Source: Mytilus trossulus
Taxonomy: Eukaryota
Length of the DNA: 64,000 nucleotides
Assembly (NCBI RefSeq): GCF_036588685.1
Contig: NW_026963290.1
Span: 62,001-126,000 of the forward strand
Direction of reading: 5' to 3'
Both the position numbers and the translations under genes were made by a program. Below are positions 1-64,000 of this stretch, piece after piece. Numbering within the stretch: position 1 is the stretch's first letter; every line of letters starts with the position of its first letter. Under the pieces are notes generated by a model that worked only from the letters and a program-made list of their open reading frames with translations, did not search any database and was not told where the DNA came from.

Positions 1-369
1 GAAGACTTAAAACTTACATATTCCGTTCTTGCCTATGTTAACAGCACGGATACCTATTGAGTTTGGCAACCACCCGTATTTTACTACAAACAAACTTCAC
101 ATTGAACAAATGCAATAACACCAGAATACAAAGTCCATGCATTGAATAAATAAATATAAATAATATAATTAATTAAGATTGTATATTTGATAATATACGT
201 GAATGAAAATATATGTACAATAGTGTTTTTAAATTATAGCACTCTTTTCTTGCGTACTAAGTGTAAAAATATAGTCAAAAAGTCTTTTTGTGTCATTCTT
301 TTCTTTGCATAATTTTAAGCGAAGTCGACAGTATTAGTCTTTCTGACTTGTCACTATAGTGCAGCTTTA

Positions 370-440
370 AAAACTGGCCACCACTCAACAAAAATAGCGC
401 TGAAAGTGGCGCTAAACACCAATGAATGAATCAATCAATC
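370..440 (+). mobile_element. 3' tail remnant of a molluscan SINE-like element
   Basis: gctgaaagtggcgctaaacacc followed by an (aatc)n tail, typical of bivalve SINE 3' ends (recognised by eye). Confidence 0.4.
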
Positions 441-1287
441 AGAACAACTATCCTAAAATATTCTAAAGTTTCTTTTCAAAAGATGAAATTAACTTTGACA
501 AGTTCGGGACAAAGAAACAGATTCAAACAATATTTAAAAAAAAGTTATTTTTAAAAGTGTATACATTGCATGAGAACAAAGAGTTATGAAAGGTGCACTT
601 CACATTTCCTTAATAATTTATTCACATTTATGAATATGTTGAAATTAAGATTTGAAGTGATTGACAGAAGAGCAATAAATTATAACTTAATTACTCAATT
701 AAATTTATAAATCAGTCAAAAGTGATCGTTATACAAATATTGACAGTGCAATTTCAAAAGTACTTGGATAAGATTAAAGTCCAGTGAATTAGTTTTATAG
801 GAATTTTATTTTAATTGTTATATATTTTGTTAAAATGTACATACAGTACTTAAATAATATATGTAAAAGGAAAAAATATCTCAACCATTCTATTTTATCA
901 TTTCTTTTTATTTATAAAAGAAAACTTTGTCTACAATGAAACAAAGTTTAGCGAGTTAAAACTATCTACGATCTGTTTCATACGTAATAGGCGTTATAAA
1001 ATTACATTTTGGCAATGAATGAAAGCGAACTCTGTTGTACTTAAAATTATGTTACAAAAAGGCATTTTGAGGTATTATATATGTATCAAAAAATATAAGT
1101 TGTCCTTACAATTCAAGTTAATTATGTACGACTTTACCGAGCGTTGGTTGTATATAAATTCTGATTATGAAGATATCTTTTCTTACTCATTTAACCGCTT
1201 TTACTATGGTATTCTATTATATACGCTACTGTTTGCTCTGTTAAGTTATGTACGCGTTGAGTTCCTCCTTGCTTTTTTAATAGTTTT

Positions 1288-1947
1288 TCAGGAGTAACTG
1301 AACACTTTCACCATGCCATCATTCTGAACGATGATCATCCTATTGCTACTGCTGACTTCTATGGCAACCGGTTTGTCCAATCCGCTTTCGTGTCCCAAAA
1401 CATTCCTTTGGAAGACCCCATCATTCGTGCAGAGTTGGACCCTATTATTGCCATTGTCCGCAACAAATATGTTGCCAATTTTGTCAACACTAACACCCTG
1501 CGGTTTCTTTAATCCATTTCCACTTTCTGGTCTGTACTGGGAAAGCACACGCCCGTAATTGTCAAATGAAATGACTGTACCCTGCTCTACATCCGACACA
1601 ACAATAGCGCCATCTGGTGACACAGCCACATAACGTGGCTCTCTGAAAAGCGGTGACCCAACAGTATCTGAATGTATGGAACGAATGACTTCCCCACCAA
1701 GTTGGATGAGGTCCACTAAGCAATCCCTGATAGAGCTAACCACCAAAAAGGAATCCTTGAAGGAAAATGCAATGCCATCATATTGTCTTTCTGTTTTCGC
1801 ACGTTTTAGAAGCTGCATTGATTTCCGAGTTGACAAGAAGATAATTAACTTTCCAACCAATGTTATAGCGACGTCATCGTTGCGTCCAATGGTAGTAATA
1901 TCACGTGGTTCATCCTCAAGTTGGACGTAGTCTACTAGATCTCCAAA
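1288..1947 (-). CDS. TRIM-NHL family E3 ligase, coding exon 2 (NHL beta-propeller repeats); spliced product ~631 aa
   Basis: Acceptor TTTCATTTCAG|TTTGGA at 1948/1947 is in frame with ORF 1288..1860. NHL repeats: PRYVAVSPDGAIVVSD, PQGVSVDKIGNIFVADNGNNRVQ, PVAIEV. Stop at 1288. Confidence 0.92.
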   Translation of the reverse strand, partial: FGDLVDYVQLEDEPRDITTIGRNDDVAITLVGKLIIFLSTRKSMQLLKRAKTERQYDGIAFSFKDSFLVVSSIRDCLVDLIQLGGEVIRSIHSDTVGSPLFREPRYVAVSPDGAIVVSDVEQGTVISFDNYGRVLSQYRPESGNGLKKPQGVSVDKIGNIFVADNGNNRVQLCTNDGVFQRNVLGHESGLDKPVAIEVSSSNRMIIVQNDGMVKVFSYS

Positions 1948-2919
1948 CTGAAATGAAAATTACATTACATAAATGAAGGTTAATCCTGGCATTGAAGTCA
2001 TATAACTTTTTTTGCACTCATTCTACAAAATCAACCAATAAAAACGCTGGATTTCATGTTTCGAGCATGACTGTCAGCACTGAGCAAAGTTTTTTAACTT
2101 TCCGCTTGTTATCTATGAGTTATTTAGTCAAAGTCAAATATGAATCATATTGGTAAAGTAGGTAACATATATATAAGAAAATTTGGTATTAGTGCCGATG
2201 AGACAACTCTCCATATAAATCACAATTTATAGCTAAACCATTATAGATCAAAGTATGGTCTTCGACACGGAGCATTGGCTCACACCAAACAGATAGCTAT
2301 CAAGGGTAAAACCAACAGTCTAATCTATATAAAAAAAACGAGTAATGAGGAACACTTATGCGTACTTATGAGCCACATCAACAAACCGGACTACTACTAA
2401 ACATCAGATAAGTATGCTTTATCTGGGTAACCATTAAAAGCTTATAGCCCCATTTTTGCAGATTGAGAAGCATCAAAGAACTTAATGCCTTAACAAACAA
2501 ATTCAATTTTGATATCAATTTCACATTCAGCATTGAGGATGCCATAATTCAAACAAACAAAAAAATGAATAGCAATCAAGAATTAAGCTGGAGTGAAAAT
2601 GTAATTTTTTTATTGAAGGACTTATTTACTAGGGGTCAATACAAATCAGGTTCAACAAAAGTTTACTTGATTGACACTTGTCTGTGGTCCATTGGTTAAT
2701 CTATCCAGCATCTGATCTAATGAAATATTTCGAGGGATCACTATTGGAGTAGTTTTTTTTTTTAATTTTTCAGCAAGATTCTAAGGTTAGTGTATATACG
2801 GTTATTGAAACGTTTACTGTTACGTTATCTCTAAAGCTTCAGGAGTTGTTTAGGAACAAACAAAACACGAACACTCGGGATACCTATGAATACGTCAATT
2901 ACTCCAGTTGTTTCTCCTA

Positions 2920-3010
2920 TAAAAGAGGGGCGAAAGATACCAGAGGGACACTCAAACTTATAGATCGAAAGTAAACTGACAACACAAGACACAACATAGA
3001 AAACTATAAA
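2920..3010 (+). repeat. Abundant interspersed repeat family (gaaagataccagagggacagtcaaactc…); other copies at ~3830-4110 (-), 18510-18745 (+), 57650-57770 (+)
   Basis: The same sequence recurs at several positions within the window. Confidence 0.7.
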
Positions 3011-3172
3011 ATTCAAGAACTACGCCTCTGATTTTCGACAGAGGACACTTGAGAGCCATCAAATGTCCTCTGTCGAAAACGAGAAATCTGATACTAGTAT
3101 GTATACGAGTCTCAATGAAATAACTAAAGGAAACTATATAATTGCTACTTCTTGTAGATTTATAAGTCCAAC

Positions 3173-3337
3173 GCTAATATTTACACATGGGTAGACAAAC
3201 TATAACATTCATCATGAACTTAACAATTATAACGATTACACTGTAATAAAGATAGCTAATATTTACACATGGGTAGGCAAACTATAACAATCATCATGAA
3301 CTTAACAATTATAACGATTACACTGTAATAAAGATAG
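3173..3337. repeat. 82-bp tandem duplication (2 copies) in the TRIM intron
   Basis: gctaatatttacacatgggtag…gtaataaagatag starts at 3173 and 3255, near identical. Confidence 0.9.
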
Positions 3338-4569
3338 TTTAACTACTGCTCTGACATGTCAGCTTAACGGTCGAGACGTTGTTACTAGGTTTCAACTGGG
3401 TGTGAAACAACATGGTTTAGAGATATAAATCATTTATTTGTTAATAGGTTTGATTGTAAGTGTTTTTAAACATCCTTCTTTGCTACTCCTTTTAAATAAA
3501 AATCCTTAATGTTATAAACCATGACACTTGAACACTGGGGTTGGGCTGTTCTTTTTCGATCACTTTAAATACTTTACTATACATTTTTCATTTGACAATC
3601 CTTGCGCAGGTCTGAGACTACTGTGTTATAGTAGTCTCAGCGCAGGTTAAACAAAATAAGTGCTTCAAACTAAGAAAATCAATTATGTTGTATATTACAC
3701 TTCGAATTGATTTACGTATAATGTATATATTGTATTTTACATTTCAATTTATGCATGCACATGCACTTCTACTCTCCTGTTCCTGATAATTACAACATGC
3801 TCATCTCCAAAATAAGGTCAGAAATATGTGTACTATAGTCTATTGAGACTGGTGCAACACGTGGAGCAGTTCCTGAAATTACCTCCAGTTTTAAGTGTGG
3901 TTCGCACAGGCACTTGTTTCTATCCATACGAAGGTACTTTCGTATGGATTGAAACAAGTGCCTGTGGTGGTTCGTGTTGCTTAGTCTTTAGTTTTCTATG
4001 TTATGTCTTGTGTACTATTGTTTGCCTGTTTGTCTTTTTTTCTATTTTTAGCCATGGCACTGTCAGTTTATTTTCGATTTATGAGTTTGACTGTCCCTCT
4101 GGCATCTCTTATTGACAGTAGGTCTGTCCACTAATACTGTATATGGAGAATTGCATATCTATTGTGCATATAATAATAGTTTAAGACCGTGTATGCACAA
4201 TTATTTGTAGTTCCCATTTTATTTGTGATTTAAAAAAAAACTTTAAATGAGAATCTGTTTTAAAAAGTTTGTCGCCACCTAGACAGTTGCATGAACACTA
4301 GCGTGTTCTTTGATACTTCTATCCTATCTATGTGCACATAATTCTGTCTTACTTTTGTGTACATGTTTTTGTGAGTGCATGCTTTTCTTAACACATTTAT
4401 ATTATCGACTTCAAATCCCCACAAATTGAATTGCTTTACAATACCTTTAAAACGAAATCTAAGATATATACATCTGATAACACATTTGCAAGTCTTGAAT
4501 ACTTTTATTGTGTTTAGGGTTGGCATTGTCGCTATCTCTACAACTCTTTCGATTCATTTGAACCCTTAC

Positions 4570-5805
4570 CTTGCTAAACTTCTGAATCCGTCGGTTTTTA
4601 CAATCTGTGACAATGATGTCATCCGTATGGGTACACGTTACACCCCAGGAATTTAGACCAATTACATCGCTACTGTCATCTATACTCAAATTTCCTACTG
4701 CTTTAAACTCCGCCATGAAACTGTCAACATTCTCGGCAAGGTCAAAGTTCACTTTCACAACCATACTTTTAGGGTCAAGTTCGGCAACGGATCCCTGGCA
4801 AGAATCTAGCTGCTTCTTTACTTGGTTGTATGCCAACAGAATATCTACATCACTACCATATTTCATTAATATCTTCATTCTCTCGTGCGCAGCTTGAATT
4901 GTTTTTGTCCCACTTTTCCTAGGTTCTATCCTTCCTTTTAGAATTTTGCGTGCTTTGTATGCAGTGTCTTCTAGCTGTCTTAATAACTTGTCTTGTTCTT
5001 CTCGGACTTTTTCGACGAGGGAATTACACACTGAAATGATTTTGATTCGAGCACTGTCAATACTAGATTCTAATATTTTATCATTTTCTCCCAACCCGTT
5101 TGTGCCATGGACTGAATCCTTCAGTGAGTCTAGCCTATCCATAATATCTTTAACATCCGTCCGTGACGTCATTGCGTCTGCAACTGTTATTACATTTTCA
5201 CATCTTCTGTGTGAAACAGCCATGCATTGAACGCACAATGGCTCCCTGCAATCTACACAGAATAATGTAATCGTTTCGTTATGTTTACCACACGGAACTT
5301 TGTTTTTCTTTTTCATTAAATTTTCTAGAGGAATCTGTCTCAATTCGTCTGAGCGGAAAACAACATGGTTTGATGTCGTTTTGCCATGAACATGAACTTT
5401 AAAACAAGAATCACAAAGCGCATCAAAACAGTCCATGCACCAATTTTGAGCTGCAACCTTTTCCTCTCTACGAACACAAATATCACACATTTTGTCTAAA
5501 CTCGTGGCAGCTACTAATTCTACTAATTTTTCCATAAAACTATCCATTGGAAAAGAGGCAGCATATTGCCCTGGTAACGCGTCGTTTGGAATATCAATTT
5601 CCATATCACATGTAGGACAATGGAAAAATCTCTGACCATTGCTTCCTATTGCCTTTTTAATGTAAGCTTCCAAGCATGCGCTGCAAAATGTATGTAAACA
5701 TGGTAGAGAACGAGGTGTTACGAACGTTTTCTTGCATTCTCCACACAAACTGATGTCATCTGAGAATCCATGGCCATTTTCTAAAGGTTTCCCGTTCGTA
5801 GCCAT
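4570..5805 (-). CDS. TRIM-NHL family E3 ubiquitin ligase, coding exon 1 (RING, B-box1, B-box2, coiled coil, start of NHL repeats)
   Basis: ORF 4459..5805 has a RING (CGEC..LPCLHTFCSAC..CPTC), B-box1 (CDIC..WCMDCFDALCDSC..H..H), B-box2 (CGKH..FCVDCREPLCVQC..H) and a helical coiled coil, then NHL-like WGVTC..DIIVTDCKNRRIQKF. An acceptor (TTTTTTCCAG) lies just upstream of the ATG. Phase-0 donor AAG|GTAAGG at 4570/4569. Confidence 0.92.
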
Positions 5806-6884
5806 GTCTGGAAAAAATAAAGATAGACTATTAGTTAATGTGCATTTTGTCCTTTAAATCAAAAACTGTATTATTAGTAATATTAACAGATTTCAGAATC
5901 CATGGTTGTTTTCCAAAGGTTTCCCATTCTTATTCGTCTGATAGAATATTAGTGAATGTGCATCCGCTCCTTTTAATATATAAAGACCTCAATAGAATGC
6001 ATGTTATACTTAAACAAACATTAGTATCTATCTCTGTGTAAAGCTATGTTTGTGTTTTCTGTTTGAACATGCAGATTGTAAATAAACCGTATGCACACCT
6101 TTGTTAGTACTTCATAAACACTTTCAATTTATCAGTTTTGGTATATTTTATGTATATATTAACCATCGTACTTTTTTGTTGTCCAGTACCTTTACACCAT
6201 CAATCTCGATATAATCTTAAACAACTGTTTTCATGTATAAAATCGTTAATATATTCTAATAAATTTTAAATGGCGATATTAAATTAAAGTTAATGGAAAG
6301 TTGACGCTCCATTTATTAAGGATGTAATTTACATCAGAACAAGTAAGAACTTGAAGGTTAAAATAATTTATTTTACGATCTTTTCTTTCTGTATTTTTCA
6401 CTTGACATTTGGTATGTTTAAGGTAAAATAAAAGAGAAAAATATAAACATGGACACTGAGTATATTCATGTTATTGTTAAAACTTGGTTTGGTGGAGAAG
6501 AGTCATAAATATATACACACAAAAAGGGGGGGGGGGATAATAAGAGATGTCTGGTAAAGATCAGTATGGCAGCAAACCTTCAAAGCAATAAAACCAGAAA
6601 AGACACTAAGGTGGTTATATAGTCTACAAATACAGAAAACAAGCGTGTATACGTATGTAAAGTACATTATAAAACTCTCCAACTCTTAATAAATAAATTA
6701 AACAAGAGTAGGGAAAACCTGCCATCAAAGTACAAAAACCTGAAACGTAGATGTATCGAAATAAACTAAGTTTGCACTATATTCTAAACAATAAACAACC
6801 TCTTATGAGGTACCTAATTTAGGAACACCCAAAAATGAGACGAGGTTAAAGTTTTGTGGTTCTATTCTCTTCTTTAGTATTTCT

Positions 6885-6990
6885 ATCGACAGACTATAAC
6901 AATAGATCGACAGACTATAACAATAGATCGACACACTATAACAATAGATCGACAGACTATAACAATAGATCGACAGACTATATAACAATA
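6885..6990. repeat. 21-bp minisatellite (atcgacagactataacaatag), ~4.5 copies
   Basis: Direct inspection; it explains ORFs 6803..6988 and 6856..7116. Confidence 0.9.
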
Positions 6991-7707
6991 GATGTGAATT
7001 TCGGGTTTAAAATTACTTTTGCATTAAATCTAATACTCAATATATGTGGACATATAGCATTGATAAGAAAATATGAACATCCAGCAAATAGCAATAAGTA
7101 TGAGACCTCTCTTTGAAGACAGCATTCTTTTTCTTACTTGATCTACTTGATTGTATTGTTATACGTGGGAGAAGGAGTTACTCTATTTTAATACCAGAAC
7201 TTCAAAATCTAGATTCAATCGTGTAAAATAAACAAAAATACAATGCAGCCTTCAACTGAACAATTGATAATAGTAGTGCACCTTGTAACAGAAAATTACC
7301 ATTCAAACTTTATATTAATGGATATATGCTTGATAGAACAATATCGATAAGAGGCGTATTTGTTATATGATTCTTGGCCACTGTACAACTGCCATGACAA
7401 AGGGTTGTATATTAAATTGTGTCAATTTTGATCGAGTACCATGATAGATTTTGGATATTTTCGTCCATAAAAAAGCACCTGTGTGGCAAAAAGATCAATT
7501 AATCTTGAAATCTAAAAACCACTGTCAAACGAGATCATCAAAATATATAGTAAAATATTAATGAATGATTTATTTATAATTTGTATTCTGGACTGATCCT
7601 ATTGAATTTACTCCAATATATCAAAATTAAATAGAATGATTAAACCGCAGACTATTTATTCATTGATTGCTATTATTTTACATCCCAGCAGCACACACAT
7701 CAGCGCG

Positions 7708-7870
7708 CAATAAAATTGTGAATGAAAATGGGGAATGTGTCAAAGAGACAACAACTCGACCTAACAGCAGAAAACAGGCGAAGCCAACAATGGGTCTTCA
7801 ACACAGCGTGAAAATCCAGTATCCGTAGGCGTGCTTCAGCTGGCCCTCAAACCAAAAGGTGTGCTAGTTT
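7708..7870 (+). repeat. Abundant interspersed repeat (aataaaattgagaatggaaatggggaatgtgtcaaagagacaac…), truncated copy
   Basis: Homologous to 28770-29480 and 50780-51110; reverse fragments at ~36600-36645 and ~51200-51250. Confidence 0.75.
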
Positions 7871-10800
7871 TAATACACTAGTAAGTACACTTTTAATTAT
7901 TAGTCGTATAATATCTAAACGGTAGACATTTCACGCAAATACTATAATCAAGGGCAAAGTAGAAAGAAATTGGTCACTGAATTTAGTCTGTGTGCTGCGA
8001 GAAGTTATTTGATTAAAAACATTGGTGTATTGGGTATGTATAGAAAAAAAGGTACATCACATGCTTAACCCTAGGAGGAATGACATTTTAGTCAAATAAG
8101 ACTAGACGTTACTACATTGTAAGCCTTGGTTTATCGTCAGACGAAGTGAGTCTAACAACTTGAACGTGTCAATTATTGTGTAGACTACAGCACTGTTTTC
8201 CATCTGACAAGACAAGATTACAAAACATTGTAAATGTATAGGTCATTACTGCAGATCACTGCGAGGAAACCTGTGTGTCTTTCAAAATAGACCTTTTGCG
8301 AGGTATTGCCTTGTGGAAGTCCAACTACTAGTATCTTGTCTTTCAGCGCAGTCAGTAACTTTTAATCGTCTGGTATAGTAACTGCACACATTTAGTTTTC
8401 CTAAATCATGAATTCTGCCAATACTTAAGAATTTTGTGAATCGATGATCAGGACCCAAATGTCAATTATTACGTCGATAAATATAACTAAATTCTAAAAC
8501 AATTATCTATTACAATCTTCTTTGATTTAAATGAGGTAAGTTATAAAATTCTTTACCTTGTAAATGGTCAAATTAGGCAATTATAGAAATCGTCCTTTTT
8601 TATCTTTAAAAAGTTTAAAATGACAAAATATTTAAACGCAAAAATGTATTTAGGGTATATTTCTTTTATCTCTAAAAGGTTATAATTAAATGGAGCCCAA
8701 ATACTTACTCGTACACAATTGAAACTGTTGTATTATAGATAATTTTAACATATTAAATACAGAATTAGTAATCTGATTATTCTTTAAAATTTAAATGATA
8801 AAATCTGATAATGAGGGTGGTCACGCAATTAGGAGGCACTTAAAATACCAGTATAAAGTTTATAACAAAGATAGCTAGCCTTAAACATCGTTTTAACAAT
8901 AAATCTTCCATTTATCATTATTGGGGTTATTACATATTCTGTCAATATAAAAAGAAAAAAATAAATCCAAGTATATATAAAACATATATTGACGAAATTG
9001 CACATGGCTTTTTGATAAAAAAAATTGTTTGATCAAACTGACAACTGATATGATAAGAAAAACATATGAAAGAAACTTTATGTTTGTATAAATGGGTGTG
9101 ATTATATGGGATTTCGATTGTTTGTAAAAGGTATATGTTTTAAAACTTTCCTTCAATTTTATGGAACACAAGACAGGTACGTGTCTGTAGAGATCTATAA
9201 AACGATTGTCCTGTATATGTGTCAGCGGAAACTATTTATTATGCATGTCTGGACAAAATTTTATAAGAAATGGAGATGTCACCTGAATTCATTTCAGAAG
9301 CAAAATCTGAAATAACAATCGCCATGTCAGTAACTCTGAGTACTCTCAGATCTGTACTTAGTGTCGTTTTGTTGGTGGGATATACAAGAATACTGTTACA
9401 TGTATAACTATGTCATATTTTTCAAACCAAGAAACTCACGCATTATACGGCTTAAGTCTACCTGACAAAGTCTTAAACCGTTCTTTTGAACTGTAAGAAC
9501 GAAGAAAACCAATGATGAACACTTTCAGTGAAATGTCATAAGGCAGACAATAAAGGAAAACTATGGTGAACTGCTAGAACGAAGAATATCACAGTTTTGA
9601 AATGTCAGAAGGAAGAACTTCGATGTGACAAACTTTTAGTGAACTGACAGAACGAACAATTTCACTGTTGAAAACATTATATGAAATAGCTGTACGAAGA
9701 ACGTCATTTGTCCCTTTTTCGGGAGATTTTTTGTGTTAATTCACTCTTATCATTTTTACCAACTCAAGACGAAACACACAAACGAATAGTATACTATTCA
9801 ACTCAATATTGTTGAAATAGTTAATTTGTAGGTTCTCTAGCCTTTTCGAGGTCATGTTAGTGAAAGAATGTATCAAACTTAAAGAGGAGTAATACATAAT
9901 TACTAAATATCATTGTCTCCCAGTATTAAAATATCTTATATTTTAAACAAAGATCTACAAGATGTAGTAGCACTCACCGGAAGGGTTTTGATATTAACAA
10001 AAGAAATTATAATTGTTTTAATGCATCACAACTAACCTTTTGTCAATGTTTGCTTCAAGGAAAATCCTACATAATTGAACCATGCCATTCCATTTTTCAA
10101 TGCCAACAAATATGCAGATTTTGTTGATTATTGCGATGTTATATACCAATTTTTAAATTTTATAATAAGAATTTTAAGTAAAAGAATGCATGTGAATCAC
10201 ACAACACAATCGATAAGCTACCCCCGCATGACCATTTCTATTTGTACAAAAGATAAGTTAATTTCATTTGAAAATATGTTGTTTCAAACTTGCCAGACCT
10301 AGCTCATATAAAGTTTAAACAAACAAATTCTCTATTATTTTATTATGTCAAATGTGAAAAGTAATTCGCACAATCCTTCAATTTCACAGTATTGTCATAT
10401 TTAATAGATTTAATTAAAATATATGAAATATTTACTTATTGTATTTGTAGAAGTGATTCGACAGGGGTGTGCTGTAGACAATTAAAGGTCTGTGACTTAT
10501 ACAAGGTACTTCTTGTTGACGTTTTAATCGTGTTAATTGAATGAATTAGGTCTCGACTTAGTATAAACTAATGTTCAGATCAAATTTCAAAATCAATGGT
10601 ATTCTTCCATTACATTTTTGGTTGAAAAGCCATTTAAAAATCCCGACTCTATTTTTTTCTTGTGGTTTAAGATTGCATTTTTTTTTCATTCACCTATTTT
10701 TGACAAAGAGTAGATGTATATAGATTTGAAATTGTATGGATATTGACATCGATAGGATTAGTCTTATGTTGAAAAAAGCGTAATATTTTGGTGATAGAAA

Positions 10801-13800
10801 ATGCTTTCAACGAAAACCTTCGTTATATAAATTTCTTGCATATGGAGCTTTAATATTGCCAATGACATAAAATTGTATTTAAGAATTGAATACATTCGGT
10901 TTATTCAGCATCAATTGGCGATCAGGCCAAAGTACCATCAATAGTTTATCGGAGATCCCTTATATTTCTAAAAAAGGGTTGTAATAAATAGTAACCATTT
11001 TGCTTTACCTACAATTCCAACAATCAGAATATGTTATATATATACATGTATACGTATCTTTGCTACAATGTTTACAAGAAAACTTACCACAGATATTATG
11101 AAGTCTTGATTATTACAATCTCATGCTATTCAAAATGACAAAACTGTAATGCTCAAATGTTATTGTCATAGTAACTGATATCGTAGAACTCTTTATAAAT
11201 GAACACTATTGAATCATCTCTCTTGCATTTCCATCCTTTATTTTCTATGGTACTTTTTTTTTTGTTTAATCACCAAGACCTACTTAAAATTGTGTATGTA
11301 ATGAATGTTTTGTATTAAATTATTTTTCACCTTTTTAGGTGTAATAGATATGCATGTACTTGTTTAAGATAGTTTCAATTTACAATAAATATAAAGCTCT
11401 ATGTATCACATGTGAACACTGAAGTTTTGTTTTTCACACAATTAAATTGTTCAATAATATGGAAATGTTTATTAAATTGGCAAGCATGTATGGAACTGTG
11501 ACTCTACATGGCAGAAAGCACAATGATATATATTTCGTACTTTTCTATGGACTCCATGTGCAAGGATTAATGCAGATGAACTTGACTGATGGTATCTGGT
11601 AAATGGATAGCAGATAGACCCTTATAGGATGATGGATACTCGTTCATTATTAATCATATAACATCTCTTTATTTGTATATTGTACCGTATTAAACAATTA
11701 CTTAAATTAAAAATCGGCTACTAAGAAAAAGAAAAAAAAACACTTTATTAATCATATCTAATAGAAGCACATTTTTTATTGACTTGCAACTTAATTTTAA
11801 TTTTCTCGCGTAACCCAAAATTTCCAGAGTGTGTGCCACGTATATCTGTGCTTCTGTCTATCTTTATAAAGCGTGTGTTCAGAATAGTTTATTCTGCTGA
11901 AGTCTTTCAATCTATGACACAATTTGCTAGCTTACAGTCTACAGGAGCGCATGTTTTAACCCATGTGCTCAAATGACTACTTACTCCAAGTCTTTGCAAT
12001 TAGTTCTCAACGTTGCTTACTTATTAGTAAAGCAGTAAAGACCAATTTCTAGTCTTTTGTTTGACCGGATATCAAACATACACAACATACTCATTTCAAG
12101 CAAGTTCTTTGCCACGAAAGACAATAAGGCGATTAAGTATGACAAATTTCCTTTCTCAAAGCTATACAAATATCCAGAACATTGAAATCACATGTTAAAT
12201 ACACTAGGATAATACCATGACATATAAGAATCTACCGTAAAAGGCCATATCATAGACACATGTGTATACATTTCACTTATTAACAAACATTGTATTAATA
12301 CAAATGTTTTTGCATTGTACTGTTTTATAAGTAATTACTGTTTAAATGTTTAAACGATATGCAGATATGCCTTCTCAGTGAAAAAGCAGGATTTGACATG
12401 AGCGAAAAGACATGAAAATTCTTAAACATTTTGTTATAAATTAGTCTTGTATTGGTGTTACTTGGACAATCAAAAGTAGCAATGATTACTGTTATAAGAA
12501 TTGGAACAAAGCAAGGAGTGAGGTAAATGCACTAAAACTATAATTCAATAACCAAATGTCCATATAATAAGATCAATGTGTTAATTCTTCGAAGTCAATT
12601 TAATGAACTTTAAATAAATCCTTTGCCAAAACCAAATTCCACATCACTGACGAGCTCGTAGTTCCCGTAGTTTCTAGACAGTCATATTAACATGAAAGAG
12701 GGCGAGTAGCCTGTTTTACGGTAATTTTGCATGACACAGGGATAAGACTAGATGTTTGTGTACCAAAATTGTCCTCTGTGTAATTTCTGACTTAGATTAA
12801 ATCTTCTTTGAAAATATAAATTAGCGTTAAAACTATGGTCTTTTGAATAACTTCAGATTTAACATGTAGTAATTTTAGGTGGAGGACCTTGTTTATGTAA
12901 TCATATTTCTAAAAGTTTAATTCATATGAAAATGTTTCCACGTAGAAATGATTCATACCATGTAAAAACATCCTGTACGTGTCACTATTTTGAGCAGCCA
13001 ACAGATGCTTAGTGCTTAGAACATACAGTACTTGTCTGCATCACTTCTGGTGACTAAATGAAGCTGATTATGTAGTTAGCACATAACGACGTCAATGAAG
13101 ATCAATACATGTATTAACAAGCACCTGTCTCCAGGTAGATATCAATCAATGAATAACTAATCATCACTCGATAGTCAGAACAACCAAAGTGTCACAATAC
13201 AGACTTCCGTATGTAATTTAGTAAATTAGATTAATTGACAAATGTCTCGTATCAAATAATAAATGAAAACGAAAACACGACCAGACATTTTAACGAATTT
13301 AGCCTTATACTGACAAGGCTTGTAATTATTTATTAGAAGTAATGAGAAAAAACATTTTAAAGCATAGAACGGCTTTTGTTGGGCTACAGTTCAGAACAGA
13401 TTAGTCGTTAATGGTCATAGAAAATAACCATAGGTTCTCGAATTAAGCCAGTGCATGGTGAGTTAAGTACAGTCTGATCATATGCAAAAATATCCGATGA
13501 AAATATCTAAAGGAAATTTCTAAAAACCAGTGATGTAGCAACTGGCTTAAGGCTTAAGCTAACATGGAAGCAATGATCATGGTGCTTTCTCACAAGAATA
13601 TACAGACAAAAATGACTAGAGTATGATTCAAGACTGATAAAAGACTGGATACATGATATTTTTAAGCAAGAAAAAAAATATTTTACTTCTGAATATAACC
13701 GATTTTTTAGAAAACCTTATCAAAATGACATTAAAGCCTTCCGCGTTTATTCTATGTCAACCTATTTCTTCTAAACAAACATTCCAATTTTTCAAGGAAG

Positions 13801-16800
13801 TGTTATCTCCTGTATACCTATAATTCCTAAGTACGTGTCTCCGGAGTATGTGGTACTTGAAACAAGAAACCTCGCATTAACATTTCATCAGAGTAAGACA
13901 TAGCGAGAATCACAATGGTCAAGTAAAAGTTATAAATTCTATAGGTTTGTATAGGTGATCTATAGGAAGGATTAGATGTACAGAGAACAATACAGGTTAT
14001 CTTTTGAAATGTACAATAAATCATTCAAATTCAAATAAATAGTACTAGCAACGTAGGTATTGTATTTACCGAGATGTCCCACCAGGTAAAGTAATTGATC
14101 CGTGATCTGTGCCTTGTCAAGGCACGAAAAATTAATCAAATATTTATAAAGGTTAATACGTATATAACCCCTAGCTGACAATTATAACAGTTTAATCTTA
14201 TAGATAAGTTTAATACTTTTCTTATACTGTTGTGTATAACTAGAAAAGGATCAGCAAAGGCGAGGTGTTTATTCAAAAGATCTATTCAGTTGGACGATTG
14301 TTCTTATTGTGCTGTGTGGTCTGGTAGAGTCATTCAATTGAGGTGATTTGAATGAGCTACATATTGTCTTTTCCATATGAACAGTGAATGATAAGCAACC
14401 AACATTAACCTTTCATGGAAATGTCAAAGAGAATAGTATTGTCCGAGGCAACTACCCGGATTCAATATTGATTCCCCTTTCTTTAAATTTTCAATGATTT
14501 TTTTTATACAAATTTGAAGAAGTTAGTCAGTATGGGGTTTTATCAAACATATTCAAAATTATCAGAAAGGCACTATGACAGGATGCTAATTGATAAAATC
14601 ATGTACTAAAAACTCTCTTCCTCAATAAATTCTCCAAATGTCTACTGATATTTTAACATATAAAACAACGATAAAGCCATGTAAGACTTGGTAGATACTG
14701 AAAAAACTTTATAGACTGGTTGATACATCAACTATAACATTTTTTAATAGGTGAATAGGACGTATTGATTTATCAATTAAAATCTGCTCATTGATGAATT
14801 AGATTCTTTCGTAATTCAAAAGACGGAAATACTATCAATACACGCACGATATACATCACTTTGGCATAAACTATATTATAGACAAAGAATGGCTGAAAAC
14901 AAAGACTATTTTCGAACTCATTATTTTTCATTTCGGACTACAATGTTCAAAAGATAAAGACAAATTTTCTGCATCGTAAGACAATTATTTTAAACGCAAA
15001 ATACGACCATACTGATACAAGATACTTGAGATTTTTCAAAATCACAATCTTAAAATGCTTTTATTTGTCCAAGCAGAATTTAATAAGTCATGTTTGTATA
15101 TTATATAATGTTTATATACACTGTAGAGTGTCATTCAATACTAAATGTTTGTTTTCTTTTGTTAGTATTTGTTTGGTCGAGTTCGTGTCACATGAACGTC
15201 AGCAGTCAAGAATAAATAACACCTTCTATCATGTCGAGAAACTTGCACATTTACAATATCGAGTCATCGAGATACTTATAAAATGTAGTACGATTATTTA
15301 GAATATACAAGAGAAACATATGTGCATTTTATTCAACAGACATGTATATCGTCAATTGTTCTAATTTTAATGTATCTAAATTTGACATATTTAATGTAGA
15401 GAAACAGATGCCAAATTGTAAGCTAACATCTATATTAATTTGTGGTCTCTTAAAGAAACGTTTAATAAAACGAATGCACAACATTACTCCATACAATGGA
15501 CTATTGATTTTCACCTGAATGAATCAAGCATGTTATACATGTAATATGTGGTTATTTGTGCAGTACAACCCATTACTAAAGGGTTTACCATTAATTACAT
15601 GCCTCCACTGAACATCTACAAAGGTAGCAACAATGTGGGAATGGTATTGTATGATTGAAATTAAGTTCTGACTTGAATGTGGTTACATTTTCAAAGACGT
15701 CCGCTTAATTTAAACATGAAAATTTGAATTAATTTTGTTTACATGCTAATATATAAACATATTTGGCAAATATTTATATAAAATTATTAAAATGCTTGTA
15801 CTGCATTTACATATATGTTATTACATTATGTTTCCAATAAAATTGTATTTACAGGTGTATCGACTTACCTGTCTTTTTTTCTAGTCAATGATCAGCTGTT
15901 CTGATGAAGATGTAGATTCCTTATGAACATACCATTAACTGAATCTGACAGACAGATATAATGGCTGATGAATCTTATAACAATCCTTAGTCACACATGC
16001 AAATTGTATTGAAAATTTGACCGAACGGTAAATACCACGTTCAAGACTTTAAATGATCAACGATCAATTGATCAAGTTTATTACCTGGTGAATTCAGGTA
16101 GAAATTTTTATAAACAAACATGTACAGACAGTGACTTTTGAGTAAGGAATAGTAGGACCAGAGGTGCGGTTTATCGCTTATTTTGATCACATGCTTTCAT
16201 ATATATTATAGATTCTTATAAAAGGTTGATTGATTTTAGTCAATGACAATACCGTTATGGCTTGCGGTTTGTTAAAATAACGGACAAATGGTGAAAATAT
16301 CTTCGGATTTACTTTCTTTTATCGGAATTTTTAAACTTTAAATCATTAAAATATTTCTTTTCAAAATGGTTTAAAACTTTACACCTTCAAATTTTTAAAG
16401 TATTGAATGCTATTTAAAAGTTATCAGGTTTGAACTAAGGAAATTCAATTGTGAAAAAAGATTTATGCTGTATGCTGTGTAAAAATAATTTGTTATCATA
16501 CTAACTGCAGAAAATATTTATTGTTAACATGTAGATTTATTCAGTTTTATTTCAATAAAATTTCAAAAGAATATAAAAGAAATAGATAAGCTACCTTCAC
16601 TTTTTTGGCAATCTCAATGATAAATGTGTCAACCGATGAACAGACATACAAAATAGATATTTAGAAGAATGTTTATAATATCATATTATATTATATTACC
16701 TTAATGTTCAAAAAATATTTACACCATGAGCAAAATACTAAAGTCTTGTTAAATGCAGAAATTTTATGCAGATTCAGATGGATATTTCTATAAATTAAAA

Positions 16801-18749
16801 AAAAATAAGCTCAAAGTTGGAAGTACAAAACAGTTCCCCTGAATAACAAGTGAATGAAACAAATCCGAATTCATTAATGTTTTCGGAGGCAAGAACATTA
16901 ATTTCTTTATTCGAGTGTTAGTGACTTGATATTACCAAATATAAGGTTCTTACAAATCATGTTTAACCCCGCCGCATTTTGTGCCTTTCCCATGTCAGGA
17001 GACTCTGGCTTTGTTAATCTTGTATGGTTTTTTTTTAATTTAATTTGATTTGTTATATGTTTTGGAGTTTAGTGCGAGGTCCATTTTCACTGAACTTGAC
17101 GCAAAGATATATGAAAATGTGGCATGGGTGCCAATGAGACAACTCTCCATTCAAGTATATTTGTTAAGGAGGCAGCTGCAACATCCAAGTGTAGTATTTC
17201 CTCGCTGTGTTGAAGACCTATTGGTATCATTGGGTTGTTTTCTACTCTTTGATTGTTTTGTTTTTTTGCATCTTTAACACGTTCTCCATTTTATTCTGAA
17301 ATGACAAAGGAGTAATACATAGTTTACGATGTTCTCTGTATATTAGCTTGATTTGTTTTGTCCCTTCCATTTATTTTATTCATTATCATCTTTCAGTAGT
17401 CTTGAATATACAAATTGTTGCATTATTTCTCTGTTTCCTCTTCGAAATCGATGTTAAAATATAGTACTTTTTATAGAATGTGACGGGGTTAAACGTGTTT
17501 GTTGGCTACTCCCTCCCCTCCTTTAACATTGGAGTGGTGTAACACATCACGAGAACATAGTAATATACTTTTCTTGCCTACGCTTACCCTATGTAGTATG
17601 CAGATTCATCGTAGCTCTGAATCCATGTGTTGATTAAGAAGAGTGAATGTTTCATGGAGCATTTTGCACACCGCGCTCTATAACACCGCCCATTTCCATA
17701 ATCTAAATGTCCAGAAAGTGAATGAAGATCAAGATCTTTATCTATGGTTGAAATTCTGATCAGAAAACAACATATTTTCCATATACAGGGAAGACAGGTC
17801 TTAGGTTTAATTTTAAGCGTATCAAAACATTTATCTAGGCGTAACATTTATCTAGGGGTAACACACCCTAGAATTGTATTGACATCCATGACTTATTGAT
17901 TTTTTTGCTTTAAATTTGCTTTTCATAAATAAAGTTAATATTTACTAAACCTGCAGTTTTTATCGTTTTAACATTATCAGAGTCATGTTTCGGTCGTTGT
18001 TCATCCGGGAGTACAACCAACTAGTATTGAACTGATTGTATTTGATTTTGCTTTAAATTTGTTATACATAAATGAATGAAATATTTACTAAACTTCTGGT
18101 TTATTCTAAGTGTCATTGACATTTATATATTAAAAGCTTTGTTTTGATTCTCTGTGTACACATGATTACAGAATAGGTACTGAAGACTGTCTTAACCTTA
18201 GTACATTAACAGTACAAAGTTTCGGTTGTTGGTTTGTCTTCCTTAACTAAAAGCTTTGTTTTCCATAAAGCTGTAATTGATTTTCTTATCCTTTGATTCT
18301 TTGTGGATTGTTTTTATTCGTCAATGACAATTATACAGGGAATAAAATTAGTATTAAGTTTTTCATGCTCTGTGTTTGCCTTTTGTGTACCCAAGACGGG
18401 CGAAGGAAGTCAATTTGAAACGCTGCAATCAAAGGGTATCATTTCTTTCTAAAAGAAATTATGAACAACTGCTATGTGCATATTTACAATATGAATATTG
18501 AAACACATTGAAAGAGGGACCAGAGATACCGAAGGACAGTCATAGTTATAAATCGAAAATAACTGACAACACCATGGCTAAAAAAGAAAAAGACAAACAG
18601 ACAAATAATAGTACACAAGACACAACATAAAAAAGTAAAAACTAAGGAACACGAACCCCGCTAAAAACTCTGGGTGAATTCAGGTATTCCGGAAGGGTGT
18701 GCAGATCTTGGTACACATGGTGTACCCGTCGTATCGCTCATGTTATAAG

Positions 18750-19130
18750 CGCTGATGGAATATTGCTACATAGAAAAGGAAAGTTCACAATTGGGAAGCT
18801 GAAATCATCTCTTTTGTCGAATTGTTTTGTTATTAACCTACCCTTATTGTCAATTTCTAAATGTAAGACAAGATATGAGACAGACTTAACTGTATCTGTT
18901 GTATCATTTATCTCTTGTATGATGGAATCTTGAATTATTTAGTGAGGAAACATCTGCTATATGCGGAAAGTAAAGTTGTGGGAGATTGCTAACTTCTTAT
19001 CCTTCTTCTTTAGATCGAAGTTTCTGTATGAAGTCAACCTCATATCAATAAAGGAATAATAAAGGACAAGAAAAGGGGCACAAATGGTCCACATTGGAAA
19101 TCCCACAGTCTGTTAAAAACACGTGCCAAA
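18750..19130 (-). mobile_element. Penelope-like retroelement reverse transcriptase remnant
   Basis: The reverse strand reads as degenerate RT motifs: a VF..TVG..PM..CAP-like segment, FTFRI.DVSSLNN, IKDTTDTVKSVSYL.LHLEIDN.GR, FDKRDDFSFPIVNFPFLCSNIP, with frameshifts. Confidence 0.75.
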
Positions 19131-20029
19131 ATTGAAATATTTTCTTCAGAAATATGTTAATAGACTTCCAAAATCTTTTAAAAAAAAATTAATTGATGTC
19201 AAATGACGATACAACCACGAATACCGTACACAAGCCCCGTTCGAAGAGGGTCATGATATCATTTGACTTCAACTCAACTCTAAAACAGAATATTTGAATA
19301 CAACTATCACACATATCTGCTTTGTCCAAGATGTAACTAAATAAATGAACTTTGGATGTATAAATACCGTGACACGTCGTATAGCAATGAGAAATCACAG
19401 TCGTCATAACCGTCATATTCGGGAAAAGGTCACATTGGTACTTAGTAAACCAGACAAAGTCGATGGTAAACCACATCAAAGACGTAGTAAAAATGTCGTA
19501 AGACACACAGAACAAAACCCGGCTATTTGTCACATGTGCACTTCCACTTTTGTTTATCAACTATTGAATATAACCATTTTCAGTATTATCTTTTCGTTAT
19601 AAGTAGGCATGTTCGTTGACAGTGATTTCCGACATTTTAACAGTCAGTTCTGCTTATGTTTTAGCTACACCCAGATGTTTAGTGCAAACTTACACAATGT
19701 CTTTCGTTATTTATCTCACAGATTTAAAGCCTAGGATTTTTAATGATTTGAAATGCATGTGAACGTAATTGTTTTATAAATTCTTACATACCACGGACTT
19801 ACATATAATGCATACTTTGTCCAAGGTGGTCCATTGTGTTACATCTATAAATATCAATAATATCAGTTATATGTACCACGGCTACTAATGTGTAAAGCAT
19901 GTATAAAGAAAGCACGCGATACAAAAATAGAAACCCTGCTAGGGATCAAATGAAAAGTTCAAACATATATATAACAATCACTTTTTATTATAGATAAACT
20001 CGTCATATACATGACATACCAGCATTAAA

Positions 20030-20475
20030 ATAGTGTACGCCAGGCGCGCGTTTCGTCTGCAACAGATTCATCATTGGTGCTCGAATCATCAACGTTACGA
20101 ACAGTACGAAGTTAAGAGCATTTAGGAACCAAAATTCCAAAAAGGGGTTTGCCAAATACAGTTTGGTAAGACAGCAACCATTTGATTGGAGTGGGGGGGG
20201 GGGGGGCTATGGATTTTTTTGGCGAAAAAAGTTTGTTTCCAGTTTTTTTAGAGAAAAAATAATGTGTTTTTGACCCTGAGAAAAAAAAAATGTTTTTTTC
20301 ACTCTCAGCTGCCACTATATGTAATGCTAAAATGGAAAGAAAAATTGTCTTCGACTTGTCTCCAAAAAATTAGATTGTTTTTTAGCCGAAGGCGAAAAAA
20401 ATAGTTTGTCTTTGGGAAAAATCCATAGCCCTCCCAGAAAATCAAATTGTTGCTGCGTAATCTATTCCTGGGCTA
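20030..20475. mobile_element. Interspersed repeat (gaaacgcgcgtctggcgt family) with a nested PIF/Harbinger-type MITE at 20170-20457
   Basis: The MITE has imperfect TIRs (gacagcaaccatttgatt…ctatggattttt / aaaaatccatag…aatcaaattgttgctgcg) and a TAA TSD (20167-69, 20458-60). The host family also occurs at ~44080-44250, 47880-48030, 50580-50750 and 56400-56540. Confidence 0.7.
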
Positions 20476-20832
20476 AACAACATAGTAAGACGTTAATATT
20501 AAATTATAATTGTGTTTGTCCTTTAGTAAAATGCTTTAATGTAACATGAATTTAAACAATTATAGGTCAACGTACTTCAACAATGAGCAAAACATCCATT
20601 TTGAAAAAAAAGTGAAACAATTTCAACCGAAAATAATATCAACTGCCGCCAACAAAAAGTATGACAATGTTGGAAAATTATTTTTAGACGTGTATATAAA
20701 TAAACAATAAATTTAAATTTAAAAAATCGCACCTGCTTTATCTCGGAAAGATTTGTACAGTGTAGTGTACTACTCTTGGGACAAATAATATGAAAATTAT
20801 AGAAAAGTTTACCAGCTCTAACTCAAAATATG

Positions 20833-21540
20833 AGTAGTGTTGTATGGGGGATCCTAGATGGTTTTCTTGCAATGTCTGGAATGTGTAACGTCATTCAGTA
20901 TGTAAGGAATGTTGTAGGTAAGGAATGCGTGACGTCATTCCGTATGTAAGGAATGTATGGCATGTTTTGCAAACTAATGTTTTCCCTTATATGTAGACGT
21001 TGTTAGTAGATCAGTTAAAATAAGCCATGAAATCAGACGCAACTCCATCGTACATGACGAGATATGCTAGTATTAGATCTAGCATGAGTTCTATATACCG
21101 CAACTACGATTTCTTCCATCTAGACGTAATAAAAATTACTGGAATCTGCATAATCATGTTATTCCTGATATGTATGACACTGGCTTTGGCCAGTTCTTAT
21201 ATGAAATCAATAAATATACTAGTATAAAATCTGGATGTAAACAGCTATTAGATATGTTAGACTTTCCCTGGAGATGACACTCATTGCATTCAGTCATTTG
21301 AGTTACAAGACAACGAATTGTATGTGAGAGTGTACATGTATCAAGCATCAGTTATACCGGACATAAGAAGATTTCACATAGTACAAGCTACTTCATATGG
21401 ACTGTATTTGAACTTTAACCAATGGAACTATTTGGAGAGAATTCAGAATGCTATAGGAAAGTCCATAGATAATGCATTAAATGTGACACTACATAAAAAA
21501 TATTAAATAAAAGTTAAAAAAAATTGTCTGGGATGCATTA
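20833..21540 (+). mobile_element. Probable truncated Maverick/Polinton terminus carrying a decayed PC4-like ORF
   Basis: Starts abruptly with AGTAGT, the typical Polinton terminus, followed by short subterminal repeats (ggaatg.gtgacgtcattc.gtatgtaaggaatg) and the disrupted ORF 21027-21506. Confidence 0.5.
21027..21506 (+). pseudogene. PC4/Sub1-like ssDNA-binding domain pseudogene
   Basis: ORFs 21027 and 21318 are in one frame, separated by 3 stops. The C-terminal part FELQDNELYVRVYMYQASVIPDIRRF..ATSYGLYLNFNQWNYLERIQ matches the PC4 pattern YVSV..F.G.V.IDIR.Y..G.KGISL..EQW..L. Confidence 0.5.
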
Positions 21541-22729
21541 CTTTCCATAATGTTCTGATCCATGACTGCGGAAGACTATTTTATTAAGATCAAATATACA
21601 AGATATCAGAATAGGTATCTGAACATTGAATCCTTTCAAAATTTCAACCTTTTTCTGAGGATTTTGTTTTGGTCATTTTTGCAGTAAACACTAACTGATT
21701 TAGAATTAATATCTTTCCAAATATTCGAAAGGACAAAGAAACGTTCAAGTTTTCCCAGGATTTTCAACTCAAATGACGCCTGTTGTAATAAAAGTTCATT
21801 TTCAAGGGAAGTAATTTAAAATGAAAATTATATTTCGATGACCTCTATGTTGAGGGGGTTTGAAATTCATTTTGACAGCTTCAAACACACTTTTTTAAAC
21901 TTTTTTTTAACTAAACAAAATCACTACTGAACATAAAGATTCAGTACCGAATATTTTTTAACATCTAATTGCATCCCCTTATTTATTATTTCATGCATAT
22001 AATATAAAGAAATAAATATGGAAAGTGTATGAAAAAATGCTATAGTTATACTCTGTCCACACTAGGGACTATATTAGGACGATAACTGTGTCCTCAAGAG
22101 GCGGATATAGGGAGGGGGCGGGGCCCCCCTTTTTGGGAAAAAAATTGCTAGTTTATATAGGGAATCACTGAAGCGTGACTGGAGTGGGCCCCCTCTTAGG
22201 CAGTCAGTGGCCCCCACAATTTCTAGATCCGCCAGTGTCCTCCGACCATATACCTTAATTATTCTTGTATCCTTATATTTATATAATACTATGTTTCGTA
22301 TTTAGTATGTAATACGTATGGATAAAATTTTAAAAACTGACCAATGGTACTATATTAATCATCCACAGAAAACAGAAAAAAGAACAGTTTCAAATCTAGG
22401 TGTTGAAGTATGTAGTAGCAGATATATATAGACCGGACTATGACCTGTAATGGTTCACTTTTGCACATTATGACTTGGATGAAGATTTTTCCCATTGACA
22501 CTCATACCACATCTCCTTATATCTATATAGTTTCATCAAAACCAGCTTTTTTAAAGGATTTACTTTTTCCAAGGTGTTTAAACTTTATAATATTTAAAAT
22601 ATTGACTGATAAAAGATAGATAACTCTAACGTGGAGTATGTTACCATGAACATAGATCAATGTTGATTAAAATGTATATGTTCACACAACGTTGTCAATA
22701 TAATGGCATTGTATTATACGACTGTCATA

Positions 22730-22900
22730 CAAGTGAGACGTTTAACTAGCTATAAAACCAGGTTTAATCCACCATGTTCTACATAGGAAAATGCATGTAT
22801 CAAGTCAGGAATATGACAGTTGTCATCCATTCCTTTGATGAGTTTGTGCTTTTGATTTTGGCTTTTTGAATTTTCTTCGAAGTTTATTTACTCTTTACTT
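22730..22900 (+). repeat. Interspersed repeat (ctataaaaccaggtttaatc…caagtcaggaatatgacagtt); second copy at ~46335-46530
   Basis: Two homologous copies in the window. Confidence 0.7.
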
Positions 22901-25158
22901 CTATGATTGTTATTCTCTTTGTTACATATACCCAATTTAAAAGAATTACACAAACATTTTAGAATACGAATTTCCTTTATGATTTTGTGACTTTTGAAAT
23001 AAATATATATATATATATATATATTTACAGATCTAACATTGTTGGGTTGATGTTTAGACGAGTTGTATATAATATATGTGAAATTTTATATTTCTCATCC
23101 ATAAAGTGCCCTATATTACTTATGTGCTGTATTTAGATCACTCTATCAAGAAATTTGGAAGATCAAAGGATATTGGCATTCAATGAATAAACCGAATGCA
23201 CACAAAATTGTGGTTGTTTTTTGTTTTTTTATTTTAAATTGTATATCATTTATTTGCCTAAATCTTTATTTTTTTTTATATTATTGTCATGTCCATTGCT
23301 ATGATGTTTGGTGATCCTTTGTTCGGAATACATTTTTCTTCATTCCAATCGTATTATATACAGTAATATATAATTCCGACTTCATTTGAACTGTATGTAT
23401 AAAATATGATTAAATCATTAATATATAATACTATCATTGTGTGACACATTTTTTGGCCGATTATTATAACTGACTTTAAATAAAGATATAACTTAATGGC
23501 TATATAAGTCGATTTTGATTGCGTAGGGTTCAGTTTTCAGAACTCTGTGTATAATAAATAATAAACAAAAATAAAATCGATTGTACACTGTAGTATATCC
23601 TGTTTTCTGTTATTTTGCACATCTTTAACGAAATACACAAGGTTAGTTTGTTTCTCCATGCATGCAAATATTTTTAATATCAACTAAATGGACTCGTTTA
23701 GTAGGTCAGATGACGGTTGACTGTAAGTTGCGATCGCTATCCCATATTGGCATCTTTAAGGATAGCGACACAGCCATTTTGCCAGTACCCTACACTTCAT
23801 CTGACCCACTAAACGACATAGTCAAGGTAAATACTGCTTGCAAGTCAAGTACATTATAGTGATAATGTTTTAACACAATTTTGATCAAACACGAATAATT
23901 CTGAAAATATATTTGAATTTCAATATTAACAAACGAGTTTAAAAACTATGTATATAATAGGAACATACACGTCTGCTTTTCATACATAATTTATTTTTAC
24001 AGTAATGAGTGCTATTTTTATATTTTTCTTTCTTACACAGGTTCTTGTCTCTGTTTTTTTCCGGCAATATACCCTTACTATTAATGTTATATAGGGGGAT
24101 CTGAGACAAGCGCCTGTGCAATCTAATATCATAAAAAGAAGAAAATTACTTTAGTGAATATGAGTGTAGCCATTATAACTGCGCACATCTATTGATATAA
24201 ATAAATAAGTTATGTATAATAAGTAGATATTTATGACAAACCCGCCAGTAGCTAAGAATATCATTGTAGGATTAATACGCACAGCATAATAATATTTAAA
24301 AAATATTAAGTAGTAGCTCACTGATGGGATCTTTCATTAGCAGTTAGATTGATCGGCAATTCAGGCTTTTGGAGGATTTAATAGTATGAAAAAGTTTATT
24401 TTGACAGAATTAAACTATACTGGCTGATAAAAGATAACTCATTTTCTCTAATTCACTTTCTTTAGTGATTGGCATAAATAGGACACATTTTAATATATAT
24501 ATATTTTTTTTTCATATCAAATCAAATTCTTCCGGTGCGTGTTTGCGTCCTGTTGCAAACAAGATTTTCTGTTGTTTATATTGTAGTATTGCAGACAAGT
24601 GTCTAGTCGTATTTGTTAAATTTATTTAAATACCACTTACACTTACACGTCCATTTAGTTACATACTTAGCACACAACTTATGAATACATTAAAGCAGAT
24701 TTAAAAAAAAATTGTCTTCATTTTTCCAAAAACTTTAAAAAAAAACAAAAAAAAACATCAATATAAAAAGAAGATTGCCAACGAAACGTGAATTCACTAG
24801 AGACCTAATGACATGTATGTAGGGATACATAGGTCAATGGGCAAATCCCAAACTAGACGAGAAAACCACAGAGACATTTATGGTATTATTGTATCAGGTA
24901 CATTGGTGGCCTACTGTTATTTTCTGCTCGGGTTGTTGTCATTCCCAATTTTGGCGGATTTAATCATGTATGTGACTCCTCCACTCTCTTGTTAGCATGG
25001 GCTTAGTAGTGGTTAGTGGGTAAATGATGCCACAAAATCAAATAGACTGCACAAAATTGTTGGAAAAGGCTTAAAGATAGAAACTGCTCTCCTATTTGTA
25101 AAAAGTATTAAACATAATCATACAAGATAAATATAACTACTTAATGTAATCGTCCTCG

Positions 25159-25573
25159 TAAAGCAGTCACACTGTCACGTTTCAAGAGCTACGTCTTACT
25201 ACGTTTTGAAAGCGTAGCGAAACGGGAATATACGTAACGAAGCGTATCGAAACGTGGTGATCCTCTCTTCAAAACGGGACCTGCCTGTTTTGAAAACAAA
25301 CGTAGCGAAAATAGAAACAAAATAGAAACTTAGTAAATACGCATCAAAGCATAGCGGAATGTAACAAAATGTGCTTACTACGTATCGAAACGTATCAATG
25401 CGTGGTGGAAACGTGGGTCTACACGTACTAGTACGTAGCAAAACGTGATAAGAACCTAGCACAAACCTAGTAAACCCTAGCTTTCAAAAGATCGGGACAT
25501 TTTTATTCAAAACGTAGTCGAAACGTAGCATTTTAAAACAGAATAAAACGTTGCAGTGGGACTGGGGCTTTAA
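25159..25573. mobile_element. MITE with imperfect TIRs (Harbinger-like)
   Basis: Left taaagcagtcacactgtcacgttt versus the reverse complement of the right end, ttaaagccccagtcccactgcaacgttt; interior rich in aacg/acgt motifs. A similar truncated left end lies at ~28174-28480. Confidence 0.55.
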
Positions 25574-25774
25574 GGCGGTTACAAATAAAAAAAAATGTGT
25601 TGGATATTCAAGCAGTCAAATTATTTGAACTCTCGTTATCTCACATACTTGTATTTGAAATCGTATTGAATCATTTGCCCAATACAGCTTCATACATATT
25701 TAACTTAATATTTTCGGTTTTGCATCATTTTTAAATCAATATTTTTCTTTACAGGACGTTCAACTAATACCATA

Positions 25775-27291
25775 ATGAAATCAACGTTCGAGTGGTTGAA
25801 TTTTGCTTTTCTAGTTGTTCTAATTAGTGCTGACACAACGAGTATAAAAACACCGTCTGGACCAATCAAAGGACTAAAATTGAACTATCACAAAACAGGA
25901 GAACCTTTATATGAATTCAGGGGCATACCCTTCGCCAAACCACCGATTGGTTCGTTGAGATTCAAAAATACAGAACCACTTGAAAAACGAAAAGAATTTC
26001 ATGACGGAACGAAATTCGGAGCAATCTGTATGCAGCCGGGTATCGATTTTATGCCTGAAATAAGTAAACCAGACATGTCTGAAGATTGTTTGGTATTGAA
26101 TGTCTACGTTCCAAGAAATTTACACGAACGTTTGTCAGTAATGGTATGGATACACGGTGGCGGATTTATGGTCGGTCATGGACACCTCTACGATGGCGGA
26201 AAACTTGCAATGGAAGGTAATGTGATTGTTGTAACAATAAACTATAGACTTGGAGGATTTGGCTTTTTTGCTGTGGGTGATTCTTCGGCAAGAGGTAACT
26301 ATGGTTTGTGGGATCAAAAGATGGCACTTCAATGGGTTCATGATAATATTGCATCATTTGGAGGTAATCCCGAGTCTGTTACAGTGTTTGGTGAATCCGC
26401 TGGGGGATATAGTGCATCATTCCAATCACTTATACCTTCAAATAAAGGACTTTTTCAGCGAGTTATTTCACAGAGTGGTGTTGTATCTAGAACTGTTGTT
26501 GTGACAAACTCCTCTATTGAAAAATTTGCAGCAGAAATAGCTGAAAAATCTTCTTGTCCATTCGATGAAAAGCAAATATTCGTTGATTGTTTACGACAGA
26601 AAACAGCTGATGAAATCCTTAAATTGACCGAACCTTTTGCCTCAACATCAGCGGACAAGCTCATGTTTGAATCCACTGGTATGCCGGTCGTAGATTATGA
26701 ATTGTTTCTCGAACATCCTATTAAAAGTCTGGAAGACAAATCATCAGATGTGTCCAAGTTTTTCCGTTCTCTAGATTTCATGGCGGGTGCTGTCTCTAAC
26801 GAAGGATCCTTACTATATATGATGATACCACCAAGCTTCCAAGAACACTATAAATTTAATGTTACTGAAGGTATTCCATATAAAGCAGTTTGTAACGGAA
26901 TACTGTCACCCTTTGTTGAATTGTGGTATGCTAACAACTCAAACGTCAAGGACATACTGTGTAGATATTACTCCGCAGAGTCTATCGCAGATCAATCTTT
27001 AAAAGCAACCGATTCCTGGGCTGACATTACATTTTACTATCCTATCATGAAAATGTTAGAACATCACTCTGGAGGTAATACATACCAATATGTGGTATCA
27101 AAATTAAGTCCAAAACCCTTCGGCGGGCCGCCTCCGTCATGGTTCAAAGGTGTCGGTCATGGTGATGAAGTGATTTACCTTTTTAATGTATCTCAGTTTA
27201 TGTCACTGGATGAAAAAGAGATAATGAATGATAGAGATGAAGAATTTGGAAAGAAAATTATAAGTTATTGGACATCTTTTGCTAAGACTGG
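25775..27291 (+). CDS. Carboxylesterase type B (paralog CE1), coding exon 1
   Basis: Signal peptide; motifs FRGIPFAKPP, SEDCL.LN, WIHGGG oxyanion hole, NYRLG, GESAG nucleophile, SNEG (Glu), GHGDE (His). Acceptor TTTACAG at 25754; phase-2 donor GG|GTTAGT at 27291/27292. Confidence 0.95.
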
Positions 27292-27863
27292 GTTAGTATA
27301 TTAATATTAGCAATGCTGTATTTTACAAAATAATATGCCACGACAGTCATATTTTATAAATCGTATATACATTTGTTGTAGAGTACTAGTAATAAAAAAA
27401 TCCGTGCGCATTAACATTCTTAGTAAGCGCAATTCTTACCATTAACTGTAGGCAAGTCATTTTTATAATTTAGATCCTTTAACTATTCGTCCCCAATGTG
27501 TATATTGTCTGTTTGTTTTGTTTAAAGATATTTTCTATTACAGTGTGACCAGGCGTCGGGTAGTCGTTACAAATTTAAATGAAATGGACATAGAAATCAA
27601 TTCCTGGGTAAAATCAGCCATGTTTTTTTTCTCTCATAGCAATGACCCTGCTTTTAAAGTACTTTCTGCTTGCCTCTTATAGTCAATATTTGATTGTGAT
27701 ATTTAGTAAATTACTATCAAGTTTCCGAGAGAGAAAGCTTTACGAAAAGTTAAAAGCAACACAACATTTTCTATAACTAGCCAAGATCATCAAGTAACAG
27801 TTCTATTTTTTCATTCACATCCATAAACTGTCCGGTCACTTTCTTTATTTCATGTCATTTCAG

Positions 27864-28059
27864 CGTGCCGTATGCTGGTGATGGGTCAGTTCCATGGAAA
27901 CCATTCGATATGGAAAACAAAAACTATCTGGATTTAGACGATGAGATAACACAAAAAAATAACTACAAACCTGAAATATTGGAACTCTGGTCAAACCAAC
28001 TACCAGCGTCCAATCTTGAATCAGCGAGTGCAGACGAAGGACACCGTGATGAATTGTGA
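27864..28059 (+). CDS. Carboxylesterase CE1, last exon, ending HRDEL (ER retention); spliced product ~570 aa
   Basis: Acceptor TTTCAG|C at 27863/27864 restores FAKTG-VP..WKPF..YLDL; total CDS 1713 nt, divisible by 3. Confidence 0.93.
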
Positions 28060-28554
28060 ATGTTGTAGGTTCAATAATATGATATATTGCACTCATTTTT
28101 GAAAGACAGTTCTTGATACTATAATATATTACTTAAAAAGTTGCCAAATCGTGAGGAATTCTTGCATTGTGTATAAAGCCTCGGTCACACCTTACCGGGT
28201 AGCACGAACGGACGCCTAACGGATGAAAATAAAAGTTGTCCGTTGACAAAATTGTTATCCGTTGGGAGTCCGTTGATGTACTGACCAAATAAAACGAACG
28301 ACAGTCACGTGTAACGGATGCATAACGGACACACAACGGATATGCAACGTACGAGAAACGGACACGTTCCGGACAGAATGGATGTCGAACGTACATCCAA
28401 CGGACGAGTAACGAATAAAACGGACACCTAACGGAAGCGTACCGGATAAAACGGATGAACAAGATATACGGAAAAATCAAAGGCGACAATAATAATAAAT
28501 GTTAATCGCATAAATATTCAAAAATTTTCTGTGTAACTGGTTTATATATATAAA

Positions 28555-29490
28555 AAAAAAGTAGATGTGGTATGATTGTCAATGAGACAACTATCCACAA
28601 AAGACCAAAATGACACAAACATTAACAATTATAAGTCACCGTACGGCCTTCAGCAATGAGCAAAGCCCGTACCGCATTTAGTCAGCTATAAAAGGCCCCG
28701 ATAAGACAATGTAAAACAATTCAAGCGAGAATTTGTGATTTAATGTCGTATACAATTCGGAGATTTGAATAATAAAATTGAGAATGGAAATGGGGAATGT
28801 GTCAAAGAGACAACAACCCGACCATAGAAAAAACAACAGCAGAAAGTCACCAACAGGTCTTCAATGTAGCGTGAAATTCCCGCACCCGGAGGCGTCCTTC
28901 AGCTGACCCTTTAATAAATATATGCTAGTTCAGTGATAATGAACGCCATACTTATTTCCAAATTGTACACAAGAAATTAAAAATAAAATAATACAAGACT
29001 ATCAAAGGCCAGAGGCTCCTGACTTGTGACAGGCGCAAAAATGCGGCGGGGTTAACACATGTTTATGAGATCTCAACCCTCCCCCTATTCCTCTACCCAA
29101 TGTAGAAAAGTAAACGCATAACGAGTCTGATGTCAGAAGATATAAACAACAAAATAAATAAAATGACAATACATGTAATACATAATCAACATCAGACTAC
29201 TAGCAATTAACTGACATGCCAGCTCCAGACTTCAATTAAACTGATTGAAAGATTATGATTTCATCATGTGAATATCAGGCACAATCCTTTCCGTTAGGGG
29301 TTTAGTATCATACCATCATAACATATATGAGAAGAACATAACCCGTGTCATGCCAACAACTGTTTTTTTTTAATAATTGTGTTTAGTTCCGATGCAAAGA
29401 CCCTATAAGTGATCAATATTAACGCCAAAATATGCAATCTTTAATGACCTGACAACAGTATGGTAACTATATCCCTTCTTAATAAGTGTA
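28555..29490 (+). repeat. Two adjacent abundant interspersed repeats (agatgtggtatgattg.caatgagacaact family ~28555-28730; aataaaattgagaatgg family ~28770-29490)
   Basis: Homologous to 59246-59620 (reverse) and ~2180-2400, and to 7708-7870 and 50780-51110. Confidence 0.75.
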
Positions 29491-29751
29491 TGTTCTATTG
29501 AATTGTGCTTTGTGTGATTTATGTTGTAAAATAAATATTTGTCATTTGTTTTCTATCTTTTATTAATCTGTTATGATATCTGTTATTTTTCTTATTTGAA
29601 ATTGTGCTTTGTGTGATTTTGTTCGGTTGTGTTTTTTAATTAAAATATTGATCTCTGATTACGTTATACCTAAAAAAAATATATCATATGTAGCATTACG
29701 TAATCAGAGATGAATATTTTAATTGGATTGATCATTTATATAAGTATAATA

Positions 29752-29944
29752 TTATAATTCGTCGTGTTCATTTAGTCCACCAGACGCCTCAAATTCATAA
29801 CTCTCATACAGCTCTGTCCAGAATTGCACACTATCTGATGCCATAAAGGTATCCGCGCTGATGGGGACATCAAGGTTCACATAATCTCTGTCTTTAAGTG
29901 TGAATTGCTTCCATTTCACTGGCTCTCCTCCTTCATTGGGATTC
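29752..29944 (-). CDS. Carboxylesterase CE2, last exon, ending EHDEL (ER retention); spliced product ~580 aa
   Basis: Acceptor TATTTCAG|G at 29945/29944; reads NPNEGGEPVKWKQF..YVNL..FW..HDEL*; total CDS 1743 nt, divisible by 3. Confidence 0.93.
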
Positions 29945-30224
29945 CTGAAATACATTAATTCTTAGAAGCAAAACTTTATTTCAAATCACTGATGTCCAAT
30001 GACCCATTTAAAATGAGGTCATGGTATGATATACCCTATAAAAGGACATATCCTAGAAATCAATCTTCTTTTACTGCAATGACCATTTAAAAGGAGATAT
30101 GGGTTTTTCTTAAAAAATATTCTGATCCCCAATTTGATGAAGAAATACATATACTAGTATACTGCGGCCAAGCAAATGGGCCTATAACTTCTTTAACACG
30201 GAAGTTGACGTCGACCAATGAACA

Positions 30225-30283
30225 TTAGACAGACATGTACATCTTAGACAGACATGTACATCTTAGACAGACATGTACATCTT
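30225..30283. repeat. 19-bp tandem repeat (tagacagacatgtacatct) x3 in the CE2 intron
   Basis: Direct inspection. Confidence 0.85.
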
Positions 30284-30741
30284 ATAAGTTACAGGCCATA
30301 TATAATTCAGGAATATAATTGACCTATTTCCAAACGTAAATTCTAATTCGAATTGCAATGCGCGTCAAATTTGCTTTACTGTCCAAATGAATTTAACTTT
30401 AAAATCAAATTGATATTAACAAGAACGCATTTCTAATGCGAATCTGATAATGCGATTTAGCCGATTTGAATCAATTCGACTCAAAAAAATAACAGTGTGT
30501 GAACTCGATAAGCGAATTCGATTCGTGTATTTGATTCGAATTCAATGTTAGTGTGAACAAGGCATTGAAAAGCTCAACGTTGTTAACTGGACTATAAAAA
30601 AAATCAGGTCAACTTAGACAAGGTCAGGTGAACCCTGCCTAACCGACATTTCAAATGAGTTTCGAAAATACTTTGTCAACAATTAGTTGTCAAGTGAATG
30701 AAAATATATCGAATTGTTAATACTAAAAATAGTAAACTTGC

Positions 30742-32291
30742 CTAGATTTCGCAAATGAAGTCCAATAGTTGATCATATGCTTCGATAGCTCTTTTTCATC
30801 TTCCGATAGAGAAGCATCAGGGCTTGTAAAAGGATTGCTGGAAAACATGAATATGAGCTCGTCAGCATGACCTGACCCTTTGAACCAAGATGGCGGAGGT
30901 CCACCAATGGGAGATGGAGATGTCTTGGAAAATCTGTACTGCCACGTTTCACCCCCTAATGACGAATGATGTTCCAACATTCTTACAACGGGATATGTTA
31001 TTAATAAATCTCCAAAGAATTCTGACACCCTCAATCCTTGTTCGGCAACAGAACCATCGACTGTGTAAAAATCACATAATTTTTTTTTTAATGCAGGATT
31101 ATTGTTTAAATACAATTCTACAAATGGTGCTATGATGCCAACACATGCAACTTTAGATGGTATTCCCTCGGTCATATTAAATCCAAAATGATCTTGAAAA
31201 GTCGGTGGGGCAACCATGTACAGCAAAGATCCTTCATTAGATGTTGTTCCAGCCATGAAATCAATAGATTTGAAAAACTTTGCTACATCTGAGGTTTTGT
31301 CGCTTAACTGTCTAAACGGATTGTCAGTAAAAAGTTCGCCATCAACAACCCCCGAACTGGTTGTTTCCAGTGGTATTCTGTCAACTGGATTTGTCTTCAT
31401 TGGGTTTGTCATATCTATAAGCTCATCAACTGAAACTTCCCTTAAGCAATGTGTAAATTTATATAAGTCGTCTAATGAACATCCTGTTTTGTTTGCATAG
31501 TCCTCGGCATATTTTCTCAGCATTTTCGGCTTCAACGTAAATGTCCTTCCAAAGTCAAACGCACCACTTTGAGATATAGCTCTCTGGAACAGTCCTTTGT
31601 TTGAAGGTATCATTGCTTGTACATTCACACTCCATCCGCCTGCAGACTCTCCAAAAATTGTAACCGATTCAGGGTCACCACCAAACGCAGCGATATTATC
31701 ATGTACCCATTGTAAAGCAAGTTTCTGATCCCAAACACCATAATTTCCCCTCGCAGCTGGATGATTTAATGCGAAAAACCCAAAAATTCCTAATCTGTAG
31801 TTAATAGTCACTACTATAACATCACCTTCTGTTGCAATACGTCCACCATCATAATCATGAGCATGCCCCATTGAGAGTCCACCACCATGGATCCAAACCA
31901 TAACAGATAATTTTCTATATGGATTCAATACTTTTGGAACATAAACATTCAGGAAAAGGCAATCTTCAGACATGTCAAGTTTTTTATATCCCGGTAAAAA
32001 ATCCAATTGCAACTGCGCACAAGCAGCACCAAATTTAGTAGCATCAAACGTATCTGTCCATTTTTCAACCGGTGTCGGTTTCCGAAAACGCAAAGGACCA
32101 ATAGGAGCCTTTCCATACCTTATTCCGCGAAACTCGTTAACTTGAACTCCATTCTCTGAAAATATGTTCTGAATACCTTTGATTAGTCCGGATGGAGTTT
32201 CGACCATTACGGTATTTATTTGATTGTTGTTGGAAAAGACAACTGTGACGAAAGAACAGATGACGAACAGTATCAATGACATGATGTACAT
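30742..32291 (-). CDS. Carboxylesterase type B (paralog CE2), coding exon 1
   Basis: Signal peptide; motifs FRGIRYGKAP, SEDCLFLN, WIHGGG, GESAG, SNEG, GHADE. Ends at the non-canonical donor AG|GCAAGT (30742/30741), at the same phase-2 position as in the paralogs. Confidence 0.94.
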
Positions 32292-33251
32292 TCACTCTGA
32301 AAAAATGATATGACGTATTTTTAAAATAGGTATATAAACAGACAAAAACAATCTGGAATCGCAGATAATGCAATGCAATAAGGGACGAGGTTGGTGCGTG
32401 TTCTTGAACTTGGCAAGTATGTTGAAGATTTGTACAAGTTATAGTTTTCAAGTATAAATTTAACCGTATAAGACGAGTCGTAGCTTGTATAGGGTTTAAT
32501 GTAATGCACACTAGTTTCACATTAAATTTGTTCACATCTATACACCTTGTTAAGTTACCAGACTCAAGCTGGCAGCCACTTTTATCGGCCAATCAAGGTA
32601 GCAGCCACTTTTTTCCAGCAGCCAATTTTGACGATATGTCTAAAAACCAAAAAACTGCACGAGACTCAAACGTTCCAAAAATCGCTAAATCTTAGTTTAA
32701 TATAGTTGAACAGCGGAATTCGACAATTTCGCGGCTTGTACTGATTTTAAAAGCATTTCATTACGTTTTAAATATGTATGTGAAGTAAGCTGCCGGTTTG
32801 TTATTTGATTTTCGATATTCAATATACAACCGGTTGCAAAAAGTCGGTTCAATATCAAATTTTAGTTCAAAATTATTAAAAAGTATGATTTCATAGTTAA
32901 CAGGAGTGAAACATTATGCCCAAATAGTTTTATGACCCCTTCAAGCTGTCGTAAATTCTCGTTGTCCTCGAATATAAACCCTTATATAAGTTGCATATTT
33001 GTCTTTATGTAATAAAGATTTTTATCAATAAAACGACACCAAAGATTCAACAAAGATTTAATTTAATATATAACATATAAAACTACAATTAAAGCCGGCC
33101 ACTCTAAAAACATTTCAAAATATAAAAAGAAATATCTATGGAAAGCCAAAAAAAGAATAAACATATTGTAAAAACCTACGGGAGACCGCTCAGATGACAG
33201 CTAGACCCCTGGTGTTTCAATACTCCAAATGTAACGATATTATAGACTCTA

Positions 33252-33995
33252 TCTATAATACTAAAATTACGAGGTCCAATTTGTCAGCCGTCATCACGTA
33301 AAAACGACGAATCAAAGAATTCAACTTTATATATAACTAATATAGTACAAAGGTGTAGATTAAAAATTACACCACTCCAGGCCCTTTTGTTTTCCACGTA
33401 ATTAATATTGCCAATAATTAAGAAGTTCCGGGTCGAGTCCGATACCGATACCGATACCAATAGTATATTCACCTGTTACCTATTACCTTATCTGTACGTT
33501 CCGCCTCCGACAGGCGCACCAACAAACGGTATATTCAGGATTAATATGCTATATACACGGGTCATAATCACAGGGTTGAAACTACTAAATTGTCAAATTG
33601 TTACCTATTGTAGTATTTTAATCAGTAAGACTTTCTAAGATAACAATACGAATACTAAAAATCTGGACTAAAAATAAGGCGTATAGGTACAGTTTTCAAT
33701 TTGTTAGCGGGCATGACGTAAAACAGCGAATCAAAGAATTCAACTTTATTTATAACTAATATAGGACAATGCTGTTGATTAAAAAATACTCCATTCCAGG
33801 ACCTTTTGTTTTCCAAATAATTAATATTACCAATAATTGATAAGTTCCAGTTCGACGGGTTCAAACAGAGAAAACTGTGTATCTTATAATCGGCATGACT
33901 TTATCAGATGACAATACTTATACTAAAATAAGGCTTTCGCAGAGTAATATACTTTAATTCAGTCACGGACCCGCGATATCACGGGTGTGTTCTAG
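33252..33995 (+). mobile_element. Non-autonomous Helitron inserted in the left arm of the foldback element
   Basis: 5'-TC…CTAG-3' inserted between A33251 and T33996 with no TSD; subterminal hairpin acccgcgatatcacgggt; absent from the homologous right arm; internal degenerate direct repeat. Confidence 0.85.
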
Positions 33996-34059
33996 TAGTA
34001 TATAAAATTGGGTGTAGAGATTAACGTGACTAAAGGGATCTTGGATTATGGGTATTGAA

Positions 34060-35360
34060 CATACGTAAATGGGCAACTTTGAACCTCTGTGGTGGCCAGA
34101 CGGGCCCGGATCCCAGAAAAATATTTAAGTGGGGAATAGCTTGGATTAATATCTTTAAAATGAGCTAGGTCCGGTTCGGAACTTTGCCGTAGGTATATGC
34201 CGAAGAGTACCGAATGTGTAGTTGATATGCAAAATACGTAAATGGGCAACTTTGAACCTCTGTGGTGGCCGGACGGGCCCGGATCCCAGAAAAATATTTA
34301 AGTTGGCAATAGCTTGGGTTAATACCTCTAAAATGAGCTAGGTCCGGTTCGGAACTTTGCCGTAGGGATATGCCGAAGAGTACCGAATGTGTAGTTGATA
34401 TGAAAAATACGTAAATGGGCAACTTTGAACCTCTGTGGTGGCCAGACGGGCCCGGATCCCAGAAAAATATTTAAGTGGGGAATAGCTTGGGTTAATACCT
34501 CTAAAATGAGCTAGGTCCGGTTCGGAACTTTGCCGTAGGGATATGCCGAAGAGTACCGAATGTGTAGTTGATATGAAAAATACGTAAATGGGCAACTTTG
34601 AACCTCTGTGGTGGCCAGACGGGCCCGGATCCCAGAAAAATATCTAAGTGGGGAATAGCTTGGGTTAATACCTCTAAAATGAGCTAGGTCCCAATCGGAA
34701 CTTTGCCGTAGGGATATGCCGAAGAGTACCGAATGTGTAGTTGATATGAAAAATACGTAAATGGGCAACTTTGAACCTCTGTGGTGGCCAGACGGGCCCG
34801 GATCCCAGAAAAATAACTTAGTGGGGAATAGCTTGGGTTAATACCTCTAAAATGAGCTAGGTCCCAATCGGAACTTTGCCGTAGGGATATGCCGAAGAGT
34901 ACCGAATGTGTAGTTGATATGAAAAATACGTAAATGGGCAACTTTGAACCTCTGTGGTGGCCAGACGGGCCCGGATCCCAAAAAAATATTTAAGTGGCGT
35001 TAAGCCTGGGTCGATACCTTTGAAATGAGCTAGGTCCAGTTCGGAACTTTGCCGTAGAGATATGCCGAGGAGTACCGAATGTGTGGTAATTGTGCCTCGT
35101 TTCATTATAGACATCCTCGACCATTTATACAGACCTTTGACATATAACAAGGCCGTTATAAAAACACCCATTCATTAAAACGATAATGCAAAATACGCTG
35201 AATATGGACAACTGTAAACCTCCTTGGTGGCAAGACAGGCACGGATCCCAAAAAAAATATTTAAGCAGGTAATAGACCGGGTCAATACCTTGATAATGGG
35301 ATGGGTCTTGATAGAAAATTTTCCGTAGTGATATCCCGTGAAGTACTTAATGTTATGTTG
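34060..35360 (-). repeat. 173-bp satellite array (ApaI-type), left arm: ~6 monomers plus a degenerate inner monomer
   Basis: Period 173 (ORFs at 34165, 34338, 34511, 34684, 34857); monomer contains GGGCCC and GGATCC; reverse complement of the right array. Confidence 0.95.
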
Positions 35361-35389
35361 GTAAGGACAGTATTTCTAGGGGAAACATT

Positions 35390-36070
35390 GGTCCCTCATA
35401 ACAAGAAATGTGTCACGGTCAAAGATGCATTGCAAGCGTTCATCACACCATCATGGGTTGTTTCAAAGCTATGAACAGATAAAGGTGCTGAATTTTGCAG
35501 CAAAGAGGCAGAAGAGTTTCGTCAGAAACACAACATTGAACTGTACTCTACCGAGAATGACGAAAAAAAACAATGTTGGATGAGAACAATGAAAACTTTC
35601 TTTTTTAAATACTTTTGGCTTATTCTACGCGTACTAACATCGATGTGTTGAATATTCTCGTTCATCAATACAACACCTCCAAACATAGATCCATTAAGAT
35701 GACTTCTTTTAATGCTAGTTAAACTGAACCCGAACACAAAGTGTACGTAACTTTTATGGTAATCTTTTTCCATTGAAACAGGGTAAATTTAAAGTAGTCG
35801 ATACAGTTTGAAATACTTTAAAGAAAAGCGTGTTTAAAAAGGAATACATCCCTAGGTGGGCCAAGGAAGTCTTAACTTTGTCCCACGTATAGAACACTCA
35901 AACTCAAACGTATCGTACCATGGATTTTAATGAAGTCTACGTAAAAGGGTCCTTTTATGAACCTTAACTTCAGAAAAACGAACCAAGGGTGGTTTGAAAT
36001 AGATCTTTCTTCAATGGAAAATGTACCCTAAGTCCTTTAATTCTTGTATATAACAATCAGATTTGCAGTA
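35390..36070 (+). pseudogene. Maverick/Polinton retroviral-like integrase remnant with a C-terminal chromodomain-like segment
   Basis: Translates as L*TDKGAEFCSKEAEEFRQKHNIELYSTENDEK…, KFKVVDTV*..KKSVFKKEYIPRWAKEV…VKGSFYEP*LQK, and LQWKMYPKSFNS. These are Polinton integrase motifs, with stops and frameshifts. Confidence 0.82.
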
Positions 36071-36989
36071 ACAACCTTTTAGCAGCAAGTATAGTCTTGG
36101 GCAATTTGCACAAGATCATACAGGCTACTTTCCCTATGCGAGCAATATGGTGAAGGCTTAAACATCTGGGTTATATCTTTACCAGGTGAAGAACCACCTA
36201 CGGTTTTTGATCTCACACCCGCATGTTTCAATAAATCACACATCATCAGACTCTCTAGATCTTCCTTGTTTTGCTCTTAAACTTCCATTGACAATGGACG
36301 TTCCAAAAGTGCATCAATGTTTTTATGTGTCAAGTTTTTAATCTTATGTACCTGAAGTTTTTGTTGCAGAGTGGTCTTAAAGTCATCTACCTTTTTCTCA
36401 AGTTCTTTAATGGTTGTTATAAAATCTTTCTCTATTCGTTTTATAGCCATCTCCAATGGGTTACACTGGGATTGTAATATATTTCTCAATTTCCATAGAA
36501 TCCAAATGTGTCTGCCATGTGTTGTAGCAGATCTTGATTTCAAGAAATTTACTATTACGTAGGGAGGGAAGGAAGTTTTATAGTCTTCACACAGTGTGAA
36601 TTGTTGTCTCTTTGACACATTCCCCATTTTCATTCTCAACTTTATTTGCTAGTTGTCGTCCATTGGGTTACATGTCCCCTAACGGTAGGATTAAAAGGTT
36701 TGGAACGTAGGGTAACCCGCATTAACAAACTTATCAAATATGAAAAGTTTTAACTGTTCTTTCCAATTTCCCGTTGAGGGTGGCTTGTTTGGAAGTAGAA
36801 TTTTGTGTACACGTAACACTTATTTTAAGTTTTCGAGCCTCCAAACGGGTGCAAAATTGCAATCATCTTTCAATATCATTCATATTATTTTAACATATGA
36901 TAAATGTTGTTGTTCCTTATATAACAATATTTTAGAGGTTTGATTAATCCAGACATTGTTACTTCTATCACCACACGTCTCTAAGGTAT

Positions 36990-39330
36990 TCGTTTTCGTT
37001 TTCAAGTTGAAAATGTCCATGTGCCATTGTTCTGATTCCATCTTTTAAAATGTAACGTATGTCATCTTGTGTGTTAGTTTCTTAAGTCACCACGTTTTAA
37101 AGGTAACTGCGAATGACGTTCATTTTTCTATGACAACTTTGATAGGTCATACAACACGTCTGGTAATCGTTACACGGAATAATCTGTCGATTGACCTGTT
37201 TGGTTTTTCCTAAAGCTTTACTTGTGTTTTAACCATCTTTAATTCGATATTAAAACATCTTGCACGAAGCCATACAAACTCAGCAATCAGTTGACCATCA
37301 AATGTATCTTCAAACACGCCAATCACTATTTGCTGACGTTGGAATTCAACGATCGGTTGTCCGTACAATAGTTAAGTGTGTCAAACTTGTTTTGAATTTG
37401 AGATACCATATCTTTAGAAAGCCGTCAGTTTGAATTTAATAGACTAAATTATTAGTGTCGGTAAACAATAGTCGAACTCTTTGTCTCCGAAGGTTTCATA
37501 ATGAATGTCGTACATTAAAATCTTTGAAATGTCTAATATGCATGCTCCTAAATACACATGCTTGTCAAATTTGAGTTCAGTTTTCTTCATGTGTACGATT
37601 TTTTTTCCGGTAGTCACTTACTTTATATTCATCCGTTTAAGTATGTTTACCATGGTATTTCCAAACTTTGTTCATCAGTTTGAAAAAAATGGGGTTTTTT
37701 CAGACACGGTGCGAGTGGTAGTTATGGTTATAAGGTTAATATTCAGGTAAATGCAAATTTCAAGCCTACATGATTGTTTAAATTTTAACACATGATACAC
37801 TTTTGTTAATACCAACCCATTGGAAGAACTCTGTTTCAAATTTCTATTATAAAGAACATCCTTTACACCTTTGTCGGATTTGAATACGGTATACCAACTT
37901 ATGAAACTTGTTCATTTCTGTTTTCATGTAAAAACGATAAATCGTTAAGCTTATCGTAAAGGTCGACTGAGTAACCAAATCCCCTTCAGTTATGTACCCA
38001 ACCTCATCCTCCTCTTTCCACATGTCAATGACTTCAAAGTCGTCCACCAATTCAAAACCCTTGTTGGCTACGGTTCTGACATGACCAACACATACTCAAA
38101 GTTAGTACTACTATTTAAGTATTCAAAAAAAATCATTGGGAAGGTTGTGGAGGGTCGCATTCACTCATGTATTTGATGTTGGCCACCCAATGTCAATGGC
38201 TTATTTGAGCACAGTCCCCTCTCGTGCTGCTTATTCAAACAGAAGTAACATGTCTGGGTCGTGTAACAATTGTGATCTAACTTTGCTTATATTTAACGCC
38301 GAATCGTAAGCTATCCCTGATGACGTGTAATAATGAAATACGTCAAGGCCTGTAAGCTTTTAAACAAATGACACTAGTTTTCAAATATATCATCCAATTG
38401 CACATATATATAACCATGTCACCTCCTGGGTACACTTTTGTTTCTTTGTATTTTCCAAAATCATACCTAACGCGGTAGTAAAAAACATGAAGGTGTATTT
38501 TGTTGGTAAGCATTCCTGTAAGCTTTTGACTTGTCAGGTTGGCATGTGTCTATATGTTATAAGTAACATTAAACGTCAGCATAATTTACACAAGGAAATC
38601 GCATTTTACGTTTACAGTTGTATATCTTATAAAGGTATCTTCTTCAGGTATCTTGATGTTCACTCCAGCCCTCTAATCCCAATACTATGAATTTTCGTCT
38701 AAATTGTCTTCTCTCAAACAGTGCTTTTTACACTTTCGACAAAAAAACTTTAACATTGTAGATAACACTTGGGCTCTGAACAAATGTGACAATTTTTTTT
38801 ATCTAGCAGTATTGTTGTTTAGTTACATGTCTGCGTTGGTTCTGTCCTTTCCGATTATCTTTGAAATTTTTCTTGGGTTCTTCAATTTTTTTTCTCGTTG
38901 TTGTTTATTTCAACACCATCATACCCAAACACGTTAATGGAAAAGCTAGTTCTAGTATTTAGCCTTTAAAATTGGTCAATGTGTTTCAAACACAAGGGGG
39001 AAACTAAACCCTTCTGGTTCAACTCATTTTCACGTTGTTTTTTTTTATTTTTTGTGTACTTTATGTGTACTTTTCTAATTCACCTCTTTATGTGTACTTT
39101 TGATAACACAGCTCACGTTAATAATGGCATTCTTTTGTGCTAGTTTTACTGAAAGGCGAATGTAAGATTTACCCTTCAGGGGTACAATTTATCCATATGA
39201 AGGTGTAATTCTACAATATATGTCTTAACGGTCACCCCCTTCAATCACGCATGCAATATGCTATACTTTCATAACTTTTAACGTTAATTAAGTGTCTTAG
39301 TTGGTTGATTCAGTAAAAATAGCTTCAGTT
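36990..39330 (-). pseudogene. Maverick/Polinton (adintovirus-like) protein-primed DNA polymerase B remnant
   Basis: Ordered motifs on the minus strand: KGKSYIRL..AQKNAIINV (~39150), IDTCQPD (~38540), GLDVFHYYTSSGIAYDSAL..DPDMLLLFE (~38300), FFKLMN..FGNTM (~37670), HMKKTELKFDKHVYLGACILDISKILMYDIHY (~37540), LLFTDTNNL (~37455), DDIRYILKDGIRTMAHGH (~37030). Many frameshifts and stops. Confidence 0.85.
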
Positions 39331-40324
39331 GACCTAAAAAATGGAACAACTTTCATCTGTTGCGGGGTTGGGTTTTGCCAACTCTACTGGAAGCATCTGC
39401 TGTACCTTCGATGCCTTCTTCACTTTTGTGCTTCTGACATTTTACTAATCAAATGTATGCAAAGCACTTTGACTTGCCTAAAAACGGTTTAATGGTCACT
39501 GTAGTAATTTTCTACCATCTTTCACGTTAATAACAGATGTCTTTTCTATGTCTTTTTGAAGTCGTATTTCCTTAATTTAGATGTATAAGGTATACCACGT
39601 TTTTTTTTGCTTGTAGTATAAATTCATTTTTATGAAAAACTTCTGTACGGGTTCACACATGATGCGTTATGACTCCAATAAGCTTTACCAGTACTTCCTT
39701 TGGTTTTCTACTTTATCCTTTTAACACAAAATACTTTGCCAAGCGGGTACCCGTTTTAAATAGTAAACTTATAACCTGTAGGCCATCACTAGCCCTTATG
39801 AGACGTTGGGAATAATTTTCTGGTGAATACCTTCTCCGGAAAATATTTGTTTTCTTTATATTATTTTCATGCAAAATGTGACTAGTCTACCCAACTCAAG
39901 GTGGTTTTTGAAAAGTTCTTCTTATACATATTCCAGCAAATATCGAAATGTTCCGAATTGTATTTTTTTAAATGATTGTGCCTATTCAAACAGTCTGGAA
40001 AGTACTCGCTGTCATACCCAATCTAATGCATCATTTTTCTTAAAAATTGTGTTTATTTCTGTAACTCAACATACACTTATATATTCTTTACAAAAAAAAG
40101 AAATCAATTGTAAATTGTCTTGAAAGGGTTATAGGAAAATATGACTTTTTTATCAGCTAGGTATGACATCAGTTTTTCTCGGGATTTTGTCAATTTAGGT
40201 ATTTTTTAATATCTATTATTGATGCAATAAACTTACAGAACTTAGTGTAAATTAACAGCAGTCAGAATGTAACGTTGAATATTAACCCTGAAGTTTAAAG
40301 TAGCATCTCAGCAAACTTCCCAGA

Positions 40325-43262
40325 TTAACAACACATTCGGTACTTCTCGGCATATTTCTACGGCAATGTTCCGAACCAGACCTAGCTCATTTCATTGGAA
40401 TTGATCTGGACTACTCCTTGCTTAAATATTTTTTTGGGATTAGGGCATATCGACCATCGAAAGGATTCAAAGTTGTGTTTTAACGTACTTTTAAATTGAT
40501 CCACACAGTCGGTACTTTGCGGCATATACCTACGGCAAAGTTCGAAACCGGACCTAGCTCATTTCAAAGGTATTGACCCAGGCTATTCCCCACTTAAATA
40601 TTTTTCTGGGATCCGGGTCCGTCTGGCCACCACAGAAGTTCAAAGTTGCCCATTTACATATTTTTCATATCAATCACACATTCGGTACTCTTCGGTATAT
40701 CCCTACGGCAAAGTTCCGAACCGGACCTAGCTCAATTTAAAGGTATTGACCCAAGCTATTCCCCACTTAAATATTTTTCTGAGATCCGGGCCCGTCTGGC
40801 CACCACAGAGGTTCAAAGTTTCCCATTTACGTATTTTTCATATCAATCACACATTTGGTACTCTTCGGTATATCCCTACGGCAAAGTTCCGAACCGGACC
40901 TAGCTCATTTTAAAGATATTGACCCAAGCTATTCCCCACTCAAATATTTTTCTCGGATCCGTGCCCGTCTGGCCACCACAGAGGTTCAAAGTTGCCCATT
41001 TACATATTTTTCATAGCAATCACACATTCGGTACTCTTCGGTATATCCCTACGGCAAAGTTCCGAACCTGACCTAGCTCATTTTAAAGGTATTGACCCAA
41101 GCTATTCCCCACTTAAATATTTTTCTGGGATCCGGGCCCGTCTGGCCACCACAGAGGTTCAAAGTTTCCCATTTACGTATTTTTCATATCAATCACACAT
41201 TCGGTACTCTTCGGTATATCCCTACGGCAAAGTTCCGAACCGGACCTAGCTCATTTTAAAGATATTGACCCAAGCTATTCCCCACTTAAATATTTTTTTC
41301 GGATCCGTGCCCGTCTGGCCACCACAGAGGTTCAAAGTTGCCCATTTACATATTTTTCATAGCAATCACACATTCGGTACTCTTCGGTATATCCCTACGG
41401 CAAAGTTCCGAACCTGACCTAGCTCATTTTAAAGGTATTGACCCAAGCTATTCCCCACTTAAATCTTTTTCTGGGATCCGGGCCCGTCTGGCCACCACAG
41501 AAGTTCAGAGTTGCCCATTTACATATTTTTCATATCAATCACACATTCGGTACTCTTCGGTATATCCCTACGGCAAAGTTCCGAACCGGACCTAGCTCAT
41601 TTTAAAGATATTGACCCAAGCTATTCCCAACTTAAATATTTTTCTCGGATCCGTGCCCGTCTGGCCACCACAGAGGTTCAAAGTTGCCCATTTACATATT
41701 TTTCATAGCAATCACACATTCGGTACTCTTCGGTATATCCCTACGGCAAAGTTCCGAACCTGACCTAGCTCATTTTAAAGGTATTGACCCAAGCTATTCC
41801 CCACTTAAATCTTTTTCTGGGATCCGGGCCCGTCTGGCCACCACAGAAGTTCAGAGTTGCCCATTTACATATTTTTCATATCAATCACACATTCGGTACT
41901 CTTCGGTATATCCCTACGGCAAAGTTCCGAACCGGACCTAGCTCAATTTAAAGGTATTGACCCAAGCTATTCCCCACTTAAATATTTTTCTGGGATCCGG
42001 GCCCGTCTGGCCACCACAGAAGTTCAGAGTTGCCCATTTACATATTTTTCATATCAATCACACATTCGGTACTCTTCGGTATATCCCTACGGCAAAGTTC
42101 CGAACCGGACCTAGCTCATTTTAAAGATATTGACCCAAGCTATTCCCAACTTAAATATTTTTCTCGGATCCGTGCCCGTCTGGCCACCACAGAGGTTCAA
42201 AGTTGCCCATTTACATATTTTTCATAGCAATCACACATTCGGTACTCTTCGGTATATCCCTACGGCAAAGTTCCGAACCTGACCTAGCTCATTTTAAAGG
42301 TATTGACCCAAGCTATTCCCCACTTAAATCTTTTTCTGGGATCCGGGCCCGTCTGGCCACCACAGAAGTTCAGAGTTGCCCATTTACATATTTTTCATAT
42401 CAATCACACATTCGGTACTCTTCGGTATATCCCTACGGCAAAGTTCCGAACCGGACCTAGCTCAATTTAAAGGTATTGACCCAAGCTATTCCCCACTTAA
42501 ATATTTTTCTGGGATCCGGGCCCGTCTGGCCACCACAGAAGTTCAGAGTTGCCCATTTACATATTTTTCATATCAATCACACATTCGGTACTCTTCGGTA
42601 TATCCCTACGGCAAAGTTCCGAACCGGACCTAGCTCATTTTAAAGATATTGACCCAAGCTATTCCCAACTTAAATATTTTTCTCGGATCCGTGCCCGTCT
42701 GGCCACCACAGAGGTTCAAAGTTGCCCATTTACATATTTTTCATAGCAATCACACATTCGGTACTCTTCGGTATATCCCTACGGCAAAGTTCCGAACCTG
42801 ACCTAGCTCATTTTAAAGGTATTGACCCAAGCTATTCCCCACTTAAATCTTTTTCTGGGATCCGGGCCCGTCTGGCCACCACAGAAGTTCAGAGTTGCCC
42901 ATTTACATATTTTTCATATCAATCACACATTCGGTACTCTTCGGTATATCCCTACGGCAAAGTTCCGAGCCGGACCTAGCTCATTTTAAAGGTATTGACC
43001 AAAGCTATTCCCCACTTAAATATTTTTCTGGGATCCGGGCCCGTCTGGCCACCACAGAAGTTCAAAGTTGCCCATTTACATATTTTTCATATCAATCACA
43101 CATTCGGTACTCTTCGGTATATCCCTACGGCAAAGTTCCGAACCGGACCTAGCTCATTTTAAAGGTATTGACCCAAGCTATTCCCCACTTAAATATTTTT
43201 CTGGGATCCAGGCCCGTCTGGCCACCACAGAGGTTCAAACTTTCCCATTTACGTATTTTTCA
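40325..43262 (+). repeat. 173-bp satellite array (ApaI-type), right arm: ~17 monomers with higher-order structure
   Basis: Period 173; the inner monomers (40325-40520) are degenerate; variant order B-C-A-C-A-C-A-B-C-A-B-C-A. Confidence 0.96.
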
Positions 43263-46200
43263 ATACCCATAACCCAAGATCCTTTTAGTCACGTTTATGT
43301 GTACACACAATTTTATATTTTACAGAGTTTATAATATCGTTGCATTTTGGGATATTGAAACACCCCCTGGAAACACCAGGGGTCTCACTGTCATCTGGGC
43401 AGTCTCCTGTAGGTTTTCACTAGATATTTATTCTTTTTTTGGCTTTCCATGGATATTTCTATTTATATTTCTGAATGTTTTTAGAGTGGCCGGCTTTAGT
43501 TTTAGTTTTATATATAATATATTAAATTAAATCTTTGATGGATATCGAATATCAAATAACAAACTAGCAGCTCACTTCACATACATATTTAAAACGTAAT
43601 GAAATGCTTTTTAATTCCGTACAAGCCGCGAAATTGTCGAATTCCGCTGTTGAATTATATTTAACTAAGATTTAGCGATTTTTGGAACGTTTGAGTCTTA
43701 TGCATTTTTTTGGTTTTTAGACATATCGTCAAAATTGGCTGCTGGAAAAAAGTGGCTGCTTTCTTGATTGGCCGATAAAAGTGGCTCCCAGCTTGAGTCT
43801 GGTTGTTAAGTTACCTGTACATAAGATTTGTTCACACTTGTAAACTATATGTCATTTAAATGTTGATTACGTAGAACCGAACTCAAATTTTCGGACAACT
43901 TTTCTAGCAGTTAGGGAACGACCATTTGATTTAAAAAAAAAAGGGGGGGCATGGATTTTTCACAATTTGATTCAAAAAGATGATTAGAATGAACAAATAT
44001 TCTGAATCCAAAGTTTCCCCATACATTATAGTGTCAAATATTGAATTGGTACCATCGAAAAAAAAACTAAATAGAAACTTAGTAAACCTTAGCCGTATTT
44101 GGCACATTTTTTTGGAACTTTGGATCCTCAATGCTCTTCAACTTTGTACTTGTATGGCTCTATAGATATTTTGATTTGAGCGTCACTGATGAGTCTTATG
44201 TAGACGCGTTTAGCGTACTAAATAATAATCCTGGTATCTTTGATAACTATTTCAGACTGGAAGAGTTTTGAACAGCCAGCATGAACGGTTGTCGTATCTA
44301 GGTAAAAAATGTCAATTTCGAACTGCAACACATTCCAGTTATAATAAATGAATTAGTTACAACATTTACATGATTTAAGAGTTTGGAAGTGTTTAAAATT
44401 CCGTAATATATTAAATGCATGCCAATTTGATGATATTCATTATTCTGCAATAGTCAATATACGCATGTGCAAACAATTTTTATTGGATTAAGAGCATGGG
44501 TTTATTCACTAAGCGAAAAAAGCACGTCATATTAGAATGAGCAAATAATATACATGTATGGAAAAACAAAAAAGAAAACAAAACAAAAATGAAGAACTCT
44601 CCACCCCTACCAATCCAATACCATACTCTGTGGGTAAAGGTACTTTCTTTCGTATATTTTCCCAAGACGAACCAAAGTCACCCATCACTCGAAAGTCAAA
44701 CAGACTTCAGTAGCGGATCCAGGGGAGGGTTCCGGGGGTTTGAACCCCCCGTTTTTAGACGATCAATGCATTTAATGGCCGGTTGGACCCCCTTTTATCC
44801 TGGGTTCCTGAAAATGACTAGATCTGCCCTTCGACTGTTCAAGTATGTGTACACTAATGTGGTCATCGGTTAGCATAGGCGAATTCAGGGGGTGGGGGCT
44901 GGATCGCTCTCTCGTTGGTGTAGTTCCATTAATATCAACAGTTACATCCGCTGATATTTGATACTGTGACAGTTTCTATGTATCTATGATTTCGACCACA
45001 CACGGGTTCATTATAAATTATTCATTCTGTAAATGTAGTTCGATCGTTTGAGTTGTATAATAAATATTAGTATTTATTTGGATTCTACTTTATATAAATG
45101 TAGCATAAGATGCCACAATGGTGAAAATTATGTTGATTATATAGGGAATCACTGAAGCATGACTGGAGTGCCGCCTCCCCCTTTTTCAGTCAGTCAGCGC
45201 ACCCCCTTTTTTACTGATTAGATAAGAAATAGTTGTAATAACTGCATGCTTACCAAGATAAAATAAAACTAGAAAGCATGCTTTAAATCAAAAACAGAAA
45301 TCTTACCTTTACAATGGTCCGGCACTCGGTGTGTCCACTATAAAATTCACTATATTACACACACATACAGGTACTTTAAATAATGATCTTTAATGTACCC
45401 GATGTTTCCTATGATTAATTGGTGTTGGCCTGTGGATTTTTATAAAATTTAAAATCGATTTGGTAAATAAAGTTCCTGTGAATGAATTTATTGTAAACTG
45501 GTGAAGTGTCCTTAAATAAATGAAAGCTGAAAGCTTAAATATATAGTCCTCGAAAATGACCCCACTTAAGAAAATGATTTTACCTTGTTAACAGATTTCA
45601 AGAACGATAACTGTGAAATTTCTTGAAGTTACAAAAATAACAAAACAACAATTAAAGCATCAAAAAACAAAAAAAAGGCTTATGCATTCTTAATAACAGC
45701 ACACTAAAACTTAGTAGATATATATAAATATAAATGCTAATTAGAAATTAATGTTGCATTTTTTTAGGGGGTAAAATGTTAAGGAAGAACTGCACTAATA
45801 CAGGGTGGTGTTATTTCAATATATATACGTATACATACGAACAAACAAACAAACAAACAACAAATATTTTATTTGCCAAAAAGAGCAGAATAATTACAAT
45901 GTAATTTTCAAACATAATGTAAAGTAAATTAAAAATAGGTTAAACAAAGTACATAATATGATTGATTTTGATTTAGTTGATTGATATAATATTAAAGAAA
46001 ATGAAGAAGCCAATTTGTAATAATAAAAATATATAATATAATATGATCATAATATGACCAATTGTTTGTTACTCTGGTCCCTTTATTGGACAGCACACCT
46101 CATAGTATACTAATAATTTATTATATGTAAAAGAAATAACTTATGTAAACGAGTGTCATGAAATAAAAAGGGCCTTTATCATAAAAGTTCCAAGTGAAAG

Positions 46201-48231
46201 AAATATTTTGTAACAGTATTTCCAATGGAACAAATATGTCGGAATTAATGTGGCCTAAGCGTGATGCGGGATTAGTCGATTCTTTGTCTAAGTGAAAGTC
46301 AAATTATGGTGCGTGGTTTGAGACTGTAATCAAATGAGAGGGTTAGCGCTATAAAACCAGGTTTAATCTACCATTTTCTACATTTGAAAATGCCTGTACC
46401 AAGTCAGGAATATGACAGTTCTTGTCCATTCGTTTTTTATGTGTTTTGTTATTTGATTTTGCCATATGAGTATGGACTTTCCGAATTGATTTTCCTCTGA
46501 TTTCAGAATTTTTGTGATTTTACTTATTTCATACGACGGCATACGGGAAACGAGGACAGGCAGAACAAGTTAAAGTACAAGTGTTATTATTACAACGCTA
46601 AGCGGGATACAGGAATCTGACAAAACAACAAGCGGAATCCCTCCTCCTTCTTGTCCATGAGACTATCAAGTAATAGTGTTTCAACTGGAACAGATATTAC
46701 GACATTGTTTGTAAGTATTTTTCCCGCCTAAAATGATCATGTGACATGTTTGTAAACAAAAGAAAACATTTGATCAAGGAATTCATTTATTTTCTGGATT
46801 ATTCTGCTTTTAATAATTTAGTTTGGATTTTTATTCATTTTATTTAAGGTACAGTCAAGCATTTGTATTTAAAAAATAGTTTGCAAAGAATTTTTACTTT
46901 TCAATTTGACAAATGTCTCATGATCGCCGTTCATTGGCTTGTTCAACCATGCAAACAATGTAAATTATGTAAATTAGAAATCTATCAGCTGTAAAAAAAA
47001 ATTATCTAAGCATCACATCGATGTTTTATCATTAATCTTCTAGGCAAAACGATGTTTCTGGGACTTGGGGGATACAATCAGGACCCGTGATTAGTATCTG
47101 TATTCACTATTCAATCTATTGCAGTTTACTAATCAGCTGATTACGAAATCGATTACAAAATGGCGACCTAGTGAGCTTTTGTTTTAAAGGGAAATAACTC
47201 GAGCGGTATTCATAAAATATGTCTTTCAGTACCGGTTGTTAATTACGACGATAAAGGCATGGCGTCAGGAATTTCGACAAAATTAGGGCAGGGCGCCAAT
47301 TTTTTTTCCCAAAAAGGGCAGGGCGTCGAGAAATCGCGGCAGGGCGCCATTACACGCCAAAACCACCTGTAGGAAACACTATTTGACTGATGGATTATGG
47401 CCACGGTTTGGTAAACGTTCAGTGGCAAACAGTTTATGCATATTCATGACGAGAAGAAATTGACAAATTAAATCAATTATTCCCGTAGGTAGTCTATGTG
47501 GGTAGGTCGAGAGTGCTTTAGAGCGGAAATTGAGGGTATACTAGATATAACGTTAGGGACAGACATTGTACTACCTTTCACAACAGGCCATCTACGAACC
47601 CATCAAAGGTTTTCTGCTAGTCTTTTAGAAGGGGAGAATGTTGTACTCTCCATAAAAGATGCATATAACATTAAATGTCCCTATTCCAATCTTACGTGGC
47701 TGTGTATTAATTTAGTTTAAATATCAGTACATGGCTTATTATATAAATTCTTACATGTCAAAATCTGTCACCAGGTAAGACTTTAGTTTATGTATTTTAT
47801 GTTCAAAAAAGATTTTTTTCTGTCTGTTTTTTATTTATTTTTTCCTAGTTTTGTCTTTCTTTTGTGTATGTTGGTCCTCGATGTTCTACAACTTCGTCCT
47901 TTATTTGGCCTTTTTAACTTTTATTCAAGAGTCACTGATGAGTCTTTTTTATTCGAGCGTCACTGGTGAGTCTTTTGTAGACGAAACGCACGTCTCGCGC
48001 AAATTCAAAATTTCAATCCTGTTTAACTATGATTAGCTTATTTACTATTGTTCTTTCTTTTTTGTTGTTGTATATCCCACATCTCGTTTCATTTTTATAA
48101 AACCGGTTCCATTGCGTAAGACGTGTTTCTGGACGCACAAACATTTTGAAACTCTTGAAGCAATTTAGTGAAACACAATTCTGTATATGATCAAACATAC
48201 CAAGTCAAAATGACAACTTTTAAAAATACCT

Positions 48232-48560
48232 AGATCAGTGACGAAATAAGTCCCATGGCTGCGATACAACTTTGTGTAGTCTCGATCGTTGACAGAATAA
48301 GTCCCATGGCTGCGATACAACTTTCTTTAGTCTCGATCAGTGACAGAATAAGTCCCATTGCTGCGATACAACTTTCTGTAGTCTCGATCAGTGACAGAAT
48401 AAGTCCCATGGCTGCGATACAACTTTCTGTAGTCTCGATCAGTGACAGAATAAGTCTCATGGCTGCGATACAACTTTGTGTAGTCTCGATCAGTGACAGA
48501 ATAAGTCCAATGGCTGCGATACAACTTTGTGTAGTCTCGATCAGTGACAGAATAAGTCCT
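48232..48560. repeat. 51-bp minisatellite (gatcagtgacagaataagtcccatggctgcgatacaactttgtgtagtctc), ~6.4 copies
   Basis: Direct inspection; it explains ORFs 48230, 48255 and 48327. Confidence 0.93.
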
Positions 48561-50779
48561 TAGAATAAATAGCTTATAATTTTTACAGTATGATGATAGC
48601 CTTGAGTTTACGTGAATATCATATTTTCCGAAATGTTGCTTAGAGGGTTGATATGAAAAGTTTATCAAATGCCCTCGAATATTATCGCATACCTTTCCGT
48701 AACTTTATCGCACATGGCAATTCGCCATCACTCGACACATTTCGGAAAATATACCACAATGGTACGTTTTCAGTGAAAAGAATATCAAATAAGTGAACAA
48801 AACAAATAATAGGAAACAGGGAAATATTATGTAAAATACAAAACAAATGATACAAAATATGCATTTTCAAAGTTTCCAGCATGATTGAGCAAGTTACATA
48901 AAAATTTGAACTTACAAACAGTGGTAATTATGTTTGGTTGAATTTATTTTATCGTTATAATATCAAAATATATTATAATTGTGTTTTCCCCTCTGTTGAG
49001 CCATATGATGTATTAAATGATGACCAATAAAAAGACCAATCATCCCCGTTCCCTCAAATATTGTCATCATTTTTTTACAAGGGAAATATTATCATCAAAC
49101 AATTAAATATTACTGCGTATGCCTTCTTTGATATCATTAACATAAATAAAATAAAAAGAGGACCGAGTATTGAATAATGGGATTAACCAGCAGGAGTGAG
49201 TTAAATCGATGATGTCTGGCCACACTTTGACAATACGATCCACATGGTTATTTTCTGTAAGAGACATTATTTGAAAACGAGGCATTTGTGTCAAACTTTG
49301 ATAAGGCAATAAAATCGTTCAAAACTTCATCATTTTTGTAGCCCGACGCCATTTTTTTTATCAATTATAATCAAATGCATGTAATTGAATAACCCTTAGG
49401 CTTTTTATGTTATAATCCAACACAGTTCTAACGCCTGAGGGATATCCGGATTAAGATCGCTAATCACTTGTACCTGAGCTCGCACAGGTAGATTAACAAA
49501 CCAGACAGGAGAATACTATCTGAGGATAGACGATCCATTTGTCGAATTAATCAACTAAGTTCAGCAAATGATTATGATAATTTAGATTAAATAAATAAAT
49601 TAATAATCCAGTTACAAAGAAAATAGTTTAACAAGTCGAACACGTGCTTTATTTTGACTTACGCAATCAGCATCCCCTTTTTTAAGAAGTACAAAATAAG
49701 ACGCAAAACAGTAAATATTATTTCATCAAAAATAACTCGAGTACTGCTGTAACAATAATTTAGAATGACTTTAAAAGTTTAAAAGTAAAAACTTATAAAT
49801 ATTTCCTGTAAAGAAATATCGTATTGTAATTCCGAATTCATTTCGTATATTACAATCAAATTGATACATCCGCGTTTCCGGTTTCTATTCAGACTCGAAA
49901 GATGCATGTTGCACAGCATCAATTTGTCAGATAAAGTCATTAAAAACCTTTTCATTTGCAGTTTACAAATCTCTTTAACCTTTTACATAACCCGTTCGAA
50001 TCGTTTTGTTGTTGCTGCAAATCAGCCATACCGGTAATGAGTTCTTAATTTGACAGTGTCCACGAAAAATAAGCTCCACATCATATGATTTTTAACCCCC
50101 ATAACAATTACCAAAAATACAAGAAATCTACATGGGGACCTTCATGACAGCTTTGGTCATTCTAGACTAAGGGGGGACCATGAAGACTTGGCATTTGAAT
50201 GGTTAAAAACGGCAATAAATGAACATATTGATACTTTAATTCTATAATGAAAATTCAAATAAATATAATTTAAATAAGCAATGAATTAGCATGTTCACCA
50301 TTCCTTGCACGGAGGGATAAAATACTTCCGATCGCGCTACACTGTACAGCGTAGACACGGTTTGTAATGGTGAAAGTTCCTCCATGGTACAATTTTCATC
50401 CATGGAGATCCCTGTAAATGACTATTCCAATTATGAAAAAGATTTTGTATATATATTCATGTATAGACTATACAGTATAGTGTTAACTTAAATGACTTGT
50501 GTCGTGAGTAATATAAATAATCGGTTTTTTTAGAAAAAAAAAAAAATCAGTGATATTATCGAAGGCATATATATATATTATCTTAGCCGTATTTGGTATA
50601 AACTTTTTAGAATTTTGGGTCCTCAACGCTCTTCAACTTTATACTTATTTGGCCTTCTTACTTTTTTTTATGTGAGCGTCACTGGTGAGTCTAATTACGT
50701 AGACTGGCGTATACATCAAATATTAAGCCTGGTACCTTTGATAACTATGAACATAATGTATATCACAAAAACAAATTAA

Positions 50780-51110
50780 ATAAAATTGAGAATGGAAATG
50801 GTGAATGTGTCAAAGAGACAACAACCCGACCATATAAAAACAATAATAACAGCAGAAGGTCACCAACAGGTCTTCAATGCAGCGAGAAACTCCCGCACCC
50901 GGAGGCGTCCTTCAGCTGGCCCCTAAACAAATATATACTAGTACAGTGATAATGAACGCCATACTAATTACCAAATCGTTCACAAGAAACTAAAACTAAA
51001 AAAAATACAAGACTAACAAAGGCCAGAGGCTCCTGACTTGGGACAGGCACAAAAATGCGACGGTGTTAAACATGTTTATGAGATCTCAACCCTCCCCCTA
51101 TACATCTAGC
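50780..51110 (+). repeat. Abundant interspersed repeat (aataaaattgagaatgg family)
   Basis: Near-identical to 28770-29100. Confidence 0.8.
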
Positions 51111-53143
51111 CCTGTATATATCCTTAAAATGATTTTCTCAAGGACCTTTGATACAGGCAATAGTAGATCAATATGTTGGTATACGGAGATTTCTGATCTA
51201 TGGTCGAGTTGTTGTCTCTTTGGCACATCCCCCTGATTCCATTCACAATTCACAAATATCGCCTTTATTTTAATACAAATATTCGATACTTTTCAGAGTG
51301 ATTGGTATACTCAACAACGAAATGAGAAATTGAACAGTTTGGTGAGTGGCTGACACATGACTTTTGAACGAATTAAATCAAAATATCTGTCCTCAAACTG
51401 ATTGTGATTCCAGTATTTAAATTTAGTGATAATAATAAAACCGTTAAACAGTGATTTTTGAGGATCAAAACACCACTTCAACGATGCAGTTCTATTATTA
51501 AAAGGACAATTAATTCATGTTTCAAACAACTAAGTTGTATTACGCAAGAATATCAATTTGTATTTTTTTATGGTTTGATTTAACACTGCAAATGTTATCC
51601 TATATACTGTTTTTGCTTCCTATTCTATCGTTATCCAACTGCCTTGACAAAGTAGATTATGTATCTATAGCAACACCGTCAGGACAAGTTCAATGTTTTA
51701 AAAGAACACTTAATACGACTGGTGATACTATATTCGAATTCCTAGGCATACCATATGCTTAACCCCCAGTACGACAGCGGAGATTCCAGAAACCACAACC
51801 TATATAGGTAACTGGATACATACGCTCAATGCTACGTCATTCGGTGCCGCGTACTCTCAAAACGTACCAGAATACGAAAAAACTTGGTATACTTCCGGTA
51901 TTTCAGAGGACTGTCTATTCCTTAACATTCACATACCGAAAGAGATCAGTAAAACGAAACTATATTCCGTAATGATATGGATTCATGGCGGTGGATTTGA
52001 AGGTGGTTATGGACATCAGAACGATGTAACAGATTTTGCCATGACAGGAAATGTTATCGTCGTTACTCTTAATTATAGATTGGGTGTGTTTGGATTTTTC
52101 GCTATGGACCATCCGGCCGCTAGAGGAAATTTTGGGTTATGGGATCAAAAAATAGCAATACAATGGGTGCACGATAACTTTGAAGCTTTAGGTGGCAATT
52201 CAAATTCCGTAACCATTTTCGGAGAATCGGCAGGTGCAATGAGTACATCGCTGCAGTCCCTGATTTCTGCAAACAAAGGCTTGTTTCAGAGAGTTATATG
52301 GCAGAGTGGTGTCCATAGCAGAATTCTGATGCGTAAACCGGATGCTGTCAGGGAATATGCGACAGGTCTAGCAAATAGAACTGGCTGTTCAATTGATGAT
52401 GAATATGCATTGTTGATTGTCTGAGAGATTTATCAGTCCAAGATCTATTAAGGTATACAGATTTTTATGCCACTGCTCAACTCGATAAAGTATACTACAT
52501 GTCGGACAATTAACCAGTAGTAGACGGTGAACTGTTTCCAGAAAATGCAATACTTTCTCTGGAGGACCCTACTTCTGACGTAGCTATATTCTTTCGTTCT
52601 CTGGGCATGATTGCTGGAACAACTTCTAACGAAGGCTCGGTATTAGTTATCTATTTATTTCCACAAATGCAGGAGCGATATAATTTTTCACTGAATGAAG
52701 GTATACCACACAGAGTGACTTGTGAAGAAGTTATAGCCGAATATGTTAAAACATATCTTAAACAAAATGAGGAAATAAAACGTCAATTGTGTGAGTTTTA
52801 CTTTGTAGCAAACTCTCCAAAAGAACAGAGCCTTCTTGCTACACATCTTTTAGCAGATATCATGTTTGTTTACCCAACAATAATGATGTTGGAATTGCAT
52901 TCTATGTATGGAGCGACGACATACCATTATCAATTCTCCATGCCAAGTCCAGAGCCGTGGGGAGGACCTTTTCCGTCTTGGTTCAATGGTAGTGGCCATG
53001 GAGACGAACTAATTTACATGTTCAGACCTGAAGCTGTATCCATCGACGGTATGAAACTGTCAAGAAATCTCATCCAGTATTGGACATCATTTGCAAGAAC
53101 AGGGTATGTAACACAGCTTTCTATTTGTTATAATATTGATTAA

Positions 53144-53640
53144 GAAATAATTCTTTCATGCCATGCTCTATGCTCATTTTAACATGGGTAGGCATTATAT
53201 TTGTTAATATCTTAATACCGAGCGTTAGCGAGGTATTAAATGTTTACAAATATAATGCCTACCCATGTTATAATAACATAGAGCATGGCATGATAGAATT
53301 ATTTCGATTCTTATAGGAATATTTTGAACTAGCGGACCTATAGTAGACGCTCGAAACGTCGTCATTTTGATTGATGAACAAAAACGTTATAGAAAAATCA
53401 ACAGTTTATTAATAAAGAAAAGAACAGAAAAATTGTAACTTACTTTTAGAATGTTTTTATTTAATTTTCTAGCGAGCAACACCAACAAAAATGTCCATTT
53501 GTATCTCTGATGTTGTTTAAAAATTCATCTGACGTTGCAATTTCAATTGTGACGTCAATCACGTGCAGCCCATGTTCTATTCGAATTTGAACATGGCTTT
53601 GTACCCAAAGCTAAAGAAGCACGTCATATTAGAATTCTAT
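53144..53640. mobile_element. Non-autonomous element with a ~160-bp terminal palindrome, in intron 1 of the pseudogene
   Basis: Inverted repeat 53144-53305 centred on gagcgttagcg; its other end (aagcacgtcatattagaat) also occurs at ~44520. Confidence 0.5.
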
Positions 53641-56600
53641 TTATGACGTCCTTATTAAAAAAAAAGCCGTGTTCTAATGAGCACAAAATATATTTGACAC
53701 ATGCGCACAAATTTACTGTTCATATTAAAGTTATTTCCATAGTTATCCAATAAAATATATACATAATTCAAGTAGCTTACATAAACTTTTATAATATATG
53801 TTATATCGAACAACATATATAAACCCTGCTCGTATTAACCACTCGGCCATCGAGGTCCCATTCTCGAAGACGTTACCCCTTGAATAAAACGAAAGGAATG
53901 AATGCGATATAGTTTGGCCAACTACCCCTCTCTAAACAACCAGTGAATTGACCGTGACTGTAATCTTTTACGAAAATTCCACTCAAAAGTAGTCAAAATT
54001 AGGTTGGTAAACATGGTTCCGGTTTATGGAAGTGACGCTTTTTTAAACTTGATATATAATTATTAACCTAAAAGTGTCTGAGGAATTCGATATGTAGCTA
54101 GCTGAAGCAACAAAAATGTCAACCGGACGTAAATCAACACATTTAACAATCAATTGATAACAAAGAACCTTAAAAATATTGCTCATCGCAAGTTTCATTT
54201 AAATGCAGTGTAAAATCCGCGAATTCATTTTGAAAAATAGCTAGCTTTAAAAAAACAAACTGCATTGCATATTTAATGATACATCTAACCATTAACTTCT
54301 AAAATATTTGGCTTTACCGTCCCAGTTCTTTATTTTATAGTTCTTCATTTCATTTTTTAAAACATTTTTGCTCTCTTTTATACGATGATAATAATTAAGC
54401 ATGTGTAAAGACCATGTGCTTTTATTTATAAAAGTGAAAACAGTGTGCATGTATCAAGATTTCTTCATTTACTCTTCCTGTTTGTTTCAGGTCCCCAAAT
54501 CAGTTTGGAGAAAGTGTTTACTAAGAACAATTTGATGAGAAAAACATGTATCTGGACATTGACGCTCAAATAACATTAAAAAGTTCAATGAAGCCAGATA
54601 CAATCAAACTTTGGTCTGGAATTTATTCCTTAATAGAAGTTGCAGAAGGTACCCCTAATCATATAACTATTACAACACCATCAGTATCTATAAGAGGTTT
54701 GAAAAGAACCGATCCAAAACATAGAGAAATTGTATTCGAATTCCTTGGCATAAAATATGCTAAACCCCCACTAGGACAACGGAGATTCCAGAAACCACAA
54801 CCTATAGATAACTGGATACACACGCTCAATGCTACGTCATTCGGTGCCGCGTGCTCTCAAAACGTACCAGAATTCCAGAAGACATCGTTTACATCTGGTA
54901 TTTCAGAGGACTGTCTATTCCTTAACATCCACATACCAAAATTGATCAGTAAAACGAAACTGTACTCCGTTATGATGTGGATTCATGGCGGTGGATTTGA
55001 AGTTGGCTATGGAATTGAGGACGATGTTACAGGTTTTGCCATGACAGGAAATGTTATCGTCGTTACTCTTAATTATAGATTGGGTGTGTTTGGATTTTTC
55101 GCAATGGACTATCCGGCCGCTAGAGGAAATTTTGGTTTATGGGATCAAAAACTAGCAATACAATGGGTGCACGATAATATTGAAGCTTTCGGTGGCAATC
55201 CAAATTCCGTTACCATTTTCGGAGAATCGGCAGGTGCAATGAGTACATCGCTGCAGTCCTTGATTTCTTCGAACAAAGGCTTGTTTCAGAGAGTAATATG
55301 TCAGAGTGGTGTTCATAGCAAAATTCTAATGCGTAAACCGGAGGCTGTCAGGGAATATGCGACAGGTCTAGCAAATAGAACTGGCTGTTCAATTGATGAT
55401 GAATATTCGTTCGTTGATTGTTTGAGAAATTTATCAGTCCAAGATCTATTAAGGTATACAGATTTTTATGCCACTGCTCAACTCGATAAAGTACACTACA
55501 TGTCCGACAATTACCCAGTAGTGGACGGTGAATTGTTTCCTGAAAATCCAATACTTTCTCTATAGGACCCTACTTCTGCCGTAGCTATATTCTTTCGTTC
55601 TCTGGACATGATTGCTGGCACAACTTCCAACGAAGGCTCGATATTAGTCGTTACTTTATTTCCACAAATCCAGGAGCGATTAATTTTTCACTGACTGAAG
55701 GTTTACCACACAGAGTGGCTTGTGAAGAAGTTATAGCCGAATATGTCAATACGTATCTGAAACAAAATGAGGAAGTAAAACGTCAATTGTGTGAGTTTTA
55801 CTTTGTAGCAAACTCTCCAAAAGAACAGAGCCTTCTTGCTACACATCTTTTAGCAGATATCATGTTTGTTTACCCAACAATAAAGATGTTGGAATTGCAT
55901 TCTATGTATGGAGCGACGACATACCATTATCAATTCTCCATGCCAAGTCCAGAGCCGTGGGGTGGACCTTTCCCGTCTTAGTTCAATGGTAGTGGCCATG
56001 GAGACGAACTAATTTACATGTTCAGACCTGAAGCTGTATCCATCGACGGTATGAAACTGTCAAGAAATATCATCCAGTATTGGACATCATTTGCAAGAAC
56101 CGGGTATATAAAATATATTCTTATAAGTTCCTTTTTTTCTTTTAAAGTTTCTCCGAAAAGGCTAGAATTTCTTCTGCAAAATCCAGAAAAGATCGACAGC
56201 TGAGCTTGAGAATTTGTGTCTAAAGCATATTGTCCTCCATTTTATATCTGTTTTGCAAGCCGTTTGCATATGTGTGTTTCTAGCTTCATTTGTTAATGGT
56301 GCATGAGTTGTCATAACTTTCCTGGTATCACATATAGGATAGTATGGAGAGAGATTAAAGTATCAGAATAAATTTACTCGTTGTATTTAGCAATACATTT
56401 CGGTCTTTTGGGTCATGAGTGCTCATTAACTTTAGTTTTTTTTCTCACTTTTTTAATCGAGCATAACGGTACCTGATGAGTCTTACATAGCAGGCAAAAC
56501 GCGTTTCAAACATACACAGTTAAAACCTGGTATCTTTGATGAGTGTGTTTTTTTTGGCATTGAAAATATGTAGTTATAATCGATTTCCATGTGTATCAGC

Positions 56601-56679
56601 TTTTGTCTTATGTATCATTTGTCAGACTTCTGAGAAACCCCGACACTAAAGCTTTCATATGATATGATGAATGGAGTGA

Positions 56680-57020
56680 TGGTTATTTGACGCCCAGCGG
56701 CAAGTTAAGAGTATATTTAAGAAGAGAAAATGATAATGAAATATGAATATCAACATTGCTGTTTACGACACTCGGAGTCGGTCTATCTATTAATGTGCTA
56801 GTTCACAAGGTAGCAGTCCACAGAAGGCATATATATCCAATTACATAATTCTGAGTCCAAGCCCAACTGTGATCTTATTACTCATTGCTGTGTTTAAGCC
56901 GAAAAGCAATAAATACCTATGTTGACGTCTTTGATATGACCTGACCGGGATTCAAACATACGATCTCCCACAATCGAGGGGAACACGCTTTGGAATCCCC
57001 TTAACCACTGAGGCAGTCCA
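56680..57020 (-). mobile_element. tRNA-derived SINE (degenerate)
   Basis: The reverse strand begins with a tRNA-like head (cctcagtggttaag…gtttgaatcccggtc) followed by ggtcatatcaaagac, a core seen in molluscan SINEs. Confidence 0.55.
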
Positions 57021-58775
57021 GATGATATGAATACTGACTGTTACGCCACATGGTTAAATTGCAGCATGTGTATTAATTTTCATGAAAGTAAAAATCTTTT
57101 TAACACACATTTACATTTTTTTCTTGTAGGTCACCAAACGAATACAAGGATTCTGTAGCATGGATTCCATTCGATGTGAAAGAGAGAGAATATATTGATG
57201 AAAGCTTTCATGAAGCCAGACACAGTCAAACTATGGTCTAAAGTGTATCCATTGATCGACATCGGACAAACAGCTGCGTCGACAAATAAGTACTACGTCA
57301 CGTCCAACTAATACGCAACTTCCTGTTTGCATATCCAATGATGATATATCTTCTGTGGCTACTAAAAATGAACATTGTACCATTATTCTATGCATACTTC
57401 TCTTTAAAGCTATTGTTTTAAATTCATTTTAATAAATTGATATAAAAAACGAAATTTTGTATATTATATACGTCACTGTGAAATAAATAAAATTATGTTC
57501 GTTTTGAAGGGTTTTACTGTTTATTCTTGTAAACAACCGAACACATATTCAATGCATGTCAAGATGAACAAAAAAAAAAACGTAAAGATCGAAAACCGAG
57601 TAATTCAATTGATGTGCTGAGACATGCTTAATTCAATAATTGATTATAACAAAATGGCATTGTCATGGAAATGACTAAAACACGGCGTAGGCAGACAGCA
57701 GTCTACATAACACAATACAGAAAACTAATGACTGAGCAACAAGAACCCCACCAAATAATGTGGGTGATCTCCATTACTCAGTACTCCAGTCGTCTACTTA
57801 CTTCCAATCAAGTACTTCACCTACTTACTCCAAGTAACTAAATCTCTCACCACCTAGTACTACAGACACCTACGGCCACTTTCGAACCAGCACCATATCA
57901 CTCAAGAACCCGGCAAAAAAAAATACAACTTTGATTGATCGTAAGTCATGAACAATTCTGCATATTCACGATCAATCGTAGTTGTAATTTTCTTTGTGAA
58001 TCTACTCCAGTGCTATAAGAATCTACGCATTCACGGACCCGAACACAAGGCACCTAGGGTGCAATCAACAGTTTTTTTTCTATGACGTCATATTTTGAGG
58101 AACCATGTATAAGTGACCCTTAGTGGTGGACTGATTAATAAAGATACCTGTATAAAACTAGATATCACTGGAATCAGAATGTTCTCTAGTTTATAATGGA
58201 ATAAAAAAAAGTGTACTTTTAATAGTATAAAAAGTTTTATCCAGAGAAACTGGGAAAAACATTGCCTAATTTAAGCTTAAAAAACCTGAAATCAGGTCAT
58301 GTGCACACCCCTGAAGACATGATACCTGCACATTTTTCATAATCAAAGTTGTATGAATTTCATAGATTTTTACCTGGTCTTTCAAAAAATTCATGCTTCA
58401 GGATACGTTCGCCTGCTCCGAAAAGAGCTACAGTGGCTGCAAATAAGTTTTGAATTTTCACTGCCAAAAAAAACAGACTGTTTACAGTGTTGTCTCCCCT
58501 CAAAACATGAATATTTAATCTAATTTTTTAAATTATTTTAATCATTCAACCTGTTTTAATTGAAGTTAATTAACATATCTTTACAACCAAATACAAAAAA
58601 CATGATACTTTTTCACCAATTATGTCGATAAAAAGGGACTTCCCTCCATGTCTATTTTTAGTTGGGGAATAACCCCTAGTTTTTTATACGAAACTGTTTA
58701 TAGCACCCCTAGTTATTTCCGACCAAATACTCCTTACACCTAATCACGACCCAGTACTCCGTGTGTCCGGTCACC

Positions 58776-60269
58776 TTTTTTAGCTCACCTGGGCCAAAGG
58801 GTCAAGTGAGCTTTTCTCATCACTTGACGTCCGGTGTCCGTCGTTGTTAACTTTTACAAAAATCTTCTCCTCTGAAACTACTTGGCCAAATTTAACCAAA
58901 GTTGGCCACAATCATTATTCGGGTATCTAGTTTAAAAATTGTGTCCGGTGACCCGCCAAACGAACTAATATGGCCACCATGGCTAAAAATAGAACATTGG
59001 GGTAAAATTTATATTTTGGCTTTTAACTCTGAAACCAAAGCATTTAGAGCAAATCTGACAGGGGTAAAATTGTTTATCATGTCAAGATCTGCCCTGATAT
59101 TTTCAGATAAATCGGACAATCGGTTGTTGGGTTGCTGCCCCTGAATTGGTAATTTTAAAGTCATTTTTTACCAATTTTTCCTAAATTTTTGTAATCTTTT
59201 ACAAAAATCTTCTCTGAAAATACTGTGCCAAATTTAACCAAACTTCTTATGTTGTACTGTTAAACCACTGTCCCAGGTTATGGGGAGGGTTGGGATCCCG
59301 CTAACATGTCTAACCCCGCCACATTATTTATGTTTGTGCGTGTCCCAGGTCAGGAGCCTGTAATTCAGTGGTTTTCGTTTGTTTATGTGTTACATATTTG
59401 TTTTTCGTTCATTTTTTTTACATAAATAAGGCCGTCAGTTTTCTCGTTTGAATTGTTTTACATTGTCTTATCGGGGCCTTTTATAGCTGACTATGCGGTA
59501 TGGGCTTTGTTCATTGTTGAAGGCCGTACGGCGACATATAGTTGTTAATGTTTGTGTCATTTTGGTCTTTTGTGGATAGTTGTCTCATTGGCAATCATAC
59601 CACATCTTCTTTTTTATATTAGCCACAATCATTATTAGGGTTTCTATTTAAAAATGTGTGCGGTGGCCGGCCAGCCAGCTGCCATAGCTAAAAAAATAAC
59701 ATAGGGGTAAAATATAGATTTTGGCTTATTACTTTGAAACCGAAACATTTAAAGCAAATCTTACAAGGGGTAAAGTTAACTTGTTTATCAAGTAAAAATC
59801 CATCTGCCCTCAAATTTTCAGATGAATTGGACAACTGGTTGTTAGGTTGTCCCTGAATTGGTAAATTTTATGGAAATTTTATCGTTTTTGGTTATTATCT
59901 TGAATACTTTTATAGATAGAGATAAACTGCAAACAGCAATAATGTTCAGCAAAGTAAGATCTTCAAATAAGTCACATGACCAAAATGGTCAGTTGATCCC
60001 TTAATGAGTTATTGCCCTTTATAGTCATTTTTAACAATTTTCATTAATTTGGTAAATTTTGGTAAGTTTTTACAAAATATTTTCCTCTGTAACTTAAGGG
60101 CCAAGTTTATTACAGATAGAGAAAATTGTAAGTAGCAAGAATGATCAGTAAAGTATTATCTACAAACACATCACCAAAACACAATTTTGTCATGAATCCA
60201 TCTGTTTCCGTTGTTTAATATGCACAAAGACCAAGGTGAGCGACACATGCTCTTAAGAGCCTCTAGTTT
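58776..60269 (+). mobile_element. Non-autonomous Helentron (DINE-1/HINE-like) with internal repeats and a nested element at 59246-59620
   Basis: T-rich start tttttagctcacctgg…gtgagc; 3' subterminal aggtgagc, hairpin gctcttaagagc and ctagttt. The nested insert splits the host motif aaccaaactt|agccacaatc. Confidence 0.72.
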
Positions 60270-63200
60270 CATGACTCAGTAATTCATGCACATACTCACT
60301 TCTCATCCGATACTTTATGCACTTGCTTACTCATGAACCAGTACCGTAAGTTAAAAAAAAAACGGTCCCCTGATTCGACACATTGGAGTCTGTCAATGAA
60401 ATGTTATATTAGATTTGCCATTTATACTTGTAGTTGAACGAGAAAGGGGTAGGGCCAATCACGCAAAGGGTCTAAATATTATAGAGTCTATATCACGAAC
60501 TTAGCCCAATTTGTATCAATAGTTTTTTCATAAAAAGTTGCAAGTTTTACATATTTTGTCAAAAGTTTAGCCTTATTCGTCGCAATTTTAGCTGGTCGAT
60601 TTCCACTGCATGAAATATTCAAAGGGAAAAATATATAACTATTAAAGTTAATTACCGAATGAAACGTTTTCGAATTTGTACCTGAATAACATGACGGGTG
60701 TCAGAATTGGAGCAGAATCTGCTTAGCCTTAAAAAAAAAACGTTGCTCTCTCTCAGTTTTTGGCGGGGGTCGTGTTGTTCAGTCTGACTCTTCATAGTTT
60801 TGTTTGTGGTGTTTTGTGTACTGGTTTGACTATTTCATTTCGCTTTGTGATTTCTGAATATTCCCTTTGTATGATGATTTTCGTATTCTTTTTAAGTGAT
60901 ATATCTTAAACCTTATGGGAATGTTTTATATGTATCTAAAATAATTTTTTAGGTCTGTCGTTTGTACATGTATGTAAGTGTTTCAAATTGACTATTATTG
61001 ACGTATTCGTTATAATATGTACAGTACTTACTTGTTGGACGATATTATGCTTATAAGCTACATTATATGGTGTATGACAAAATTAATATCTGTATTTAGA
61101 TTTGAACAATAAATATGGAATTATTGTAACTGTTTGAATATTTCGTTTATTAGACAAAGAATTATTCTTGTATAGTTAGTAATTTATCGGGTTTTTTTTG
61201 TTGTTGTTTTGTGGTATGTTTTTGTATAGATTCAATCGTTAAGATTTAATGATGTTTCAGTGTATTGTGTGATTGTCACATGCTTGCAAGTCATCCAATG
61301 GCAACTGTTACATTGATATTCTGGACGAGAATAAATTAACAATTCATTCAATATGTAGTCTACAAGGATTGTCGACCCGCATGCATATGAAGCCAGGTCT
61401 ATTTTTATTTTATTTTTATTTTACTATCGCAGCTTCTTATAATATGAATACGTACGTTTTGATTTTTACTGCTAATTTGATTATTGATTGAATCTGATTT
61501 TTTTAATTCGAATTATAGATTCAAGATATATGTTTATGAAAACATGGTTGTGATTTATTTATCCTTACCAGTTCTTACTCGGTATATGAATACTATTCGG
61601 TGGGTGATGATATTAACTATTAAATTTTCAGCATCCTCGGTACAAGTGTAATGCAGGACAAGGGGGAAGAATCGCTGCTCTGTCATGTTGTCTCCCCTTT
61701 CCCGCAAAAACGTTAATATTCTTAAATCGGGGTCCTCTCATCTTTCACTTGGGGAATGCCTTCGCTTTCGTGCATTTTATGACTTTAGCGTCTCTATAGG
61801 AATCTGGGGATTCTAGCTCAGTCTGGTCTAGGTCATACCCTTTTCTGGCGTGTCCCTCATCTGGACACTTGATCTTTCGAGGCCTGGCGCTGGTAGATAA
61901 AATACAATGATGATTCAATTATTCATTCTAAACAGCAATCTACATTGAAGTGTGATATGTGATCTGTGATGTTGGGAGGTTGCGGTCTTTCCTTTTTAAC
62001 CCCAACATCACGTGCTGATTTGAACTATTCTATTCACATTCACCTATGAAAATTGAGCGTGAATTTTGAATTTTCCATATGGTTGGTTACTTTTTATTGG
62101 TCAACTATTCTCTTTTTATGTTATAGATTAATATGATTGACATATATTTTATTTACGTAAAAGCAATTAAAGGATTTTCAAAATCTTACTTACTTTACAG
62201 AATTATTAAGTGGGCAATAGAAATACTTTTTATGATTATTTTACTACGGCAAATTACATACACATTTTTATTCTTTTAAAAGATGACAGTTTATTTAATC
62301 AATTTCTCAACGTCACATAAATGGCTATGATCAAAAGAACTCTAGAAATTAGATTAACTATATCCTTTACAAAAAGACGAAACTATTTATAACTTTATCT
62401 TACGTCATCTACTTTGTCGTGAGATTAAGAAATGCGCTTTAATTCAATTTTATTTATTTATTAGTTTATTTCTCTAAGTTTACTTTATTTTATTTTCCTT
62501 TTCCAACATACATTTTTTCATCATTATACAAAGACATCCTTTATAAATATAATTCAACATGCAGACACCTTATAAGTTCATATATTTCACATCCAATTTT
62601 GTATGGTAATATTCTTTACATTTAGCACAAAAATGTCGGCATACACCTCAAAAGCTAACAAAACTTTTAAACAGAATAAAATCAAGAAGGATATAGCTAC
62701 GATATCGTTGTCAGGTCATTGCATATTTTGGCTTTTATATTGATTCACTGCATCGGAAATAAACACATTTATTCTAAAACCGGTTCAGGTCCGTAGCCAG
62801 GATTATTTGGACTCACCGTACAGTCACAACAGTCATAATTCGAACAGAACGTTGACTATAACAGTTCTTATTTGTTTTCAAGGGGGTTTCGTCCGAACCC
62901 CCAAACCCTGGCTACAAGTTTGCCGTGACCAGGCAGAAGCTAGCGAACAATAGCTAGCGAACAATAAGCCAGCGAACAATAAGGCGATATATCGAGAAAC
63001 CAAAAAACAGAATAAGACAACAACTGCCGTTAAATAAAAAAATATTCAAAAAGGCAGAAAATCAGTTAAAATATAGCAATTTTAACTCAATTTTGAAATG
63101 GTTTTCATCCAATCTATTGATTTATCAAGTCGCATATTGTGTTACGCTAATATTCAGTACCACAATAACTCTGCATCTATCAACGGATTATTGGTAGGTG

Positions 63201-63291
63201 TAGGGCCACCTATGCACTCTCTTCAATTAAGAATGTATGTAAAAGAAGTCCTACCCTGTGAAATATAGCACCTTTTATGTCATTGTTAAAT

Positions 63292-64000
63292 CTAGAGCTC
63301 AAAATTTGAAAAAAATGTCAAAAAATTAGGGGGGTCGGCCTATTCCAGAGCTTCTAGAGAAAAATAATTAGGGGTGTCACGGGGAATGACTATATAGGTC
63401 TTGTAGAGGAGAAACAGGCGCTTCTTTTGCACTAGGTACAAAAGGGCGCTATGTTCAAAAATCTGAAACTAGAGCTCAAAATTCGAAAAAAATGTCAAAA
63501 AAATGGGGGTAGGGTCGGCCTATTCCAGGAGTTCTAGAGAAAAATAATAGGGGGTGTCACGGGATATGACTATATAGGTCTTGTAGAGGAGAAACAGGCG
63601 CTTCTTTTGCGTTAGGTATCAAAGGGCGCTATGTTCAAAAATCTGAAACTAGAGCTCAAAATTTGAAAAAAATGTCAAAAAATTAGGGAGGTCGGCCTAT
63701 TCTAGGACTTCAAGAGAAAAATAATTAGGGGTGTCACAGGGTATGACTATATAGGTCTTGTAGAGGAGAAACAAGCGCTTCTTTTGCGCTAGGTATCAAA
63801 GGGCGCTATGTTCAAAAATCTGAAACTAGAGCTCAAAATTTGAAAAAAATGTCAAATAATTAGCGGGGTCGGCCTATTCTAGGACTTCTAGAGAAAAATA
63901 ATTAGGGGTGTCACGGGGTATGACTATATAGGTCTTGTAGAGGAGAAACAGGCGCTTCTTTTGTGCTAGGTATCGAAGGGCGCTATGTTCAAAAATCTGA
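63292..64000. repeat. ~178-bp tandem repeat (satellite-like), 4 copies up to the window edge
   Basis: ctagagctcaaaatt starts at 63292, 63469, 63649 and 63826. Confidence 0.93.

Follow-up and report, generated by a model that had tools for sequence, protein, structure and literature searches.

The window, a stretch of 64,000 bp from Mytilus trossulus, contains an element whose ends are ACCAGACTC at 32557 and GAGTCTGGT at 43803, flanked on both sides by TGTTAAGTT (Table 1). The original prediction had described this segment as one unit with inverted ends and a flanking duplication, in full agreement with the ends found here and with the 94% inverted identity of the outer 265 bp. It had given the duplication as 9 bp, or 11 bp if the ends are shifted. 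The 9-bp length holds here and for 17 of 20 other pairs of the same family, whereas the 11-bp match at the window site is due to chance, since other pairs match at 9 bp; one of the 17 exact pairs, located inside a GT repeat, matches at 11 as well as 9. A Maverick-type reading, in which the ends are shifted to AG...CT with a 6-bp duplication, was also rejected, as the flanks then fail to match.

The window copy is one member of a dispersed foldback family with the termini ACCAG...CTGGT, which we call family A. Its arms consist, as had been proposed, of unique DNA and an array of a 173-bp satellite, and the unique/satellite junction is identical on both sides. A family A arm has ~760 bp of unique DNA before the satellite begins; the right arm of the window element is ~220 bp short. 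The 744-bp insert in the left arm, which we take to be Helitron-like by the end rules of that class, is missing from the copy of the window site on C6 and from other arms. Elsewhere in the window, 51731-53111 and 54733-56111 form a 1.38-kb direct repeat (93%, spacing 1.6 kb) with a small inverted repeat nearby at 53144-53305; the direct repeats are possibly the LTRs of a reduced element.

Table 1. Features of the window element and of a second, related element at the window's edge.
Feature	Position	Strand	Remarks
Left 9-bp target-site duplication TGTTAAGTT	32548..32556	+	Flank match; single copy in 6/6 host-repeat paralogues
Terminus ACCAGACTCAAGCT and three subterminal GCAGCCA(C/A)TTTT-type repeats	32557..32625	+	Predicted, likely transposase-binding end
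Left arm, unique flanking domain, first part	32557..33251	+	
Helitron-like insert (presumed), 744 bp	33252..33995	+	5' TC, 3' hairpin and CTAG; later arrival, outside the family unit
Left arm, last part of unique domain and satellite junction	33996..34060	+	
173-bp satellite array, 5.9 copies	34061..35084	+	
Inner satellite monomer at core junction, degenerate (~75%)	35186..35359	+	Junction common to 10 distinct copies
Decayed Maverick rve-chromo integrase	35388..36068	+	N-terminus gone, several frame breaks; 48-65% amino acid identity, E 1e-51
Remnants of two small Maverick ORFs	36388..36819	-	E 3e-6 and 0.004; clearer in other copies
Decayed Maverick protein-primed DNA polymerase B (pPolB)	37004..39790	-	E down to 4e-41
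173-bp satellite array, 17 copies, innermost ones degenerate	40331..43262	-	Includes a run of identical 3-monomer units
Right arm, unique domain (~220 bp deleted) and terminus	43263..43803	-	
Right 9-bp target-site duplication	43804..43812	+	
Left end of family D sister element	62928..64000	+	Terminus ACCAGGCAGAAGCT, short arm, 177-bp satellite

The loop between the arrays holds the predicted decayed Polinton integrase and pPolB, which we scored by comparison with database homologues and with the proteins of intact Mavericks in this genome. The intact references of this genome encode DNA_pol_B_2, an integrase with rve and Chromo domains, an A32 ATPase, and a double-jelly-roll capsid, and have AGTAGT ends. 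The ~5-kb window core equals the stretch of intact 13-kb Mavericks that runs from the integrase to pPolB, with the two small ORFs in between, and this homology and gene order of pPolB, the rve-chromo integrase, and their neighbors place the origin of the core in a Maverick/Polinton. The element lacks the AG...CT termini and 6-bp duplication of a whole Maverick, having ACC...GGT ends and 9 bp, and no intact pPolB, integrase, ATPase, or capsid gene was found in family A, which has broken pPolB and integrase only. In the window core, an internal deletion of ~680 bp near 38404 removed a part of pPolB that is present in most other copies. A Pfam search with 13 window frames gave a weak rve match (E 0.026) as its sole result.

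The window site is present twice in the assembly (C15 and C6), which could speak for a segmental duplication, an assembly artefact, or an ordinary Maverick that landed in a satellite array. We consider these explanations extremely improbable, as other copies have different flanks and different exact 9-bp duplications, and as neither a 6-bp duplication nor AG...CT ends are present. The original prediction had itself considered an artefactual inversion, and it had proposed to look for unoccupied sites. Contigs from two other, independent runs bridge the satellite/core junction, and six of six paralogues of the high-copy repeat in which the element sits carry the 9-mer singly; both findings speak against an assembly artefact. 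The second copy at the same site (C6:13864387) is 95-98% identical to the window copy and is likely the other allele; as it has ~3+3 monomers versus 6+17 in the window copy, the arrays appear to change after insertion. In this C6 copy, the right duplication has changed to a short palindrome.

Family A across the genome

When the 1.3-Gb genome was searched with the outer 265 bp of the element, 535 candidate matches were obtained, of which 40 were scored. The terminal 23-mer has 83 exact matches (0 for the control), and a further end-variant pattern gave three unpaired matches. As had been suggested for such a search, inverted pairs with a variable core or none were found. There are 21 further A end pairs, one of them unscorable; 17 of the remaining 20 have exact 9-bp duplications, all differing in sequence, and three have no 9-bp match (the C6 allele, C9:42.6M, and C17:4.9M). 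The pairs span 1.8-77 kb, chiefly determined by array length. Twelve of the 21 paired copies contain core lineage 1, to which the window core belongs, three contain lineage 2, five are coreless (1.8-7.8 kb, compared with 7.7-73 kb for core-bearing copies), and the interior of one was not read. Lineage 2 is ~72% identical to lineage 1 and includes a fragment that is presumably LTR-retroelement-like, which is the only part seen in one of its three copies. The A core was found at 33 scored places at an identity of at least 85%, and its junctions are the same in 10 and 11 distinct copies.

Family A thus has the long modular inverted arms with variable tandem repeat numbers, the dispersed copies, the target duplications, and the variable or absent middle part of foldback elements. 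The many copies and the exact duplications in 17 of 20 pairs confirm that a non-autonomous vehicle moves satellite and dead Maverick as one unit. The arms sort independently of the core lineage, and a copy may have two identical arms, indicating conversion and exchange of arms. A satellite 17-mer has 4747 exact matches, and among the 100 of these matches that were listed, all lie at most 26 kb inward of an end; scaled by the share seen in the loci read, the A satellite totals roughly 6,000 monomers. We also followed 22 single A ends: 14 continued as family arms, and eight were solo stubs holding at most 85 bp of the A end, possibly products of aborted repair or deletion.

The cargo decayed inside the vehicle

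Differences in pPolB between natural copies are spread almost evenly over the codon positions: the ratio of third to first and second positions amounts to 0.92 for lineage 1, 1.10 for lineage 2, and 1.22 when the two lineages are compared; among intact Mavericks, the same ratio is 2.86. Stops at reference codons 78, 549, 717, and 1001 are present in both A core lineages. The A core was broken before the two lineages split and decayed neutrally inside the vehicle. Four A copies from separate sites have cores that are 98.5-99.0% alike even though these cores are dead, so the enzyme that moves them must come from outside. The system also shows virus-like DNA that was multiplied long after its death by an unrelated transposon.

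Sister families with their own satellites

With one mismatch allowed, 258 ends were detected (control 3), 98 of which belong to one variant, and a further end pattern revealed 231 additional ends (control 0). This gives a total of ~490 related ends in at least five families, or, as a rough figure obtained by halving the ends, ~250 elements. The sister families are built alike, with an ACCAG...AAGCT end and short subterminal repeats, an arm of unique sequence, and arrays in opposite orientation. Exact 9-mer duplications flank 17 of 26 sister pairs, 18 match within one mismatch, and eight have no match; two of the matches represent one tandem duplicate.

Each family has its own satellite and core. 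While family A combines the 173-bp satellite with broken integrase and pPolB, family B has a 167-bp satellite and a shared ~7-kb core (e.g., L183:1640-9720 and L185:1620-8650), in which we found no Maverick and no protein match. Family C has a 346-bp dimer; its core holds a broken pPolB together with a neighboring ORF and matches ATPase weakly. Family D has a 177-bp satellite and a weak integrase-region remnant (26-37%, E to 2e-16); two D cores are 99.3% alike, and a Pfam search of 95 short frames from B and D cores gave no match. The D element that begins in the window is 12.9 kb long, ends at C15:137785, and has an exact 9-bp duplication, an inner inverted domain, and an integrase remnant. 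Family F, which includes E as a variant, has a 345-bp dimer and most of a Maverick in five of five copies. The F core keeps the collinear order of an intact Maverick, with which it shares 70-89% identity outside pPolB; it has no native Maverick ends, and pPolB, integrase, ATPase, and capsid are all present but broken. Maverick remnants are therefore found in four of five families, one of which has a nearly whole decayed Maverick. The chimera of the original prediction is thus real, but it is no one-off, since sister families carry different Mavericks.

The satellites of families A, B, C, and F have the motif CCCTACGGCAA in common, which is not found in D, and the B and F satellites align at 66%. 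The related termini together with this motif indicate that the vehicles have one ancestor. In the C cores (L191, L193, and L201), we found the remnant (68%) of an arm like that of family A as well as a piece in common with the inner domain of D; the elements thus insert into one another or recombine. A scan of viral contigs gave no matches, and a metagenome scan gave three matches in bacterial-looking contigs without arms or satellite, which we regard as chance.

Evidence for separate Maverick captures

Given the common ancestry of the vehicles and the exchange of parts between elements, a single early capture, made before the families separated, with long decay and recombination with other Mavericks afterwards, could in principle account for all cores. 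Three results make this distinctly unlikely. Firstly, between families the pPolB third positions differ by 55-70%, with ratios of 1.3-2.2; the windows compared were filtered by likeness to the reference, which raises these ratios somewhat, and the 1.22 within A gives the effect size at lower divergence. This third-position excess indicates that the source Mavericks diverged while still coding. Secondly, hardly any stops are common: two positions are shared between families, one of them by F and its variant E; among A, C, and F, the number is one. Thirdly, a single clade of the family cores was rejected (p-AU 5.8e-59; 26 rows after removal of 19 references and four cores). Trees of pPolB were built from these 26 rows and, with FastTree, from all rows; A joins the Mytilus reference group (97), F joins P0068 (97), and C has no firm position. 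Both the rejection and the placements carry the qualification that guide proteins served to map the rows and may bias where these fall. It is therefore likely that the sister families picked up different Mavericks separately, and we infer a minimum of two captures, with three or four being likely.

The arms might also be the former working ends of live Maverick-Mutator hybrids of the Teratorn type, with the present families as dead descendants of several such hybrids. The Maverick DNA in four of five families would fit this view, as would the nearly whole Maverick without native ends in F, and the divergence of the cores under selection between families is compatible with it whether it occurred before or after they joined the arms. 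We nevertheless judge such hybrids unlikely. Every core examined is broken and none has a transposase remnant, the non-polymerase genes of F find their nearest match in an ordinary Maverick that has AGTAGT ends, and none of the seven intact Mavericks of this genome has these ends, motifs, or satellites. Likewise, the combination of intact viral genes with an own cut-and-paste transposase that defines a Teratorn-like fusion was not found in the copies read.

Most intact Mavericks here have AGTAG-type ends and a ~6-bp duplication. Maverick terminal repeats were not found in any core examined, so that acquisition by Maverick insertion is a putative route. One Maverick-type family (e.g., C5:88031618) has a 1253-aa pPolB frame and terminal repeats of 585 bp with a different sequence; its many copies are nearly equal, and it has likely expanded recently.

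Transposase and mechanism

The original prediction had assigned the vehicle to Mutator/Foldback. The modular arms support the foldback part of this assignment. Regarding the Mutator part, duplications in the Mutator/MULE range of 9-11 bp flank 17 of 20 A pairs and 17 of 26 sister pairs, and foldback build and duplication length suggest a Mutator-type enzyme by comparison with described elements (PMC4079207, PMC3169594). None of the 20 PF10551 loci (of 266 candidates) and 20 PF20700 loci (of 1043 candidates) inspected had matching ends, motif clusters, or satellite; with no matching transposase in these 40 loci, Mutator membership rests on structure and duplication length. There was also no Mutator remnant in any element interior searched; one PF10551 match lies 16 kb from an end, beside a truncated stub. 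By analogy, a Mutator-type transposase acting in trans likely moves the families.

A different foldback-type element (L111:886-9464) with ~1-kb repetitive arms contains two PF10551 frames, so foldbacks with a transposase do exist in this genome. The PF20700 Mutator-like genes form head-to-tail series of equally scoring members, spaced at ~4.0-4.7 kb (C1:22.31-22.38M, C1:16.0M, C1:55.0M, C303, and C504), which are tandem transposon arrays.

In our model, a non-autonomous foldback with satellite arms would be cut and pasted on many chromosomes by an outside Mutator-type transposase, which would bind the shared terminal and subterminal motifs. Each family would gain a Maverick at its center, through insertion or when the gap left by excision is repaired, and the captured Maverick would then lose its own ends. 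The resulting unique spacer of 5-13 kb would break the long palindrome and let the arrays grow, and such copies would likely be favored; the short coreless A copies (n=5) weakly suggest this spacer advantage, with the caveat that assemblers may drop long palindromes. Movement as a unit, the 9-bp duplication, array length change in place, and arm exchange independent of the cores are observed directly. As a whole, we consider it probable that this is a foldback DNA transposon, likely Mutator-mobilized, that holds a dead Maverick segment between satellite arms and belongs to a group of at least five families, four of them with differing Maverick sources.

Comparison with known systems

A precedent for a foldback that gives rise to a satellite is the non-autonomous Tetris of Drosophila virilis, in whose long arms, according to the accessible text, a unique flanking domain of up to 866 bp is followed by ~220-bp tandem repeats that seeded a satellite, and which has 8-10-bp duplications and was placed in Mutator on these grounds, with no transposase found (PMC4079207). 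For Tetris, that text describes three complete copies with a non-coding middle, whereas the mussel has numerous pairs, the longest of 77 kb, and Maverick cores, and its families, five or more, have separate satellites. The Tm1/Phantom Mutator-Foldback elements likewise have composite inverted repeats and mostly 9-bp duplications and are mainly non-autonomous; Tm1, in contrast to what we found in the mussel, has a transposase-bearing member, and the accessible Tm1/Phantom text includes neither satellite expansion nor viral cargo (PMC3169594). The msft-1/tlpr-1 MULE of Caenorhabditis briggsae has 870-bp inverted repeats and DNA proposed to be captured from a Maverick; as far as the accessible text goes, it represents one functional cargo gene, one event, and an own transposase, as opposed to dead replication and structural genes, repeated capture, and satellites in the mussel (10.1101/2022.07.12.499685). 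Pack-MULEs hold foreign DNA between inverted repeats and are moved in trans, and Teratorn is a virus genome framed by cut-and-paste transposon ends; in the part of the source available, the former carry plant gene fragments and the latter combines an intact herpesvirus with a piggyBac transposase of its own (PMC6431247). Compared with Mavericks/Polintons themselves, core genes and order match the intact ones of this genome, but ends, duplication length, and mobilization differ, and every gene examined is broken. We therefore see Tetris and the msft-1 MULE as partial precedents. The vehicle works like a Mutator/foldback element, of which it is a putative member, and stands out by its scale, its set of satellites, and the probable recurrence of Maverick capture.

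No such element is mentioned in the accessible parts of a survey of bivalve transposons (PMC10294476), of papers on the satellites of an oyster (PMC11136912) and of the golden mussel (PMC12818792), or of three reviews (PMC12628747, PMC9659126, and PMC5718144). The literature searched, outside the scope of which lay most subscription journals and Repbase, contained no description of this system or of repeated whole-Maverick capture.

With 123 pPolB candidates in 1.3 Gb, Mavericks are rare; that so scarce a class should be captured repeatedly would require a mechanism of targeting or selection. Judged from sequence, hosts might keep and spread the units because inverted arms around Maverick pieces could give rise to small RNAs that silence live Mavericks. 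The non-random cargo, with rare Mavericks in four of five cores, is the sole point in favor of this idea, which we regard as very unlikely, given that many copies are coreless and that the A core is now far from live families (33-65% amino acid identity). A broader reading, which we put forward tentatively and hold to be possible rather than probable, is that of a giant foldback superfamily with a specific recurring route for trapping Mavericks, which would also be a source of several related ~170-bp satellites and a mobile archive of Maverick invasions.

The system provides a direct and countable case of satellite families that arise and spread inside transposon arms, each satellite being tied to its own vehicle, so that the origin of a satellite library becomes testable in one genome. 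In repeat annotation, virus-like DNA that is multiplied after death would make Mavericks seem more numerous than they are and lead dating astray. Mussels are known for structural variation, of which the ~250 elements, reaching 77 kb and bearing long inverted repeats, are plausible sources.

The 173-bp satellite of family A probably corresponds to the ApaI satellite of Mytilus, which was reportedly described from Mytilus edulis by Ruiz-Lara in 1992 and is said to have this monomer length and enzyme site. The agreement concerns length and site only, the GGGCCC site being present in 6 of ~6 (left) and 9 of ~17 (right) window monomers, and no transposon link of the ApaI satellite was found in the literature searched. 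The satellite also forms higher-order periods, of 866 bp (five monomers) in the copy at C1:22157259-22168708 and of three monomers at window positions 40500-43262.
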